From Candidatus Eremiobacteria bacterium (GTDB taxonomy: Bacteria; Vulcanimicrobiota; Vulcanimicrobiia; Vulcanimicrobiales; Vulcanimicrobiaceae), in NCBI GenBank assembly GCA_963758295.1, contig CAVWUU010000004.1, positions 800,001-864,000 on the forward strand: DNA of 64,000 bases, given 5' to 3'. Below, piece after piece: positions 1-64,000 of the stretch. Under the pieces are notes generated by a model, which did no database searches, was not told the origin of the DNA, and worked only from the letters and a program-made list of their open reading frames with translations. The translations under genes and the position numbers were made by a program. Each line of letters starts with the position of its first letter. Positions within the stretch are counted from its first letter, which is position 1.

Positions 1-1041
1 GCGGCACGCCCAATCCTCGACCGCTGGTTTGAATCCGAAGAGTTGAAAGGCACGATTGCTACGGATGCGATCATCGGCGCGTTCATGGCGCCTTCCATGC
101 CCGGCACCGCTTACGTCCTTTTCCATCACGTTATGGGTGAAACCAACGGCAAGAAAGGCGTGTGGGCCTACATGCGCGGAGGCATGGGCGGCTTGACGCA
201 ATCGCTCGCGAAGGCGGCGAAAGATTTAGGCGTGGAGATTCGGACCGAAGCCGAAGTCGCTAAGATCCTTACGAAGAACGGCGCCGTAACCGGCGTTGCA
301 CTGACCAATGGCGACGAGTTTCATGCCAAGAAAGTGGCCAGCGGCGTCGACATGCATCTGACGTTCGAGAAGTTTCTCGATCCGGCGACGTTGCCGGCAG
401 ACTTCAGCGCCGCCGTCGGTCGCATAACGTACGATAGCGCCTCCGTTAAAATCAATGTTGCGCTCGATCGCCTGCCGAGTTTCACCGCGTTGCCGGGTAA
501 CGATCCGGGGCCGCAACATCACGGAACGGTGCATCTGTGCCCGGACCAAGACTTCATCGAACGCGCGTACGACGACGCAAAGTATGGCTATCCTTCGAAA
601 GAGCCCGTCGTGGAATGTACGATGCCGTCGTCTCTCGATTCGACCGTAGCGCCCGCGGGCAAACACCTGATGTCGATGTTCGTTCAATATGCGCCGTACA
701 AACTTAAAGACGGCCCGTGGACGAACGAGATCAAAGAAGATTTTGCGAATCGCTGCTTCAACATCGTCGAACAGTACGCGCCGGGATTCAAAGATTCGAT
801 AGTGGACAAGCAGATTCTGAGTCCGGTTGACATCGAGTCGACGTTTGGACTCACCGGAGGAAACATTTTCCAGGGAACGATGCCGCTGCACAATCTCTAT
901 ATGTTCCGGCCGGTTCCCGGTTATGCAAATTACAAGACGCCGGTCAAGAATTTGTACATGTGCGGGGCGGCGGCGCATCCCGGCGGCGGCGTAATGGGCG
1001 CGCCTGGATGGAACGCTGCGCGTGAGATGCTGAAAGGATAA
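1..1041 (+). CDS. NAD(P)/FAD-dependent oxidoreductase, phytoene dehydrogenase-like (5' truncated by window edge)
   Basis: Frame open from base 1 (AARPILDRWFESEELKG...). Motifs GGMGGLTQSL, DSTVAPAGKH, GLTGGNIFQG and LYMCGAAAHPGGGVMGAPG are typical of the family. Confidence 0.85.
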   Translation, partial: AARPILDRWFESEELKGTIATDAIIGAFMAPSMPGTAYVLFHHVMGETNGKKGVWAYMRGGMGGLTQSLAKAAKDLGVEIRTEAEVAKILTKNGAVTGVALTNGDEFHAKKVASGVDMHLTFEKFLDPATLPADFSAAVGRITYDSASVKINVALDRLPSFTALPGNDPGPQHHGTVHLCPDQDFIERAYDDAKYGYPSKEPVVECTMPSSLDSTVAPAGKHLMSMFVQYAPYKLKDGPWTNEIKEDFANRCFNIVEQYAPGFKDSIVDKQILSPVDIESTFGLTGGNIFQGTMPLHNLYMFRPVPGYANYKTPVKNLYMCGAAAHPGGGVMGAPGWNAAREMLKG

Positions 1042-1046
1042 GGAAG

Positions 1047-1844
1047 GTGGATTCGCGGCTGTCTACCGTCGTTCTCGACGACGGAACTGCAACGACGGTC
1101 GAACGCTGGGGCAGCTCCGGTCCGGTGATGCTGTGCGTGCACGGCATGACGAGCTCACGAAAATCGTGGATGCGCTTAGCTGCCCGCTACTGCGATCGCT
1201 TTCAAGTCTTCGCGTACGATCAACGCGGGCACGGCGACAGCGCCGCAGTTTTTGGTCCGATGACCCTTGACCGCGGCGTGCGCGACCTGGAAAATGTCGC
1301 GGCCGCCGTGGGCGGCGCCGACGTGCTGGCCGGACACTCGTGGGGCGGGGCAGTCGTCATCCGTGGCGGCTTACGCGTCGACGCAATGGCTATCGCGGCC
1401 ATCGATCCGATGATCGTACAGGTCGATAGCTCGTGGTACGACGAGTACGTGCAAGAATTACGCGAGAGCTTTGCGCTGGGCGGCTCCGAACGCGACACGG
1501 CAACGCGCGTGGAATACGCCGGCTGGCACCCTGAGGACGTCGAGGGCAAAGTTCACGCCGTACACTCCATGACGGTCGATCCGATCGCAAGGCTTTATAG
1601 CGAAAACGTCGGCGGCAATTGGGATCTTCGCGAGGAGATCGCGACGTACGGCAAACCGTTACTTCTCGCAATGGCCGGCTCCGAGGGAAGCATCGTTCCC
1701 GCGGAAGTCGTTGAGGAAGTGCAGAGCAACCATTCATCAAACGTCCGCATCGAAACATTTCACGAACAAGGCCACAACCTTTATCGAACGGATTTCGAAG
1801 CTTTCGCCTTAACGCTGGATCGCTTTTTAGCGGACGTCCTTTAA
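1047..1844 (+). CDS. alpha/beta fold hydrolase
   Basis: HG motif (VHGMT), DQRGHGDS, nucleophile elbow GHSWGG, C-terminal GH; GGAAG RBS-like sequence upstream. Confidence 0.85.
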   Translation: MDSRLSTVVLDDGTATTVERWGSSGPVMLCVHGMTSSRKSWMRLAARYCDRFQVFAYDQRGHGDSAAVFGPMTLDRGVRDLENVAAAVGGADVLAGHSWGGAVVIRGGLRVDAMAIAAIDPMIVQVDSSWYDEYVQELRESFALGGSERDTATRVEYAGWHPEDVEGKVHAVHSMTVDPIARLYSENVGGNWDLREEIATYGKPLLLAMAGSEGSIVPAEVVEEVQSNHSSNVRIETFHEQGHNLYRTDFEAFALTLDRFLADVL

Positions 1845-2738
1845 ATCCGTATCCGGCTCGCGAAGCATCGAATCGGCGCCGTAGCTTGGCAACAGCAGCC
1901 GCGCGTTTGAATCCGGCGTAGGCTCGAAGCTGATCGTCAAATCGTAAAACGTGCGGTCGCGTTCCATCGCAATGGGCTTTAGCGCCGACTCGGTCAAGAT
2001 ATACAGCGCCCCGTCGCGCTTGACGAAATCGACGCTCCACGGAATTCGGTCGAACGGCGCCACGGTGAAGTTTCCGGACACGATCGCTTTGACCGGCGTG
2101 AAGTCGCCGGTCCCAACCCACAGTTCGCGCAAACGATTGCTTTCCGGGTCCCGGCGCGGCTTCAATAGCAGATGGTACGCATCTCCGCCGTCAATGGAAT
2201 CGGTTCCGGCGACGGTGATGTCGTAACGTTGATCGCGCGTGGTAACGGCCGCGATGACCGGAAGTTTGGTAGAAAGATCGGATTGTTGCGGCTGCGCCGC
2301 GGGCGGCTCGACCAAACCAAAGGAATACGCCGGCGCGAGCAGCGGCACACCGATCAAATCCGGGTCGGGGTCTTTCCGCCCGAATGGGATGCTTCTTCCG
2401 CCGCTTCCGCCTCGCGCGATAGAGATGGTGATGTCGAAATGGAAGTTAACGCCCTTCGGAACGTGCGGCGTTTGCGCTTCTTCTTCGCTCAGGGCATCGA
2501 CGCGGACGTCGTTGTCGCTTGGAATCCACTGCCCGCGATAGTGACGTGCTACGGGCTTGCCCGCTTCCGTGGCGTTCATCACGATGCCGTAGCGAACGAT
2601 CTCCGGATACTGCTGTGCCGCGCAAACGTCACGCGCGCGCTCGTAGATCGCGTAGCCGTCTAACGGCGCGGCGGCGCTCGGCTCACTCCAGCCTGCGGCA
2701 ATGAGCAGCCCCGTAGCGAGTGCAAGTCTACCGCGCAT
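1827..2738 (-). CDS. secreted hypothetical protein (C-terminal half possibly LolA-like)
   Basis: 303 aa with an N-terminal signal peptide ending in AAA. Segment YDITVAGTDSIDGGDAYHLLLKPR...LRELWV resembles lipoprotein-sorting beta-sheet proteins. Confidence 0.65.
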   Translation of the reverse strand: MRGRLALATGLLIAAGWSEPSAAAPLDGYAIYERARDVCAAQQYPEIVRYGIVMNATEAGKPVARHYRGQWIPSDNDVRVDALSEEEAQTPHVPKGVNFHFDITISIARGGSGGRSIPFGRKDPDPDLIGVPLLAPAYSFGLVEPPAAQPQQSDLSTKLPVIAAVTTRDQRYDITVAGTDSIDGGDAYHLLLKPRRDPESNRLRELWVGTGDFTPVKAIVSGNFTVAPFDRIPWSVDFVKRDGALYILTESALKPIAMERDRTFYDLTISFEPTPDSNARLLLPSYGADSMLREPDTDLKDVR

Positions 2739-2998
2739 GTATCACACCTTCTTCGATATTTAGCACCTTACTTTCTTAATAGGGCGGAATACCCAGCGCG
2801 GGCCATGTCGCTCAAAAAAAGCACCAAGGCCTGCCAGCTTAGGAAGGCGCCTTGTCCGCTCAATCCGTAGCACTCCTTAGACCTTTTTGCCTCACCGAAG
2901 TCGTGCCCGGAGAACGTAGTCGTCGTTGACTCGACCGCGCGGCTATTGCTCTCCAATCGACTTCCTCGATCGTATGGCGCTCAGGAGAGGAATCCGCA

Positions 2999-4606
2999 GT
3001 GAGAATCAAGGCATCTTTATTAGCGGCGCTCGTGGTTGTGCCGCAGATCGTCGCACCGGCTCACGCGCTCGCGCAGATGAATAACAGCCGCAACGGCTGC
3101 ATGAATCAATGGCTCTTCAACGGAGTTTGGCGCGCGCAGGTAACCAAAGTCGAGCCGGTCCTCAATAACGGCAAACAAGTCGGCTGGCAAGTTACGCAAT
3201 CGTGGCGTAACGGCACCGGCCGTGAACTGGCGCCGGCAGATTCTTCTTTACTTCCGGAGCAGCTGGTGCTCGGCAGCGGCGCAAAACTAGAGGCCGAGGG
3301 CCACAATCAGGAAGGCCTCGCATTCAATACGTTAGCGCCCTCAGGGCAATTTGCGTACACCCAGGTATTCTACGGCAACAATATGACGGTGGATCCGAAC
3401 GATAAGCCGAAGGCGGTCGAAGTCGCGTTTGATAACAAAATCGTTTCCACGTCGAACAAACCGCACTTCACATCGAATCAGTATAACTTCGATTACAATC
3501 TAACGTGCGTCGCGAGCGGCGCGGTCGCAGCTGCGCAAGGCGGCTCGACGCAATTGGCGGCCCAGAGCGGCTGCATGAATCAATGGATGTCCAACGGCGT
3601 CTGGAAGATGCGCGTAACGAAACTCACGCCGTATCCCGCCGGCGGAAAACCTGAAGATCAAAACGGCTGGCTCGTAACGCAGACCTGGGTCAATGTCACG
3701 AATATGAAAGTCTATCCGGGCGGTTTACCCGACGTCCCGAACCGCGTGGCGCCGACCAACGTAAGCGATGAATTTCTCGCGACGAAGAACGGCAATAACG
3801 CTTCGTCGTTTAATACCGTTGGCGGCTTTCATATCGGGCAGCGTAACGTTCCATTCGCACCCAACACTGCTTACACGTTCGATCAGCTCATCGCATGGAA
3901 CCCGTTCGACCGGACCGATATGCCGATTCGCTTACTCGTGACGTTCGATAGTGCGACACAGAGGAAAGTAAAGCTCGCTATTCCGGTGCCGCAATATCAC
4001 AGCCCCGCGAATTTCCGCATAGACCTAACTTGCGGAGACGGCGCCGTCGCCGTGGAGCCGCAGCAAAATGAAGCGGCGCAACGGCCGAATACGCAGCAGC
4101 AGCCAACGCCATCCGTTGCAGCGGCGCAAACGCCGTCGAGCAACAAGAACGGACTGACAGTCGATCCCTGCGCGATGCTGAGCCAGTCCGACGTGGCGTC
4201 GGCGCTTGGAGTGGGCGCGGCGACGGTTGGCAAGCCACAACATACGTCGCCGAACGAGTGTGCGTGGGCGGTGGCCTCGCATGCCGGCGCACCGGCACAA
4301 GACGTCGTTCTGGTCGCACAATCCGTTCCCACTACGGCCGCCTGTCATGGTTTGTCTTGCCTTAACGCGGTGGCCTCGGCGTTGGGATCGCATGTCGTGC
4401 CGCAATTGCCCGGCGCGTTCGCCGAGGCGTTCAACGATGCACAGATGATCTCCGGACTCGGAGACAAGGCGTCTTGGAAAGACGGAAAGCTTACGGTTCT
4501 CCGAGCGGACATGGCTTTCCAACTTCTCGTTCATGGAACGTCGTCGCGGGGGCTCGCTACATCCGAAACACTGGCACGCGACGTTCTGCTTCACGTGACG
4601 CCCTAA
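2999..4606 (+). CDS. secreted hypothetical protein with an internally duplicated domain
   Basis: Signal peptide ending AHALA. Two related modules start GCMNQWLFNGVWRAQVTKV and GCMNQWMSNGVWKMRVTKL. A Q/P-rich linker precedes a C-terminal DPCAMLSQSDVASALG domain. AGGAGAGG RBS. Confidence 0.75.
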   Translation: MRIKASLLAALVVVPQIVAPAHALAQMNNSRNGCMNQWLFNGVWRAQVTKVEPVLNNGKQVGWQVTQSWRNGTGRELAPADSSLLPEQLVLGSGAKLEAEGHNQEGLAFNTLAPSGQFAYTQVFYGNNMTVDPNDKPKAVEVAFDNKIVSTSNKPHFTSNQYNFDYNLTCVASGAVAAAQGGSTQLAAQSGCMNQWMSNGVWKMRVTKLTPYPAGGKPEDQNGWLVTQTWVNVTNMKVYPGGLPDVPNRVAPTNVSDEFLATKNGNNASSFNTVGGFHIGQRNVPFAPNTAYTFDQLIAWNPFDRTDMPIRLLVTFDSATQRKVKLAIPVPQYHSPANFRIDLTCGDGAVAVEPQQNEAAQRPNTQQQPTPSVAAAQTPSSNKNGLTVDPCAMLSQSDVASALGVGAATVGKPQHTSPNECAWAVASHAGAPAQDVVLVAQSVPTTAACHGLSCLNAVASALGSHVVPQLPGAFAEAFNDAQMISGLGDKASWKDGKLTVLRADMAFQLLVHGTSSRGLATSETLARDVLLHVTP

Positions 4607-4804
4607 GGCAACAGTGACGTGTTGCCGGCTTGGCCGCCTGAATCGCGTTCATCACTATGCGCAACGCACGATCGCAGCGAATCTCGCATGACTCCAACGT
4701 ATCGCGGATTAAATCGCGGGAACGCCGGGGCGGCCGATAGCGCCCTTTGCGCTGCCCAGGAGCCTCGTGGAGCTTGTTGAAGCGATGGAGCCGTCCCCAG
4801 ACAC

Positions 4805-4886
4805 GCCGACGTGGCTGAGTGGTTGAAGGCACGACACTTGTAATGTCGCTCGAAAGACACCGCCGGTTCGAATCCGGCCGTCGGCT
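4805..4886 (+). tRNA. tRNA-Thr(UGU) with a long (13-nt) variable region; CCA not encoded
   Basis: Acceptor GCCGACG/CGTCGGC; D-arm GCT-GAGTGGTTGAA-GGC; anticodon stem CGACA/TGTCG with loop CT-TGT-AA (anticodon 4839-4841); variable region CTCGAAAGACACC; T-arm GCCGG-TTCGAAT-CCGGC; discriminator T4886. Confidence 0.9.
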
Positions 4887-4939
4887 ACGATACTTTTCTA
4901 GGCGTAACCCCAGTTCGCATGAACCCTATAGGAGGCTTT

Positions 4940-5083
4940 ATGCGCATCGGTTCGCAGGAACATAGAGAGCTCTTCTGCCGTTCGTTTATCCATACGCATG
5001 AGCCGTGCCGGCCCAAAGATCTCCCTGGCCTAAACTCGATAAAGCGTCCATCGAAGTTCTTCAATCGATTCACGGGCCTCTAG
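4940..5083 (+). pseudogene. N-terminal remnant of a probable ferritin-like domain protein (frameshifted, truncated)
   Basis: GGAGG RBS then MRIGSQEHRELFCRSFIHTHEPCRPKDL. A one-base shift continues (P)WPKLDKASIEVLQSI, which matches from memory the IGSxxHxELFCRxF...LPWPxLD start of that family. The sequence then runs into the next gene. Confidence 0.55.
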
Positions 5084-5084
5084 A

Positions 5085-5891
5085 GTGAAATTGCGCGGAA
5101 AGGTTGCAATTCTTACCGGTGCCGCCGGCGGAATCGGATCGGCCGCTGCACGCGCCTTCGCCCGCGAAGGCGTCATTACGATCCTCACCGATCTGCCCGC
5201 CGCAGCTCCGGTGCTCGATGCGCTGGTAGAAGACATCGCGTCAAACGGCGCAACGGCGCTCGCTATCCCTGCGGATATTACGAGCCGCCCGCAAATCGAC
5301 CGCCTCGTTGCGGAAGCGATAAGCCGCTTCGGCCGCATCGACATTCTGGTGAACGTCGCCGGAATCGGATCTGCGCCTTCGCTTTCCGAGAGCACCGACG
5401 AAGAACTGGAACGCGTCGTTCTCGTCAATCTGCTCGGAAGCGCGCGAACCATTCATGCGGTGCTGCCCATTATGAGAGCGCATCGCAGCGGCGCGATCAT
5501 CAACATCGGTTCGATCGCCAGTCAAAGCGGGGTGATGGGCATTTATTCCGCATCGAAATTCGGGTTGCGTGGACTCAGCGATAGCGTGCGCCGTGAGGTG
5601 CGCAGTTGCGGCATCGGCGTCACGCTGATCGATCCGGGGTTCGTCGCGACGCCGATGAACCCGGCGATGCAAAACCTTCCGAAGCCGGAGATCGTGGCCA
5701 ACGCCATCGTCAAAGCCGTCATTTCGCCGCGGCGTCATGTCATCGTGCCGGCCTCGTATCGTCTTCCGGTTTTTCTTGCCAAGGCTTTCCCAGCGTTCAC
5801 CGACCTTGTCTTTGGTAACGCCAGAATCCAAGACCGCCTTAATAGAGACGCCAGGGCAGCGAGAGCCACGGCAAAAACTCCGCAGCCATGA
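5085..5891 (+). CDS. SDR family oxidoreductase
   Basis: TGAAGGIG Rossmann motif, DILVNVAG, catalytic YSASK. Confidence 0.9.
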   Translation: MKLRGKVAILTGAAGGIGSAAARAFAREGVITILTDLPAAAPVLDALVEDIASNGATALAIPADITSRPQIDRLVAEAISRFGRIDILVNVAGIGSAPSLSESTDEELERVVLVNLLGSARTIHAVLPIMRAHRSGAIINIGSIASQSGVMGIYSASKFGLRGLSDSVRREVRSCGIGVTLIDPGFVATPMNPAMQNLPKPEIVANAIVKAVISPRRHVIVPASYRLPVFLAKAFPAFTDLVFGNARIQDRLNRDARAARATAKTPQP

Positions 5892-6715
5892 CAGGCCGCG
5901 TCCTAATCACGGGAGCGTCCACGGGCATCGGCGCGGCGGCGACCACGGCGCTTGCCAAGGACGGTTGGCGAGTTTACGCGGGAGTGCGAAACGCGCATGA
6001 CGCAAACGCTCTGGCGGCTGCGTCGGCCAATATCACGCCCGTGTCACTGGACGTCACGAGCGAGCAACAGATCAACGACGCGTTCGAGACGGTAGCGTCC
6101 GTCGAAACGAATGTAGATGCGGTAATCAACAACGCCGGCATTGCGCTTGGCGGTCCGCTCGAATACTTTCCAATTGAAGAATTCAAGCGGCTATTCGAAA
6201 CGAACCTCTTTGGCGCACTTGCGGTAACGCAGAAATTTCTGCCGATGCTTCGCCAGGCACCATCGCCGCGTTTGATCTTCGTCGGTTCCATTCAAGGCCG
6301 GCTGGCTATGCCGTACATTGCGCCGTATAGTGCCTCCAAGTTTGCGCTGCGCGCTATGGCGGACGCGCTGCGCGTCGAGCTCGCGCCGAAAATCGTCGTG
6401 TCGCTGATCGAGCCCGCGTCGGTCAAGACGCCGATTTGGCGCAAAGGCCGGGAAACGAGCGAAGCGATGAGAGGGCGCATTCCGCCCGATGCGCCGGAGC
6501 ATTATTTCGGCGCAATAGAGGCCGTTTTGCAAGAGACGGAATATCAAGAGCGCAACGGGATGCCGGTCGAGCGCGTAACAGCCGCGATCCGGCACGCGCT
6601 TTCCGATCGGCCGCGCGCTACGTATCTCGTCGGTGCATCGGCACGCGCGGGCAGCATTGTTGCCTTGCTTCCCACAGCGTGGCGAGACTGGTTGCTGCGA
6701 CGTTCTTTCCGATAA
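5888..6715 (+). CDS. SDR family oxidoreductase
   Basis: TGASTGIG, INNAG, YSASK; ATGA overlap with the upstream SDR. Confidence 0.9.
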   Translation: MTGRVLITGASTGIGAAATTALAKDGWRVYAGVRNAHDANALAAASANITPVSLDVTSEQQINDAFETVASVETNVDAVINNAGIALGGPLEYFPIEEFKRLFETNLFGALAVTQKFLPMLRQAPSPRLIFVGSIQGRLAMPYIAPYSASKFALRAMADALRVELAPKIVVSLIEPASVKTPIWRKGRETSEAMRGRIPPDAPEHYFGAIEAVLQETEYQERNGMPVERVTAAIRHALSDRPRATYLVGASARAGSIVALLPTAWRDWLLRRSFR

Positions 6716-6735
6716 AGGGTCAACGAAAACATTTC

Positions 6736-7080
6736 ATGCAAGAAGTCCATCCGAAGTGGCTAAAAAGCGGCCTCGTCCTTGTTTGCGAGCGCTGTTCCAA
6801 AGAACGCATTCCCGAAGAAACGCCCCTCATCGCCGAAAAAATGGGCGACTTCAATTTGCGTGACTGGCTGAAGAAAGAACTCAAGCAAAACGACGAGTGG
6901 GGGCCGGTTCGCGTTATCTCGACGAGCTGCATGGACGTCTGCGCAAAAGGCAAAGTCACCGTTTGTCTAGATCCGAAAAACGGTGACTCGCCCGAAGTAG
7001 TGATCGTTGATCCGGTCGCGGAAAAGCATGAACTATACGGAAGAATCGTCGACCGGCTCGGCCGCAAAGACGGCCGGTAG
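6736..7080 (+). CDS. small Cys-containing protein, thioredoxin-like [2Fe-2S] ferredoxin-type
   Basis: MQEVHPKWLKSGLVLVCERC...VRVISTSCMDVCAKGKVTV has the CxxC ... CxxxC pattern. Start re-assigned to ATG 6736. Confidence 0.6.
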   Translation: MQEVHPKWLKSGLVLVCERCSKERIPEETPLIAEKMGDFNLRDWLKKELKQNDEWGPVRVISTSCMDVCAKGKVTVCLDPKNGDSPEVVIVDPVAEKHELYGRIVDRLGRKDGR

Positions 7081-7081
7081 G

Positions 7082-7411
7082 TTACACCCCGGCAGGTTGG
7101 CGGGAAACGTTCCCGCGAGCTTTCGCCGCTTTGTTCAATCCGATTTTTAGATCTTCGACGTTCATGACCGGGAAGAATTCGATCCTGGCTCCGGCGTGCA
7201 AGAACCAAGGTTCGGCAATGACAGGAATTTCGGACTGGTCTATCAGATCGAAGACAAAAAGCGCCGTTCTCTTTCCGTCCTCGGGATAGAAATATGCAGC
7301 TTCGGGCTTAACGCGTTCCATGAACCCTTGAATCAACTCCGGAAGTAATCCGCTCGAAACCGCGCCGTTGCTCCGGTCCGTGTCCATCGAGATTCTTAGT
7401 AGCGTCCGCAT
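7082..7411 (-). CDS. DUF3303-like small ferredoxin-fold protein
   Basis: KPEAAYFYPEDGKRTALFVFDL...IPVIAEPWF...IEFFPVMNVEDL signature; GAGG RBS before ATG 7411. Confidence 0.7.
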   Translation of the reverse strand: MRTLLRISMDTDRSNGAVSSGLLPELIQGFMERVKPEAAYFYPEDGKRTALFVFDLIDQSEIPVIAEPWFLHAGARIEFFPVMNVEDLKIGLNKAAKARGNVSRQPAGV

Positions 7412-7531
7412 AATGCACCTCGTAAAGAGAAGCACACCTCGCGCATACAATCGTAGCATAGGAGAGTGGGGTAATGCGTGACTTCGCGGGACGCGCGCAT
7501 CATTAAAGGAGAAATTGGCAAGACTGCGTCG

Positions 7532-8431
7532 CTAGCCGGAAATCGATTCGGCACGGAGGTGGGTCTCTTCGGTGTGAGGTGAAGGCTGTTCGGATTTGAG
7601 GGTGGACATGTCGATGGTGAAGCGGTATTTGACGTCGGATTTGAGAAGGCGTTCGTAAGCGGCGTTGGCGTTTTGTATGGGAATGACTTCGACGTCGGCG
7701 GTGATGTTGTTGGCGCCGCAAAAGTCCAGCATTTCTTGCGTTTCGCGAAGGCCCCCGATGTTGGAGCCGGAGAGACTGCGACGTCCGGTGATGAGTGCGA
7801 AGGCGGTAACGCTTAGCGGTTTTGGCGGAGCGCCTACGAGGGTCAGGTTGCCGTCGCGGCCGAGGAGTTCTAAGTAAGCATCGATGTCGTGGTCGGCGGA
7901 AACGGTGTCGAGAATAAAGTCGAAGGTTCCGACGTACGCGTCCATCTCACCGGCGTTGCGAGAAACGACGACTTCATCGGCGCCAAGGCGGAATGCGTCG
8001 GCCTTTTTGTTTTCGGAAGTCGTAAAAACGACGGTATGGGCGCCGAACGCTCGCGCGAATTTAACGGCCATGTGGCCAAGGCCGCCGAGGCCAACGACGC
8101 CGACTTTTTTGCCTTTTGTGACGCCCCAGTGACGCATCGGCGAATAGGTCGTGATGCCGGCGCATAGCAGCGGTGCTGCCCCGGCGGGATCGAGATTTTT
8201 CGGCACGCGCAACACGAAGCTCTCGTCGACGACTATGGAGCCGGAATATCCGCCGTACGTTACGCCGCCCAGGTGCTTGTCGGAACCGTTGAACGTTAGC
8301 ACCATATTCGGACAGAAATTTTCGTAATCGTCTTTGCACTGATCGCACGTTTTGTCGGAATCGACGGGGCAACCGACGCCCACCATTTCACCCGGTCCGA
8401 ATTTGGTGACCGCCGATCTCGTTCCCGGCAA
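7532..8431 (-). pseudogene. N-terminally truncated Zn-dependent NAD(P) alcohol dehydrogenase (cinnamyl-ADH/YahK type)
   Basis: APLLCAGITTYSP, GVVGLGGLGHMAVKFA and DVKYRFTID are present. The first roughly 70 aa, including the catalytic-Zn Cys and an intact GHE motif, are absent. The ORF starts directly at the sigH terminator. Confidence 0.7.
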
Positions 8432-8463
8432 AACAAAAAAACCGCTCTTTCGAACGGTTTTTT
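8430..8463 (-). terminator. rho-independent terminator of sigH
   Basis: Minus strand AAAAAACCGTTC-GAAA-GAGCGGTTTTTTTGTTTT, about 20 nt after the sigH stop. Confidence 0.85.
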
Positions 8464-8485
8464 CGCAGATTGTTGCAGCTGTTTC

Positions 8486-9133
8486 CTACTGAAACTCGAA
8501 CTCCGCGAGGTTCTTTTCGATCTTCCGCTTCACGCGCTGCAGAGCGTTGTCGATCGACTTCACGTGACGGCCGAGGTCACGAGCCATCTCCTGGTAGCTC
8601 TTGCCCTCGAGGTAGGACTCAAGCACCTGCGATTCCAGCTCGGAAAGATTTTGGCGAATGCGCTGCCGGATGTCGTCGGAGACTTCCTGCGTTACGACCA
8701 GTTCCTCGGGATCCGAGGTTTTCTGCGACGCCATAACGTCGAGCAGCGTACGTTCGCTGTCCTCGTCGTAAATCGGCTTGTTCAGCGAGATGTACTGGTT
8801 GAGCGGAATGTGCTTCTGACGCGTCGCGGTCTTGATGGCCGTGATGATCTGGCGCGTGATACATAACTCCGCGAACGCGCGAAAACTCGAAAGCTTGTCC
8901 GCTTTGAAGTCGCGCACGGCTTTATAGAGGCCGATCATACCTTCTTGGATGATGTCCTCGCGGTCCGCACCGATCAGGAAGTAACTCTTGGCTTTGATCC
9001 GGACGAAATTTTTGTATTTGTTCAGGAGATACTCCATCGCCAGGTTGTCGCCCGATTTCGCGATGGCAACGAGATCTTCGTCCGCCCGCTCGTTGTACTC
9101 CAAACCATCCGAAACGGGATGGGTCATAGCCAT
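8486..9133 (-). CDS. sigH: RNA polymerase sigma factor SigH (sigma-30 family)
   Basis: KAKSYFLIGADREDIIQEGMIGLYKAVRDF, FAELCITRQIITAIKTATRQKHIPLNQYISL and KSIDNALQRVKRK are SigH-specific; syntenic after rlmB. Confidence 0.95.
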   Translation of the reverse strand: MAMTHPVSDGLEYNERADEDLVAIAKSGDNLAMEYLLNKYKNFVRIKAKSYFLIGADREDIIQEGMIGLYKAVRDFKADKLSSFRAFAELCITRQIITAIKTATRQKHIPLNQYISLNKPIYDEDSERTLLDVMASQKTSDPEELVVTQEVSDDIRQRIRQNLSELESQVLESYLEGKSYQEMARDLGRHVKSIDNALQRVKRKIEKNLAEFEFQ

Positions 9134-9211
9134 AGTATTTTGTAAGCCTCGTGGTGTCGATACGCCGAAAAAACGCAGGCCGTAGCCCGTCGAACGCGGC
9201 ACATCCACGCA

Positions 9212-9240
9212 ATTATAGGAGGGGGTCCTCCTCCCGTCAA
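9212..9240 (-). promoter_or_regulatory. sigma70/SigA promoter for sigH
   Basis: Minus strand TTGACG (9240-9235), 17-nt spacer, TATAAT (9217-9212). Confidence 0.85.
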
Positions 9241-9315
9241 GCGTATTCCGCGGAGGCTTTTTGCTAAGCTAGCAGTTCGAATTTGGGCCAAGCTGCTGAG
9301 GAAGCAGTGCCCTGC

Positions 9316-10167
9316 TTAGCCGGAGACCCGGGCGGCCTCACGTTGCCGGAGCACTTCATACAGTAGGACGCCGGCAGCCACGGAAGCGTTGAGCGATTCG
9401 GTCTTGCCCCGCATTGGGACGCTGACCAGGTAATCGCACTCGCGACGGACCAGCTGCGCCAGCCCTTCGCCTTCAGCGCCAATAACCAAAGCCAGATCCC
9501 GGTCGAAATCGGCTTCGCCCATGGGCACGGACCCTTCTCCGGCATCGGCGCCCGCGATCCAGATTCCGGCCTTCTTTAGGGTTCGGATCGTTTCGTTAAT
9601 GTTGGACACCCGCACGACCGGGAGGTACGTTGCCGCGCCCGCGGCGGCTTTCCGGACGGTGGCATTCACGCCGGCGGAGCGCCGCTCAGGAAGGACGACT
9701 GCCGTGGCGCCCGAGCACTCAGCCGTGCGGATGATTGCACCTACGTTGTGCGGATCGGTGAGGTGGTCAAGGAGCACGAAGAGCGCCGGAGAGGTCCCGC
9801 GTTCCCTCAGGACCTCGTTTAGGTCGGCGTATTGGAACGGCGGCGCCATGGCGACGACGCCCTGATGCGTTTTGAACGGAAGCTGCGTGAAGAATCCACG
9901 ATCCTCGAAACGCACGGGGATGTTGCGTTCTTTCGCATCGGCGATGATCTTGCGCAGCAGCGGATCGCGTTTGCGTTCGTCGGATACGTGAATGCCGCGC
10001 AACGGTTCGTCCGCATTGAGCGCTTCTTCCACGACGTGAATGCCGTACATCACGTCATCGAAATCGAGTTTTGGTTTCGGCCGGCGCGGCGCACCGCCGC
10101 CGAACTTCGGCTTCGGTCTGCCGCCTTTCGGCTGATCGCTCGACCGATCTACGCGACGACGGTCCAA
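9316..10167 (-). CDS. rlmB: 23S rRNA (guanosine-2251-2'-O)-methyltransferase RlmB
   Basis: HQGVVA, DHLTDPHNVGAIIRTA, LVIGAEGEG and ESLNASVAAG SpoU motifs; TTG start at 10167 after a G-rich RBS. Confidence 0.92.
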   Translation of the reverse strand: MDRRRVDRSSDQPKGGRPKPKFGGGAPRRPKPKLDFDDVMYGIHVVEEALNADEPLRGIHVSDERKRDPLLRKIIADAKERNIPVRFEDRGFFTQLPFKTHQGVVAMAPPFQYADLNEVLRERGTSPALFVLLDHLTDPHNVGAIIRTAECSGATAVVLPERRSAGVNATVRKAAAGAATYLPVVRVSNINETIRTLKKAGIWIAGADAGEGSVPMGEADFDRDLALVIGAEGEGLAQLVRRECDYLVSVPMRGKTESLNASVAAGVLLYEVLRQREAARVSG

Positions 10168-10562
10168 GTGGTCCCCTTTCCCCAAAGTGCTTTGCACTTC
10201 GGGGACCCCAGAGCTTTAACAGCACTGCGCGCTTCGCGCTGCGCGCCCCCACGGGCAAAGCCCGCGGGTCCCCACTTCACGACAAGACGGTCCAAGTGGT
10301 CCCCTTTCCCCAAAGTGCTTTGCACTTCGGGGACCCCAGAGCTTTAACAGCACTGCGCGCTTCGCGCTGCGCGCCCCCACGGGCAAAGCCCGCGGGTCCC
10401 CACTTCACGACAAGACGGTCCAAGTGGTCCCCCTTTCCCCAAAGTGCTTTGCACTTCGGGGACCCCAGAGCTTTAACAGCACTGCGCGCTTCGCGCTGCG
10501 CGCCCCCACGGGCAAAGCCCGCGGGTCCCCACTTCACGACAAGACGGTCCAAGAGGTCCCTT
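10158..10562. repeat. tandem repeat: 3 copies of a 128-bp structured unit plus a partial copy in the cysS 3' end
   Basis: Copies start at 10158, 10286 and 10414 (this one has an extra C, 129 bp), with a partial copy at 10543. Units are otherwise identical and contain several hairpins (CCCCAAAGTGC-TTT-GCACTTCGGGG, CGGGC-AAA-GCCCG, GGGGACCC...GGGTCCCC). Confidence 0.95.
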
Positions 10563-11979
10563 CCTTTGAGTCTTTGATGGCGATGCCGCAGCGCATGAGG
10601 GCGTCGCGGAGGCGGTCGGAGGCGGCGAAATCTTTGCGCTCGCGCGCTTCACGCCGCACGTTGATGACGTTTTCGAGGGCTTGTTCGGGCGTTTCGCCGT
10701 TGAACGGAATTTCCGTGCCGAGTTCGGCGCGTAAGCGCTCCAGCAAATCGACCGGCAACAGGGCTTCGGCTTCTTTAAGCCACTCTTCGTTCGGTTCGAG
10801 TCCGAGCAGCCACAGCGCGCGTTCGAATTCGCAACGGCCGCCGGCGTTCTCCACAACCGCCCATTGAAGCAGTTCAGCGAGCGCAACCGACGTATTCATA
10901 TCGTCGCTCAACGCAGCTTCCATCTTTGGCAGCAGTGTTTGCTCGTCGCGCTTCGGCAGCACCGGATCGAACGGAACGAGACGCCGGTACGTCTTCTTCA
11001 ACCGATCCAGCGTCATCATCGATGCCGCAAGCGACTCGTCGGTAAAGTTCATTACCTTGCTGTAGCCCGTCGATAAAAACGTCAAGCGAATCGCCTGCGG
11101 GTCGTGCCGCGCAACCAAGTCCGAAAGCGGCTCGAAATTGCCCAGCGATTTGGACATCTTGCGTCCGTCGAAATTTAGCAAACCGCCGTGAACCCAGAAG
11201 TTCGCCATTGGCGGATGACCCATGAGCGGCTCGCTTTGCGCGATTTCATTTTCATGGTGCGGAAAGATCAAATCCGCGCCGCCGCCGTGGATATCGAATC
11301 CCATGCCGTCGGGGTCGAGCAATGTTTTAGACATTGCCGAGCACTCGATATGCCAGCCGGGGCGTCCTTCGCCATATCCCTCAAACGTCCAGAACGGCTC
11401 ACCGGGTTTGGCAAATTTCCACAGGGCAAAATCGAGGGGGTTTTCTTTATGCTCGTCGACTTCGATGCGCGCGCCCGCTTCGAGCTCTTCGATGTTGCGA
11501 TTGCTCAGCTTCCCGTAAGCCGGAAACGTGCTGACGCGATAATAGATGCCGTCTTGCGAAACGTAGGCGTGTCCGCACTTTAGCAGCTCGAGGATCATCG
11601 CTTGAATCTGTGCGATGTACTTTGTTGCGTACGGTTCGACGTCGGGGTCGCGAACGCTGAGTTTCTTCATCGAAGCTTTGAAGCTGCGATAAAAACCCAT
11701 GACTATTTCGTGCCAGTCTTCGCCGGTTTCGCGCGCGCGGTTGATGCTGCGATCGTCGATGTCGGTAACATTCTGAACGTAGGTTACGTCGTAACCGCTA
11801 TGTTCCAGAAACCGGCGCAGCAGGTCGAAAAACAAGAACGAACGCGCGTGGCCCAAATGCGCTTCAGCCGACGGCGTGAGCCCGCAAACGTAAATACGAA
11901 CGTCCCGGCCGCGCAGCGGCTTGAACGTCTCGGTCTTCCGGGTGCGAGTGTTGTAGAGTCTTAAATCACCCACGACCAC
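10534..11979 (-). CDS. cysS: cysteine--tRNA ligase
   Basis: YVCGLT, HLGH (HIGH motif), NVTDIDD, GRPGWHIECSAM, DIHGGGADLIFPHHENEIAQSE, KMSKS. Confidence 0.97.
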   Translation of the reverse strand: MVVGDLRLYNTRTRKTETFKPLRGRDVRIYVCGLTPSAEAHLGHARSFLFFDLLRRFLEHSGYDVTYVQNVTDIDDRSINRARETGEDWHEIVMGFYRSFKASMKKLSVRDPDVEPYATKYIAQIQAMILELLKCGHAYVSQDGIYYRVSTFPAYGKLSNRNIEELEAGARIEVDEHKENPLDFALWKFAKPGEPFWTFEGYGEGRPGWHIECSAMSKTLLDPDGMGFDIHGGGADLIFPHHENEIAQSEPLMGHPPMANFWVHGGLLNFDGRKMSKSLGNFEPLSDLVARHDPQAIRLTFLSTGYSKVMNFTDESLAASMMTLDRLKKTYRRLVPFDPVLPKRDEQTLLPKMEAALSDDMNTSVALAELLQWAVVENAGGRCEFERALWLLGLEPNEEWLKEAEALLPVDLLERLRAELGTEIPFNGETPEQALENVINVRREARERKDFAASDRLRDALMRCGIAIKDSKEGTSWTVLS

Positions 11980-12644
11980 GCTTCTTCGCTCTGGTCGGGT
12001 TCAATTTCAGCAAGGCGGTTTTCCATGTCATCTAAGCGGCGCTGCAATTGCCGGATCGCGTCGGCATTGGGATCTGGCAGATCGACCTGCGGACGGTCGG
12101 GCACGACCCGTACCGGCTTCCCGTCTTGCGCGACAACGTGCGCCGGAATTCCGACGACGGTTGCGTTGGGCGGCACGTCGCGAACGACCACCGAACCGCC
12201 GCCGACCTTCGCGGAATCACCCACGTAGATTGCGCCGAGTACCGCGGCGTTCACGCCCACGGTCACATTCTTCCCCAGAGTCGGATGACGTTTGCCGTGC
12301 GACAGACTCGTGCCGCCTAGGGTGACGCCCTGGTAAATCGTGCAGCCGTCGCCGACTTCGGCCGTCTCACCGATGACAACCCCCATGCCATGATCGATGA
12401 AGACGTTTTGTCCGATCTTTGCGCCCGGATGGATTTCGATGCCGGTCAAAAAACGCGCGATGTGCGAAAACCACCGCGGCAAGATCGGCACGCCCATGCC
12501 GTGCAATGCATGGTTGAACCGGTAGGCGGTAATCGCGTGAAAACCCGGATACGACAAGACGACGTCGAGCCAGCCGCGTACGGCGGGATCCCGCTGAAGC
12601 GGGACCCGCAGGTCGTTCATAAACGTCTGCAGCGGCGTGGGCAT
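11961..12644 (-). CDS. cysE: serine O-acetyltransferase
   Basis: RDPA, YPGFHA, TGIEIHPGAKIG, FIDHGMGVVIGETA, KRHPTLG; directly upstream of cysS. Confidence 0.95.
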   Translation of the reverse strand: MPTPLQTFMNDLRVPLQRDPAVRGWLDVVLSYPGFHAITAYRFNHALHGMGVPILPRWFSHIARFLTGIEIHPGAKIGQNVFIDHGMGVVIGETAEVGDGCTIYQGVTLGGTSLSHGKRHPTLGKNVTVGVNAAVLGAIYVGDSAKVGGGSVVVRDVPPNATVVGIPAHVVAQDGKPVRVVPDRPQVDLPDPNADAIRQLQRRLDDMENRLAEIEPDQSEEAWSWVI

Positions 12645-12667
12645 GTCGTTTAGTTTAACCGTTAAAG

Positions 12668-13228
12668 TCAAGGCTTGGTTGAGTCAGGTGGTGTCGATTT
12701 GATGGGCTCGAAGGGCTTGCCGTCGGGACCGTACCGGATCGGTTCGAGCCCACGTCCATGCAAAAGCCGCGAATTTACGGCCCCAATTCGCATCAGCATG
12801 CGGTCGTGCCCGAGCAAGGGGAAAAGCAACTCCAAGGGCGGTCCCTCTTTCTGCCCCGTCAACGCCATGCGGGCGGCCGCCTTTGCATCGGCCGGGTCGA
12901 TGCCAAATTCTGCGCCGATGACCGGGATATCATGCTCTAGGGGCAGCCCGCGCAACTCTGGCTGCGAATCGACGTATTGACCGACGGCATCCAAGAAAAA
13001 CAAGACCTGCCGCGTTCGCAGCCGCTCGAGTTCAAGCGCCGGAATAACGCACGCTTCGGCGCGTAACGCTGCAACCGGCGCGAACGCGTCGTCGGTCGTT
13101 TGCAATTCCTTGCCGTACGCTTCGAGAAACGTGTCGATCCAGCGAAGTGCGGCGTTCGGAGCGGGATCCTCGAGAAATCCCCATCGTTGCATCGCCGTCA
13201 TGAGTTGCGCGTTGCTGACTTGTGCCAT
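12668..13228 (-). CDS. stand-alone protein resembling the C-terminal anticodon-binding domain of glutamyl-tRNA synthetase
   Basis: ARMALTGQKEGPPLELLFPLLGHDRMLMRI matches the GltX C-terminal R-x-A-L-T-G-x3-G-P-x-L...LLG-x5-R pattern. No HIGH or KMSKS motif. AGGGG RBS; occupies the gltX slot between ispF and cysE. Confidence 0.7.
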   Translation of the reverse strand: MAQVSNAQLMTAMQRWGFLEDPAPNAALRWIDTFLEAYGKELQTTDDAFAPVAALRAEACVIPALELERLRTRQVLFFLDAVGQYVDSQPELRGLPLEHDIPVIGAEFGIDPADAKAAARMALTGQKEGPPLELLFPLLGHDRMLMRIGAVNSRLLHGRGLEPIRYGPDGKPFEPIKSTPPDSTKP

Positions 13229-13233
13229 GGCCC

Positions 13234-13707
13234 CTACCGTTCGATGGCGGCAACCGCGTAGGCCGCAATGCCGCTCCCATCGCCCGTATACCCCATGCCT
13301 TCGCTGGTCTTCGCTTTGACGCTCACATCTTCGAGCCCGAGCCCAAGGCGGCGCGCCACGTTCTCGCGCATCGCCGCGATAAAGGGTGCGAGTTTCGGAC
13401 GGTCCACAACAATCGTCGCATCGATGTTGCCGATGCGATATCCCGCTTCACGAAGTTTGAATGCGCACGCTTCCAAGAGCCCCATGGAATCGGCGTCTTT
13501 CCACTGCGGGTCGTTATCGGGAAAATGCGCGCCTAAATCGCCGAGCGCCGCCGCTCCGAGCAACGCGTCGGAAATCGCGTGCGCCACAACGTCGGCATCC
13601 GAGTGTCCCAGTGCGCCGCGTTCGAAGGGAATTTCGATGCCGCCGAGCACCAGCCGCCGCCCTTGGACAAGACGGTGCGCATCAAAACCGTGCCCGAATC
13701 GCGTCAT
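13234..13707 (-). CDS. ispF: 2-C-methyl-D-erythritol 2,4-cyclodiphosphate synthase
   Basis: GHGFDAHRL, GHSDADVVAHAISDALLGA, VKAKTSEGMG. Confidence 0.97.
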   Translation of the reverse strand: MTRFGHGFDAHRLVQGRRLVLGGIEIPFERGALGHSDADVVAHAISDALLGAAALGDLGAHFPDNDPQWKDADSMGLLEACAFKLREAGYRIGNIDATIVVDRPKLAPFIAAMRENVARRLGLGLEDVSVKAKTSEGMGYTGDGSGIAAYAVAAIER

Positions 13708-14663
13708 TCGCGCACGCCCGCGTTTTCATCCCGGCCGGCATAGTGTGAAAATCGCGTTGCGAAAGTTGCGGTGCCGTCGGCGAACGCCTCGAACCGCGCC
13801 GTGAAACCGCGCAGCCGTTCCGACGGAATAAATGCGCGCACCCCAACGCCTTGCGGAAGATCGCGTTCGACGCCGTCGATTCGCGCACCGCGCGATTCGA
13901 GTTCCGTTCGAATGGCTTCCACCAATGCGTCGTCGGCGAAGACTTCGATAAAGAGCACTTCTTCTTCCGACGGCGAGTGCTCCATCCGTTCGCGTAAGAG
14001 CGCTTCGGCGCGCGCGACGTCTTCGGGATTCGTCACCTTGAAGTTCTCCGCTCCCGCGGGCACGACAACGACCTCGATTCCAAGTTGCTCGAGAAGCGCT
14101 GCGTCGTCGGTTGCGTCGACGCCGTTCTTCTGCGCTTGCGCGTGCGCGCGCACCAGATCGTTACGCATTGCAAACTGTGGCGTTTGCGCCGCCCAGAGCT
14201 CCCCGCGCGCGAGCGTTTGGCGCACCGTCATCGTTGCGGCATCGACGCGTTTGATCGTGTCGACGACCGGCGCGGCGAGCACGGCGGCGCGATTGCGCGA
14301 AACCGCATTCATGCCGGAACGCACGTCATGCGCACGAACGAGCGGACGCGCCCCGTCATGCACGAACACCGCATTACAACGCGACGAAAGGCCCAACAGC
14401 GCTTTGTGCGCGCTCTGCTGCCGCGTCTCGCCGCCCGCAACTACTCTCACGGGCTGATGCGGCGCGAGTTGTGCTGCGAGCATTTGCATCGGCTCGATCC
14501 ACTCGTCTTCGGTCGCGATCGCGATTTCTTCGACTTCCGGCATCGCGCCGAAGGTGCGTAACGACCAACCGACGAGTGGCAAGCCCGCTACTTCGACGAA
14601 TTGCTTCGGCCGGCCGAAACGCGTTCCACGGCCCGCTGCAACGATAAGAGCACCCCAGATCAT
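13704..14663 (-). CDS. ispD: 2-C-methyl-D-erythritol 4-phosphate cytidylyltransferase with a C-terminal EF-G domain V-like extension
   Basis: AAGRGTRFGRPKQF, VHDGARPLV, AQTPQ, TDDAAL and NFKVTNPED, followed by about 90 extra residues ending RFSHY. Confidence 0.92.
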   Translation of the reverse strand: MIWGALIVAAGRGTRFGRPKQFVEVAGLPLVGWSLRTFGAMPEVEEIAIATEDEWIEPMQMLAAQLAPHQPVRVVAGGETRQQSAHKALLGLSSRCNAVFVHDGARPLVRAHDVRSGMNAVSRNRAAVLAAPVVDTIKRVDAATMTVRQTLARGELWAAQTPQFAMRNDLVRAHAQAQKNGVDATDDAALLEQLGIEVVVVPAGAENFKVTNPEDVARAEALLRERMEHSPSEEEVLFIEVFADDALVEAIRTELESRGARIDGVERDLPQGVGVRAFIPSERLRGFTARFEAFADGTATFATRFSHYAGRDENAGVRE

Positions 14664-15739
14664 CCGGCTTTATAACTTCCTTTGGGTTTGGCGAAGATCA
14701 AGCGTCCCGCGACGGTTTGCAGCACGCTCGTGACGATGACGTCGGTTGCTTCGCCGATGAGGCGGCGTCCTTGCTCGACGACAATCATCGTTCCGTCCTC
14801 GAGATAGCCCACGCCTTGGTGCGGTTCTTTGCCTTCGCGAATGACCTGCACGTGCAGTTCTTCTCCGGGAAGGACGACGGGCTTCACCGCATTTGCGAGC
14901 TCGTTAATATTCAGCACGGCCACACCTTCGACGTGCGCCACCCGATTGAGGTTATAGTCGTTCGTAACCAACCGGCCTTCGAGCTCCTGCGCCAGGCGCA
15001 CGAGTTTCTGATCGACGCTTCCGGCCGGCAAATCGTCGTAATCGCGTTCGTTGATGTCCAACGATGCGAGTTCTTGGAGGCGAGCCAACACGTCCAAGCC
15101 GCGGCGGCCGCGCGTGCGCTTGATCGGATCCAGCGAATCCGCAATCGCGTGCAGTTCGCGCAACACGAAGCGCGGCACCACTAGCGGGCCCTCGAGAAAG
15201 CCGCTTTGCACGATCTCTACGATGCGACCGTCCACAATTACGGAAGTGTCGACGATCTTGTGCGATCCGCTTGCCACGCCGTTGCGGCTCTTCGAAAACG
15301 GCAGGACCTGCGTCTTTGCGCCGACGCGCGCCCCAAGGTACGCGAAGAAAACGGCGACGATGAAGTAGAGCACGATCGCGACGTAACTTCCTGTGCGTCC
15401 GGCAATGGCACTGAACTCGAAGAGAATCGATTTGATGAGCAGCGCGATGCCGAGGCCCAAAATCAGGCCGATGGCGCCGCCGGCTATCTCCGCGGGCGCA
15501 AGCCGTTCGATCGCCCCTTCGGCGAGATTGAGCTCGTCTTCAAAAAAGCTCTGCGCGAGCGGCGCGACCAGCACGCCGATCACCGCGCCGATTACGGGAG
15601 CGAGAATCAGGAATGCCAACTGCAGGCCTTCGCTGGAAAAGTGCAGCGAGAGCACGTTCAAGTACATCTCGCGGCCCAGCAAAAAACCCGTGATGGCAAA
15701 GACGACGGCGAAAACGGCGCGCAGCACTGCGCCCGACAA
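14660..15739 (-). CDS. membrane PIN/TRAM domain protein (YacL family)
   Basis: N-terminal TM helices, DTSVIVDGRI PIN motif, TNDYNLNRVA, TRAM region GKEPHQGVGYLEDGTMIVVE; syntenic before ispD. Confidence 0.92.
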   Translation of the reverse strand: MSGAVLRAVFAVVFAITGFLLGREMYLNVLSLHFSSEGLQLAFLILAPVIGAVIGVLVAPLAQSFFEDELNLAEGAIERLAPAEIAGGAIGLILGLGIALLIKSILFEFSAIAGRTGSYVAIVLYFIVAVFFAYLGARVGAKTQVLPFSKSRNGVASGSHKIVDTSVIVDGRIVEIVQSGFLEGPLVVPRFVLRELHAIADSLDPIKRTRGRRGLDVLARLQELASLDINERDYDDLPAGSVDQKLVRLAQELEGRLVTNDYNLNRVAHVEGVAVLNINELANAVKPVVLPGEELHVQVIREGKEPHQGVGYLEDGTMIVVEQGRRLIGEATDVIVTSVLQTVAGRLIFAKPKGSYKAG

Positions 15740-15744
15740 ACCCG

Positions 15745-16875
15745 TTACTCGAATGTTACAAACGCTCCGCAGACATCGTTGGCGACGTATCGTCCCCGTT
15801 CGGTGAGGCGCAAGTGATCGCCGCTCACTTCCAGCAGGCCCGCTTCATTATAGGTGCGGACTACCGGCGCATAGCGCTCGAGCACGTCGATGCCGTACCG
15901 CTCTTTAAAGCTTGGCAGGCCGACCCCTTGCGCGGTGCGCAGGGCGAGCATGATCGCTTCACCGGTGCGCCGCAGCCCTTCGAGCTGCTCGCTTTCCGAG
16001 GGGATTGCCATCCCAGCTTCCGCCGCGCTCACGTACTCCTCAAAATCTCGTGAATGCACCGAGCGCACGCCTTTCCGGTACGACGCCGCTCCGACGCCTA
16101 AGCCGATATACTCGCCGTTCGCCCAATAGTTGGCATTGTGAGCGCTTTCGTGTCCGGGCCGCGCGAAGTTGCTGATCTCGTACTGAGCGTAGCCGCCTTC
16201 ACGCAAGGCGGAAATGGCAATCTCATAAAGGTCGGCCTCACGATCCTGATCCATGAACGCACGCGGCTCGCGATCGTGCCACGCCGCATAGGGCGTGCCT
16301 TCTTCGATGGTCAGGCCGTACGTAGAAATGTGGTCGACGCCAAGGGCGATGGCGGAGTCGAGCGTCCGGCGCCAAGATTCCGCCGTCTGCCCCGGGACGG
16401 CAAAAATGAGATCGATCGAAACCGACCGCATCGAAGCAAGGCGCGCCAGTTCCACAGCATCCCGCACTTGCTGCAGCGTATGTTTGCGCCCGAGGGTCGC
16501 GATTTCGGCCGGTTCGAAGGATTGCACGCCGATCGAAACGCGGTCGATGCCGGCCGCGCGGTACGTTCCAAAATCGTCCGGCCGTACCAGCTCGGGGTTG
16601 ACTTCTATCGAGATTTCCCGCATCGGACGTCCGCCGGAAAAGCGCTCGCGCAATCGCGTGACGAGCGAGGCAATCTCCGAGGAGTCATACGAATTCGGCG
16701 TGCCGCCGCCTAAGAAGATCGTTTCCGCGGCTTCGGGCGCTTCGCGCTCGAGTTCGCGCAGCAGTGCTTCGAAGTAGCGCGTAGCCGAACTGCGCCGCAT
16801 CGGCCACTTTGCGAAATCGCAATACGGACAGATGTACGGACAGAACGGGAGATGGACGTAAATGCCGAGGCTCAC
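15745..16875 (-). CDS. hemW: radical SAM heme chaperone HemW
   Basis: YVHLPFCPYICPYCDF, GGGTP, SIGVQSF, YEISNFA, HNANYW. Confidence 0.9.
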   Translation of the reverse strand: MSLGIYVHLPFCPYICPYCDFAKWPMRRSSATRYFEALLRELEREAPEAAETIFLGGGTPNSYDSSEIASLVTRLRERFSGGRPMREISIEVNPELVRPDDFGTYRAAGIDRVSIGVQSFEPAEIATLGRKHTLQQVRDAVELARLASMRSVSIDLIFAVPGQTAESWRRTLDSAIALGVDHISTYGLTIEEGTPYAAWHDREPRAFMDQDREADLYEIAISALREGGYAQYEISNFARPGHESAHNANYWANGEYIGLGVGAASYRKGVRSVHSRDFEEYVSAAEAGMAIPSESEQLEGLRRTGEAIMLALRTAQGVGLPSFKERYGIDVLERYAPVVRTYNEAGLLEVSGDHLRLTERGRYVANDVCGAFVTFE

Positions 16876-16888
16876 GATTTCCTCGGGT

Positions 16889-17743
16889 CTAGTCGTCTTG
16901 AGCTACGAAGATCCCGACCGCGCCTGGTCCTCCATGCGTGGCAATCACCGGGCCGGCTTCCAATATATCCAGCATCAAAGGCTGCACGCCGCCGAGTCTT
17001 GCACGCAGTTTTTCGAGTGCCGCAGCCGCAAGCTCCGGCGCGTTGGTGTGCATTACCAAGAACCGTGCCTTCGCAACGTTGGTGGCAGCTTTGAGCGCGA
17101 GATCGAGCATGGTTTCTTGCGCGCGCGAAAACGTGCGAACTTGCGCTTCGGCGGCAACTTGGCCGTCTTTAAGGGCCAGCACCGGAACGATCTTCATCAA
17201 CGTACCCACAACCGCTTGGGCCTTGCCGATGCGTCCAGTGCGCTGCAAGTGCGAAAGATCCGACAGACACGCATAAAGCCGCTGCGTCTGCCGCTCCTTT
17301 TCGAGCGCCGCTAGGATCTGCGTCATCGTAGCGCGTTGACTAACCAGCTCCGCCGCGCGCATGACCATCATGCCGAGGCCGCCGGCCGCGCTCTCCGAAT
17401 CGTAAATTTCGATTTTCGCATCCGGGAAACGCTGCGCTGCCGCGCGCGCCGCATTGATCGTTCCCGACAGACGCGACGAAATGGTAATGCAAAGAATTTC
17501 ATCGCCCGCTTCGACAAGCGGACGGAACGCATCTTCGAACATCTGCGCGGTCGGCTGCGAGGTGATCGGCAGCGTCTTCTCGCTCTGCAACATCTCGTAG
17601 AATTGCGGGCGCGAAAGATCGACGTAATCGCGGTAACTGCGGTCGCCGAAAACAACGAAGAGCGGAACGACCGTTACGCCGAGCTGCTCCGCACGTTGCG
17701 GCTCGATGTCGGACGTGCTGTCGGTTACGATGGCAATCGACAA
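16889..17743 (-). CDS. DegV family fatty-acid-binding protein (FakB-like)
   Basis: IVTDSTSD, TSQP, ISSRLSGT, LQRTGRIG, HGGPG. Confidence 0.92.
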   Translation of the reverse strand: MSIAIVTDSTSDIEPQRAEQLGVTVVPLFVVFGDRSYRDYVDLSRPQFYEMLQSEKTLPITSQPTAQMFEDAFRPLVEAGDEILCITISSRLSGTINAARAAAQRFPDAKIEIYDSESAAGGLGMMVMRAAELVSQRATMTQILAALEKERQTQRLYACLSDLSHLQRTGRIGKAQAVVGTLMKIVPVLALKDGQVAAEAQVRTFSRAQETMLDLALKAATNVAKARFLVMHTNAPELAAAALEKLRARLGGVQPLMLDILEAGPVIATHGGPGAVGIFVAQDD

Positions 17744-17746
17744 ACG

Positions 17747-18763
17747 TTAGGCTTCCTTGACGGCCAGGTGCGGCGCAACGAGTTCGGAGATCTTGCCGAC
17801 GACGTCGTGATCGACTTCCGCAATGGCTGCACCGATCGCGTGCTTGATGGCCCGCCGGCTCGCGCGTCCATGCGTGACGATACAGTTGCCGCGCAAGCCC
17901 AAAAGCGGCGCGCCGCCGTAGGTTTCGTAGTCGAACTTGCTGCGCAGTCCGCGAAGCGCCGGCGCGAGCAGTGCGGCGCCCAATTTTGTGATGATGTTTC
18001 CTTGCAGTAACGTGCCTTTGATGACCGAACCCAGGTCTTGAATCAGGCCTTCGCCGGTCTTCAACACGATGTTTCCAACGAACCCGTCGGCCACGATTAC
18101 GTCTGCAACGTTGTGAAACATGTCTTTGCCTTCGATGTTGCCGGTGAAATGCACGGGCGCTTTCTCGAGCAACTGCGAAGCTTCGAGCGTTTGCGCATTT
18201 CCTTTAGTGCGCTCTTCTCCAACGGAAAGCACGGCAACGCGAGGCCGTTCGATGCCGAGCACCGCCATTGCGTACGCGGAACCCATCAACCCGAACTGCA
18301 CCAGCCACTCCGGCCGGCAGTCGACGTTAGCACCGGAATCGAGCAGAACCGTCGGTCCGTTCAGTGCCGGCCAAACGGTCGCAATCGCGGGACGCGCGAT
18401 ACCTTCGATGGTACGCAATTTGATTAGAGCGATCGCCAGAAACGCACCGCTATTACCCGCTGAAACCACCGCATCGGCTTCGCCCGTCTTCACCAGGTTC
18501 ACGGCGATGCCGAGCGAAGTGCGATCGGCGCCCCGCAATGCTTGGGACGCGTGCTGGTCCATCGGGACCGCTTCGGGGGCGTGGACGATGCGAACTCGCT
18601 GCGCCGCTTCGCCCGTTACGAGTGGCCGGACCGCCGACTCGTCGCCGACCAGCGTCAATTCGGCATTGGGATACTCTCGTGCGGCGAGCAGAACGCCCGC
18701 GACGATTTCTTGCGGCGCATGATCGCCGCCCATGGCGTCGATGGCGATGCGTGGGTTACTCAT
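17747..18763 (-). CDS. plsX: phosphate acyltransferase PlsX
   Basis: IAIDAMGGDHAP, SAGNSGA, LDSGANVD, DGFVGNIVLKTGEG, YGGAPLLGL. Confidence 0.96.
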   Translation of the reverse strand: MSNPRIAIDAMGGDHAPQEIVAGVLLAAREYPNAELTLVGDESAVRPLVTGEAAQRVRIVHAPEAVPMDQHASQALRGADRTSLGIAVNLVKTGEADAVVSAGNSGAFLAIALIKLRTIEGIARPAIATVWPALNGPTVLLDSGANVDCRPEWLVQFGLMGSAYAMAVLGIERPRVAVLSVGEERTKGNAQTLEASQLLEKAPVHFTGNIEGKDMFHNVADVIVADGFVGNIVLKTGEGLIQDLGSVIKGTLLQGNIITKLGAALLAPALRGLRSKFDYETYGGAPLLGLRGNCIVTHGRASRRAIKHAIGAAIAEVDHDVVGKISELVAPHLAVKEA

Positions 18764-20346
18764 CGAGTGAAATCCAATACTCCGCGTTTTTCATGCCGCC
18801 GTAATAATACTCGACGTCGGCTGCGTGCAAAGCGCTCCGAAAGCTCTTCGCTCAAGCGTTGGGCATCCTTTTCTTTCTGCGCTCCGCCGTAGTAAAGCGT
18901 GATCAGGCCGCCGTCGTTGGCACCCATGGCTCCGGCGACCGACGCAACGGTCTCGGCAACGCCGTCGCCGGTGTAAAGGGAACCGTCATACGTCCCTGCC
19001 GGCTTGCCTCGCGCAACGTTGACGCCGCCGAAGCCGGCGTCTTTGCCGGCAAAAAAGACTTGCGCGCTGCGAACGCGCTTCGATGCTTCGAGGATCACGC
19101 CGTCGTCGGCCGCGCCGTCCGTCGTCCCTCGCAAGGCAAAAAGTGCGGCGATACCGCCGACGATGTCGACCGTCGGGATGACGTGCAATTGCTTGTCGGT
19201 CAACTTGCGCACTTCGCTCGCCGCGAGAGCGACGTTCTTGTCGTTCACGAGCAGATAGACTTCGTTACCGAGCGTCTTGTTGATCGCCAGCAGCAAATCG
19301 CGGACGCTCGGATTCCTTTCGGCGCCGACCACGACTTCGGCGCCCAGCTCGCGCACGATTCGCTCGAATCCCGTTCCCGGAACGACCGCTATAATGGACC
19401 GGGGAACATCGGGCTTGTCGACGACCAGCACGTTGTGCTGCTGCTCCATGTTGTCGACTTTCACCCGGGTGAGCGTCCCGCACCGTGACGCGAGGTCTTG
19501 AACCTTCTCCGGATTATCCGTATGAATGTGCACCTTGATCGTCGGCGGCGCCCCAATCACCAGCAACGACTCCCCGCGCGACTCTAACTGATGGCGCAGG
19601 TCTCCTACGCTGCACGTAGCGGACTCCAACACGAACTCGGTGCAGTACTTATTCTCGCCGACCACTTGCTGTGTCGTAAAGACGTTCTGCCGCACCGGCC
19701 GCCGCGGGAAAGCGGTAGCACGGATCTTCGTGTCGGGCAGAAACCGCAGAATGCCCTCGAGGAAATAAACGAAGCCTGCGCCGCCCGAATCAACGACGCC
19801 CGCTTCTTTTAATACGGGCAGCTGCTCGGGCGTCCGATCGAGAGCCTCATTTGCCGCACGAAGCACGCCATTAGCGAGCCGGTAGAAATCCCGCTCGTGT
19901 AAGGCCAAATGATACGCCGCATCGGCGGCCGCCTGAGCCACGGAGATAATCGTGCCTTCGACCGGCCGCAGCAACGCATGCCGGGCCGCGCTCACCGCCT
20001 CACGCATGCCGGTCGCCAGCATAAACGTATCGATCTCGGAACGACGGCGCACGTGGTGCGCGAATCCCCGAAGCATCTGCGAGATGATCACTCCCGAGTT
20101 GCCTCGGGCGCCCATCAAGCTCCCATGCGCTGCAGCTGCCGCCACTTCGCTCAGCGGCGCATCGTGAAACTTGGCAGCTTCCAGCATGGCCGAGCGGACC
20201 GTAAGGTACATATTGGTCCCAGTGTCCCCATCGGGAACCGGAAAAACGTTCAAGTCATTCAAGACCGAGCGGTACTTCCGAAGAAAATACGTGCCGGCCG
20301 CGAGGAACTTGGCGTAGGCTCGACCATCGAGCGCGGTGATGTCCAC
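18756..20346 (-). CDS. DAK2 domain fatty acid kinase subunit A (FakA/YloV-like), apparent single-base frameshift near 18826
   Basis: LNVFPVPDGDTGTNM, GARGNSGVI, GVVDSGG, KYCTEF, KVHIHT. The expected C-terminus ADVEYYYGGMKNAEYWISLDE* lies in another frame ending at 18756. Confidence 0.9.
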
Positions 20347-20381
20347 GGCCCCCCGTCTGCTATGAGCCACGATTGGAATCC

Positions 20382-20410
20382 TTGTCAACGCTCGTGGCTC
20401 GTGCTATTAT
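20382..20410 (+). promoter_or_regulatory. sigma70 promoter for rpmB
   Basis: TTGTCA (20382-20387), 17-nt spacer ending TGc, TATTAT (20405-20410). Confidence 0.7.
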
Positions 20411-20489
20411 CCGGGGGTTGTCCTCACCGGCCCAACCGGTGAAGTGCGACTTTTGTCCAATTTAAGCTTATTTTAGAGGGATCCATTCG

Positions 20490-20681
20490 ATGGCGAAGCG
20501 CTGTGAAGTGTGTGGCAAGGGCCCGAAGGCCGGCAACAATGTAAGCCACGCCATGAATAAGACGAAGCGCCGCTGGCTGCCGAACCTTCAAGCCGTGAAG
20601 GTGAACGAGCGCGGTACCCACCGCACCGCCAAAGTCTGCACCCAGTGCCTGCGGTCCAAGCGCGTAACCCGCGCCGTCTAG
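20490..20681 (+). CDS. rpmB: 50S ribosomal protein L28 (Zn-binding Cys form)
   Basis: [34 protein letters not shown]...[16 protein letters not shown]. Confidence 0.97.
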
Positions 20682-20724
20682 TTTCGTCCTGAGCTGGCTC
20701 GCCGGTCAGCATCATCAGCAAAGC

Positions 20725-20757
20725 AACCGCCGCGCCTATCGCGCGGCGGTTTTCTTT
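20725..20757 (+). terminator. rho-independent terminator after rpmB
   Basis: AACCGCCGCGC-CTATC-GCGCGGCGGTT followed by TTCTTT. Confidence 0.8.
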
Positions 20758-20775
20758 GCTTCTGTGGCGGCGCTC

Positions 20776-20947
20776 TTATTGTTCGTCTCTTGAGGGGCGG
20801 GATATCACGCTCCGGTCGCCGCCCGAAAATGCCCCTCGTGGGCATTTTCTGCTTGCGCCACTTTTGCGGCCCTCGCGCATCCTGCGCGCCGCAAAAGCTG
20901 GAGCACGCCCGGAGCGTGATAGCCCACCCCTCAAGAGGCAACAATAA
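20776..20947. repeat. 172-bp palindromic element with ~40-bp imperfect terminal inverted repeats (MITE/REP-like)
   Basis: Left TTATTGTTCGTCTCTTGAGGGGCGGGATATCACGCTCCGG; right CCGGAGCGTGATAGCCCACCCCTCAAGAGGCAACAATAA. Internal hairpins GAAAATGCCC-CTCGT-GGGCATTTTC and CTTTTGCGGC...GCCGCAAAAG. Confidence 0.8.
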
Positions 20948-21131
20948 ACGCTATGCCGGCAACGCTCGTGCGCCGCGGAGGTATCGCGGGTGGAAGCGGG
21001 CCCAGAAAGGATGCGGCTCGACGGAATTGAGCGATTAGCGCAGAGAAGCCGGCTTTTCACCGCGAGGTGAGTGGCTGATGGACAGGTGCTGAGCGCAGAA
21101 TCTGACGTGATGCACGGGTGAGAGTCCACCG

Positions 21132-21566
21132 CTACTCAGCCGCAGCGCGCTCGAGAAGCGCCAAATCGGCTAAGGAGCGCGTGATCGATTCCGGTTCTAA
21201 AGTGACCAAATACTCGAGACGCACGTGCGAGGCGTCGATGGACTTGAGGAAGACAGCGCAGAGGACCGGCCCCCGGCGGCTGGGAGCAAAGGAAAGGCTA
21301 AGCAAGCCGCCGGCCATGGAGAATGAGGCCGGGGGGCCGTTTCCTGAGTTGATTTGGGATAGGTACGTTCGCATGTCTAGCAGTTCGGCTACGCTTACCG
21401 TCACGTCGAAGGTTGCGGAGACTGGGGCGGCTTGGGCGTGGACCCGGCACAGCAAGAGGTCTAGACCGTCGGGCTCGACGACTTCCGGGTGCTTGAACCC
21501 GAGGACTTCTAGGCGGACGTGCGGTTTTCGCTCGTCGCTTCCTAGGCGGACGGTGACCGGAACCAT
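21132..21566 (-). CDS. hypothetical protein (weak resemblance to WapI-type immunity proteins)
   Basis: 144-aa ORF, last gene of the long minus-strand run, 9 nt after the upstream stop. The family guess rests on overall pattern only. Confidence 0.6.
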   Translation of the reverse strand: MVPVTVRLGSDERKPHVRLEVLGFKHPEVVEPDGLDLLLCRVHAQAAPVSATFDVTVSVAELLDMRTYLSQINSGNGPPASFSMAGGLLSLSFAPSRRGPVLCAVFLKSIDASHVRLEYLVTLEPESITRSLADLALLERAAAE

Positions 21567-21575
21567 TTCTCAGTT

Positions 21576-22532
21576 CTACCCGTATTGCGTTTTGTGTTTC
21601 GGCGGCGCCATTTTCAAGCGGACGCTCTGGTCCGCGGGTGCCCGCAGTGTTTCAACTTCGACGCTGGACTTTTCGGCGAAACGAATGGCGCGCTCGTCTT
21701 CGACATGGTAGCCGAGCGGATTCCATTTCGCTAACGCAGCTACCGGATCGGCGCAGGCGCCGCCGTAGTTTGTCGTGTTGGCAACGGCGCGCGACGTTAG
21801 AGCGGTCGCAAGCACGGCGGCTGCGAACGGGGAACCGCCGAGTCCTGCGAACGTTGCGACGCTGCCCGCGAAGATGTCGCCGGCGCCGTGTGCCGGATAG
21901 ACCGGGAAGTAGGCGCCGTGAATCCGGTTGTAGCTGTAGCCGTTAGTGAACAGCGACGTCATACGGTGTTTTTCGGGCTGGCGGTCGAACGACGTGATGA
22001 TTACGGCTTGCGGGCCCAAATCGAAGACGCCATTGAGATACTGGAATTCTGAAACGTGGTCTCCGCCGGCGCCCATCAAGACTTCGGCTTCGAAGCGATT
22101 GGGCGTGACGATTTGCGCCAGTGGAATAAGCCAGTCGCGAATAGCGCGCGCGGTTTCTTCGCTGACGTAGAGGCCTTTTTTGAAGTCGCCGATCACCGGA
22201 TCGACCAGTACGACGCCTTTATAGTCGCGTAACGCCGTGGCTACGACGTCGACGTGTTCGGGCTTCGGCAGATAGCCGACGTGGATGATGCCGGGATGCT
22301 GAGCGACGAGAAAATTGACGTCGCGGCGAAGCTGCGCGGGATCGGAAGTGGTCGTGGTACGGCCGGGAATCGCGCCATGCGCGTTCGCGAATTGCGATTG
22401 CGCGAATACGACGCGCGCGCCAAGCGCGTTGGCAATCGCCGTCGTGGCTTGGTTTCCGAAAAAGCCCATACCGACGCTGTTCTGAATGCTTCCGATTAGT
22501 GGAAGAGGTTGCGCTTCGTCTACTGCCGTCAA
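21576..22532 (-). CDS. pyridoxal/pyridoxine kinase-like ribokinase-family protein
   Basis: SIQNSVGMGFFGN, VGYL, VDPVIGD..GLYV, TPNRFEAEVL, HGAGDIFAG. Confidence 0.8.
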   Translation of the reverse strand: MTAVDEAQPLPLIGSIQNSVGMGFFGNQATTAIANALGARVVFAQSQFANAHGAIPGRTTTTSDPAQLRRDVNFLVAQHPGIIHVGYLPKPEHVDVVATALRDYKGVVLVDPVIGDFKKGLYVSEETARAIRDWLIPLAQIVTPNRFEAEVLMGAGGDHVSEFQYLNGVFDLGPQAVIITSFDRQPEKHRMTSLFTNGYSYNRIHGAYFPVYPAHGAGDIFAGSVATFAGLGGSPFAAAVLATALTSRAVANTTNYGGACADPVAALAKWNPLGYHVEDERAIRFAEKSSVEVETLRAPADQSVRLKMAPPKHKTQYG

Positions 22533-22545
22533 ATCCAGAACTTCC

Positions 22546-23538
22546 TCAGCTAAAGTGATCCCAGCCCGCTTGCGCGAGCGCTTCTTCGCGGCCGTCCTTC
22601 ACCAAGATAAGCCTCTCGTCCGCTTCGACGGTGCCGACCCGTTCCAATGGCCGGCTGAAACGCGCGGCGAAACGGCGCGACAGATGATCGAACGCTCGCG
22701 CCGCGACGGCTACGAGCAGTTCGAAGTCCTCGCCCCCGGCCAGCGCAAACGCCTCGGGATCTTCTTGCAGACGTTTTGCCGCCGCAACCGCCGAATCTGC
22801 GACCGGAACGCGGTCTACGCGCGCACCGACGCGGCTCGCGGCGCACAAACGCGCGAGATCGGTCGAGAGTCCGTCGGAGCAATCCATCATTGCACGAACG
22901 TTGCGGCTTGCGCCAAGCCAACGGCCTTCTTCGACGCGAGGAGCGGGCGCACGATGCGCCGCGAGAGCCTGCATTGCATTTGCCTCGTCGAGCGTCAGCT
23001 CGCCGCGCAATAACGCGAGACCGGCTCGGCTCGCCCCGAGCGGTCCGGTAACTGCGAGCACGTCGCCGGGCAACGCACCGGTGCGCGTTTTGAGATTGCT
23101 CGGACGCACTTCGCCCACGACCGTGATCGCAAGCGTCAGTACGGGCGCGCGGGTCAGATCTCCACCCACGATCGTGCAGCGGCTTTCATCCGCGCAGGAG
23201 ACCAATCCGCGATACAGATCGCGAACGTTGGGCGCGTCGTGCGCCGGAATGCCAAGCGCAATCGTCGCCAGGACGGGACGCGCGCCCATCGCCGCTACGT
23301 CGCTGATGTTTGCGGCCATCGCGCGGCGGCCGATCTCTTCCATCGACATCGATGCTCGGGTAAAGTGCACGTCTTCGACGAGCGCATCGGTGGTGATGAC
23401 GCTGCGTGCCGACCGCGACGGCTGCCAAACCGCTGCGTCGTCGCCGATCCCGACGATAATGCGGCCGCGCTCCCTGCCGGCAATGGCAGCGATCGCCGCG
23501 ACGATCTCGTCTTCGTTTAGCGGGGGTGCGGCGTTCAC
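22546..23538 (-). CDS. thiL: thiamine-phosphate kinase
   Basis: GIGDDAA, TTDALVEDVHF, NISDVAAMGARP, GGDLT, DCSDGLSTDL, GGEDFEL. Confidence 0.95.
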   Translation of the reverse strand: MNAAPPLNEDEIVAAIAAIAGRERGRIIVGIGDDAAVWQPSRSARSVITTDALVEDVHFTRASMSMEEIGRRAMAANISDVAAMGARPVLATIALGIPAHDAPNVRDLYRGLVSCADESRCTIVGGDLTRAPVLTLAITVVGEVRPSNLKTRTGALPGDVLAVTGPLGASRAGLALLRGELTLDEANAMQALAAHRAPAPRVEEGRWLGASRNVRAMMDCSDGLSTDLARLCAASRVGARVDRVPVADSAVAAAKRLQEDPEAFALAGGEDFELLVAVAARAFDHLSRRFAARFSRPLERVGTVEADERLILVKDGREEALAQAGWDHFS

Positions 23539-24197
23539 GCGGGAACGGCAGTGTGGCGCATCGTTTGCACCGCTGCACCGGGATTGCGCGTGCCAAAGAC
23601 GCTGGAGCCCATAACGATGACCCGGGCGCCCGCGTCGACCACCGCGCGGATGTTATCCTGGCCGACGCCCCCGTCAACCTCGAGTTCGCACGACGGATTG
23701 CGCTCGTCGATCAGCGCGCGGGCTTCCCGTAGTTTGACGATCGACCGCGGAATGAACTTCTGGCCGCCGAAGCCGGGATTCACGCTCATCACCAAAACGA
23801 AGTCGCAATCCTCGATGACGTCTTGCAACATCGCAACGGGCGTCTGCGGGCAGATCGAAATACCGGCTTTCACGCCGCGCGAACGAATATGTGTGAGCAG
23901 GCGCTGTGCGTGCGGCGTCGCTTCGTAATGGAACGTTACGATATTTGCGCCCGCATGGATGAACTCGTCGACGTAGCGCTCGGGCTCGACGATCATCAGG
24001 TGCGCGTCGAACGGAAGGCCGCTGAGTTTTCGCAAATCACCGATGATTTTCGGGCCCCACGTGATGTTCGGCACGAACTGTCCGTCCATCACGTCGAGAT
24101 GCAAGTAATCCGCACCGCCCGCTTCAACTTCGGCAATCTGCTCCGCGATGCGCGCGAAATCGGCCGAGAGCAGCGACGGCGCGATCTTGATCTCCAT
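23535..24197 (-). CDS. rpe: ribulose-phosphate 3-epimerase
   Basis: IAPSLLSADF, HLDVMDGQFVPN, MSVNPGFGGQKF, VDGG. Confidence 0.97.
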   Translation of the reverse strand: MEIKIAPSLLSADFARIAEQIAEVEAGGADYLHLDVMDGQFVPNITWGPKIIGDLRKLSGLPFDAHLMIVEPERYVDEFIHAGANIVTFHYEATPHAQRLLTHIRSRGVKAGISICPQTPVAMLQDVIEDCDFVLVMSVNPGFGGQKFIPRSIVKLREARALIDERNPSCELEVDGGVGQDNIRAVVDAGARVIVMGSSVFGTRNPGAAVQTMRHTAVPA

Positions 24198-25225
24198 TAC
24201 TTCCCTTTCGGCGACGGAGACGGCGAGGGCTGGCCTTCGTCATAGATTTTCACCGGCTCGCTTCCCAAGCGTGATTCGCCGGCCAGCTTGTCATCTACGT
24301 AGAAGTCCACGACCGACGTGCCGACGGCAGTCACGACGAAATCGAGCTTTTGCCCCGGCTGTGCGTAGGCGGTATACGCGTCGTACTGTCCCGTTGCGTC
24401 GCGAACGCGTAAAACGACCTTCACCGAATCGCTCGAGTTTGCATTGTCGTTAACCGGCACCGAAGCCAGTACGCGCACTTGACGGATGATATATCCCGAT
24501 TCGTTCGGACCTGCGCTCACGTCGAGCGAAACGGGCTCGTACGCGCCGATGCGCGCCCCTGCAGGCGTCGTTTGCTTCGCTACGATTCCGTGTTTCGGTC
24601 CGCTTTTTCCGAGCGGCGTCCACACGACTTGACCGAGCTTGATGTTGCTGCGCTCGGCAAGGTTGCGCGCGTCGTCGATTTTCATGCCGACAAAGTTCGG
24701 CACTTTCGCCGTGGGTGCACCGCCACGGCTCACGACGAGATTCACTTTGTCGCCTTCGAGCACGTTCGCGAGCGGCGCCGGATCCTGATTGATCACGTGG
24801 CCGTCAGGAACGATGTCGCTTTTTTGGTACGTAATTTTTCCGACTTGCAATTTGTTGCGCGCAAAATCCAGGTTCACTTCGCGCATCGACTGATATCGTA
24901 CGTCCGGCATCAAACGCGTGATGATGCCGTCGCTCACCACGAACGAAACTTGGCGTCCTTCGCGGACTTCCGTCCCCGGATCGGGACGCTGGCTGATAAT
25001 GACGCCCTTCGGATACCGGTCGCTTGTGGCGTGATCGATCACCGAAGCCGCAAGCTTCATACGGGTCGCCGCATTCGTTCCGTCCGTTGCGGTTTGGCCG
25101 ACGAACGAAGGAACGGTAACCGTGTCGGCGGGCGGCAGCAGAAAGTCGTGGATCTCCCGTCCGAACCAAACGACGACCGCTACGAACAGCGCGAGGACAA
25201 CCGGGAATACCCAGTCGCGCGGCAC
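24197..25225 (-). CDS. membrane-anchored PASTA-domain protein (3 PASTA repeats, no kinase domain)
   Basis: N-terminal TM helix, then VPSFVGQ...ISQRPDPG, MPDVRYQ...INQDPAP and VPNFVGM...KQTTPAG repeats. Start may lie slightly further upstream. Confidence 0.85.
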   Translation of the reverse strand: MPRDWVFPVVLALFVAVVVWFGREIHDFLLPPADTVTVPSFVGQTATDGTNAATRMKLAASVIDHATSDRYPKGVIISQRPDPGTEVREGRQVSFVVSDGIITRLMPDVRYQSMREVNLDFARNKLQVGKITYQKSDIVPDGHVINQDPAPLANVLEGDKVNLVVSRGGAPTAKVPNFVGMKIDDARNLAERSNIKLGQVVWTPLGKSGPKHGIVAKQTTPAGARIGAYEPVSLDVSAGPNESGYIIRQVRVLASVPVNDNANSSDSVKVVLRVRDATGQYDAYTAYAQPGQKLDFVVTAVGTSVVDFYVDDKLAGESRLGSEPVKIYDEGQPSPSPSPKGK

Positions 25226-25263
25226 GTAAGTGTGGACGATATTACGCCATTCGCGCGACGAGT

Positions 25264-26004
25264 TCAGGCGAGTGCCTCCATAGCGGCTTCCGAAACTTCC
25301 AGATTGCTAAAGCTGTGTTGCACGTCTTCGTTGTCCTCGAGCGCCTGAAGAAACGCGAGCGCCGCCGAAAGCTCGTTGCCTTCGGGGGACACTTTTTGCT
25401 TGGGCCGCATGCCCATGTAGGCGTCGGAAACTTTCACGCCGGCGTCGCGCAGCGCATCGCGCGCGCTTGCGAGCATCGCCACCTCTGCGTAGATGAAACT
25501 GACCGGATCGTCGTATTCGAGATCGATTACGCCTTCCACGAGCGCCGCTTCCGTAAGCGCGTCCTCGGATTTGCCTTGCGTTTCCACTTCGATAATTCCA
25601 ACCGGATCGAACATCCACCCGACGGACCCCGTCTCGCCGAGATTCCCGCCGTGCTTCGTGAAGATGAATCGAAGCTCGCCCGCCGTCCGATTGCGATTGT
25701 CGGTAGCCGCGTCAACAACAACGGCGAGGCCGTGCGGGCCGTAGCCTTCATACCGCAGCTCTTCGATCTCTTTCTCGCCGGTGCCGCCGGAGCCGCGTGC
25801 GATCGCCCGCTTGATATTATCTTGCGGCATGTTGTTTTCGCGCGCTTTTTCGACCGCGAGCTTGAGGCGATGGTTCGATTCGGGGTCGGGCGAGCCGCCT
25901 TTGGCCGCAAGCGCGATCTCTTTACTCAATTTCGTGAAGAGCGCGCTGCGCTGCGAATCGGTCTTGCCCTTATCGAGCTTGATGTTTTGCCATTTACGAC
26001 CCAT
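25264..26004 (-). CDS. yebC: YebC/PmpR family protein
   Basis: KWQNIK, NMPQDNIKRAI, YEGYGPHG, TDNRNRT, GGNLGETGSV, LEDNEDVQ; AAGGA RBS. Confidence 0.93.
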   Translation of the reverse strand: MGRKWQNIKLDKGKTDSQRSALFTKLSKEIALAAKGGSPDPESNHRLKLAVEKARENNMPQDNIKRAIARGSGGTGEKEIEELRYEGYGPHGLAVVVDAATDNRNRTAGELRFIFTKHGGNLGETGSVGWMFDPVGIIEVETQGKSEDALTEAALVEGVIDLEYDDPVSFIYAEVAMLASARDALRDAGVKVSDAYMGMRPKQKVSPEGNELSAALAFLQALEDNEDVQHSFSNLEVSEAAMEALA

Positions 26005-26017
26005 AGAAATTCCTTCG

Positions 26018-29000
26018 CTACCCTGGTCCGACGACCCACTTGTCGATCCACATCCGCTCGTGCCAGGCCTGCCACGGCAACGGCATAGCGGAGAGGATCG
26101 GATAGAAAAATACGAACGCGACGCCGATGGCGACGACGGTCGCGGCCACCGCCGCGATGCCCCACTTCCTGCCGGTTTCGCCCCGGCTCGTCGACCATCG
26201 GTACAAGCGTTGCAACACGATGGCGTTGCACAAGCAGATTAGCGGAATGTCGACATAGAAATGATACGCGAACGTGATGCGGGGCGACTTCATCCACGGC
26301 AGCCACTGCAGCAAGTACGTTAGTACGATCAACGCGTAAGCCTTGCGCCGCTCTTTCCACGCCAAGAAGCCGACGAGCGGAACGGCTATCAAGCCGAACC
26401 ACAGCAAGAGCGGGTTGGGCATCGACGTTACTTCCTGGACGCAGCACCCGTGCGGATCGCTTTGATTCGCGCGGTGGTCCTGGTAGAAGTACGCAATCGG
26501 CACGTAGTCGAGCGGCCACTCCCACCACTTCGACGAGTACGGATGCGTAGCCGTTAGCGTATCGTGGTACTCGAACATCGAGTACTGGCGATAGACCACG
26601 TCGTTGACGTTGTGAATTTCGCTCGGGTCGGGCGAATGCCGCACGAGGTCCGGAACCCACACGAGCCCGTAAACCGTCGCCGCAACAAACACGATTGTAG
26701 CCAGCGCGCCGTCCAAACGGAAGCCGCGCGGATTCCCCCACAGCGCCGGCCGTCCTTCCGAAAAGAGGCGCTGCAGCCACACGAAGATCAGCACGATAAA
26801 GCTTACGCCGAAGCCCATTACGCCGTACCACTTCGCGCTAACGAGCAAACCGAGCGCGACGGTGAACAGGATGAGCCACAGCGTCGCGGAGCTGCCGTTC
26901 TCTTTCCCGTCGGCCGTGCGAATCTCGTTCTCCGCATAGGTGGCGTCGCCGTCCGGCGACTCGTACGTCACCGACGCATCTTTCCGATAACGAATCGTAA
27001 CGTCGCCATCTTGGGAAACGAATTCGCCTCCGCGGATTTGCGAAAGCGCGCCGCGGCGCGAATTGACGATTTTGCCGGCGGGATTTGTTTCGAATCCGCC
27101 GCCGTCCGGCGTGTAGAATGCGATCCCGTCGGCGTCGCTAAGCGCGTATGATCCTTCGGCAAACGTGAGTTCGCGCTGACCGTCAGCCGCGAAAAGCCGG
27201 ATGTACAAGACGTACCGGACGAGCAGATAACATCCCAGCGCAACGTAAAGCGCCGCGATGATGCTCGTGGCGCGGTCGAGCGGAGACCACGCCAACCTGA
27301 TGAGCGCGGAGACGATCGCACCGGCCAGAATCGAGGCGACGGCGCCGCCAACATAGGCCCACGTCGGAACGTTTACGTGGCGGCGCACTTCGACTTGTGA
27401 AGAGATCCAGAAGCGATAGAACGCGTAGACTGCGAGCAGCGAGAAGAATACGACGAACCCTTCGGGCGTCGCAATACGCGACTGCACGAAGTGCATGCCG
27501 TCGAAAATGAGGAACAGCGCCGCGATTCCCGCGAAAATCGTCGAACCGGTTACGCGCTTGGCGAAAACGTAGAGCAGCATCACGACAAGCGCGCCGAACA
27601 CGACGTCGAGGAAACGCCAGCCATAGGCGTTGTCGCCGCTGGACATGTGGCCGAGGATGGCGTTCATGAACGTCCATCCACCGGCGCCGTGCCCCGCCGG
27701 CATTCCGCCGAAGAGCATCACGGAAAACGTTACGAGCAGCTTCGAAAGCGGCGGGTGGGTGTTTTCGTAAATCCGCAGATTCTGCAGATACTCTTCGGCG
27801 GCGCGCGCGAAATAAATTTCGTCGAAAATCTTATCCGCGGGATACCAATAGTTGACGAACGACAGCACGAAGCTGAAGATGCCGAGCGCCCACATCACGA
27901 CGTAATCGAGCGGCTTGCGCATTCGCGCCAACCCCTCGAGTGGATCGAACCAGTTCTGGGCCTTGCTCCACCAAGATTGCTCGACGGCCTGCGGCGTCGA
28001 CGATTCCGGCTTTCGCTCCGTCTCGGCGTCGGCTGCAGAGAGTTCGGCCGTCGGAGCCGATCCCAAGAATGCGTAGCCGAGCGCGAAGAACGTGCCGACG
28101 GCAACAAGCGAGTAGAACGAGGTGAGCGGGCCCCACAGATTGCGCGGATCGACACCGGGCGTCTGAACGGTCATCACTTGGAGGTACTGTAGCGAGTACA
28201 CCAAGTTCGCGTAGAGCACGATCGAGAGCGCAATCGCTCCCCAAAGATAGCGCCGCGCCAACGGAACGCAAGCGATCGCAAAGGTCAGTCCGTCGAAAGA
28301 TATAGCGCTCGTGCATGCGCGTGGAAAGCACGAAGAACGCGATCAGGGCCACCGCGCTCGATTCCAGCAGCGCACCGGGGCTGCGCTCTTGGGCGTAGCG
28401 CCAGACGATTAATGCAAGCGCGGCCACTACCAGGCCGATTCCCCAATAGTACATTGGGAACGTGACGATGAATCCTATCGGGCTGTTATCCGCCTTCCAG
28501 AAAGCACCGTCGGTCGACCACGTGTTCAATGACCAAAGATTGAACGCATTGACGCTGTTGTACGAGTAGACACTCGAGCCGAATTCGTAGCGTTGCAAAA
28601 GCCAATGGACGAGCGCAATGGGATTCGTTGTGGGATGGAACGGAACGGCCAGCAGCAATCCAAGCACGATCGCCGAGACGATACCGATTGCCGTCGCGCG
28701 CACGCGCAAAGCGCGCCGCCCCGGATCGACGAACGCGAACGTGATAAATATGCGGAATCAACACCGCCGCTTGCGGCTTGATCAAAAGCGAATATGAAAA
28801 GACCAGCCATGCGGCAACGATCGACCACGTCGCCTTGCCTTCGGCGTCGTCGTCCGAGCGCAACAACAGGTAGGCCGCTAGCAAGGCGAGGCCTCCGGCG
28901 ATGGAATCGACCTGCCCCCATTTGGCCGAAATGAAGATCGTCGCCGGATTCAAGACGTAAAGTGCCGCAGCGCCGAACGCGATGGCGGGACGCGCGAAGC

Positions 29001-29370
29001 GGCAGCCGATGCGGTAGATAATCCAGCCGACGCCGAGGTCTGCCAGCACGGCGGGCAGTTTCACCAGCACCTTCAGCAGGCCGAGGTTGGTATCTTGGGG
29101 CCGGAAGAACTGCCAAATATGGCCAACGACGGCGAGGACATAGAAGTAGCCCGGCGGGTAATCCGCAAACCGCGTCTTGGCATAGAAGTTCGCAAGCCCG
29201 TTGTCGACGAGCGACATGGTCCATGCTTCGAACGTCTGGACGTCGTTTTTGAAGCCTTCGTCGCCAAGGAACAGCGCGCGCAGCAAAAAGCCCACGACGA
29301 GCAGCGCCGGCAGAGCCCAGGGGAGCGTACGCTCCCAGACGGACGTTTGGACGTTCGCCCTAGCGTTCAC
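26018..29370 (-). CDS. large polytopic GT-C glycosyltransferase (N-terminal mannosyltransferase-like module + C-terminal PMT/GT39 module), two apparent frameshifts near 28752 and 28297
   Basis: GGAGGA RBS with GTG 29370. DYPPGY, WGQVDS, IKPQ, VNAFNLW and TRMHERY, then FDEIYFAR, ENTHPPLSK, FVQSRIAT and HPYSSKWWEWP. Three ORF pieces join with two single-base corrections into about 1116 aa. Confidence 0.8.
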
Positions 29371-29399
29371 GCGCGTGTTGTCCTCCGGTATCGACGAAA

Positions 29400-30380
29400 C
29401 TAAGCGACGGGTTCGACGAGCGTTCCCATCAGAAACTCGCGCAGCGTCGGAATCTGAATGGGCCTCGACAACCGCCATAGGTTCTGCGGCGGCACGCCGG
29501 GCGGCCTCTCTCGCGCCGAGTTCATCCAATGCCGACGACGACTCGCTCCACCTGCCCGGACGTCAGCTCGCCGCCGCCCGCGTACGCCTCGCCGATGGCT
29601 GCGGTGGCCGCCGACGGCGTCTGTGCGAGCGCCCAAACAACGGGATACGTCCATTTGCGCCGGGCGATGTCGTTGGCCACAACCTTGCCCGTCGCGTCGC
29701 TCGAGGCCCAAATGCCCAGAACATCGTCACGGATTTGGAATGCGACGCCGTAAGCGTGTCCGAGTTTGCCGTACTGGGCGAGCAGCGTTGCGTCGCGTTT
29801 CGGCGCATTGCGCGCCCAAGAAGCACGACGGCTTCGAAAAGCGCCGCCGTCTTGCACGCGATCATGTGGTAATAGTCGTTCAGCGCCACGTGCGTGGCCG
29901 TTTCAAACTGCAGATCGAGCGACTGCCCATCGCACATGATGCGGTGCGCCTCGTGCAGCATTTCGACCATCCGCATCACGCGTTCGGCCGTAAGCTGTTT
30001 GCGCGCGCGCAGCAACGTGAGGAAACTCACCGCGCACATCGCGTCGCCGGCATTGATCGCGCTGCGGCACGCTGTAGAGATTCCACAGCGTCCGTTTGCC
30101 GTGACGCATTTCGTCTCGATCCTCGATGTCGTCGTGGACGAGCGAGTAATTGTGCAAGATTTCGACGGCTGCCGCGGCGTCAAGACAATGTTCGAGCGGC
30201 GCTCCGAGAGCGAGACCGGTGCGCATAACGATTTGGGGACGCAAGCGTTTGCCGCGGCGAGCCGGTCCGTACGGTCCGTAACCGAAGTGATACAAAAGCA
30301 TATCGGAGATCGTGCTCGATCCCCGATAGGCCGTTATTCGTTCTTCGAGGTAGGCTTCGAACCGGTCAGACGGGTTGACG
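29400..30380 (-). CDS. polyprenyl synthetase (IdsA/GGPP synthase type), broken by about five apparent single-base frameshifts
   Basis: GKRLRP, HNYSLVHDDIED.D..RHG, AINAGD, GQSLDL, KTAALF, AFQIRDDVLG and KWTYP are spread over shifting frames. Ends LREFLMGTLVEPVA* at 29400; start uncertain. Confidence 0.8.
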
Positions 30381-31208
30381 GCTGAGCTCCTCCATGCGGC
30401 GCTCGACCTGGTCGACGAGCCACCCGGGCGTTGAAGCGCCGGACATCAAGCCGGCGACCTTCACGCCTTCGAACCAATCCGCTTGTAATTCATCGGGGCC
30501 TTCGATGTGATGCGATTTCGCACCGTGAATTTCCGCAAGCTCCGCGAGATGCTTCGTATTCGCCGAGGTCTTACCGCCGACGACAACCATGACTTCAACT
30601 TCTTCCGACAAGCGAAGCGCTTCGCTCTGGCGGTTGTTCGTGTCGGTGCAGATCGTATTGACCGCGCGCACTTCATAGTATTTCGCCGTCAGGGCTTTCA
30701 CGATGTCCGTGAAACGTTCGCGCGAGTAGGTCGACTGCACGACGACGCCGATGCGGCTGCCGCGCGGAAGCTTCTCGACATCTTCGACGGTCTCGATGCA
30801 CCACGCGCTGGGAACGTGGCTGAGCGTCCCTTTGACTTCCGGGTGGTTCGGATCGCCGATAACGACGATCTTATAACCGTCGCCCTTTAACCGCTCCGCC
30901 TGCACGTGAATCTTCGTTACCATGGGGCACGTGGCATCGATGACTTCGAGGCCCTTGGCCTTGGCCTTATCGAAGACTTCGACGGGCAAACCGTGCGCAC
31001 GAACGAAAAGCGCGCCGCTATCAACGTCGTCGACGGAGCCGGCGTTTTTCAGGCCCTTCGATTCCAGAGACGCAACCATTTGAGGATTGTGCACTACGTG
31101 GCCGAGCGTCGTAACGTCGTCGCGGCTGCCGATGGCCTCTTCGGCCTTCTTCACCGTGATGGCGACGCCGAAGCAAAACCCTTGCGTCTTAGACTTCCGA
31201 ATTTCCAC
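30366..31208 (-). CDS. ispH: 4-hydroxy-3-methylbut-2-enyl diphosphate reductase
   Basis: GFCFGV, VHNPQ, RAHG, DATCPMV, HPEV, NTICTDT, SANTKHL, GASTP. Confidence 0.96.
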   Translation of the reverse strand: MEIRKSKTQGFCFGVAITVKKAEEAIGSRDDVTTLGHVVHNPQMVASLESKGLKNAGSVDDVDSGALFVRAHGLPVEVFDKAKAKGLEVIDATCPMVTKIHVQAERLKGDGYKIVVIGDPNHPEVKGTLSHVPSAWCIETVEDVEKLPRGSRIGVVVQSTYSRERFTDIVKALTAKYYEVRAVNTICTDTNNRQSEALRLSEEVEVMVVVGGKTSANTKHLAELAEIHGAKSHHIEGPDELQADWFEGVKVAGLMSGASTPGWLVDQVERRMEELSRQPV

Positions 31209-31794
31209 CGATGCTCTTCTCCAGCGCGCGGATAGCGCCCATGACTTCATCGGTGAACTTCGCCAAATCTTCGCGAGTTGCTTTCCGTCCCGGCGGAAGC
31301 GACATCGGCTTTCCGAAAGCGACTTTGATCTTACCGAGCTGCTTGGCCTTTTCGGACCCGATGATGGCCGCCGGCACGACGGGCGCCTTGGCGAGCGAGG
31401 CGAGCAGTGCAACGCCTTGGCGCGCCTCCTTCTCGCCGCCGACGTTCCGGCCGCCTTCCGGAAAAATGCCGATGCACCCGCCTTCGCGCAGCACTTCGAC
31501 GGAGCGCTTGATGGCTGCGGCGGCGCTTCCTTCCCGGTCCACGGGATACGCGCCCACGGCGCGAATCGCCGGCCCGAGCACGGGAATTTCGAAAAGCTCT
31601 TTCTTCGCCATGTAACTGATCCGCCGAGGTGCGAACGAACCCATCACCGGCGGATCGAGAAATGAGACGTGATTGCAGGCAATAATGAGCGGTCCGGTCC
31701 GCGGAATATTCTCCGCGCCGGCCACCTTCGTACGCCAGACGACGAGCGAAACGCCATGAATGATGTTGCGCGCTGTCCAGTAGAGCAAATTCAT
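31189..31794 (-). CDS. plsC: 1-acyl-sn-glycerol-3-phosphate acyltransferase (PlsC family)
   Basis: NHVSFLDP, MAKKELF, IFPEG; lies between cmk and ispH. Confidence 0.88.
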   Translation of the reverse strand: MNLLYWTARNIIHGVSLVVWRTKVAGAENIPRTGPLIIACNHVSFLDPPVMGSFAPRRISYMAKKELFEIPVLGPAIRAVGAYPVDREGSAAAAIKRSVEVLREGGCIGIFPEGGRNVGGEKEARQGVALLASLAKAPVVPAAIIGSEKAKQLGKIKVAFGKPMSLPPGRKATREDLAKFTDEVMGAIRALEKSIGGNSEV

Positions 31795-32480
31795 CGCGGA
31801 AGCTCCACGATTTTCACGATTTCATCTATGACCTCGGCGGCCTTGAGCGAGCTTGAGTCCACGACGTGTGAATCCGGTGCCGGAACGAGCGGCGAAACGG
31901 CGCGATCGCGGTCGAGGCGGTCGCGTTCCTCGATTTCTTCCGCCAAACGGTGCGCGCTGACGTCGACTCCAGCGGCAAGTAACTGAGCGCGACGGCGCTC
32001 CACGCGTGCCTGCACCGAGGCAGTGAGAAAAATTTTAACTTGTGCGAACGGCAGCACGACGGTTCCGATGTCGCGTCCGCACATCACAACGGCGGCGTCC
32101 GCCGCAATGCGTCTTTGGCTTTCCACCATAGCTTCGCGAACGCGCGGATGCGCCGCAATCGTCGAGACGATGGCCGTTACTTCATTAGACTGGAGCGTGC
32201 GTTCGTCGAGTTCCAGTTCTCCCGCGAAAATGCGAAAGCCCAGCGGCGCAGCGGCATCGAGCACGATACGAACGTGATGCGACTCCCAAAGCCGGACGAG
32301 TGCGCCTTCATTGTCGGCTTCGGTGCGCGTTTGCAATGCGAGAAACGCAAGCGTGCGATACATGGCGCCGGTATCCAAATACACGATGCCAAGGCGGCGT
32401 GCCAGCGCGTGCGCGACCGTCGTCTTTCCCGACGCGGCCGGTCCATCGATTGCGATCTGCAGGTGCGCCGGGATGCTCAT
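31791..32480 (-). CDS. cmk: cytidylate kinase
   Basis: IAIDGPAASGKTT, YLDTGAMYR, GRDIGTVVLP, ERDRLDRDRAVSPL. Confidence 0.96.
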   Translation of the reverse strand: MSIPAHLQIAIDGPAASGKTTVAHALARRLGIVYLDTGAMYRTLAFLALQTRTEADNEGALVRLWESHHVRIVLDAAAPLGFRIFAGELELDERTLQSNEVTAIVSTIAAHPRVREAMVESQRRIAADAAVVMCGRDIGTVVLPFAQVKIFLTASVQARVERRRAQLLAAGVDVSAHRLAEEIEERDRLDRDRAVSPLVPAPDSHVVDSSSLKAAEVIDEIVKIVELPR

Positions 32481-32542
32481 GTCCGTGCCGCGGTTTCGCA
32501 CCGGACACAGGCTTGCACCTGCATGCCCTCTAAAGGAAGGGC

Positions 32543-33871
32543 GTGGCTAAAGCGCGCTCCGTCTTTTACTGCAATGCATGCGGTTTCGAGTCCGCGCGAT
32601 GGCTCGGCCGCTGCCCGCAATGCGAGTCGTGGAACTCCTTCGACGAGCGGCCATTCGCCGTAGCGACACGCGGCGCGAAAACGTCTCCCGCCCGCGGCTC
32701 AACGCTTGCGCCCGTGCCCCTACGCGAAATCGACGGCCGAAAAATCGCGCGCATAAAAACCGGCATGGCGGAGTTCGACTCGGTGCTGGGCGGCGGCATC
32801 GTGCCCGGAAGCCTGACGCTTGTCGGCGGTCCGCCGGGCGCCGGCAAATCGACGTTGTTGCTGCAGATTGCCGCGCAACTTTCCGAGATCGGTCCGACCG
32901 TTTACGTTTGCGGCGAAGAATCTGCAGCGCAAGTGAAGCTTCGCGCGCAACGCCTTGCGCTCGCGAGCGGCGGCGAAGACGATCTGTTGATTTTCCCGGA
33001 GACGAATCTGCGCGCGGTGCTCGAAGCGCTCGAACGCATGGCGCCCGTGGCGCTGATCGTCGACTCCATTCAGACCGTATGGTTGCCCGAAGCCGAAACC
33101 TATGCCGGCAGCGTCACGCAAGTTCGCGACTGCACGCAGGCGTTGATGGAGTACGCCAAGCGCACCGGCTGCGCCACATTCATCGTCGGCCACGTAACTA
33201 AAGACGGCACCATCGCGGGGCCGCGATTACTCGAACATCTCGTGGATACGGTGCTCTATTTCGAAGGCGAAGCGAACGGCGAATACCGGATCCTGCGCGC
33301 TTACAAGAACCGCTTCGGTTCGATCGACGAAATTTGCGTCTTTGCAATGCACGATACCGGCCTGCAAGAAGTAGCGAATCCGTCGGAACTCTTCCTCGCC
33401 GGTCGCGACGCGCGTCCCAGCGGGTCGTGCGTCGTCGCGTCCATCGTCGGCTCTCGGCCCGTGCTTATCGAAGTGCAGGCGCTCGTTGGAGAAAGCAGCT
33501 ACGGGACGCCGCGGCGATTGGCGAACAATCTCGATCAGGCGCGCCTCGCGATGATTCTCGCCGTACTCGAACGCCGCGTCGGCCTGCAGCTGGGATCGCA
33601 CGACGTCTATGCGTCGGTCGCAGGCGGATTGCGCGTGAACGAACCGGCGGCCGATCTCGGCATCGCGCTCGCGATTGCTTCGTCGTTTAGAAACGTGCCT
33701 TTGCCGGCACATTGCGTCGCTTTCGGAGAACTCGGGCTCTCGGGAGAACTGCGCGGCGTCAATGCGGCGCAGCGCCGCGAAGCCGAAGCAAATAAACTCG
33801 GCTACCGAACAGTTTTTTCACCCGGCGAATATCGAGACATCGCGTCGGCAATCCGCGCGGCGCTCGGATAA
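32543..33871 (+). CDS. radA: DNA repair protein RadA/Sms
   Basis: C4 zinc finger, GPPGAGKSTLLLQ, GHVTKDGTIAGPRLLEHLVD, KNRFG. Confidence 0.97.
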   Translation: MAKARSVFYCNACGFESARWLGRCPQCESWNSFDERPFAVATRGAKTSPARGSTLAPVPLREIDGRKIARIKTGMAEFDSVLGGGIVPGSLTLVGGPPGAGKSTLLLQIAAQLSEIGPTVYVCGEESAAQVKLRAQRLALASGGEDDLLIFPETNLRAVLEALERMAPVALIVDSIQTVWLPEAETYAGSVTQVRDCTQALMEYAKRTGCATFIVGHVTKDGTIAGPRLLEHLVDTVLYFEGEANGEYRILRAYKNRFGSIDEICVFAMHDTGLQEVANPSELFLAGRDARPSGSCVVASIVGSRPVLIEVQALVGESSYGTPRRLANNLDQARLAMILAVLERRVGLQLGSHDVYASVAGGLRVNEPAADLGIALAIASSFRNVPLPAHCVAFGELGLSGELRGVNAAQRREAEANKLGYRTVFSPGEYRDIASAIRAALG

Positions 33872-33878
33872 CGGCCCA

Positions 33879-34757
33879 ATGGCCCTCTTCGAGATCGTTC
33901 CGAATCTCTCCGAAGGCCGCGATCTCAGCACAATCGACGCGGCCGTAGCCGCGATCGAAGAACAAGGCGCGCGCGTAGTACATCGCACGAGCGACCCGGT
34001 TCACAATCGCAGCGTCATAACCGCCGCCGGCGGCGCGCGGGCGATTTTGGCGGCTGCGGTAGCGCTGGCGGGCGTCGCCGCCGAACGAATCGATCTCCGT
34101 TCGCACAGTGGCGTCCACCCGCGCATTGGTGCGCTCGACGTGCTGCCGTTCGTGCCGCTTGAGGGCGCCGGTATGCCGGAAGCGGTCGCACTGGCGCACG
34201 AAGCGGGTGCGAGAATCTGGGCGCGCCATTCAATCCCCTCGTTTTTCTACGGTGCGGCCGCCCGGCGGCCGGAACGCGAATTGCTCGCCTCGGTTCGCGC
34301 GGGGCAGTTCGAAGGGCTCGACGCCCGTTTCACGGATCCCGCGTGGGCGCCCGATACCGGCGACGTCGCGAAACACGAACGAGCCGGCGCAGTAGCAATA
34401 GGCGCGCGCCCGATCCTGATCGCTTTCAACGTCGAACTGGCAACCGGCGATCTCGCCGTCGCGCGCAAGATCGCGCGGGTGTTGCGCGAGCGCACCGGCG
34501 GTCTCAAGACGCTTCGCGCGCTTGGGTTGCGCCTCAGCGACGACGTCGTTCAGGTGTCGCTCAACGTCACGAGGTACGATGCTACGCCGCTCTATCGCAT
34601 CGTAGAGCTGGTGCGCCGTCTTGCAGCCGAGGACGGCGTCGCCATCGGCAAGAGCGAACTCATCGGTTGTCTTCCGCGCGCCGCCGTCGAAACGGCCGCG
34701 CGGTATTACTTAGGAGACTGCGGGGATATCTGTGAAACGGCTCGTTCTTCTTCTTAG
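33879..34757 (+). CDS. ftcD: glutamate formimidoyltransferase
   Basis: VPNLSEGRD, DPVHNRSV, HSGVHPRIGALDVLPFVP, GARPILIAFNV, QVSLNV, SELIG. Confidence 0.9.
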   Translation: MALFEIVPNLSEGRDLSTIDAAVAAIEEQGARVVHRTSDPVHNRSVITAAGGARAILAAAVALAGVAAERIDLRSHSGVHPRIGALDVLPFVPLEGAGMPEAVALAHEAGARIWARHSIPSFFYGAAARRPERELLASVRAGQFEGLDARFTDPAWAPDTGDVAKHERAGAVAIGARPILIAFNVELATGDLAVARKIARVLRERTGGLKTLRALGLRLSDDVVQVSLNVTRYDATPLYRIVELVRRLAAEDGVAIGKSELIGCLPRAAVETAARYYLGDCGDICETARSSS

Positions 34758-37423
34758 CTGCGCGTTTGCGCTAATTGCAGCAACGCCGGCCTCTACCGAT
34801 GTGGGAGGCCCCGGCGATCGCGGCATTTTCACCACGCAGCTCGCGAACGGCCTTAAAGTCGTCGTTGTCGAGGACCATGCGGCGCCGGTCGTGCAAACCG
34901 CGATCTGGTACCATTTCGGTTCGCTCGACGAGACGCCGGGGAAGACGGGACTCGCCCACGCGCTAGAGCACATGATGTTTCGCGGCAGCGAGCACATCTC
35001 GGCCGGCGGTCTCGACGACATCGTTGCGAGACTCGGCGCGCAGATGAATGCCGAAACGTCGTACGACGCCACACATTTCTACTTCGTCATGCCCGCCGAT
35101 AAGTTAAACGTCGGGCTGGCTATCGAATCGGATCGCCTGCAGCATTTGCTTCTCCAGCAGTCGCAGTGGCAAATCGAACGCGGTGCGGTATTGAACGAAC
35201 TGGAAGGCGACGAAAGTTCCCCGTTCTACAGCCTGCTTTCCGCCGTGCGTGCCGCCGCCTACCCGGGCGAGCCCAACGGACGCACGCCGATCGGCAAACG
35301 CGCCGACATCGAAAGAGCGACCGCAGCCGACATCGGCACGTACTATCACGAGTGGTATGCACCGAACAACGCGACCCTCGTCGTGGCGGGCGACGTGGAC
35401 CATTCCACGGTATTTTCCTCGGCGAAGCGCTACTTCGGCAGTATCCCCTCGAAGACGTTGCCCGCGCATCGAGAAACGCATCCCACTCCGGCTTCGCGCG
35501 GCGCCGTCGTTGAATCCAGCATGCCGTTCCCGTTCGAAGTGCTCGATTTGGCCTACGCGGTTCCCGGCGATACGGAACCGGGCGAACCGGCGGTCAGCAC
35601 GCTCGCGACGTTGATTCCCGACCAGCTTTCACCGTTCTATCAAGCGCTCGTGCAAAGCAACGTCGCGCTCGCGATCGAAGCGGATTCAGATACGCAACTC
35701 AAAGGCGGATTGCTGAACGTCTTCATCGTGCTCAATCCCGGACATACGAGTGCGGAAGCGCAAACGATCTTCCAATCGACGCTCGATCACCTTCTCCAGT
35801 CCGGTTTTTCGGACGATCTGGTGACCGCCGCAAAGCGTCTCACGATTTCGGAACGGCTGTATGCTGCCGACTCGATTAGCGGAATAGGCGATCTGGCGGG
35901 ATATACGTACGGCATCGTCGGCGAAAAAGTGAACGACGAAGATACGCGCCTTGCCGCGTTGACCTCCGCCGATCTGCTTGCGACGGCGAAAAAGTACTTA
36001 AGCACTCCGACGGTCGTCGGGCATTTGCGTTCCAACGCTTCGCAACCGCAAGGCTCGTCGCAAAAGAGCGATGCGGCTGCAAGCGACGACTTTTCCAAAC
36101 GCGTGCCGAACGGGCCGATCGTCGAACCGGCCGAAATTCGTGAAGCGTTGCGCACGCCGACGACCGAACGCAGTAAACTGAATCCAACGCAATTCACGCT
36201 GCCGAACGGCATTCGCGTGATCGTGCAAGAGAAGCACGATCGCCCAACTTTTGTCTTGCGCGGCGATATCGATTCCTCGCCGGCGTTTGCGCCGCCCGGA
36301 AAAGAGGGCATCATCCGGCTGGCATCAAGCGTGGCAGACTACGGCAGCGCCAATTATCCCTTCGCACAGCGCCGCAAAGCGATCGACGACCTCGGCGCCA
36401 TGGTCAACAGCGGTCAAGAATTCAGCGCGCGCGGTCTTGCGAAAGACTTCTCTACGATCGTCGGAATCGTCGCCGACGCGCAGGAGCATCCGACCTTCGC
36501 CGACCCGTGGTTTTCGCTGGAACGCGACCAACTGGCGAACAGCCTGCAATCGGAAGATACAATCTCCGGCGTCATCGTAGAACGCGCGTATCTCGGATTG
36601 CTCGCATCGACCGGCGATCCGTCGTTGCGGCACGCAAGCTCCGGCAGCGTATCATCGATCACCCGTGAGGATCTCGCGTCGTTCGCGAAAATCGTATTGG
36701 CGCCCGGATCTCACGACGATCGCCGTCGTGGGTGACGTCACCCCGGACCAAGTGCGGTCGGCGCTGACGTCGGCCTTCAGCGGCTGGACGGCGCAGGGCG
36801 CAAAACCCGATCCGCACAGCTTGCCGTTTCCCGCCGCGCATCACGGTCACGATTACGTCGGAACGGGCGCCTCGCAAGTCTACATTCGTTTGGGACAGCC
36901 CGCCGTGGCGCGTACGAATCCCGACTACGACACGTTCCTGGTCTTGAACCAGATTCTCGGCGCAAGCGGCAGCTTCGAATCGCGCCTGTGGCAAGAACTG
37001 CGGCAGAAACGGGGTCTGGTTTACACCGTAGGAAGCAGCGTCAGCGCCGACGGCGACCGCGGCGACTTCCGAATCGAAATCAACGCGTCACCCAGCCGCG
37101 TTGTCGAGGCGGTGAAGTTCGTGCGCTCGGAATTGGCGCGCTTCCAAACGCAACCCGTCTCGGCCACCGAATTGCAAGAAGCAAAACTCCGGCTCGTCAG
37201 CAACGCATTGCTCGACGAAGCCTCGGCGGACGGTCAGGTCGGCCAGCTGCTCGACATTGCGTCGAACGGCCTGCCCGGTGATTATTACCGCAGCCTAAAC
37301 GAGCGTTTCGGCCGCATCACCGCCGCCGATGTGGAACGGGTCGCGAAAAAATACCTCGCACCCGACCAATTGGTGCAGATTTACGCGGGGCCGCCCGGAG
37401 TTTGGGCACAACGCTCGATATGA
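34732..37423 (+). CDS. secreted M16 family (pitrilysin/PqqL-like) Zn peptidase, apparent frameshift in the A-run at 36688-36691
   Basis: Signal peptide, GLAHALEHMMFRGS (HxxEH), WYAPNNATLVVAGD. The second half continues SYWRPDLTTIAVVGDV...SRLWQELRQKRGLVY after removing one A. Confidence 0.88.
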
Positions 37424-38805
37424 CGGCCACGACGACGGCGAAAGCTTTCTCGACAATCGACCCGGCGAGCGGCGAACCGCTCGAACGGTTTGAACGCTGG
37501 AGCGCGCAGCAGTTCGACGCAAAGCTAACACAAGCGCACGAAAGCGCGGCGCAGTGGGCCGCGACGCGCATGGAAGAACGCACCGCGCTGCTTCTCAGCG
37601 TCGCAAAAGGGCTGCGATCGCAACGCGATCACCTTGCGCGCACGGCGGTCCATGAAATGGGGAAGCCGTTCGCGCAAGCGCGATCGGAGGTCGAAAAGTG
37701 TGCGTGGTGCTGCGAGTACTTCGCGCACAACGGTCCCGCGATGCTGGCCGACCAACGCATTCAAACCGAAGCGTCCGAGAGCTTCGCCGCATTCCGCCCG
37801 CTCGGCGTGATCCTCGCCGTGATGCCGTGGAATTTCCCGTACTGGCAAGTCGTACGAGCCGCCGCACCAGCCATTATGGCGGGCAACGGGATCGCGCTCA
37901 AACACGCCGAGAGCACGACTCGTTGCGGCTTGGAATTGGAACGCGTTTTCAATGAAGCCGGTGCTCCGAGAGGATTGTTCACGGCGTTGCTCGTGACGAA
38001 TGACGAAGCCGACGAAAAAATTGCCGATCCGCGGATCGCCGCCGTAACGTTGACCGGAAGCGAGCGCGCCGGCGTTGCCGTCGCGACGGCAGCCGGCAAA
38101 GCGCTCAAGAAATGCGTGCTTGAACTCGGCGGTTCCGACGCGTTCGTCGTTTTCCGCGACGCGGATTTAGACAAAGCCGCCAAGACCGCCGTCACCGCGC
38201 GCTTTCAAAACAACGGGCAAAGCTGCATCGCCTCGAAACGCTTTATCGTGGACTCCGCGGTTCACGAAGAATTTGCCAAACGTTTCGTGGAAGCCGCGCG
38301 AGCGCAGCAGATCGGCGATCCGATGGACGACGCGACCCAGATCGGTCCCGTCGCGCGCGCCGACTTACGAGACACGCTGCACGAACAAGTTTCAGATACG
38401 GTCAAGGCCGGCGGAAAGCTGCTGCTTGGCGGAAAGCCGTTAAGTCGCGAGGGTTTCTTCTACGAGCCGACGATCGTAGACGACGTCCGGCCCGGCATGC
38501 GAATGTTCGACGAAGAGACGTTCGGGCCGGCTGCGGCAATCGTTATCGCGAGAGATGAAAATCACGCGATCGAGCTTGCGAACCAATCGAGTTACGGGCT
38601 TGGTTTTTCGCTGTGGACAGCAGACAAGGCCCGCGCGAAAGAGTTGGCCGCGAAGGTCGAAGCGGGCATGGTCTTTGTGAACGCCATCGTTGCCAGCGAT
38701 CCGCGTTTACCGTTCGGCGGCGTAAAGAAAAGCGGCTATGGCCGCGAGCTTTCGCCGTTCGGAATCCACGAATTCGTAAACGTCCAAACGGTTTCCATCG
38801 CTTAA
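37420..38805 (+). CDS. NAD-dependent succinate-semialdehyde dehydrogenase (Sad-type ALDH)
   Basis: VMPWNFPYWQ, LTGSERAG, LELGGSD, NNGQSCIA, EETFGP, PFGGVKKSGYGRE; ATGA overlap. Confidence 0.9.
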   Translation: MTATTTAKAFSTIDPASGEPLERFERWSAQQFDAKLTQAHESAAQWAATRMEERTALLLSVAKGLRSQRDHLARTAVHEMGKPFAQARSEVEKCAWCCEYFAHNGPAMLADQRIQTEASESFAAFRPLGVILAVMPWNFPYWQVVRAAAPAIMAGNGIALKHAESTTRCGLELERVFNEAGAPRGLFTALLVTNDEADEKIADPRIAAVTLTGSERAGVAVATAAGKALKKCVLELGGSDAFVVFRDADLDKAAKTAVTARFQNNGQSCIASKRFIVDSAVHEEFAKRFVEAARAQQIGDPMDDATQIGPVARADLRDTLHEQVSDTVKAGGKLLLGGKPLSREGFFYEPTIVDDVRPGMRMFDEETFGPAAAIVIARDENHAIELANQSSYGLGFSLWTADKARAKELAAKVEAGMVFVNAIVASDPRLPFGGVKKSGYGRELSPFGIHEFVNVQTVSIA

Positions 38806-39134
38806 ACCAAGTCGCGGTTCTCCGCGACGAGCTTCAGCAACGCCGGCGACCCGGTTTCTTTCGCGAACGGTTCCAGCACTCCGAGAAAGCGGCGCCAACG
38901 CATCGCCCGGCCGGCCTCGCTTCGGCGACCATTGAGCGCGTCGAGACAGAGGAGGGAAATGAGTCGTGCGCGGCGCCAGACGACGGGCGTCTGAGGCGGA
39001 AACGCTTCCAACAGCTGCATCGAGATGCGGCGGGAAAGCGCAAACGCTTCGGGTTCGAGCGCTAAAGCCAAGCGGCTTGGTAAAGCGGAATCCTCGCGGG
39101 GAGTTTCTACGACAAGCGATCTGACGGGTGTCAT
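38802..39134 (-). CDS. hypothetical protein, 110 aa
   Basis: ATG overlaps the MFS stop (ATGA at 39134-39131); the ORF fills the gap up to the convergent ALDH gene. Confidence 0.55.
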   Translation of the reverse strand: MTPVRSLVVETPREDSALPSRLALALEPEAFALSRRISMQLLEAFPPQTPVVWRRARLISLLCLDALNGRRSEAGRAMRWRRFLGVLEPFAKETGSPALLKLVAENRDLV

Positions 39135-40693
39135 GCGCGAACCTTTCCTTGAAGCAGCGCGACGAGCGGCACGGCAACGAATCCAAGCGCGCCGATGAGC
39201 GCAAAGGCATCGGCATACGAAAGTGTCCTGGCTTGCGACGTAACCAGTTGGTAAAGCGTTGCGAGCGGATGCGTTTGCAAGAACGCGACCACCGGCGGGT
39301 TGTGCAACGTGACGTTGCTTGCAAGCACGTTTTGATGAAACTCTTCCCGGCGATCCATCAACGTTACGAGCGAGGCCGCCGCGACGGAGCCGCCGAGTTG
39401 CGTCCACAGCGTTACAAAAGCCGACGCTTTAGGGGCGTCTTTCGGCGACACCGCGCGAAGCGCGCAGACCAGCAACGGCGTGAAGATAAAGGCGATTCCG
39501 AAGCCCGTCACGAGCAGCGGCGGGGCCAGCGTCCCGAGCGTTGCCCCGGTCACGGTAACGCGCGAAAGCCAAATCGACCCCGCAGCCGCAACGATAAGTC
39601 CGCCGGCGATGAGCAACCGCAAATCGATCCATTTTTGGTTCGCCAGCCGGCCGACCGGAATCGTGAGCAGGGCAATCGGCAGAGCACGAACGCCGATCAG
39701 CATGCCGGCGAGCGTCGAAGTAAAGCCCAGTTCACTGACGGTGAACTGCGGAAGCAAAAGCAGAACGCCGTAAATGCTCGTCGCAATGCCGGCCGCTACA
39801 AGTGAAGCCGCGGCGACGCCGCGCGTCGCCAACACACGCAAGTCGACGATGGGCACGGGCGTGCGCAGCTCCCACCAAACGAAAAGAGCGCCGGTCGCAA
39901 TCGCGACCATTGTTGCCAAAGAGATACCGGAGCTCGAGAACCAATCGTCGTGCTGGCCTTGATCGAGCACGTACTGCATCGAGGCAACGGCCACCGTTAG
40001 CAGCGCGATGCCCGTAACGTCGACCGCGCCGTCACGCTTGGGACTCTCACGCAACAACAATGCAAGCATCACGAACGCGATGATGCCCGGCACGATATTG
40101 ACGTCGAAAACCCACTGCCAAGACAGAGCATCGGTGATTATTCCGCCGAGTGTCGGCCCGATGGATGGTCCCAAGATCGCGCCCATCGCAAATATAGATT
40201 GACTCGTGCCGAGCTGCTCCGTGGGAAACGTTTCGCGTAGAATCACTTGCGCCATCGGCAGCAGGCCGCCGCCAAACGCGCCTTGGATGATTCGAAAAAG
40301 AATCAGCGCATCGAGCGACGTCGCCATTGCGCACAAGACCGATGCAACGGTGAATCCGGCAATGGAGATGAGGAAGTAGTTGCGGCGGCCGAACCGCGCC
40401 TGGAGCCACGGCGTCAACGGAATCACGACGACGTTTGCGATAACGTACGCGGTTACGACCCACGTCGCTTCGTCGACCGTCGCGCCGAGGTTGCCCTGAA
40501 TCGTAGGAAGCGCAACGTTGACGATGGTCGCGTCGACCGTTTGCAGCAGTGCGGCGAGCATGACGCCCGCGACGATCAGCGCACGACGCGCACCGTACTC
40601 GACGTACGACGGCGGAGCGCCGACGTGCAGGCACGTCGGGCGCGGAACAATAGGCAACAAGGCGCGCACGGGTGTGCGCACTGCGGCTTGCAT
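39131..40693 (-). CDS. DHA2 family (EmrB-like) MFS efflux permease
   Basis: DATIVNVALPTIQGNLG, RFGRR, FRIIQGAFGG, GPTLGG, WQWVFDVN, VLDQGQHDDWFSS. Confidence 0.92.
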   Translation of the reverse strand: MQAAVRTPVRALLPIVPRPTCLHVGAPPSYVEYGARRALIVAGVMLAALLQTVDATIVNVALPTIQGNLGATVDEATWVVTAYVIANVVVIPLTPWLQARFGRRNYFLISIAGFTVASVLCAMATSLDALILFRIIQGAFGGGLLPMAQVILRETFPTEQLGTSQSIFAMGAILGPSIGPTLGGIITDALSWQWVFDVNIVPGIIAFVMLALLLRESPKRDGAVDVTGIALLTVAVASMQYVLDQGQHDDWFSSSGISLATMVAIATGALFVWWELRTPVPIVDLRVLATRGVAAASLVAAGIATSIYGVLLLLPQFTVSELGFTSTLAGMLIGVRALPIALLTIPVGRLANQKWIDLRLLIAGGLIVAAAGSIWLSRVTVTGATLGTLAPPLLVTGFGIAFIFTPLLVCALRAVSPKDAPKASAFVTLWTQLGGSVAAASLVTLMDRREEFHQNVLASNVTLHNPPVVAFLQTHPLATLYQLVTSQARTLSYADAFALIGALGFVAVPLVALLQGKVRA

Positions 40694-40745
40694 CGGGGAC
40701 CTTTCTGAAAATTCTGCGCGCGTCGTAGACGCCGCTTCTCTGCAA

Positions 40746-40797
40746 TGCTAGGATAATGGCTGCGGCGTCCTATGACGAGACCGCCGTTATCCTAGCA
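40746..40797. promoter_or_regulatory. inverted repeat, probable operator of the divergent XRE/MmyB regulator
   Basis: TGCTAGGATAATGGC - 22 nt - GCCGTTATCCTAGCA (14/15 inverted match) in the 121-bp divergent gap. Confidence 0.6.
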
Positions 40798-40814
40798 CTG
40801 GAAGTGTAAGCCTC

Positions 40815-41660
40815 TTGCTTCAACCACATATCGATGAGCGGCGTGCCGAGCTGAGCGATTTTCTCCGCTCGCGTCGCGCCCGGCTCTCGCCGGCGGACGT
40901 CGGTCTTCTAGATGGACCGCGCCGGCGCACGCCAGGGTTGCGCCGCGAAGAAGTTGCGTTGCTCGCCAACATCGGCGCGACGTGGTATACGCGGCTCGAA
41001 CAGGGCCTGCCCATCAACGTCTCTACCGACGTCATCGAAGCCATCGCGCGTGCATTGCGGCTGTCGCGTTCTGAACGCCGTCACTTGTTCACGCTTGCAG
41101 GCCACTCGATTCCCGAGTCGGAGGAAGCACCGGACGAAGTCGTGGGCGATTTGCTTTTGCGCACGCTCGCGGCGCTAGAACCGAGCCCGGCATACATTCG
41201 CGGCCGGCATTGGGATTTGCTTGCATCCAATCGCGCTTGGCGCGCCGCTCTCTGCTACGACCCGAGCGACCCCGCCGATCGCCCGAACATGCTATGGAAC
41301 TTCTTCACCAAGCCGGAGTCGCGTGTTCGTCATCCGCAATGGGAGACGATAGGACCGAAAATCGTCGCCCAATTCCGCTCGGTCGCCGCGCGCTATCCGG
41401 AAGATCCGTCGTTCCGTTCGCTCATCGAGCGCCTTCAGGATCGCAGCGAACACTTCCGCCGCTGGTGGGCGCAGCACGATGTGTGCGAAGTGACGGAAGG
41501 CCTGAAGCACTTCTTCCATCCGCTTGTCGGCGAGTTGAAACTCGATCACACCGCCTTGTTGGTGCCGGATTTTCCGGACATGCGGCTTGTCGTGTACACA
41601 GCTGAACCCGGATCGGAATCCGAGCGCAAGCTTCAACTGCTGACGACACAACTTACTTGA
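40815..41660 (+). CDS. XRE family (MmyB-like) transcriptional regulator
   Basis: ELSDFLRSRRARLSP, RRTPGLRREEVALLA, WYTRLEQG, HPLVGEL, LVVYTAEPGS. Confidence 0.92.
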   Translation: MLQPHIDERRAELSDFLRSRRARLSPADVGLLDGPRRRTPGLRREEVALLANIGATWYTRLEQGLPINVSTDVIEAIARALRLSRSERRHLFTLAGHSIPESEEAPDEVVGDLLLRTLAALEPSPAYIRGRHWDLLASNRAWRAALCYDPSDPADRPNMLWNFFTKPESRVRHPQWETIGPKIVAQFRSVAARYPEDPSFRSLIERLQDRSEHFRRWWAQHDVCEVTEGLKHFFHPLVGELKLDHTALLVPDFPDMRLVVYTAEPGSESERKLQLLTTQLT

Positions 41661-42774
41661 CGTGAGCGGATATCCGTTCGATTCCCTCGCGAACTTTTTC
41701 GAGCGGAGCAACCCAACTCAAGCGCAGCCAGCCCTCGAAGCACTCGCCGAACGCCGAACCGGGAATCGTAAGCACGTCCCGCTTGTCCAGAATATCCAGC
41801 GCGCCGTCGAGCGATTTCGTCTCGTCCGGTAAACGCACGCACGCGTAAAAGCTTCCTTCGGGTTTGATGTAACGCAAGCGGCTCGCCTCTAAGGCGTCGA
41901 CAACGCCTTTCCACTGGTCGCGATACCAGCCCGCGTGTTCTTGCAGACCGCCCGGAGTCGTAAAGATACTAAGCGCAACTTGCTGCGCGAACGTATCCGC
42001 GCAGGACGTAACCCATGCGTGCGTCTTCACCGCTTGTTCGATGAACGCGTGCGGCGCAACGATCCACCCAAGGCGCAAGCCGGTGAGCGCGTTGCTTTTG
42101 CTCAACGAGTTCGTAACGATCGCATAGGGATAGAGCTTAGCGAGAAACGCTTCATCTTCGACGAAGGTTTGTTCGCGGTAGATCTCATCGTGGATCAGCC
42201 AAACCGGATCGCCGCCTCGCGACTCCAACGCGCGCACGAGCTTCTCCGCCTCACCGCGATTGATGACGCGCCCGGTAGGGTTATTCGGCGAACAAATCAC
42301 GATCGCGCGCGTTCGGCCGGTAAGACCGGCGAGAATACGATCCGCATCGATGCCGAAATCGTCGTCTTCGCTCATCTGCACCGCGCGCACCGCAACGCCT
42401 TCGAGCTTGGCCATCTTCGCGTACGCCGGAAAGGCCGGTTCTACGATCAGCAGTTCGTCCTTTGACGGATCCAGCAGCGTCTTGAGTGTTACGTACATCG
42501 CTTCTTGCGAACCGGTCGTGATGCAAACATTAGCGGCACGGTGCATTTCGGGATAGTTATAGTGCCCGGCGATCGCTTCACGAAGGTGATGGTCGCCGGC
42601 GTTGAGCGTGTACTTCATACCGTGCTCGCGCACGTACGCCATAGCTCGCTCGAGATGCGCGGCATTCGGCATCAACGACGGTTCGCCGAGTCCGAGATCG
42701 ATCGAAGTCGCCCGTTTCTTTGCGGCGACTTCGCGAATGAGCGATCCTTTGATGTCGAGGACTTTGGGATTCAC
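41653..42774 (-). CDS. PLP-dependent aminotransferase class I/II
   Basis: DLGLGEP, TTGSQEA, SPNNPTG, HDEIY, NSLSKSNALTGLRLGW. It follows dapD, so a DAP-pathway role is possible. Confidence 0.9.
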   Translation of the reverse strand: MNPKVLDIKGSLIREVAAKKRATSIDLGLGEPSLMPNAAHLERAMAYVREHGMKYTLNAGDHHLREAIAGHYNYPEMHRAANVCITTGSQEAMYVTLKTLLDPSKDELLIVEPAFPAYAKMAKLEGVAVRAVQMSEDDDFGIDADRILAGLTGRTRAIVICSPNNPTGRVINRGEAEKLVRALESRGGDPVWLIHDEIYREQTFVEDEAFLAKLYPYAIVTNSLSKSNALTGLRLGWIVAPHAFIEQAVKTHAWVTSCADTFAQQVALSIFTTPGGLQEHAGWYRDQWKGVVDALEASRLRYIKPEGSFYACVRLPDETKSLDGALDILDKRDVLTIPGSAFGECFEGWLRLSWVAPLEKVREGIERISAHVK

Positions 42775-42775
42775 G

Positions 42776-43606
42776 TTAAACGGCCACCTCGTACTCGCGA
42801 AGCACGGCGTTGAGCGACGTTTTTCGATCTGTGGCCTCGCTGCGGGTTCCGATGATGAGCGCGCACGGAACGCCGTACTCTCCGGCGGGGAAATGTTTCG
42901 GGATAGTCCCCGGAATCACGACGGCGCGAGCCGGGATCACGCCTTTTGTCGTAACGGCTTCGCTCTGGCGAACGTCGACGACCGGCGTACTCGCCGTCAA
43001 AACGACGCCCGCGCCAAGCACGGCTTCACGTTCCACACGCACGCCTTCCACGACGATGCAACGCGAGCCGACGAACGCGCCGTCTTCTACGATCACCGGT
43101 GAAGCTTGCGGCGGTTCCAAAACGCCGCCGATGCCCACGCCGCCGGAAAGATGCACGCCTTTGCCGATCTGCGCGCATGACCCGACGGTCGCCCACGTGT
43201 CGATCATGCTTCCTTCGTCTACGTAAGCGCCGATATTCACGTAGCCCGGCATCAGGATCACGCCGCGTCCGAGAAAGCTGCCGTAACGAGCGACACCGGG
43301 AGGCACGGCTCGCACGCCAAGCGCGTCGTAATTCCGTTTGACGGCAAGCTTATCGTAGAAAGCGAGCGCATCGCGCGACGGATCGCCGACCCATTGGAGA
43401 TTGCAACGTTGAAAATAGAGTAAGATCGCCTGCTTCACCCAGGCGTTTGTTTTCCAGGTACCGTCCGCACCAGGCTCCGCGACGCGGACGCGTCCTTCGT
43501 CCAATGCCGCAATAACTTCGTCGACTGCGCGTCCTTCAGAACCGCGAACGTCGCCGTTGCCGGCTGCAAGCGCTTCGATCTGCGCGCGAACTTCACCGAT
43601 GTCCAT
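42776..43606 (-). CDS. dapD: 2,3,4,5-tetrahydropyridine-2,6-dicarboxylate N-succinyltransferase
   Basis: NAWVKQAILLYF, VNIGAYVDEGSMIDTWATVGSCAQIGKGVHLSGGVGIGGVLEP. Confidence 0.95.
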   Translation of the reverse strand: MDIGEVRAQIEALAAGNGDVRGSEGRAVDEVIAALDEGRVRVAEPGADGTWKTNAWVKQAILLYFQRCNLQWVGDPSRDALAFYDKLAVKRNYDALGVRAVPPGVARYGSFLGRGVILMPGYVNIGAYVDEGSMIDTWATVGSCAQIGKGVHLSGGVGIGGVLEPPQASPVIVEDGAFVGSRCIVVEGVRVEREAVLGAGVVLTASTPVVDVRQSEAVTTKGVIPARAVVIPGTIPKHFPAGEYGVPCALIIGTRSEATDRKTSLNAVLREYEVAV

Positions 43607-43804
43607 GCCGGGCGTACCGTTACGCTTCAACGAAGCCGCAATCATCCTCACGCGTGCTTATCAGCCCTAATCCATTGATAATGCATCCTCGGGCATATTG
43701 CGGGGGTAAGAGTTACTAGAACGAAGGCGAATACCGCTTGTCCCCACCGGGGAAGCATAGTCGCCTCCGACACCGTAATTGCGCGCCATTCGTAAGGAGC
43801 TGCC

Positions 43805-45799
43805 GTGCCGAATTCGCCGGTCGACGAGAAACGCATCAATGCTATTCGATTTCTTGCCGTTGACGCCGTACAAAAAGCCAACTCCGGTCACCCCGGAATG
43901 CCGCTCGGCGCAGCCGCCATGGCGTACACGCTCTGGAGCCGCCACTTAAAATTCAACGCCGCCGACCCGCACTGGTTCGATCGCGACCGGTTCGTGCTTT
44001 CGGCCGGTCACGGGTCCATGCTTTTGTACGCGCTGCTGTATCTCACGGGCTACGGCCTAACGCTCGATGACTTGAAGAATTTCCGGCAGCTTGGCAGCAA
44101 GACTCCCGGACACCCGGAAGTCGGCCATGCGCCCGGCGTCGAGGCAACCACCGGCCCGCTTGGCCAGGGCATCGGCAACGCCCTCGGCATGGCGATCGCC
44201 GAGGCTCACCTGCGCGCCACCTACGGCGAGGAAATTTGCGACCACTTCACCTACGCGGTTTGCGGCGACGGTGACTTAATGGAAGGCATCAGCCAGGAAG
44301 CCGTCTCGCTCGCCGGCCATTTGAAGCTTGGCAAGCTCATCGTGCTTTACGACGACAACCTTGTCTCGCTCGCGGGGCCGACCGACGTAACGCTTACCGA
44401 CGACGCGTGCGCCCGGTTCGAAGCCAGCGGCTGGCACACACAGCTTGTAGACGTCACGCATGCGAACGACGTCGACGCGCTCGACCAGGCAATCCAAGTT
44501 GCAAAGAACGTTACCGACCGCCCGTCGATGATCGCCGTGCGAACGCATATCGGCTTCGGGTCGCCGCTGCAAGACTCGTTCAAGGCGCACGGTGAACCGC
44601 TCGGACCGGACAACGTCAAGAAGACGAAAGAAGAACTGGGCTGGCCCTCGGAACCCGACTTCTACGTTCCCGACGACGTCTTGAAATTCTATCGCGAGTT
44701 GGGGCGCAAAGGTGCCGAAGCGCAGAAGCAGTGGCAGCAAGGGTTCGAAAAATGGCAAAGCGCCAACGGCGACCTTGCGAAGCGACTCTTGCGCGCGTTA
44801 GACGGAAAGCTTCCCGCGAGTTTGCCGTGGCCCGAGTTTACCGCGGAAAACGGGAACGTAGCGACACGCGATGCCGGCGGCACGGTGATGAACGCCATCG
44901 CGGCCGCGCTTCCCGAGCTAGTCGGCGGTTCGGCGGATCTCGATCCGTCGACGAAGACGTACTTGAAAGGCCAGGGCGACTTCGAACCCAACAATTACGC
45001 CGGCCGCAACGTTCATTACGGCGTTCGCGAGCACGGCATGGCCGCGGCGACCAACGGCATCGCGCTTCACGGCGGCTTGATGCCTTTCTGCGCAACCTTT
45101 TTCAACTTCGTCGATTACATGAAGCCGTCGGTGCGTTTAGCGGCGCTCAGCGAATTACACGCGATCTTCGTCTTTACCCACGACTCGGTTTTCCTCGGCG
45201 AGGACGGACCGACGCACGAACCAATCGAACAACTCGCGATGCTCCGCGCAACGCCGCGCGTGAACGTCATGCGTCCGGCGGACGCGCTTGAAACACTCGA
45301 GGCGTGGAAGGTCGCGATAGATCCGCACAGCGGCTGTCCCTGGGCGCTGGTGTTGACGCGACAGAAGGTTCCGTTCCTCGGGAAACGTGAGGCGCGCGTG
45401 GACAAAGGCGCGTACGTTATCGCCGATTGCGAAGGCACACCCGATCTGTTGTTGCTTGCAACCGGCTCGGAAGTCGCGCTCGCGATCGATGCAAAGAAGA
45501 TTCTCGACGGGCAAGGAGTGCGCACGCGGGTCGTATCGATGCCATGTTGGGAACTCTTCGAGCAACAAGATCAACAGTATAAGGACGAAGTGCTTCCGCC
45601 GAACGTCACCGCTCGCATGTCCATAGAAGCCGCCGCAACCTTCGGTTGGGAAAAATGGGTAGGCGATCGCGGGTACGCATTCGGCATCGACCATTTCGGC
45701 CGTTCCGCGCCGGCGGCGAAAATCGCCGAAGCCTTGGGCTTTACGGCTGACAATATCGCCAAACTGGCGCTCGAAAAGTTTGCTCTCATCAGTCGCTAG
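43805..45799 (+). CDS. tkt: transketolase
   Basis: ANSGHPGMPLG, RDRFVLSAGHGSML, GDGDLMEG, GVREHGM, THDS...GEDGPTHEP; AAGGAG RBS. Confidence 0.97.
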   Translation: MPNSPVDEKRINAIRFLAVDAVQKANSGHPGMPLGAAAMAYTLWSRHLKFNAADPHWFDRDRFVLSAGHGSMLLYALLYLTGYGLTLDDLKNFRQLGSKTPGHPEVGHAPGVEATTGPLGQGIGNALGMAIAEAHLRATYGEEICDHFTYAVCGDGDLMEGISQEAVSLAGHLKLGKLIVLYDDNLVSLAGPTDVTLTDDACARFEASGWHTQLVDVTHANDVDALDQAIQVAKNVTDRPSMIAVRTHIGFGSPLQDSFKAHGEPLGPDNVKKTKEELGWPSEPDFYVPDDVLKFYRELGRKGAEAQKQWQQGFEKWQSANGDLAKRLLRALDGKLPASLPWPEFTAENGNVATRDAGGTVMNAIAAALPELVGGSADLDPSTKTYLKGQGDFEPNNYAGRNVHYGVREHGMAAATNGIALHGGLMPFCATFFNFVDYMKPSVRLAALSELHAIFVFTHDSVFLGEDGPTHEPIEQLAMLRATPRVNVMRPADALETLEAWKVAIDPHSGCPWALVLTRQKVPFLGKREARVDKGAYVIADCEGTPDLLLLATGSEVALAIDAKKILDGQGVRTRVVSMPCWELFEQQDQQYKDEVLPPNVTARMSIEAAATFGWEKWVGDRGYAFGIDHFGRSAPAAKIAEALGFTADNIAKLALEKFALISR

Positions 45800-45808
45800 G
45801 AGATAGTA

Positions 45809-48646
45809 GTGGAAAACCAGCTCAAACAACTGCTCGACGACGGCCAAAGCGTATGGCTGGACAATTTGCGCCGTAGCATGTTCGCCTCCGGCGAGTTAAA
45901 GCGGCTGATCGATCAAGGCTTGCGCGGAATGACAAGCAACCCGTCGATATTCGAAAAAGCGATCGGTACGGGCGACGATTACGACGAACAGCTCCGGTCC
46001 CTGATCGACGAAGGCATGGGCGCAGATGACCTGTTCTGGGAGCTCGCCGTTCGCGACATCCAAAGTGCTTGCGACGCCTTCAAAGGAGTCTATGACTCCT
46101 CGGGCGGCAACGACGGGTTCGTCAGTTTAGAAGTTTCGCCGCTGCTCGCAAACGACACCGATGGAACGATCGCGATGGCGAAAGAGCTGTGGCAGCGCGT
46201 CGATCGTCCAAACTTGATGGTGAAAATCCCCGGTACGAACGCCGGCGTCCCCGCCATCGAAGAATGCATCTACGCGGGCCTCAACATCAACGTTACGCTC
46301 GTCTTTTCCATCGAAATGTACGAAAAAACGGCGCGTGCGTACACGAAGGGCTTGGAGCGGCGCATCGCCGAGGGCAAACCCGTCGATCGCATTCGTTCCG
46401 TCAATTCCGTGTTCGTGAGCCGTATCGACAGCGCGGTCGACAAGCTAATCCAAGCGCGCATCGATAAAGGCGAAACGCTGGAGCAGTTGCTGGGCAAAGC
46501 CGGCGTTGCGAATCTGAAGCTGACGTATCAGAAATTCCGCGAGCTCTTCCAGGGCGGTGAATTCTCGAAGGCTCGCAACGCGGGCGCTTCGGTTCAGCGC
46601 CCCCTATGGGCCAGCACGTCGACGAAAAATCCGGCGTATCCCGATCTGATGTACGTGGAGACCGTCGTCGGCCGCGACACCGTAAATACCATGCCGCCCG
46701 CGACGCTGGACGCGCTGATGGATCACGGCAAAGTAGTGCCCGACACCGTGGAGCAAGGCGTGGACGAGGCGCGCGATCTCATGAAGGCGCTCCAGGACGC
46801 CGGCATCTCTTTCTTCGAGATAACGCATCAGCTGCAACTTGAGGGCGTCAAACTTTTCGCCGATTCGTGGGGCGCGCTGCTTGGGGCGATCGTCTACAAA
46901 CAGAAACAGCTCGCATCGGGCGCGGAGCGAATCGCGATGCACCTCGGCAAACATCAGGACGCGTACGAGCAGGCACTGGACAAACTTGCCAAAGCCGATT
47001 TCTTGAAGAAGCTCTGGGCTAAGGATCCATCGCCGTGGTCCAGCGATCCGCAGGCCGCCGACATCATCAAACACGCGTTGGGCTGGCTGACGATTCCGCA
47101 GCAGATGCTCGAAGAAGTGAACGACCTGAACGCTTGCGCGCTGGAAATTGCGCGGGAGTTCGAGCATGTCGTTGTCCTCGGCATGGGCGGAAGTTCCCTC
47201 GCACCCGACATACTGGCCGAGACGTTCGGGCAGGTCGACGATTTCCCGAAACTCCACGTTCTCGATTCTACCGACCCGCAACAGATTCAGGAACTCGACG
47301 AAGCAATCGACATCGATCGGACGCTCTTCATCGTTGCGAGCAAGAGCGGCACGACGACCGAACCCAACGCGTACTTTGCGTACTACTACGAGAAAGTCGC
47401 GAAACGAGTCGGCTCGGTGAAAGCGGGTTCCCAATTCGTCGCCATCACCGACCCGGGGACGAAAATGGTTGACGTAGCGACGGAACACAAATTCCGGCGC
47501 ATTTATAAAAACGATCCGAATATCGGCGGCAGATACTCGGCGCTCTCGTTTTTCGGAATGGTCCCGGCGGCGTTTGCGGGCCTTGACGTGAACCTGCTGC
47601 TCGACCGCGGGCTGGGCGCGATGCATGCCGACGACAAAATCGTCGATCCACACATCGCCCCGGGCGTGCGCTTCGGTGCAGCGATCGGCGGGTTAGCCGT
47701 GAACGGCCGCGACAAACTCACGATTCTTACGCATACGGACGTGGCTGCATTCGGCGCGTGGGCCGAACAGCTGATTGCGGAATCCACCGGCAAACAAGGC
47801 CGCGGCATCATCCCGATCGAGGGCGAAGAACTCGGAAAGCCCGAGGACTACGGCGACGATCGCGTGTTCGTTTACGTCGGAGCGAATCTGCCCGATCCCG
47901 CGCCGGGCGTCGAAGAGAAACTCGCTGCACTGGAAGCGGCGGGGCATCCCGTTATCCGCCTTGCGATGAACGATCAATACGATCTCGGCGAACAATTCTA
48001 TCTTTGGGAGATCGCAACGTCGGCGGCCGGATCGATCCTCGGCATCAACGCGTTTGATCAGCCGAATGTCCAAGAATCTAAGGACAACACGAAAGCGCTG
48101 ATGGAACAGTACCAGCAAACCGGGCGCATGGACGAACCGCAGGCAAACGTCGAAGGGCCGTTGTTCGACATCACGTTCCTTGCCGGAAGCAAGTCGATTC
48201 AGGCAAAGGACACCACCCAGGCGCTGGCGTCTTTGTTCGGTCAAGTGAAGCAGGGCGACTACGTCGCGATCTGCGCGTACATCGCACGCAACGCCGAACA
48301 CGTAAAAATCCTCGACGACTTGCGTCTGCGCATTCGCAATGCGGACGACGTGGCTACGACCGTTGGATTCGGGCCACGCTTCCTCCACTCGACGGGACAG
48401 TTGCATAAAGGCGGTCCCGACAAAGCCGTGATGGTTCAAATAACCGGCGACGAGCCCAACGATCCAGCAGTCCCGGGCATGAACGCCGGCTTCCGAACGC
48501 TTCTTGCGGCACAGGCACTCGGCGACTGGCAGTCGCTCGAGAAGCGCAACCGGCGCGGCGTGCGCATTCACCTCAAAGGAGACATCGACACTGCGTTACG
48601 CGCGCTCATCGGCGCCGTTGACGACGCGCTGACGGCGGGCGTCTAA
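45809..48646 (+). CDS. bifunctional transaldolase/phosphoglucose isomerase
   Basis: GQSVWLD, TSNPSIF, MVKIPGT and QRPLWASTSTKNP (Tal), followed by GMGGSSL, SKSGTTTE, IGGRYSALS, EQLIAESTGK and FDQPNVQESK (PGI). Confidence 0.93.
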   Translation: MENQLKQLLDDGQSVWLDNLRRSMFASGELKRLIDQGLRGMTSNPSIFEKAIGTGDDYDEQLRSLIDEGMGADDLFWELAVRDIQSACDAFKGVYDSSGGNDGFVSLEVSPLLANDTDGTIAMAKELWQRVDRPNLMVKIPGTNAGVPAIEECIYAGLNINVTLVFSIEMYEKTARAYTKGLERRIAEGKPVDRIRSVNSVFVSRIDSAVDKLIQARIDKGETLEQLLGKAGVANLKLTYQKFRELFQGGEFSKARNAGASVQRPLWASTSTKNPAYPDLMYVETVVGRDTVNTMPPATLDALMDHGKVVPDTVEQGVDEARDLMKALQDAGISFFEITHQLQLEGVKLFADSWGALLGAIVYKQKQLASGAERIAMHLGKHQDAYEQALDKLAKADFLKKLWAKDPSPWSSDPQAADIIKHALGWLTIPQQMLEEVNDLNACALEIAREFEHVVVLGMGGSSLAPDILAETFGQVDDFPKLHVLDSTDPQQIQELDEAIDIDRTLFIVASKSGTTTEPNAYFAYYYEKVAKRVGSVKAGSQFVAITDPGTKMVDVATEHKFRRIYKNDPNIGGRYSALSFFGMVPAAFAGLDVNLLLDRGLGAMHADDKIVDPHIAPGVRFGAAIGGLAVNGRDKLTILTHTDVAAFGAWAEQLIAESTGKQGRGIIPIEGEELGKPEDYGDDRVFVYVGANLPDPAPGVEEKLAALEAAGHPVIRLAMNDQYDLGEQFYLWEIATSAAGSILGINAFDQPNVQESKDNTKALMEQYQQTGRMDEPQANVEGPLFDITFLAGSKSIQAKDTTQALASLFGQVKQGDYVAICAYIARNAEHVKILDDLRLRIRNADDVATTVGFGPRFLHSTGQLHKGGPDKAVMVQITGDEPNDPAVPGMNAGFRTLLAAQALGDWQSLEKRNRRGVRIHLKGDIDTALRALIGAVDDALTAGV

Positions 48647-48647
48647 A

Positions 48648-49553
48648 ATGCAGTTAGGCATGGTCGGGCTCGGAAAAATGGGTGCGAACATGACGACGCG
48701 CCTGCTGCAAGGCGGGCACAGCGTCGTCGTTTACGACCGCAGCGCGGACGCGATTCAAGCCTCCGCGGCGGGCGGCGCTTCGCCGTCGAAAAGCCTTAGC
48801 GATCTCGTTGGGCAGCTCAGCTCACCGAAGGTCGTGTGGATCATGGTTCCGTCGGGACGGCCAACCGATGACACCATCGACGAACTGCTCGGAGTTTTGA
48901 AAAACGGCGACGTCATCATCGATGGCGGAAACACCAATTGGCGCGATGGCCTCGCCGCGTACGATCGCTGCAAAGCCAAGGGTGTGCATTTAATCGACGC
49001 CGGCACGTCGGGCGGCGTTTGGGGACTGAAAGAAGGCTACTGTTTGATGGTCGGCGGGGACGACGGCGCCGTGAAACGGTGTGAACCGATCTTTAAAACG
49101 CTCGCTCCGGAAGACGGATACGCGCACGTTGGTCCGGCCGGCGCAGGACACTTTTCGAAGATGGTCCACAATGGAGTCGAGTACGGACTCATGCAAGCCT
49201 ACGGCGAGGGCTTCGAAATTCTGGAGAAGTCGCAATTCGATTTCGACTTGACGCAGATTGCCAATCTTTGGCGTCACGGCAGCGTCGTCCGTTCGTGGCT
49301 GCTGGATCTCGCCGCGCTTGCCTTCGAAGCCGACCCGGGATTGAAGAGCATCCGTGGCTACGTGGAAGATACCGGCGAAGGGCGATGGACGGTGCAGGCG
49401 GCGATCGACGAAAACGTTCCCGCTCCCGTTATCACGCTTTCGCTTCTCGCGCGCTTCACTTCGCGGCAAGACGAATCGTTTAGCGCCAAAGTTACCGCCG
49501 CGCTGCGAAACCAATTCGGCGGTCACGCCGTAAAATCGGAGCCTCATGGCTGA
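48648..49553 (+). CDS. gnd: decarboxylating 6-phosphogluconate dehydrogenase (short form)
   Basis: GLGKMG, IDGGN, GTSGGVWG, KMVHNGVEYG, ALRNQFGGH. Confidence 0.95.
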   Translation: MQLGMVGLGKMGANMTTRLLQGGHSVVVYDRSADAIQASAAGGASPSKSLSDLVGQLSSPKVVWIMVPSGRPTDDTIDELLGVLKNGDVIIDGGNTNWRDGLAAYDRCKAKGVHLIDAGTSGGVWGLKEGYCLMVGGDDGAVKRCEPIFKTLAPEDGYAHVGPAGAGHFSKMVHNGVEYGLMQAYGEGFEILEKSQFDFDLTQIANLWRHGSVVRSWLLDLAALAFEADPGLKSIRGYVEDTGEGRWTVQAAIDENVPAPVITLSLLARFTSRQDESFSAKVTAALRNQFGGHAVKSEPHG

Positions 49554-51102
49554 AAGTACCGCTACCATCGGCGTAGACGGCAAACAAAGCAATCCCCTTC
49601 GCGCTGGGCTGCAATCCGACCGCGTCACCGATCCATGCAGCGTCGTGTTTTTCGGCGCCAGCGGCGATTTGTTCAAGCGAATGCTTCTGCCGGCAATGTA
49701 CGCGTTGCGGCTGGACGGAATTCTTCCGAACGACTTCGCGATCGTCGGCTTCTCCCGGTCGGCTTATACCGACGAAGAATTTCGCGAGTACTGCAAGCAG
49801 CAGCTCGACGAATTTTCACCGGACGAGCGCAACCCGCAAGGCGCCATTTGGGACGATTTCGCAAAACGCATCAGCTACATCAGCGCGGATTTCAACGACA
49901 CGAACTCCTACCTCGCGTTGAAGAAACGGCTGGAAGAAAATGACGACCAGTTGGGGACGAAGGCCAACCGGCTCTTCTACCTCTCGACGCCCCCGTCCGT
50001 CTTTCCGATCATCATCGATCACCTGAAGGCCGCGGACCTCGATCCGCGGACCAACGACCGGGGCTGGTCTCGGGTTATCGTCGAGAAGCCGTTCGGCACC
50101 GATTTGCAATCGGCACGCGCGCTACAGCAAACCGTCGACCGCGTGTTCCGTGAAACGGAAGTCTATCGCATCGACCACTACCTTGGCAAAGAGCCGGTCC
50201 AGGACATCATGGCTCTTCGCTTCGCGAACACGATCTTCGAGCCGGTATGGAATCGCAACTACGTTCAGTCGATTCAAATTACCGCATCAGAGCAGCTTGG
50301 CGTCGAATTGCGCGGCGGCTACTACGATAATGCCGGCGCACTGCGCGACATGATCCAGAACCACGTTATGAATCTGCTTGCACTCGTTGCGATGGAACCG
50401 CCGGCCAACGCCGATGCCGACGCCATCCGCAGCGAGAAGTACAAAGTTTTTTCCTCCATCGTCCCACCGATGCATGCCGATGTTGCGAACATGGCGGTCC
50501 GCGGCCAGTATGGCGCCGGGAGCATCAACGGAAAACCCGTGCCTGCATATCGCGACGAACCCGACGTTGCGAAGAACTCGAACACCGAAACGTACGCCGC
50601 CGTTCGCTTGTACGTCGAGAGTTGGCGATGGGCCGGCGTGCCGTTCTACCTTCGCTCCGGCAAACGGCTTGCTCGCAAGATGTCGGAAATAGCCGTCACG
50701 TTCAAACCGATCCCGCACCGCTTCTACGGCGATGCGAGCGACAAGATCGAACCGAACGCGCTGGTTATCAAAATTCAACCCGACGAAGGCGTGGCGATGC
50801 GCTTCTCCGCAAAAGTTCCGGGACCGAAGAGCCACATCCGAAGCGTTTTCATGGACTTCAACTACGGCAGCGGCTTCGGCGTGCAGTCGCCGCCCGCGTA
50901 CGAACGGCTCATCGCCGATGCGATGCGCGGCGATCAAACGCTGTTTACGCGTTGGGACGCGGTCGAACGCGCCTGGGAAGTCGTAACGCCGATTCTCGAC
51001 GTGTGGCAAAACACGAAAGACTTCACCTTTCCGAACTATGCCGCCGGGACTCAAGGCCCCGAACTCGCAAACCGGCTCTTCCCGGATTGGCGGCCGCTGT
51101 GA
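49546..51102 (+). CDS. zwf: glucose-6-phosphate dehydrogenase
   Basis: GASGDL, EKPFG, YRIDHYLGKE, RDMIQNH, RWAGVPFYLRSGK. Confidence 0.97.
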   Translation: MAESTATIGVDGKQSNPLRAGLQSDRVTDPCSVVFFGASGDLFKRMLLPAMYALRLDGILPNDFAIVGFSRSAYTDEEFREYCKQQLDEFSPDERNPQGAIWDDFAKRISYISADFNDTNSYLALKKRLEENDDQLGTKANRLFYLSTPPSVFPIIIDHLKAADLDPRTNDRGWSRVIVEKPFGTDLQSARALQQTVDRVFRETEVYRIDHYLGKEPVQDIMALRFANTIFEPVWNRNYVQSIQITASEQLGVELRGGYYDNAGALRDMIQNHVMNLLALVAMEPPANADADAIRSEKYKVFSSIVPPMHADVANMAVRGQYGAGSINGKPVPAYRDEPDVAKNSNTETYAAVRLYVESWRWAGVPFYLRSGKRLARKMSEIAVTFKPIPHRFYGDASDKIEPNALVIKIQPDEGVAMRFSAKVPGPKSHIRSVFMDFNYGSGFGVQSPPAYERLIADAMRGDQTLFTRWDAVERAWEVVTPILDVWQNTKDFTFPNYAAGTQGPELANRLFPDWRPL

Positions 51103-52076
51103 GCCTGGACGTTCACCCGTTGCTCGACGAGCTGCAGCAAGCGCGTCAGGCCAACGAGCCCAATGCGGCGACGATGACGTTCCTCGTTTACTTCGACGAG
51201 CCGTCGATCGCATCGTGGATTCGGGAACGCACGCGGCTTATCGTCGACAAACATCCCTCCCGCGTTGTTGTCTTCGACGGCTCGCAAGGCTCCGGCGCGG
51301 GGCACATCGAGACCGGCGTTCCACGCGGAGAATGGATCGAGCTGGGTGTTCGCGGCGCAAATTCCGCCGAACTTTCCGCCGCGCTTTCCGAGCTTTCGCT
51401 TTCGGAAGCGCCGATCGTCATGGCCTGGATCGCCTCACGCATCGCTCACGACGACCGTTTCGCTACGTTAGCGCGCCGGGTTCAGGCGGCTATCTGCAAC
51501 AGCTCGGTGCTTGAAACGGGATCGCAGCCGCAGCGCGACCTCATTCGCTTCGTGGAAGCTCATCCGGAGATCCGGGTGCAAGACCTCGCGTATCTTCGCC
51601 TTTCCGGCTGGCAAGATATCATTGCCGATTTCTTCGACAAACGCGAAGCGATGGACGAACTTTTCCAACTTCGCAGCGTCGAAATCACCGCCGGCTCCGA
51701 AGCTGAAGCCTATTACCTTTTGGGATGGCTTGCCAGCCGTCTCGAGTGGAAGCCCTGCGGCCGCAACGAAATGTGCAATCGCGATGGAGCGGTCATTTCG
51801 TTCAAGATCAATCGCGAAGGACCGCCGCGCCGGCTTCAGCGCGTAGTGTTGCGCAGCGAACACACCACCTTCTCGGGTGAAGTTTTCGAAGAAGACCCGA
51901 ACGCCGTTTGCCTAGAGGCAACGGGCGCGGCGCCGCAAGAGCGCCGGTGTGCTCCGGTCTTTGGTCTGGAGGTCGCTTCGCTCGTGGAACGCGCGATTCT
52001 GCAGAACTCGCCCGACCTTGTGTTTTTGGAAACGATCGAGATGACTAGGCAGATCATCGATTTACAGGAAGAGTAA
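51099..52076 (+). CDS. opcA: G6PD assembly/activator protein OpcA
   Basis: GTGA overlap with the zwf stop; HPSRVV, DLAYLRLSGWQ and LGWLASRLEW motifs; lies between zwf and pgl. Confidence 0.8.
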   Translation: MSLDVHPLLDELQQARQANEPNAATMTFLVYFDEPSIASWIRERTRLIVDKHPSRVVVFDGSQGSGAGHIETGVPRGEWIELGVRGANSAELSAALSELSLSEAPIVMAWIASRIAHDDRFATLARRVQAAICNSSVLETGSQPQRDLIRFVEAHPEIRVQDLAYLRLSGWQDIIADFFDKREAMDELFQLRSVEITAGSEAEAYYLLGWLASRLEWKPCGRNEMCNRDGAVISFKINREGPPRRLQRVVLRSEHTTFSGEVFEEDPNAVCLEATGAAPQERRCAPVFGLEVASLVERAILQNSPDLVFLETIEMTRQIIDLQEE

Positions 52077-52077
52077 C

Positions 52078-52812
52078 ATGTCTTCCGAGGTTCGCGTATA
52101 TCCCGACGCCGCCGCGGTCGCTCACGCGCTGGCTGAGCTTTTCGTGGAAAGCGCCAAAGACGCAGTCGCCAAACGCGGGATGTTTTCGGTTGCGCTGGCG
52201 GGCGGTACGACGCCGAAAGCGGCATATCAACTTCTTGGAGCGCCACCGCTCTCCAATGCGCTCGACTGGAGCAAAGTTCAAGTCTTTTTCGGCGACGAAC
52301 GGTGCGTGCCGCCCGAAGACGACCGCTCCAATTACAAGATGGCGCACGGAGCGTTTCTGGAACCGGCCGGCATTCCGGCGGCAAACGTTCATCGCATGCG
52401 CGGCGAGGAAGATCCGGAAACGGCCGCGGCCCAGTATCGGCAAGAGCTTCTTGACGTCTTGGGCGAGCGTCCTCGCTTCGATTTGGTCATGCTGGGGATG
52501 GGCAACGACGGGCACACCGCATCGCTCTTTCCCGGTGCCGATCCGCTTACGGCCGACGACAAGCTCGTACGCGCGGTCTATTCCGAATCGCAGAAGCAAT
52601 GGCGCGTGACGCTTACACCGAGGGCGATCAACGCGGCGCGGCGCGTCGTCTTTGCCGTCGAAGGCGCGGCCAAGGCGCAAACGCTTGCGCTTGTCCGTGA
52701 AGGACCGCGCAATCCTACGCAGTTCCCGTCGCAAATCGTTTCGCCCGACCAGGGCGCGCTTATTTGGCTTGTCGATCGAGCCGCAGCCGGCGGTTCGGAT
52801 AGTCTATCGTAA
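52078..52812 (+). CDS. pgl: 6-phosphogluconolactonase
   Basis: LAGGTTP, FFGDERCVPP, SNY, LGMGNDGHTASLFP, RVTLT. Confidence 0.95.
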   Translation: MSSEVRVYPDAAAVAHALAELFVESAKDAVAKRGMFSVALAGGTTPKAAYQLLGAPPLSNALDWSKVQVFFGDERCVPPEDDRSNYKMAHGAFLEPAGIPAANVHRMRGEEDPETAAAQYRQELLDVLGERPRFDLVMLGMGNDGHTASLFPGADPLTADDKLVRAVYSESQKQWRVTLTPRAINAARRVVFAVEGAAKAQTLALVREGPRNPTQFPSQIVSPDQGALIWLVDRAAAGGSDSLS

Positions 52813-53650
52813 CGACGCAGTCCGCATACGCGTTCGCACCGAGTTTTCCGCCCGCAGTTCCGCCTGCGAAGACGTCGTCACCAGGACGCGTTGTGAACGC
52901 TACGGCGCCGGTCTCATAGGCGCCGATTCGCACCTGCGGCACGACGATGCGATCGCAGCCGGCTGTCGACGACACTTCACGACTGACTTTCCACGAGGGG
53001 TGCAGCCTGCGCCAACGTTCTAACGTGGCGCGGGGGACGAAGCTCGTAGCTTGCACTTCGGGACCGCCCGCGGTCCACTGCGGGGCGTATGCAACCGACG
53101 CCGCGATATCGAACTCCATCGTCACCGGGTCGTCGCCCACGACAGCCAATACTTGCGGAACACCGTCCTGGCTCATCGTCAATTCGATGCTTGCAGCGTT
53201 AGAATCGAGGCCCACGGCACGCATACGCACGGCTTTGCCCGGATAGTCGAGACGCCAGACGCGGTCGGAGAACCACGTCGTGCCTAACTGCGCGTCGAGC
53301 CCGCGCAGGATTGGATCGCGCTTATCCTGATCGCTGCGCTCGAACACGGCCAGTTCGCCGCGTTCCGCGCGCACGGGCGGGATGTTGTGTCCGGCTCGAA
53401 ACGGCGGCAACACGGCGCGCCGCTTGCCGTTGTCACGTCTGAACGGCAGCCCGAACTTCTCAATTGCCGAATCCAAGATGAAGCCGTCGCCGCTGGTATC
53501 GAGCCAGCACGAAAACACGTTGCCGTCCAGCGCTTGAGGCACGGCAAAGAAGCGGCCGCCTCTCAGCTCGACCGGGATGTCCACGTCGCCGGTTGCGGCA
53601 CCTATAAGCGGCGCCGCCCCGAGCAAAAGCAAGAAGGTCTGCCGGTTCAC
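52760..53650 (-). CDS. secreted hypothetical protein, possibly double retropepsin-like aspartyl protease fold
   Basis: Signal-like N-terminus NRQTFLLLLGAAPLIGAA, WLDTSG and FDIAAS motifs, LG...LDY and LG...IDY repeats. The 3' end overlaps pgl convergently. Confidence 0.6.
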   Translation of the reverse strand: MNRQTFLLLLGAAPLIGAATGDVDIPVELRGGRFFAVPQALDGNVFSCWLDTSGDGFILDSAIEKFGLPFRRDNGKRRAVLPPFRAGHNIPPVRAERGELAVFERSDQDKRDPILRGLDAQLGTTWFSDRVWRLDYPGKAVRMRAVGLDSNAASIELTMSQDGVPQVLAVVGDDPVTMEFDIAASVAYAPQWTAGGPEVQATSFVPRATLERWRRLHPSWKVSREVSSTAGCDRIVVPQVRIGAYETGAVAFTTRPGDDVFAGGTAGGKLGANAYADCVVTIDYPNRRLRLDRQAK

Positions 53651-53678
53651 CCATTCATCATAGCGCCGGCTTTGCGAC

Positions 53679-53708
53679 AAAAAAAGAGCCGCCCGTTTTG
53701 GGCGGCTC
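53679..53708 (-). terminator. rho-independent terminator of the efflux operon
   Basis: Minus strand GAGCCGCCC-AAAAC-GGGCGGCTC-TTTTTTT. Confidence 0.85.
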
Positions 53709-53715
53709 GAGAACA

Positions 53716-53847
53716 CTATGCGGGCAACGAAGGCCGGCGGTTCCAGCGTTCGAGTTCCCGGCGATAGAGCATCGCACTGCGTTGCTGAAGTTTGCGGTAC
53801 GTCGACTCGCTTAATTTTAATCGCTTGTTATTCGAGGTGATCGTCAT
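53716..53847 (-). CDS. putative 43-aa small basic protein
   Basis: MTITSNNKRLKLSESTYRKLQQRSAMLYRRELERWNRRPSLPA*. The ATG overlaps the TolC stop (ATGA) and the stop lies 7 nt before the terminator. Confidence 0.45.
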   Translation of the reverse strand: MTITSNNKRLKLSESTYRKLQQRSAMLYRRELERWNRRPSLPA

Positions 53848-55577
53848 GGTTTGACGGCTCCTTGGCCGAGTGTATTCAGAGTAACGTTATTTGCACTCAG
53901 AATAGTTCCGTCGACGCGCTGCAATTCGACGACGGCCTTATTGAGATCGGTCTGCGCTTGCAATTCGCGCCCTTCATCTTGAACGAGTTCTACCTGCCGT
54001 TGCGTGACAAGGAACGTCGTCGATTCGCCGTTACGGAACTTGCGCTGTTCGCTTGCGAAAACTTGCTGTGCCGCCTCACGCGCTTTCCGCGCCGCATAAA
54101 GACGCGACGATGCAGCCTGATAGGTTTGAATCGCGTTGCGCACTTCAAACACGATCCGCTGATCGACGCTCGAGCTTTGAATAGCGGCGATGCGTTGCTG
54201 TTCTTGAGCCACGGCCAGATTGGCTTTGGCGGTGTTATTTCCGAGCGGTGCGGTGATTTTAACGCCGGCCTGGTAGGTCGGAAAGCGTCCGATGTTGCCG
54301 TAGGCCTGATTGTACGTGCCGCCCAAGTACGGCGGCGGCGTTGCGGTGCCGAAGATTCCGCCCAGCGGCGGCAATGCGTTTCCGGCAAAGCCGTTCCCCT
54401 GGTAGTTCAGTTGCAGATCGACTTGCGGTTTCAGCTGATTCTGCGCGTAGGCGGCATTGAGGTCGGCTTGCTGCCGTTGCGCCGCTGCTTGACGAAGTTC
54501 CGGACGATTCGCCATCGCATTCGTCAGCACGGTCGCGAGCGGCGGAACGTTCGGCACTTGCTGCACCGAAGATGTCGGAACGAGATTAGCCTCCCAAACC
54601 GGATCGGCCGGATCGCCGACAACTAAACTCTTCAGCTGATTTTGCAGCGACGACACGCTCTGCAGGCCCGAGTATACGGCATCTTGATAGGTGGCAACCT
54701 GCGTCGACGATTCCACTGCGTCGATCGGGGCCGCGGCGCCGCGCTTCGCAAGCCGAACGTTACTTTGCTGCTGGAGGATTGCCTGATGCAGCGCATCCTC
54801 TTGAATGGCTACGTTGCGCCACGCGGCAACGAGATCCCAGTACGTATTGGAAACGGCAGCGATCGTCGACGACGCGGTCACGAAGGTTTGTGCCGAAGAG
54901 CCGGCGGCATTGATCGATGCGAGCCGCAATTGCCGCAGCACCTCGTTCCCCGGTCCGAAGCCCTTGAGCAACGGCTGCGTTACCGCGACATTTAGCGTTG
55001 CGGCGTAGTACGGATTAAATGCGTTAATGGCCGTATTGTTGTCGGTACGCGACTGTAAGATGCTTACTTGATACTGGCCGCCGCTGTGCGTCACTCCGGT
55101 TACGCCAACCTGAAGCGATTGCTGGTTTTGGACGATTGGCCCGAAGTGCGGTCCTGAGAAGAACGCGTTCTCCGGCGCCGTGCTGCTATGTTCGAGCGAC
55201 GGTTCGATGAGAAAGTTCACGTCGTACGCACCCTTGGCGGCGCGGATTTGATACGCCGCGATGCGCGTGTTGCCGGCGGCAACGGCGAGATCCGGGTTTT
55301 TCGCCAGCGCCATACCGATCGCGTCGTTCAGCGATATGCCGACAAACGGCTGTTGCGTGACGCCGACGACGTTGGCGGAAGTCGGCGCAACATTCGGCGC
55401 GGAGTAGCCGGGTGCGACGGTCGGCGTTACCGGAACGACCGGAGAGGGTTCGGGCGTGGGAATCGATGCGGCGGCCTTCGGCGACGGCCGCGGCGCCGGA
55501 GCGGCCGGCGCGGCGAGCGGCACCGCCGTAACGAACGTCGCCAGCACGGCTAGCGATGAGAGCGTATTTTTCTTCAC
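53844..55577 (-). CDS. TolC family outer-membrane efflux protein
   Basis: Signal peptide, ISLNDAIGMALAKNPDL, VTQPLLKG, AMANRPEL, RKFRNGESTTFLV; last large gene of the EmrAB cluster. Confidence 0.9.
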   Translation of the reverse strand: MKKNTLSSLAVLATFVTAVPLAAPAAPAPRPSPKAAASIPTPEPSPVVPVTPTVAPGYSAPNVAPTSANVVGVTQQPFVGISLNDAIGMALAKNPDLAVAAGNTRIAAYQIRAAKGAYDVNFLIEPSLEHSSTAPENAFFSGPHFGPIVQNQQSLQVGVTGVTHSGGQYQVSILQSRTDNNTAINAFNPYYAATLNVAVTQPLLKGFGPGNEVLRQLRLASINAAGSSAQTFVTASSTIAAVSNTYWDLVAAWRNVAIQEDALHQAILQQQSNVRLAKRGAAAPIDAVESSTQVATYQDAVYSGLQSVSSLQNQLKSLVVGDPADPVWEANLVPTSSVQQVPNVPPLATVLTNAMANRPELRQAAAQRQQADLNAAYAQNQLKPQVDLQLNYQGNGFAGNALPPLGGIFGTATPPPYLGGTYNQAYGNIGRFPTYQAGVKITAPLGNNTAKANLAVAQEQQRIAAIQSSSVDQRIVFEVRNAIQTYQAASSRLYAARKAREAAQQVFASEQRKFRNGESTTFLVTQRQVELVQDEGRELQAQTDLNKAVVELQRVDGTILSANNVTLNTLGQGAVKP

Positions 55578-55585
55578 CTGTTCTC

Positions 55586-57121
55586 CTATTCGGCCGGTAT
55601 TGGACCGCCCAAACGCGGTTTGTTCAGTAAAAGCACGAGCGGCGCGAGCGCGATCGAGATGATCGCGACCCAGCGCGAAGTATCCGCATACGACTGCACG
55701 ATGGCTTGCGACTCGACGATGTTTTCGAGTTGCACGAGCGCGTTCGTGTCGCGTTCGCCGCCGTTCTGCCGCAGATAGTTCGCCGTCGGCTGGTCGTGCA
55801 AAGTGATCGCAGAGGCAAGCTGCGTCTGGTGAGACGTCGTGCCGCGCACAAGGAGCGTTACGAGTATCGCGGTTGCGATGCTTCCGCCAACTTGTCTCGA
55901 CAGATTGAAGAATGCCGACGTCGCGGGGACTTCTTTATCGGGCACGCCGCCGAGCACGGCAATGGATAGCGGCACGAATATCTGCGAGAGCCCGATCCCG
56001 CTGATGATTAACGAAAGAATGAACGTTCCGAACTGCGACTGCGGCGTCGTGACGCCGGCGAGAATCCAATTCGACACGCCGAGCAAAACGAACCCGAGCG
56101 CGGTGGAAATCCGCACGTCGATAATGCCCCGGCCCGCAAGAGCCGCCGTAAGGGGCGTGAAAACCATCACCGCCGCAGCGCGAACGAGAATCGTCAGTCC
56201 CGAAAGCGTCGCGGTAAATCCTAGCGAATTCTGCAGATATTGCGGAAGCACTAAGATCGATCCGTACAAGCTCACGCCTAGCACGGCTCCGAGCAGACTT
56301 CCAGCGGCGACTTGACGCAGCCGAAGCACGTGCAGGTCCACAACCGGAATACCGCTGCGAAGCGTCCACCAGACGAAGCCGGCAATACCGGCAATAGCCA
56401 TCGCCGCGAACAGCCTGATGTTCGGATCGCTGAACCAGTCGTATTGCTGTCCTTGATCCAGCACGTACTGCATTGAACCGAGGCCCGCGGCCAGCAAGGC
56501 CAATCCGACCCAGTCGAGTTTCTTGCGCTCGGGCTCCGACGGATTCCGAAGATACATCCAGATCAACGCGCCCGCGAGAATTCCGACCGGCAGATTGATG
56601 TAGAACGCCCAACGCCACGTGAGATTGTCGGTGATCCAGCCCCCAAGCACCGGCCCAAGCGCCGGTCCGACGATCACGCCCATCGCGAAGATACCTTGCG
56701 CTTTGCCTTGCTCTTCCAGCCTGTACGTGTCGCGAAGGATCGCCTGCGACGTCGAGATAAGACCGCCTCCGCCGATGCCCTGAATGATTCGCCAGAACAC
56801 GAGCTGGCCGAAGCTCCCGGCGAATCCGCACATAAGCGAAGCAATCGTGAACAGGACGATCGAAGCGAAGAAGTATTGCCGTCGTCCGAATCGCGCGGCG
56901 AGCCACGGCGTGATCGGGATTACCACCACGTTCGCGATGATGTATCCCGTCACGACCCAGGCGCCCTGATCTACCGAGACGCCGAAATTGCCCTGAATAT
57001 TGGGAAGCGCGACGTTAACGATCGTGGTATCGATGATTTCGAGGAGGGTCGCGGCGATCACCGCGACGCTCACGATGACCCTACGCAGGCCGTATTCGAC
57101 CACGTTTACCGGTTGTTTCAT
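55586..57121 (-). CDS. DHA2 family (EmrB) MFS efflux permease
   Basis: DTTIVNVALPNIQG, RFGRR, WRIIQGIGGG, GPVLGGWITDNLTWRWAFYINLPVG. Confidence 0.93.
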   Translation of the reverse strand: MKQPVNVVEYGLRRVIVSVAVIAATLLEIIDTTIVNVALPNIQGNFGVSVDQGAWVVTGYIIANVVVIPITPWLAARFGRRQYFFASIVLFTIASLMCGFAGSFGQLVFWRIIQGIGGGGLISTSQAILRDTYRLEEQGKAQGIFAMGVIVGPALGPVLGGWITDNLTWRWAFYINLPVGILAGALIWMYLRNPSEPERKKLDWVGLALLAAGLGSMQYVLDQGQQYDWFSDPNIRLFAAMAIAGIAGFVWWTLRSGIPVVDLHVLRLRQVAAGSLLGAVLGVSLYGSILVLPQYLQNSLGFTATLSGLTILVRAAAVMVFTPLTAALAGRGIIDVRISTALGFVLLGVSNWILAGVTTPQSQFGTFILSLIISGIGLSQIFVPLSIAVLGGVPDKEVPATSAFFNLSRQVGGSIATAILVTLLVRGTTSHQTQLASAITLHDQPTANYLRQNGGERDTNALVQLENIVESQAIVQSYADTSRWVAIISIALAPLVLLLNKPRLGGPIPAE

Positions 57122-57142
57122 CGGACCAAAGTTCGCTTTGCT

Positions 57143-58405
57143 CTAACGAACCTTCACGTACGTTTCAACGCTCATGCCGGGACGAAGCGGCATGTCCGAT
57201 GGCATTTCGTCGATCGATATGCGTACCGGAATGCGCTGCGTGACCTTCACGAAGTTGCCCGTCGCGTTTTGCGAGGGAACGAGCGCGTACGTGTTTTGCG
57301 ACGCCGGATTGATTGAAATCACGTGGCCCTGAAACGTGTGGCCCTTATAGGCGTCGACTTTGATATCCGCAGGCTGGCCGACTCGCATGTCGCCCATCTG
57401 TGTTTCTTTGTAGTTCGCCGTTATGTAGATCTTGTGCGGGCCCGTTGGAATCAGCGTAAGCAGCGTTATACCGGCTTGCACCGTTTGTCCGACTTCCGCA
57501 CTCTTTTCGCCGACATAGCCGTCGATGGGCGAGTAGATGCGTGTGTATCCGAGATTTTGCTTCGCAATGGCCAGCTGCGCTTTCGCGGCTTCCACTTGGC
57601 TCGGATCCGAGGCTTGCTGCAGCTTGCCTTGCGCTGTCGTCACGCCGCCCTGCGCTGCGGCTACCGCCGCTTGAGCGGCGCCGACTTTCTGCTGCGACGC
57701 GTTCAGATTCGCGGCAGCGACGTTCACGTTGTCTTGCGCGCTGCGGAGCTGCGCTGAAGCCGCGGCTTCGTTCGCGCGTGCTGCATCGAGTTGCTGGCGC
57801 GGCACGTCGCCGGTCGATACGAGCGAAGCCGTGCGGCCGTAATCCGCTGCGGCGCGATCGTACGCGGCCTGCGCGGCCGGAAGCTGCGCCTGCGCAGAGC
57901 GAAGCTGCGCATCGGCTTGAGACACCCCTGATTGCGCGACCGGCACCTGCGCCGCCGCATTAACCGTGTTGGCCTGCGCTTGCGTTACGCCGCCCTGGCC
58001 TTGCGTCGTCGATGTGCGCTGGTTCGCGACCGCGAGATCGTACTGCGCTTGCGCTTGCCGCACTTGCGCCTGTTCCACTTCGTTGTCCAGAACGACGAGC
58101 AGTTGGCCCTTCTTCACGGGCTGGTTCGTATCGACGAGAATCTGGTCGATGCGCTCGTTGATCTTGCTCGTAGTGGCAACGGCATCGGCGTCAACGCGGG
58201 CGTCGTCGGTTCCTTCGTGTACGCGAGCATACGCGAACCACTTGATGCCCCAGACGATCAAAAAAATCGCGACGATCGCGCCGATGACACCAAAGATTAT
58301 GCGCTTGCGGGGACCCGTGCGCTCTTCTTCTACGATGACCGGTTCGGTACGACCGTTCTTATGCGTGGGCGCTGACGTCTTTTGTTCAGCCTCGCGCGTA
58401 TCCAT
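57143..58405 (-). CDS. HlyD/EmrA family membrane fusion protein
   Basis: TDDARV, long coiled coil, IYSPIDG, ANYKETQ, NATGNFVKVTQRIPVRI. Confidence 0.93.
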   Translation of the reverse strand: MDTREAEQKTSAPTHKNGRTEPVIVEEERTGPRKRIIFGVIGAIVAIFLIVWGIKWFAYARVHEGTDDARVDADAVATTSKINERIDQILVDTNQPVKKGQLLVVLDNEVEQAQVRQAQAQYDLAVANQRTSTTQGQGGVTQAQANTVNAAAQVPVAQSGVSQADAQLRSAQAQLPAAQAAYDRAAADYGRTASLVSTGDVPRQQLDAARANEAAASAQLRSAQDNVNVAAANLNASQQKVGAAQAAVAAAQGGVTTAQGKLQQASDPSQVEAAKAQLAIAKQNLGYTRIYSPIDGYVGEKSAEVGQTVQAGITLLTLIPTGPHKIYITANYKETQMGDMRVGQPADIKVDAYKGHTFQGHVISINPASQNTYALVPSQNATGNFVKVTQRIPVRISIDEMPSDMPLRPGMSVETYVKVR

Positions 58406-59020
58406 TTACTTGCTCCTTACGCCGTTGAGAAATACGTCGATGAAATAGTGAAGCGCATACTCCGAATCTACGAAGATGCGGCTTTCCGGAAATTTCTCTT
58501 TCGCAATGATCCGCGAGAAAATCATCCCCATAAAAATTGATGCAAGCTCATCGGGCTCACCCTTGAGCGATCCCGACGCCACTTGGGCTGCCATGTACTC
58601 GGTAATGATCGAGCGAATGGCTGTTTGCGGGCGCCACGCTTCTTGCGCGAAAACACTTTGTTCGTAGTCGCTTTCCACGAGCGACCAGCGGATCATGTCG
58701 ATCATCGATTCCATGCGATCGGTCATTGCACGCGCGATTTGGTACAAATCGCCTTCGATGGGACCATGCAACGTCGAAACGACGTCGCGCAACGCGCCAT
58801 CTCCGCACGAATGCTTGGCAACCGCGATGATGAGCGATTCTTTGGTTCCGAAGTGCCGGAAGAGGGTTGCCTCGTTGACGCCGGCGACGTCGGCAATCTC
58901 ACGGGTCGTTGCGCCGCGTTTGCCTTTGCGGGCAATCACCTCGCGAGCTGCGTTGATGATGCGCAGACGTGTGTCTTCGGGGCTTGCGGTTTTAGCTACG
59001 TCGGGCTTTGGATCGATCAT
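58406..59020 (-). CDS. TetR/AcrR family transcriptional regulator
   Basis: TRLRIINAAREVIARKGKRGATTREIADVAGVNEATLFRHFGTKESL helix-turn-helix; ATGA overlap with the upstream gene. Confidence 0.93.
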   Translation of the reverse strand: MIDPKPDVAKTASPEDTRLRIINAAREVIARKGKRGATTREIADVAGVNEATLFRHFGTKESLIIAVAKHSCGDGALRDVVSTLHGPIEGDLYQIARAMTDRMESMIDMIRWSLVESDYEQSVFAQEAWRPQTAIRSIITEYMAAQVASGSLKGEPDELASIFMGMIFSRIIAKEKFPESRIFVDSEYALHYFIDVFLNGVRSK

Positions 59021-59667
59021 TTTTTCGTGAACACCGAGTCGTCGACCGCTACGTTTGTTTGATAGGCTCCGTACTGCGAATCCGCGACTGCATGAATGTG
59101 AGGAATATCTATGTCGGCATGTTGCTGCGAGAGCACGCTGAACGGACCTTCGCTGCGATACCATTGGCGCATCACGATAGTGCCGCCGCTCGTGTAGTGC
59201 CATTCCATCCGCCACAGCTCGAAACTCTGGGGATCTACGTATGCGACGGTGTGGTCCAGAATCGTGCTGTGAATCTTCTTCGTCATCGTGAGCACGAGCA
59301 TGGGACGGCCGTCGAGCTGCTGAGTTCCGTTGAACGTGACGTTCTCGTCCTTTTCCCACGAAAGCGGGTCGCCCACGTCGTTGAACAGCTTTTCGAAGCC
59401 CTTCGCGTAGCTCGGCACTTTCGTGAAGACCACTTCGTAATTACTCGGACGCTTGAAGTACGACGTGCCCTCGAGCTTCGGCGAGAGGAACGGGAAGTTC
59501 AGCATGTGCACGTCGACGTGAACCGAGGCGCGATAGGACGAAAGCGACGGGTTGCGGTCGGCCATTTTCACGATAATGGAATGCGAGTCGAGGGCGGTCG
59601 ACTCGGCATGCGCCGGGACGAACGAGATCGCCGCCGCAGCAAAAAGAGCAACCAGGACTTGCCTCAT
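59017..59667 (-). CDS. secreted LolA-like (lipoprotein carrier/sorting fold) protein
   Basis: Signal peptide ending AHA, GTSYFKRPS, AYVDPQSFELWRMEW, and C-terminal YQTNVAVDDSVF typical of the LolA-like fold. Confidence 0.7.
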   Translation of the reverse strand: MRQVLVALFAAAAISFVPAHAESTALDSHSIIVKMADRNPSLSSYRASVHVDVHMLNFPFLSPKLEGTSYFKRPSNYEVVFTKVPSYAKGFEKLFNDVGDPLSWEKDENVTFNGTQQLDGRPMLVLTMTKKIHSTILDHTVAYVDPQSFELWRMEWHYTSGGTIVMRQWYRSEGPFSVLSQQHADIDIPHIHAVADSQYGAYQTNVAVDDSVFTKK

Positions 59668-59951
59668 CAGGCAGCCACCTCCGTTTTTACAAGCGGAAAG
59701 AGCCGGTCAAGCGCCATGACCTGCAACGACCGGATGATATCCGGGCGGGTGACTTGCAACGCGAGCTCGCCGCCGATTTCGCGGGAGCGCCGCAGCAAAA
59801 GAATAAGTCCGCGAACGCCTTCACTATCGAGGCGCTCGAGCGGGTCAAGGTTCAGGACGACGCGCGGTGCGCCGGCCTCGAAGGCCGACATCACGGCCGC
59901 CTGGACGGCGGGCAACCGGTCGGGCCGGTATTCAAACAAAAGTGATTTCAT
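59667..59951 (-). CDS. STAS domain protein (anti-anti-sigma factor-like)
   Basis: RVVLNLDPLERLDSEGVRGLI...GGELAL...IRSLQVMALDRLF with the conserved DS phosphosite motif. Confidence 0.8.
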   Translation of the reverse strand: MKSLLFEYRPDRLPAVQAAVMSAFEAGAPRVVLNLDPLERLDSEGVRGLILLLRRSREIGGELALQVTRPDIIRSLQVMALDRLFPLVKTEVAA

Positions 59952-59976
59952 TGGAGATGCGATCCCTTGGCATTGC

Positions 59977-60041
59977 GCAAGTGTGTACTTGCATGCACCA
60001 CTATAGCACTGGAGTCAGGCGCGTGCAAGTACATACTTGCA
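59977..60041 (-). promoter_or_regulatory. sigma70 promoter flanked by two palindromic operators (probable TetR sites)
   Basis: Minus strand TTGCAC (60028-60023), 17-nt spacer, TATAGT (60005-60000). Palindromes GCAAGTGTGTACTTGC (59977-59992) and TGCAAGTACATACTTGCA (60024-60041). Confidence 0.8.
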
Positions 60042-60075
60042 GGAATACGATAGGCAAAACCGCACCGGTCGCGCG

Positions 60076-60879
60076 ATGGATTCAATGCCTGGAAATGGCC
60101 GGCTGGCCGCGCTCGCGCAAGGAGCGGGCCTCGAGCCGGCGGCGATACTGGTGGAAGGGTTCCACGAGGACGGGGCCCCCATGCCGGAAGCGGCCGTGAA
60201 CGCGGATCGCGATCTTTATCCGGCATCGATGATAAAGACGCCGCTGGTCGTGGCTGCCCTCACCGATGTGGCCGACGGCCGCCTCCAGCTCGACGGCCGC
60301 CATGAAGTCACCGCGGCGAACATGACGTTCAACGATGCGCCCTCGCCCCTTCATCCCGGCGTGAAGGCGCGGCTGGATGAGTTGTGCGATCTGGCGATCT
60401 CGCGCTCGGACAACGTCGCGACCAACATGCTCTTCGACATCGTGGGGCGCGAGCGTGCAACCGCGATCGTTCGCGGGCGGTACGGGCTCACGAAAACCTC
60501 TTTTCATCGAAAGCTCTCGGGCAGCGACCCGCTCATCGCCGACGCCGGCTGGGACGGAACGTCGCGGAACTCGCACCCCGCTTCCGATGCGGCAAAGCTC
60601 TTCGCGTTAATCGCGCTCGACCGCGTTGCGCGCAGCGAGGTCGTTCGCGGCGCTCTCGTGCGGCAGTATTGGAACGACAAGCTGAGCAAAGGCTTGCGCG
60701 ATGGCGACCGCTTCGCCCACAAAACGGGCGATACGAACGACGTTACGCATGACGGCGGCATTCTTACCACACGCGAAGGACGCACGTACGTCGTCGTCGT
60801 TTACACCGGGCTTGCCAGCACGGATGCAAACAATGCCCGGTTCGGCCCGTTCATGGAAGCGTTGAGAGCTTCGCTGTGA
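60076..60879 (+). CDS. serine hydrolase, class A beta-lactamase-like fold
   Basis: ASMIK (SxxK), SDN and HKTG motifs; no clear signal peptide; start uncertain. Confidence 0.85.
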   Translation: MDSMPGNGRLAALAQGAGLEPAAILVEGFHEDGAPMPEAAVNADRDLYPASMIKTPLVVAALTDVADGRLQLDGRHEVTAANMTFNDAPSPLHPGVKARLDELCDLAISRSDNVATNMLFDIVGRERATAIVRGRYGLTKTSFHRKLSGSDPLIADAGWDGTSRNSHPASDAAKLFALIALDRVARSEVVRGALVRQYWNDKLSKGLRDGDRFAHKTGDTNDVTHDGGILTTREGRTYVVVVYTGLASTDANNARFGPFMEALRASL

Positions 60880-61694
60880 GGATGAATGTTGTGGAAACCG
60901 TAGCAACTTTTCGCGCACTGCATGCCGGATCGCGCCTTCTGCTTTTACCGAACGCATGGGACGGCGCAACTGCAGCGCTTTTTCGCGCGGCCGGTGCGCC
61001 CGCAATCGCAACGACCAGCGCTGGCTTGGCGTGGGCGTGCGGATACGGTGACGGCGATAAACTGCCGCGAGAAAGCCTGTTGTTTGCCGTGCGATCCATT
61101 TGCCGCGTTGCCGGCGACGTTCCCGTAACGGCCGACATCGAAGACGGCTACTCCGGCGACCCGGAAGAAGTAGCGCGCCTTGCGGCCGATTTGCGAGCTG
61201 CCGGCGTGTCCGGAATTAATTTGGAAGACGGCACGGCGCTGCCGGAATTGCACGTGGCAAAAATCGAGGCCATCAAGCGCGCGTTGCGCGAACGTGGCGA
61301 AGACCTTTTCATCAACGCGCGCACGGACGTCTACTTGCGCGAACTGGCGGAGGGCGACGACGCCGTTCGAGAAACGATCGCGCGCGGAAAACAGTATATG
61401 GCAGCCGGGGCCGACGGCTTCTTCGTGCCCGAGTTGGATGGGAGCAAAGCAATTCGCGAAATTGCCTCAGCGGTATCGCTGCCCCTAAATCTTATGGCCG
61501 TTCCCGATTTGCCGTCCGTTGACGAACTTTACTCACTTGGCGTCCGGCGCCTCAGCGCGGGCGCGGCCATCTCCAAGGTAGCATACGCAACCGCCGAAGG
61601 ATTGGCGGAGGCGTTCATGCGCGAAGGCAGCAACGTGCTGTTCTCGGAACCGTCGGTCGACTACCGGCGCATGAACGCTCTGCTCGACGTCTAG
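60876..61694 (+). CDS. isocitrate lyase/PEP mutase family protein
   Basis: LPNAWDG, ATTSAG, DIEDGY, GINLEDG, INARTD, GADGFFVP. Confidence 0.9.
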   Translation: MRMNVVETVATFRALHAGSRLLLLPNAWDGATAALFRAAGAPAIATTSAGLAWACGYGDGDKLPRESLLFAVRSICRVAGDVPVTADIEDGYSGDPEEVARLAADLRAAGVSGINLEDGTALPELHVAKIEAIKRALRERGEDLFINARTDVYLRELAEGDDAVRETIARGKQYMAAGADGFFVPELDGSKAIREIASAVSLPLNLMAVPDLPSVDELYSLGVRRLSAGAAISKVAYATAEGLAEAFMREGSNVLFSEPSVDYRRMNALLDV

Positions 61695-62111
61695 CTACGT
61701 ACCGCTTCCGTTTTCATCGGAAGATTTCATAGCGTGCGCGCCGGCGCGATGGAACCCTTGCGCCTTGGCGGTCGATGGACACATGTACGCGCCGTGTTTG
61801 GTGCGGCCGTAATAGGGATCGCTCGGGAGGTGGTACACGTGAGTCTTTTCGTTTACCCACACGGGCTGTACGGCTCCGCATTGGACGGCCGGCGGAATCG
61901 TTGCGAACGTCCCGGGGGCCATGGCATTGCCGCGCTTATCATGCCCGCCCATGGGAACGGCTGCGCCGCTATTGTCCAGTGGGCCGGCCGAGGCGTTCGT
62001 CATAACGCCGCTGGTCTGCGAGTTCGCCTTCGAACTGTCGCCGCTGCTGTGGCCGCAAGCCGCTAGAGCCGCGACGAGGAGTCCCGCGAGCAGAGTCTTA
62101 CCGAATGACAC
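61695..62111 (-). CDS. hypothetical lipoprotein
   Basis: Lipobox LAAC and C-terminal VWVNEKTHVYHLPSDPYYGRTKHGAYMC domain; the AAGGAG RBS favours GTG 62111. Confidence 0.7.
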   Translation of the reverse strand: MSFGKTLLAGLLVAALAACGHSSGDSSKANSQTSGVMTNASAGPLDNSGAAVPMGGHDKRGNAMAPGTFATIPPAVQCGAVQPVWVNEKTHVYHLPSDPYYGRTKHGAYMCPSTAKAQGFHRAGAHAMKSSDENGSGT

Positions 62112-63390
62112 GATTCGCAATCTCCTTTAGTTTTACGTTTGCGTGGTTGGCGAGAGCCGACCGTTCGCCGGTGTAAACCCGGGAGCCGCCCACAAACGCC
62201 GCTTGAACCCAAGAGTTTTCCCCGCGATACACGACTCCATTCACGGCCGGCGTCCACGGGTCGATTTCCGAGGCATCGAGCACGAGGTAATCGGCCGCAA
62301 GCCCCGGCGCAAAATCGCCGGCCGCAACGTTCAGAGCGCGCGCGCCTTGCGCCGTGCCGAGATCGAAGGCGGCGCGAGCGCCAAGCGCGCTGCCGTCGAG
62401 CGTACGGATCTTCTGCAGAAGCGTCGCAGCGCGCATCTCTTCGATCAACGACGGCTTAACGTCGGCGTCCGTTCCTAAACCCATCGTCACGCCGAGAGCC
62501 TGCAATCCCGTAACATCGCAAATTCCGTCGCCCAAGTATTGATTGGTCATCGGATTGTGCACGACACGCCCGCCGCGCCTCGCCAGCAGCTGTTTCTCTT
62601 CGTCTGTGATATAGATCGCATGAATGGCTATCGTGCGTTCGTTCAGGGCACCGAGACGCTCGAGCAGCTCGATGGGCGTTGCGCCAAACCGTTCGAGCGT
62701 TTCGCGGCCTTCGTACTGCGCTTCGGCTACGTGCACGTGCATCATGCAATCGTTCGCTTTCGCATACTGCGCGGCGGCACGAATCATATCGTGCGACGCG
62801 GCGTGAAGGGAATGCGGCGCAACGCAAACATTCGCCCAGGGATATTTGCTGCGAAGCTCGCTGGTTCGCGCGGCCGCCTCATCGATCGGTTCGCGAAACG
62901 CGCTCGGCGCATAATCCGCGTCCATCCACGTGCGCGCGAAGACAAGCCGGATTCCCGTTTCCGCCGCGGCTGCAATTGCCGCTTCAGCGTGTTCGTTGCC
63001 GGCGCCGTTTAGATAGAAGAACTCGGCAACAGTCGTGATACCGGCATGAAGCATCTCCGAAAATGCCGCGATGAATATCCAGCGGATATCGTCAGGCGTG
63101 AGCTGCGGAATGACTTTATATAACGCCTCGCTGCGCCACTGCGCAAACGTCAGATCGTCCGCCCACCCGCGCAAGAGGATTTGATAGGCGTGGCTATGTC
63201 CGTTGATAAGTCCGGGGACGACAAGCCGGTCTTCCGGGAACGAACGAGCTTGGAGCTGCGGATGCTTCGATTGAATTTCTTTGAAGTCGCCCGCTTCGAC
63301 AACGATCCCGCCGCGGATCGCAAAAGCGAAATCCCGTCGTTCTTCACCGCCGGCGATCGCTCGGGCGCAACGGACCAGCTCATTTACCAT
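62098..63390 (-). CDS. amidohydrolase, formimidoylglutamate deiminase (HutF)-like
   Basis: PGLINGHSHAYQ, GITTVAEFFY, APHSLHA, HVHVAE, LGTD; immediately downstream of hutI. Confidence 0.75.
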   Translation of the reverse strand: MVNELVRCARAIAGGEERRDFAFAIRGGIVVEAGDFKEIQSKHPQLQARSFPEDRLVVPGLINGHSHAYQILLRGWADDLTFAQWRSEALYKVIPQLTPDDIRWIFIAAFSEMLHAGITTVAEFFYLNGAGNEHAEAAIAAAAETGIRLVFARTWMDADYAPSAFREPIDEAAARTSELRSKYPWANVCVAPHSLHAASHDMIRAAAQYAKANDCMMHVHVAEAQYEGRETLERFGATPIELLERLGALNERTIAIHAIYITDEEKQLLARRGGRVVHNPMTNQYLGDGICDVTGLQALGVTMGLGTDADVKPSLIEEMRAATLLQKIRTLDGSALGARAAFDLGTAQGARALNVAAGDFAPGLAADYLVLDASEIDPWTPAVNGVVYRGENSWVQAAFVGGSRVYTGERSALANHANVKLKEIANRVIR

Positions 63391-64000
63391 AGCGCACTCC
63401 CCTGTGCACGACGGCGGCTGCTAGATTTCCGCCGTGCTGCCATCCAAATTCGTCGGGCGCTTCGATTTGCAAAACGACGAAGTCGGCCGTCGCTCCGGCG
63501 CGAAGTGTGCCGGCGTCGACACGCAGCGAATGCGCGGCGGCGCGCGTAACGCCGTACAGCGACTCCGCCGCGTTCAAGCCAAAGAGCTTGCGTCCGAAAT
63601 ATGCCACCGTTTGCAGATTGAAGCACGGCGACGTACCTGGATTAAAATCGCTTGCGAGCGCGACCTGGCCGCCGCGTTCGAGCAACGAGCGAACGGGAGC
63701 GCGCTGCGGCAAGTCGAGATAAGCAATCGTCGCCGGACAGGCGACGGTAACAATGCCGGCGCCGGCCACCGCCGCGACGTCTTCTTCGCGAATGTAGTTG
63801 CAGTGGTCGACGGCATCGACGCCTAAACCGGCCGCCATCCCGGCCGCGCCGCCGAATTGCATTTCATCGCAGTGGACGCGCAGCCGCATGCCGGCGGCGC
63901 GAGCGGCTTTCAAATACCGCTGCGTTTCTTGCGGCGAAAAGAATCCGGGTTCGCAGAACGCGTCGGCGTACTTCGCGCCGTGCGCGTGCGCTACCGGAAT
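63380..64000 (-). CDS. hutI: imidazolonepropionase (5' part beyond window)
   Basis: DAFCEPGFFS, VHCDE, VDH, ALASDFNPGTSP, GATADF; frame open to the window edge. Confidence 0.88.
   Translation of the reverse strand: MPVAHAHGAKYADAFCEPGFFSPQETQRYLKAARAAGMRLRVHCDEMQFGGAAGMAAGLGVDAVDHCNYIREEDVAAVAGAGIVTVACPATIAYLDLPQRAPVRSLLERGGQVALASDFNPGTSPCFNLQTVAYFGRKLFGLNAAESLYGVTRAAAHSLRVDAGTLRAGATADFVVLQIEAPDEFGWQHGGNLAAAVVHRGVRYGK

Follow-up and report, generated by a model that had tools for sequence, protein, structure and literature searches.

The window, by which we mean the whole 64,000-nucleotide stretch analyzed here, carries between ispF and cysE a gene for a free anticodon-binding domain (ABD) of glutamyl-tRNA synthetase (GluRS), with no catalytic half. 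On balance we regard this gene as what remains, without catalytic function, of a second GluRS that ancestrally occupied the same slot, its product most likely binding the anticodon arm of tRNA in trans. Its relatives form a series of living stages that runs from an active second GluRS to complete loss.

The gene and its product

The ABD-only gene (12668..13228, minus strand; 186 codons plus stop) starts with ATG, 5 nt beyond the stop codon of ispF (13234..13707, minus strand; Pfam YgbB, 217 bits; TIGR00151, 204 bits), a distance that leaves no space for a catalytic domain. Directly 5' of the ATG lies a G-rich, Shine-Dalgarno-like stretch, GGTAGGGG, a putative ribosome-binding site. On the downstream side, the longest ORF of cysE (11961..12671, minus strand; TIGR01172, 229.5 bits) abuts the stop codon of the ABD gene. 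With ispD as its first gene (13704..14663, minus strand; identified with Pfam and bearing a C-terminal EFG_C-like extension) and cysS completing it (10534..11979, minus strand; TIGR00435, 434.7 bits), the block reads ispD-ispF-X-cysE-cysS; in Firmicutes, the order ispF-gltX-cysE-cysS is conserved. The ORF listing and the profile matches to the neighbors thus bear out the first-pass annotation, which had described an intact 186-aa ORF tightly set between ispF and cysE, and both strings that it quoted, ARMALTGQKEGPPLELLFPLLGHDRMLMRI and HGRGLEPIRYGPDGKPF, are present in the translation. The ORF is a real gene: a chance frame is excluded by the 1092 database proteins that match its product at E<=0.001 and by the purifying selection described below.

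Pfam assigns to the 186-aa protein Anticodon_2 alone (PF19269; E 5.6e-5, 24.0 bits against a cut-off of 23.6), with residues 28-149 aligned to profile positions 13-138 of 141 (126 of 141 covered), and finds no match to the Rossmann catalytic domain PF00749. For a single sequence, 0.4 bits above the gathering threshold is marginal; close homologues score 24.6-38.2 bits against the same profile. The full-enzyme model TIGR00464 (gltX_bact) reaches 15.7 bits against its cut-off of 289.95, over positions 348-464 of 470. In an AF2 model (pLDDT 78.2), eight helices, the last ending at residue 157, make up an all-helical body (residues 1-157; 12758..13228, minus strand) equivalent to GluRS domains 4 and 5. 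VIA-align superposes model residues 1..157 on residues 326..486 of the Thermotoga maritima GluRS 3afh (148 aligned, rmsd 4.3) at a Z of 13.6, a value that by the tool's own remark is near the chance reach of helical models. Against ND-GluRS chains, Z is 13.6, 12.9 and 12.2 over model residues 1-157 or 1-161; the top 25 rows of the ranking are all GluRS or class I LysRS, after which Z falls to 4.8, and the top Foldseek rows are all GluRS. A two-copy complex prediction scored 0.00 (mark 0.42) and returned neither verdict. The earlier reading of a helical body that follows the C-terminal domains of GltX, with no Rossmann domain, is upheld by the profile match, the agreement in fold and the absence of PF00749: the protein consists of GluRS domains 4-5 and a 30-aa tail without a known match. 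Judged by its sequence, it is not a glutamyl-tRNA synthetase (EC 6.1.1.17), the catalytic domain with its HIGH and KMSKS motifs being absent.

Residues 120-140 (RMALTGQKEGPPLELLFPLLG; 12809..12871, minus strand) form a block common to all bacterial GluRS anticodon domains, as seen in HMMER alignments to 2o5r, 2ja2 and 8jpv, within which R120, M121, A122, T124, G125, G129 and F136-G140 are invariant. Profile positions 88-148 map to residues 403-463 of Thermus thermophilus 1j09; the N-terminal half yielded no reliable alignment to T. thermophilus GluRS, and the Arg358-equivalent position was not located in it. The alignment of 34 sequences also revealed a lineage-specific motif, PALELERLRTR (residues 63-73; 13010..13042, minus strand), in which P63, A64, E66-R71 and R73 are invariant. 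This motif differs in L001 and L041, is missing from the genome's canonical GluRS and appears in the AF2 model as a low-confidence loop (pLDDT<50 at residues 64-66). The Gly/Pro-rich C-terminal tail, (G)RGLEPIRYGPDGKPFEPIK... (residues 158-186 plus stop; 12668..12757, minus strand), noticed at first pass as an extension beyond the GltX domains, proved nearly invariant (H157, G158, R159, G160, L161, G167, P168, G170, P172 and F173 in this region), at a pLDDT of 54-62. Searched alone, it has no match at E<=10 in PDB sequences or in Pfam; no second copy of its motif occurs in the six frames of the window's genome (G000), and a search of five gene-less genomes did not find the motif either (best E 0.3 in one of them, no hit in four). 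Over the whole protein, tail included, 71 of 186 positions are invariant among the 34 sequences, and positive charge is conserved at 12 positions, where the window protein has Arg. The ABD-only proteins are acidic, with a median pI of 4.97 and a net charge of about -9 over the 34 sequences, as are the still-catalytic slot enzymes (pI 5.2-5.4); in the genome's canonical GluRS the ABD has a pI of 7.9.

Descent from a second GluRS

All forms of the slot gene sit in ispD-ispF-X-cysE-cysS or in its cysE/cysS half; in genus g2, rearrangements removed ispF and the cysE/cysS adjacency was kept. The ABD gene is the positional orthologue of a second GluRS in the ispF-cysE slot. An intact enzyme still occupies the slot in f3, f2, g14, g42 and g34, with all motifs intact in the nine full-length forms examined. 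The g28 form has intact catalytic motifs and misses the Cys-rich insertion alone, so that the label 'PSEUDO' given to it in our tree runs overstates its decay. A motif-degenerate, insertion-deleted pseudoenzyme fills the slot in g2, g46 and g48, where Pfam scores drop from the roughly 320 bits of intact forms to 182-226 bits, and the domain-only gene is found at 40 of the 58 loci examined. The series ends in clean deletion of the slot gene, seen in all seven sampled g25 genomes and in 56 of 59 g4 genomes; no replacement was found, and the gene is evidently dispensable there. In the phylogenetic tree, all 40 ABD-only rows and six pseudoenzymes form a 46-row clade (UFboot 100, SH-aLRT 99), the full-length forms are basal and the ABD-only state requires two to three changes. 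The catalytic remnant of g2 evolves 1.27-2.55 times faster than the ABD, against a ratio of 1.10 for the intact g14-g42 pair. Collectively, these data show that in the Vulcanimicrobiaceae/'Baltobacteraceae' the loss of the Cys-rich insertion and of the HIGH, EDTD and KMSKS motifs from the catalytic half preceded its deletion. The tail is already present in full-length slot enzymes and is shown to have arisen at the full-enzyme stage, before the loss of catalysis.

What was left after the deletion is under purifying selection as strong as that on ispF and cysE. The omega of the ABD-only gene is 0.076-0.264 (median 0.129; five pairs, dS 0.72-0.79), compared with 0.108 for ispF and 0.155 for cysE, and pN relative to the window's genome is 0.10-0.19 across 23 loci, the same as for the neighbors. 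Taken with the series of forms and the tree, these values make the protein a pseudo-synthetase, one that descends from an active enzyme, has lost the catalytic residues and is maintained by selection. The first-pass annotation had considered an exapted tRNA-binding or regulatory protein left behind when gltX was displaced; positional orthology, decayed intermediates and purifying selection substantiate the evolutionary half of that suggestion, and the functional half, tRNA binding or regulation, is something we infer.

The same figures make it very improbable that the gene is a functionless remnant, its frame kept by chance or by operon polarity or translational coupling and its protein irrelevant. 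Such a remnant would fit the clean loss in g25 and most of g4, the split matches or internal stop in a few copies (G196, G202, G209, G260 and G231) and the database entries P0130-P0132, which look like frameshifted copies of the ABD-only family; it would not fit an omega of 0.08-0.26 equal to that of ispF and cysE, 71 invariant columns out of 186, or 1092 database homologues of which the best 120 are all 175-202 aa long (98 with and 22 without a precomputed PF19269 label), and translational coupling alone would leave the amino acid sequence unconserved. The absence or decay in close relatives that would have counted against the first-pass reading is seen only in part, in g25 and most of g4, and the gene is conserved in the other genera. 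Two further database entries, P0175 and P0176 (the latter from a 1.84-Mb contig), are canonical-type ABD-only proteins without the tail.

Comparison with split and paralogous synthetases

The first-pass annotation had also offered a split two-subunit GluRS, in which the ABD protein and a separately encoded catalytic subunit would make up a working enzyme. We consider this scarcely credible. The sole PF00749 match in the window's genome belongs to a GluRS of full length (524 aa), encoded on another contig and equipped with an Anticodon_2 domain of its own (77 bits). An inventory of GluRS-type genes in this genome, which is 82% complete and in which a short GluRS or a GlnRS may have been missed, found no C-terminally short GluRS, no GluQ/YadB-type gene and, with zero matches to PF03950, no GlnRS; GatB is present, as are tRNA-Glu (UUC and CUC) and tRNA-Gln (UUG and CUG). 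More broadly, 139 genomes of family f1 match the 186-aa protein, 106 of which have at most one PF00749 match, and each intermediate is a single polypeptide in which the catalytic motifs are decaying, with no split genes among them. These observations outweigh the location of the gene, at the gltX position of Firmicutes and of deeper relatives of the lineage, and the cooperation between free halves of Escherichia coli GluRS that the title of Dubois et al. 2009 implies.

With GltX itself, the ABD protein shares the genomic slot, the R-x-A-x-T-G...G-P-x-L...L-L-G block and a fold that agrees over the whole helical body (3afh/3al0, T. maritima ND-GluRS; 2cfo, T. elongatus; 1j09, T. thermophilus; Z 10-13.6). 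Unlike GltX, it lacks the Rossmann catalytic and stem-contact domains together with the HIGH and KMSKS motifs, and it cannot aminoacylate; it has instead an invariant tail and an invariant ELERLRTR motif, and is acidic. GluQ and YadB are catalytic-only GluRS paralogues. The ABD protein resembles GluQRS/YadB as a GluRS paralogue cut to one half, with a presumably non-canonical role, and is at the same time its mirror image, having retained the anticodon half where YadB retained the catalytic one. Trbp111/CsaA, AlaX and ProX/YbaK likewise represent synthetase-derived domains that exist as separate proteins, but the ABD protein differs from them in fold and origin and in having a full enzyme-to-domain decay series among its living relatives. 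No description of a free helical anticodon domain of GluRS was found in the literature searched. The free distal domain of E. coli GluRS reportedly stimulates a C-truncated GluRS, to go by the title of Dubois et al. 2009 (Biochemistry 48:6012); that construct, too, is an isolated anticodon-binding half said to be active in trans, but it is a laboratory product with a C-truncated partner, whereas the present domain is natural and no truncated partner was found in its genome.

Another parallel is GluRS2 of Helicobacter pylori, an active, tRNA-Gln-specific duplicated GluRS whose tRNA choice is altered by a G417T change (PMC2777447, PMC3241645, PMC3927822). The ABD gene similarly derives from a second GluRS beside another GluRS, in a host that uses GatCAB and in which no GlnRS was found; GluRS2 enzymes are active, however, and the ABD protein is without the catalytic half. 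The invariant G129, aligned to T. thermophilus residue 444, recalls G417 of GluRS2, by a tentative mapping derived from the alignment offset.

Possible functions and implications

Our best guess is that the protein acts in trans as a binding factor for the anticodon arm of tRNA(Glu/Gln), with a protein-binding adaptor nearly as likely. The separate full-length GluRS, with GatB and with no GlnRS found, supplies both Glu-tRNA(Glu) and Glu-tRNA(Gln), and the ABD protein would bind the anticodon arm of tRNA(Glu) and/or tRNA(Gln) without aminoacylation. Its affinity may stem from the conserved GluRS recognition block (R120...G140) together with the Arg- and aromatic-bearing tail, and binding could modulate the use of these tRNAs, which might be handed to or held for the non-discriminating GluRS/GatCAB route, or sequestered. 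The clean loss in two genera shows that the role is accessory and not essential. The invariant block, common to the ABDs of active GluRS, the 12 positive positions and, to go by its title, the work of Dubois et al. 2009 on the free E. coli domain hint at tRNA binding; a pI of 4.97 is unfavorable for an isolated RNA binder, although the catalytic slot enzymes are acidic as well, and PALELERLRTR and the tail, absent from ordinary GluRS, may equally well be protein-binding surfaces. It is rather unlikely that the protein goes further and is an autonomous, anticodon-specific reader of tRNA(Glu/Gln), with affinity conferred by the tail, that serves as a sensor or escort partitioning Glu-tRNA(Glx) among translation, GatCAB transamidation and possibly tetrapyrrole synthesis.

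A tentative alternative is that no tRNA is bound and the helical body is a scaffold from which PALELERLRTR and the tail dock on a protein, the canonical GluRS, GatCAB, GluTR, CysRS and CysE being candidate partners of such an adaptor or regulator. In favor of docking, ordinary GluRS has no equivalent of these two features, the most strongly conserved of the lineage-specific ones; the low confidence of the tail prediction is what one would expect if the tail folds upon contact with its partner; the pI is low, at about 5; and linkage to cysE/cysS outlasts the g2 rearrangements that removed ispF. Against docking on a protein, the tail motif is found nowhere else in the genome, the GluRS-wide anticodon-domain block has stayed invariant despite the loss of catalysis, and measurements of direct contact between GluRS and GatCAB have shown it to be weak (KD 40 uM in H. 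pylori; PMC3241645). The persistence of the cysE/cysS adjacency could also be read as regulation, either of cysE-cysS through sensing of tRNA or tRNA-like RNA, or of tetrapyrrole flux, with Glu-tRNA(Glu) diverted to GluTR; some members of the lineage are phototrophs. We find this improbable: the ABD gene and cysE are not separated by any intergenic leader, and an Rfam scan of positions 9000-16000 gave no match at E<=0.1, which argues against a T-box or leader there. Of 301 genomes, 25 have reaction-centre genes, and each of these has a slot gene, but this association is confounded by phylogeny, since 56 of the 67 gene-less genomes belong to one genus. We reject phototrophy as an explanation, the slot gene being carried also by 114 of 181 f1 genomes without reaction-centre genes and by that of the window.

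Half-lost synthetase paralogues, such as GluQRS, HisZ, PoxA, AlaX and YbaK, are a main source of new tRNA-linked functions, and to our knowledge the catalytic-half paralogue has been the only one known for GluRS. The ABD-only gene is the complementary half, and selection maintains it at housekeeping strength in dozens of genera of a phylum with very few cultured members, Vulcanimicrobium among them. The label 'glutamyl/glutaminyl-tRNA synthetase', which JGI gives to some members, would wrongly credit such genomes with a second synthetase. Since all stages are living, from the active second GluRS through the insertion-deleted enzyme, the motif-dead pseudoenzyme and the domain-only protein to complete loss, natural proteins allow biochemical tests of the order of events and of the timing of the new function. 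The gene appears to have gained a new job in one family of soil bacteria. Should it prove to encode an autonomous tRNA reader, it would mirror GluQRS and give the engineered 'free distal domain' of GluRS its first counterpart in nature, and its intermediates would permit a stepwise reconstruction of how an enzyme became a non-enzymatic RNA-binding factor.

A glutamyl-tRNA synthetase anticodon-binding domain encoded on its own

The gene at 12668..13228 on the minus strand (hereafter the ABD gene) starts with ATG and lies in a dense block of genes sharing one orientation, flanked by ispD (13704..14663) and ispF (13234..13707) on one side and by cysE (11961..12671) and cysS (10534..11979) on the other, all four assigned with Pfam/NCBIfam. 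Only 5 nt separate the ispF stop from its start, upstream of which there is a G-rich, Shine-Dalgarno-like stretch. The first-pass annotation had described an intact 186-aa ORF between ispF and cysE, corresponding to an anticodon domain without a Rossmann domain. The ORF listing bears this out, as does the presence in the translation of both peptide strings it had quoted, and the Pfam scan returned Anticodon_2 (PF19269, E = 5.6e-5) as the sole family, with no catalytic domain. The profile match, which that annotation had anticipated, scored 24.0 bits at a cut-off of 23.6 and aligned residues 28–149 with profile positions 13–138 of 141; the NCBIfam model gltX_bact aligned residues 33–149 with positions 348–464 of 470 at only 15.7 bits. 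The protein belongs to the Anticodon_2 domain family and falls within the definition of a pseudo-synthetase. As a GluRS in its own right it was rejected, the catalytic features having been looked for and found missing.

Within the same block, IspD (13704–14663, minus strand) has a C-terminal extension of ~90 aa, residues 237–309 of which match EFG_C (PF00679, E = 4.6e-8, Pfam); among relatives, some genera (g14, g42, and g25) match along the extension as well, and matches end at about residue 222–235 in family f2 and genera g28, g7, and g4. Window positions 10158–10560 contain a tandem repeat (128 nt, 3.1 copies, 98% identity) covering the cysS 3′ end and the 5′ start of an rlmB-like ORF, because of which the same peptide strings recur across several ORFs of the window; it could be a recent gene-junction duplication or an assembly artefact.

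An AlphaFold2 model of the protein, made from an alignment of 34 ABD-only sequences, has a mean pLDDT of 78.2 and a pTM of 0.61 and comprises eight helices, the last ending at residue 157, followed by a low-confidence tail (mean pLDDT of 54–62 per 10-residue block from residue 151 onward). Foldseek listed nothing but GluRS chains of bacteria in its first ~25 rows (best E = 5.1e-3, probability 1.00), and no row reached E ≤ 0.001. In VIA-align, where helical models can attain Z of ~13–14 by chance, the matches included the nondiscriminating GluRS of T. maritima (3afh, 326..486; Z 13.6, rmsd 4.3, 148 aligned), 2cfo_B (Z 12.9), the GluRS chain of the transamidosome 3al0 (Z 12.2), class I LysRS 1irx (Z 10.5), and T. 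thermophilus 1j09 (316..468; Z 10.1). Each of the 25 rows at Z ≥ 9.2 was GluRS or LysRS-I, and the following row stood at Z 4.8. This distance from unrelated rows, the coverage of the whole domain, and the match at sequence level agree in identifying residues 1–157, on the predicted structure, as GluRS domains 4–5; residues 158–186 are an appended tail.

Distribution and the GluRS complement

A database search (1401 candidates of 102–326 aa) yielded 1092 homologues at E ≤ 0.001. The 120 listed are 175–202 aa long and 72–90% identical, with source names including 'Candidatus Baltobacteraceae', 'Candidatus Aquilonibacter', and 'Anticodon binding domain'; some homologues bear the misleading name 'glutamyl/glutaminyl-tRNA synthetase'. 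NCBI taxonomy places Candidatus Baltobacteraceae in Vulcanimicrobiaceae, phylum Vulcanimicrobiota, and the latter was the commonest phylum in an Atlas search in which PF19269 clusters made up 30 of 30 hits. Only 58 clusters at E ≤ 0.001 came out of a profile search against 1.84 billion representatives, so the ABD-plus-tail type is lineage-restricted. Two database proteins, P0176 (146 aa, on a 1.84-Mb contig) and P0175 (160 aa), consist of a canonical-type Anticodon_2 domain alone (121 and 91 bits, respectively), without the tail, and may be, in other lineages, either GluRS anticodon domains standing alone or products of a split gltX. A third, P0135 (440 aa, from the representative library), joins an ABD-family fragment (profile positions 62–147) to a GcpE/IspG fragment (PF04551, 197 bits) and is probably chimeric through an error of gene calling or assembly.

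Half of the sampled genomes of the phylum (151 of 301) have an ABD match, with 139/206 in the own family (f1), 3/3 in family f2 (36–48% identity), and weak matches in 6/22 of family f3; the counts are 3/59 in genus g4 and 0/7 in genus g25. Unpublished genomes G264, G231, G128, G233, and G178 enter only this tally and that of PF00749. In g25, ispF abuts cysE in both loci read, and in g4 the gap measures 65, 180, or 712 nt, the longest (G097) holding an unrelated 214-aa ORF (L047, 2020–2664) with a signal/lipoprotein-like N-terminus. As the slot occurs without the gene in both genera, and a search of five genomes lacking it did not reveal the tail motif at another place, the ABD gene is accessory. 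Reaction-centre L/M genes (PF00124) were present in 25 of the 301 genomes, all of f1; G045, G126, G139, and G130 have duplicated sets with equal scores, ~26–37 kb apart, and in G130 the matches total 8, some of them split.

The genome containing the window (3.03 Mb, 6 contigs, 82% complete) has one PF00749 catalytic match (353.5 bits, contig C2), in a 524-aa ORF that also bears an Anticodon_2 match (77 bits); the only other Anticodon_2 match is the ABD ORF. A split two-subunit GluRS, as proposed in the first-pass annotation, does not fit this inventory, in which the sole catalytic domain comes with an anticodon domain of its own. Elsewhere, PF00749 matches number two or three in all 22 f3 genomes, three in all 3 f2 genomes, and at least two in genomes holding a full-length slot gene; of the 139 f1 genomes in which the ABD matched, 104 have a single one and 2 have none, giving 106 with at most one. 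A GlnRS-type C-terminal domain (PF03950) was not found in the 82% complete genome, GatB was, and aragorn detected tRNA-Glu (UUC and CUC) and tRNA-Gln (CUG and UUG). Given this gene set and established knowledge of the pathway, the canonical enzyme is expected to be nondiscriminating and to supply GatCAB.

Decay of a second GluRS between ispF and cysE

In several genomes, the ABD match falls within GluRS-sized frames. With 36 further loci fetched, 58 were classified in total, all in the order ispD-ispF-X-cysE-cysS, modified in genus g2, where ispF is relocated and the slot gene lies immediately upstream of cysE-cysS or cysS. Full-length slot enzymes (f3 G155; f2 G168, G151, and G055; g14 G089; g42 G214 and G248; g34 G156 and G284) retain PSPTG..H(V/T)GG, EDTD, a Cys-rich insertion, and KLSKR in 9/9 examined, with PF00749 at 312–322 bits in the six scanned with Pfam. 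The slot GluRS of genus g28 (L037–L039) keeps HIGH, EDTD, and KLSKR, has lost the Cys-rich insertion (~35–45 aa), lacks the tail, and has a highly divergent ABD (branch of 1.87 changes per column); here the gene has followed a rapid evolutionary course of its own. The five g2 pseudoenzyme loci have lost the insertion; in them, KLSKR has become KLSRQ, KLSSA, or KLEHD or is missing, EDTD has become DDLE, DDAG, or EDTA or is lost, and PF00749 drops to 182–226 bits in two stretches. All motifs are gone from the g46 pseudoenzyme (G291), as are HIGH and KMSKS from that of g48 (G246), which partly keeps the insertion. Forty loci, G011 of g2 among them, are ABD-only; they represent 24 genera. Unpublished G213 (L021), G276 (L060), and G238 (L064) only add ABD-only rows, and unpublished G248 (L056) repeats the g42 full-length state of published G214. 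The tail, LHGRGLEPIxYGPxGxPFExI, occurs in all f1 forms examined except g28 and partially in f2 G168; f2 G055, f3 G155, and the canonical GluRS lack it. The tail therefore originated before the protein had ceased to be an enzyme.

In a tree of the ABD region (IQ-TREE, 58 rows, 181 columns, LG+C20+F+G4, UFboot and SH-aLRT; midpoint root for drawing only), full-length forms are basal, and a 46-row clade (100/99) unites all 40 ABD-only rows with the g46 and g2 pseudoenzymes; in the pseudoenzyme clade (98/87), ABD-only G011 is nested among those of g2. The ABD-only label requires 3 changes (bootstrap 5–95% range 2–3), compared with a mean of 15.8 for shuffled labels, which were as low in 0/500 shuffles. 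Because a deleted domain cannot be regained, truncation must have happened independently at least twice. Short open frames (208–230 aa) are found in g2 genomes G011, G165, G226, G230, and G252; in the remaining 13 matching g2 genomes, the frame is 468 aa or longer. The part of the insertion retained in g48 and absent from g2 and g46 speaks for catalysis having decayed a second time, independently, a claim with unpublished G246 as its sole basis.

Selection and putative function of the remaining domain

Relative to the window's genome, pN across 23 orthologous loci was 0.10–0.19 for the ABD gene, 0.08–0.20 for ispF, and 0.10–0.19 for cysE, with pS saturated (0.49–0.81) over all three. In five pairs with unsaturated dS (0.72–0.79), median omega was 0.129 (0.076–0.264), 0.108 (0.068–0.245), and 0.155 (0.047–0.265), respectively. 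No variation is seen at 71 of the 186 positions across a diverse set of 34 ABD-only sequences; among these positions are the block common to GluRS proteins (R120...G140), the lineage-specific motif PALELERLRTR and, within the tail, H157, G158, R159, G160, L161, G167, P168, G170, P172, and F173. Nonsynonymous change in g2 pseudoenzymes (pS 0.33–0.47) is 1.27–2.55 times faster in the catalytic remnant than in the ABD part, against a ratio of 1.10 in the intact g14-g42 pair. Selection thus acts on the ABD plus tail as a unit.

Several points favour tRNA binding. To our knowledge, anticodon-arm recognition is the only known role of the GluRS domain 4–5 fold, and the block in common with active enzymes keeps its invariance after the loss of catalysis. 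Positive charge is conserved at twelve positions, each of which is Arg in the window protein, and the tail has His, Arg, Lys, and aromatic residues; going by the title of a 2009 paper (Dubois et al.), the distal domain of GluRS can reportedly act in trans when free. Acidity counts against tRNA binding (median pI 4.97, net charge −9; pI 7.9 for the canonical GluRS ABD), active slot enzymes being likewise acidic, as does the novelty of the most distinctive conserved features, surfaces that might bind protein. The same surfaces speak for a protein adaptor, which we regard as somewhat less likely than tRNA binding; other explanations appear improbable.

By alignment offset, G129 would correspond to T. 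thermophilus position 444, likening it to Gly417 of H. pylori GluRS2, where, according to passages of PMC2777447, a G417T change alters tRNA choice. Free-standing synthetase domains, anticodon-binding ones included, are acknowledged in general terms in a review (PMC5388404). Neither a free GluRS helical anticodon domain nor such a decay series is described in passages of PMC3927822, and no description of either was found in the literature searched, which excluded subscription-only papers and supplements. The ABD protein is the mirror image of GluQRS/YadB. Taken as a whole, our reading is somewhat better than evenly supported, blending a part on identity and evolution, of which we are highly confident, with a mechanism that we advance tentatively: a putative trans-acting binder of the tRNA(Glx) anticodon arm, which may modulate the GluRS/GatCAB route.
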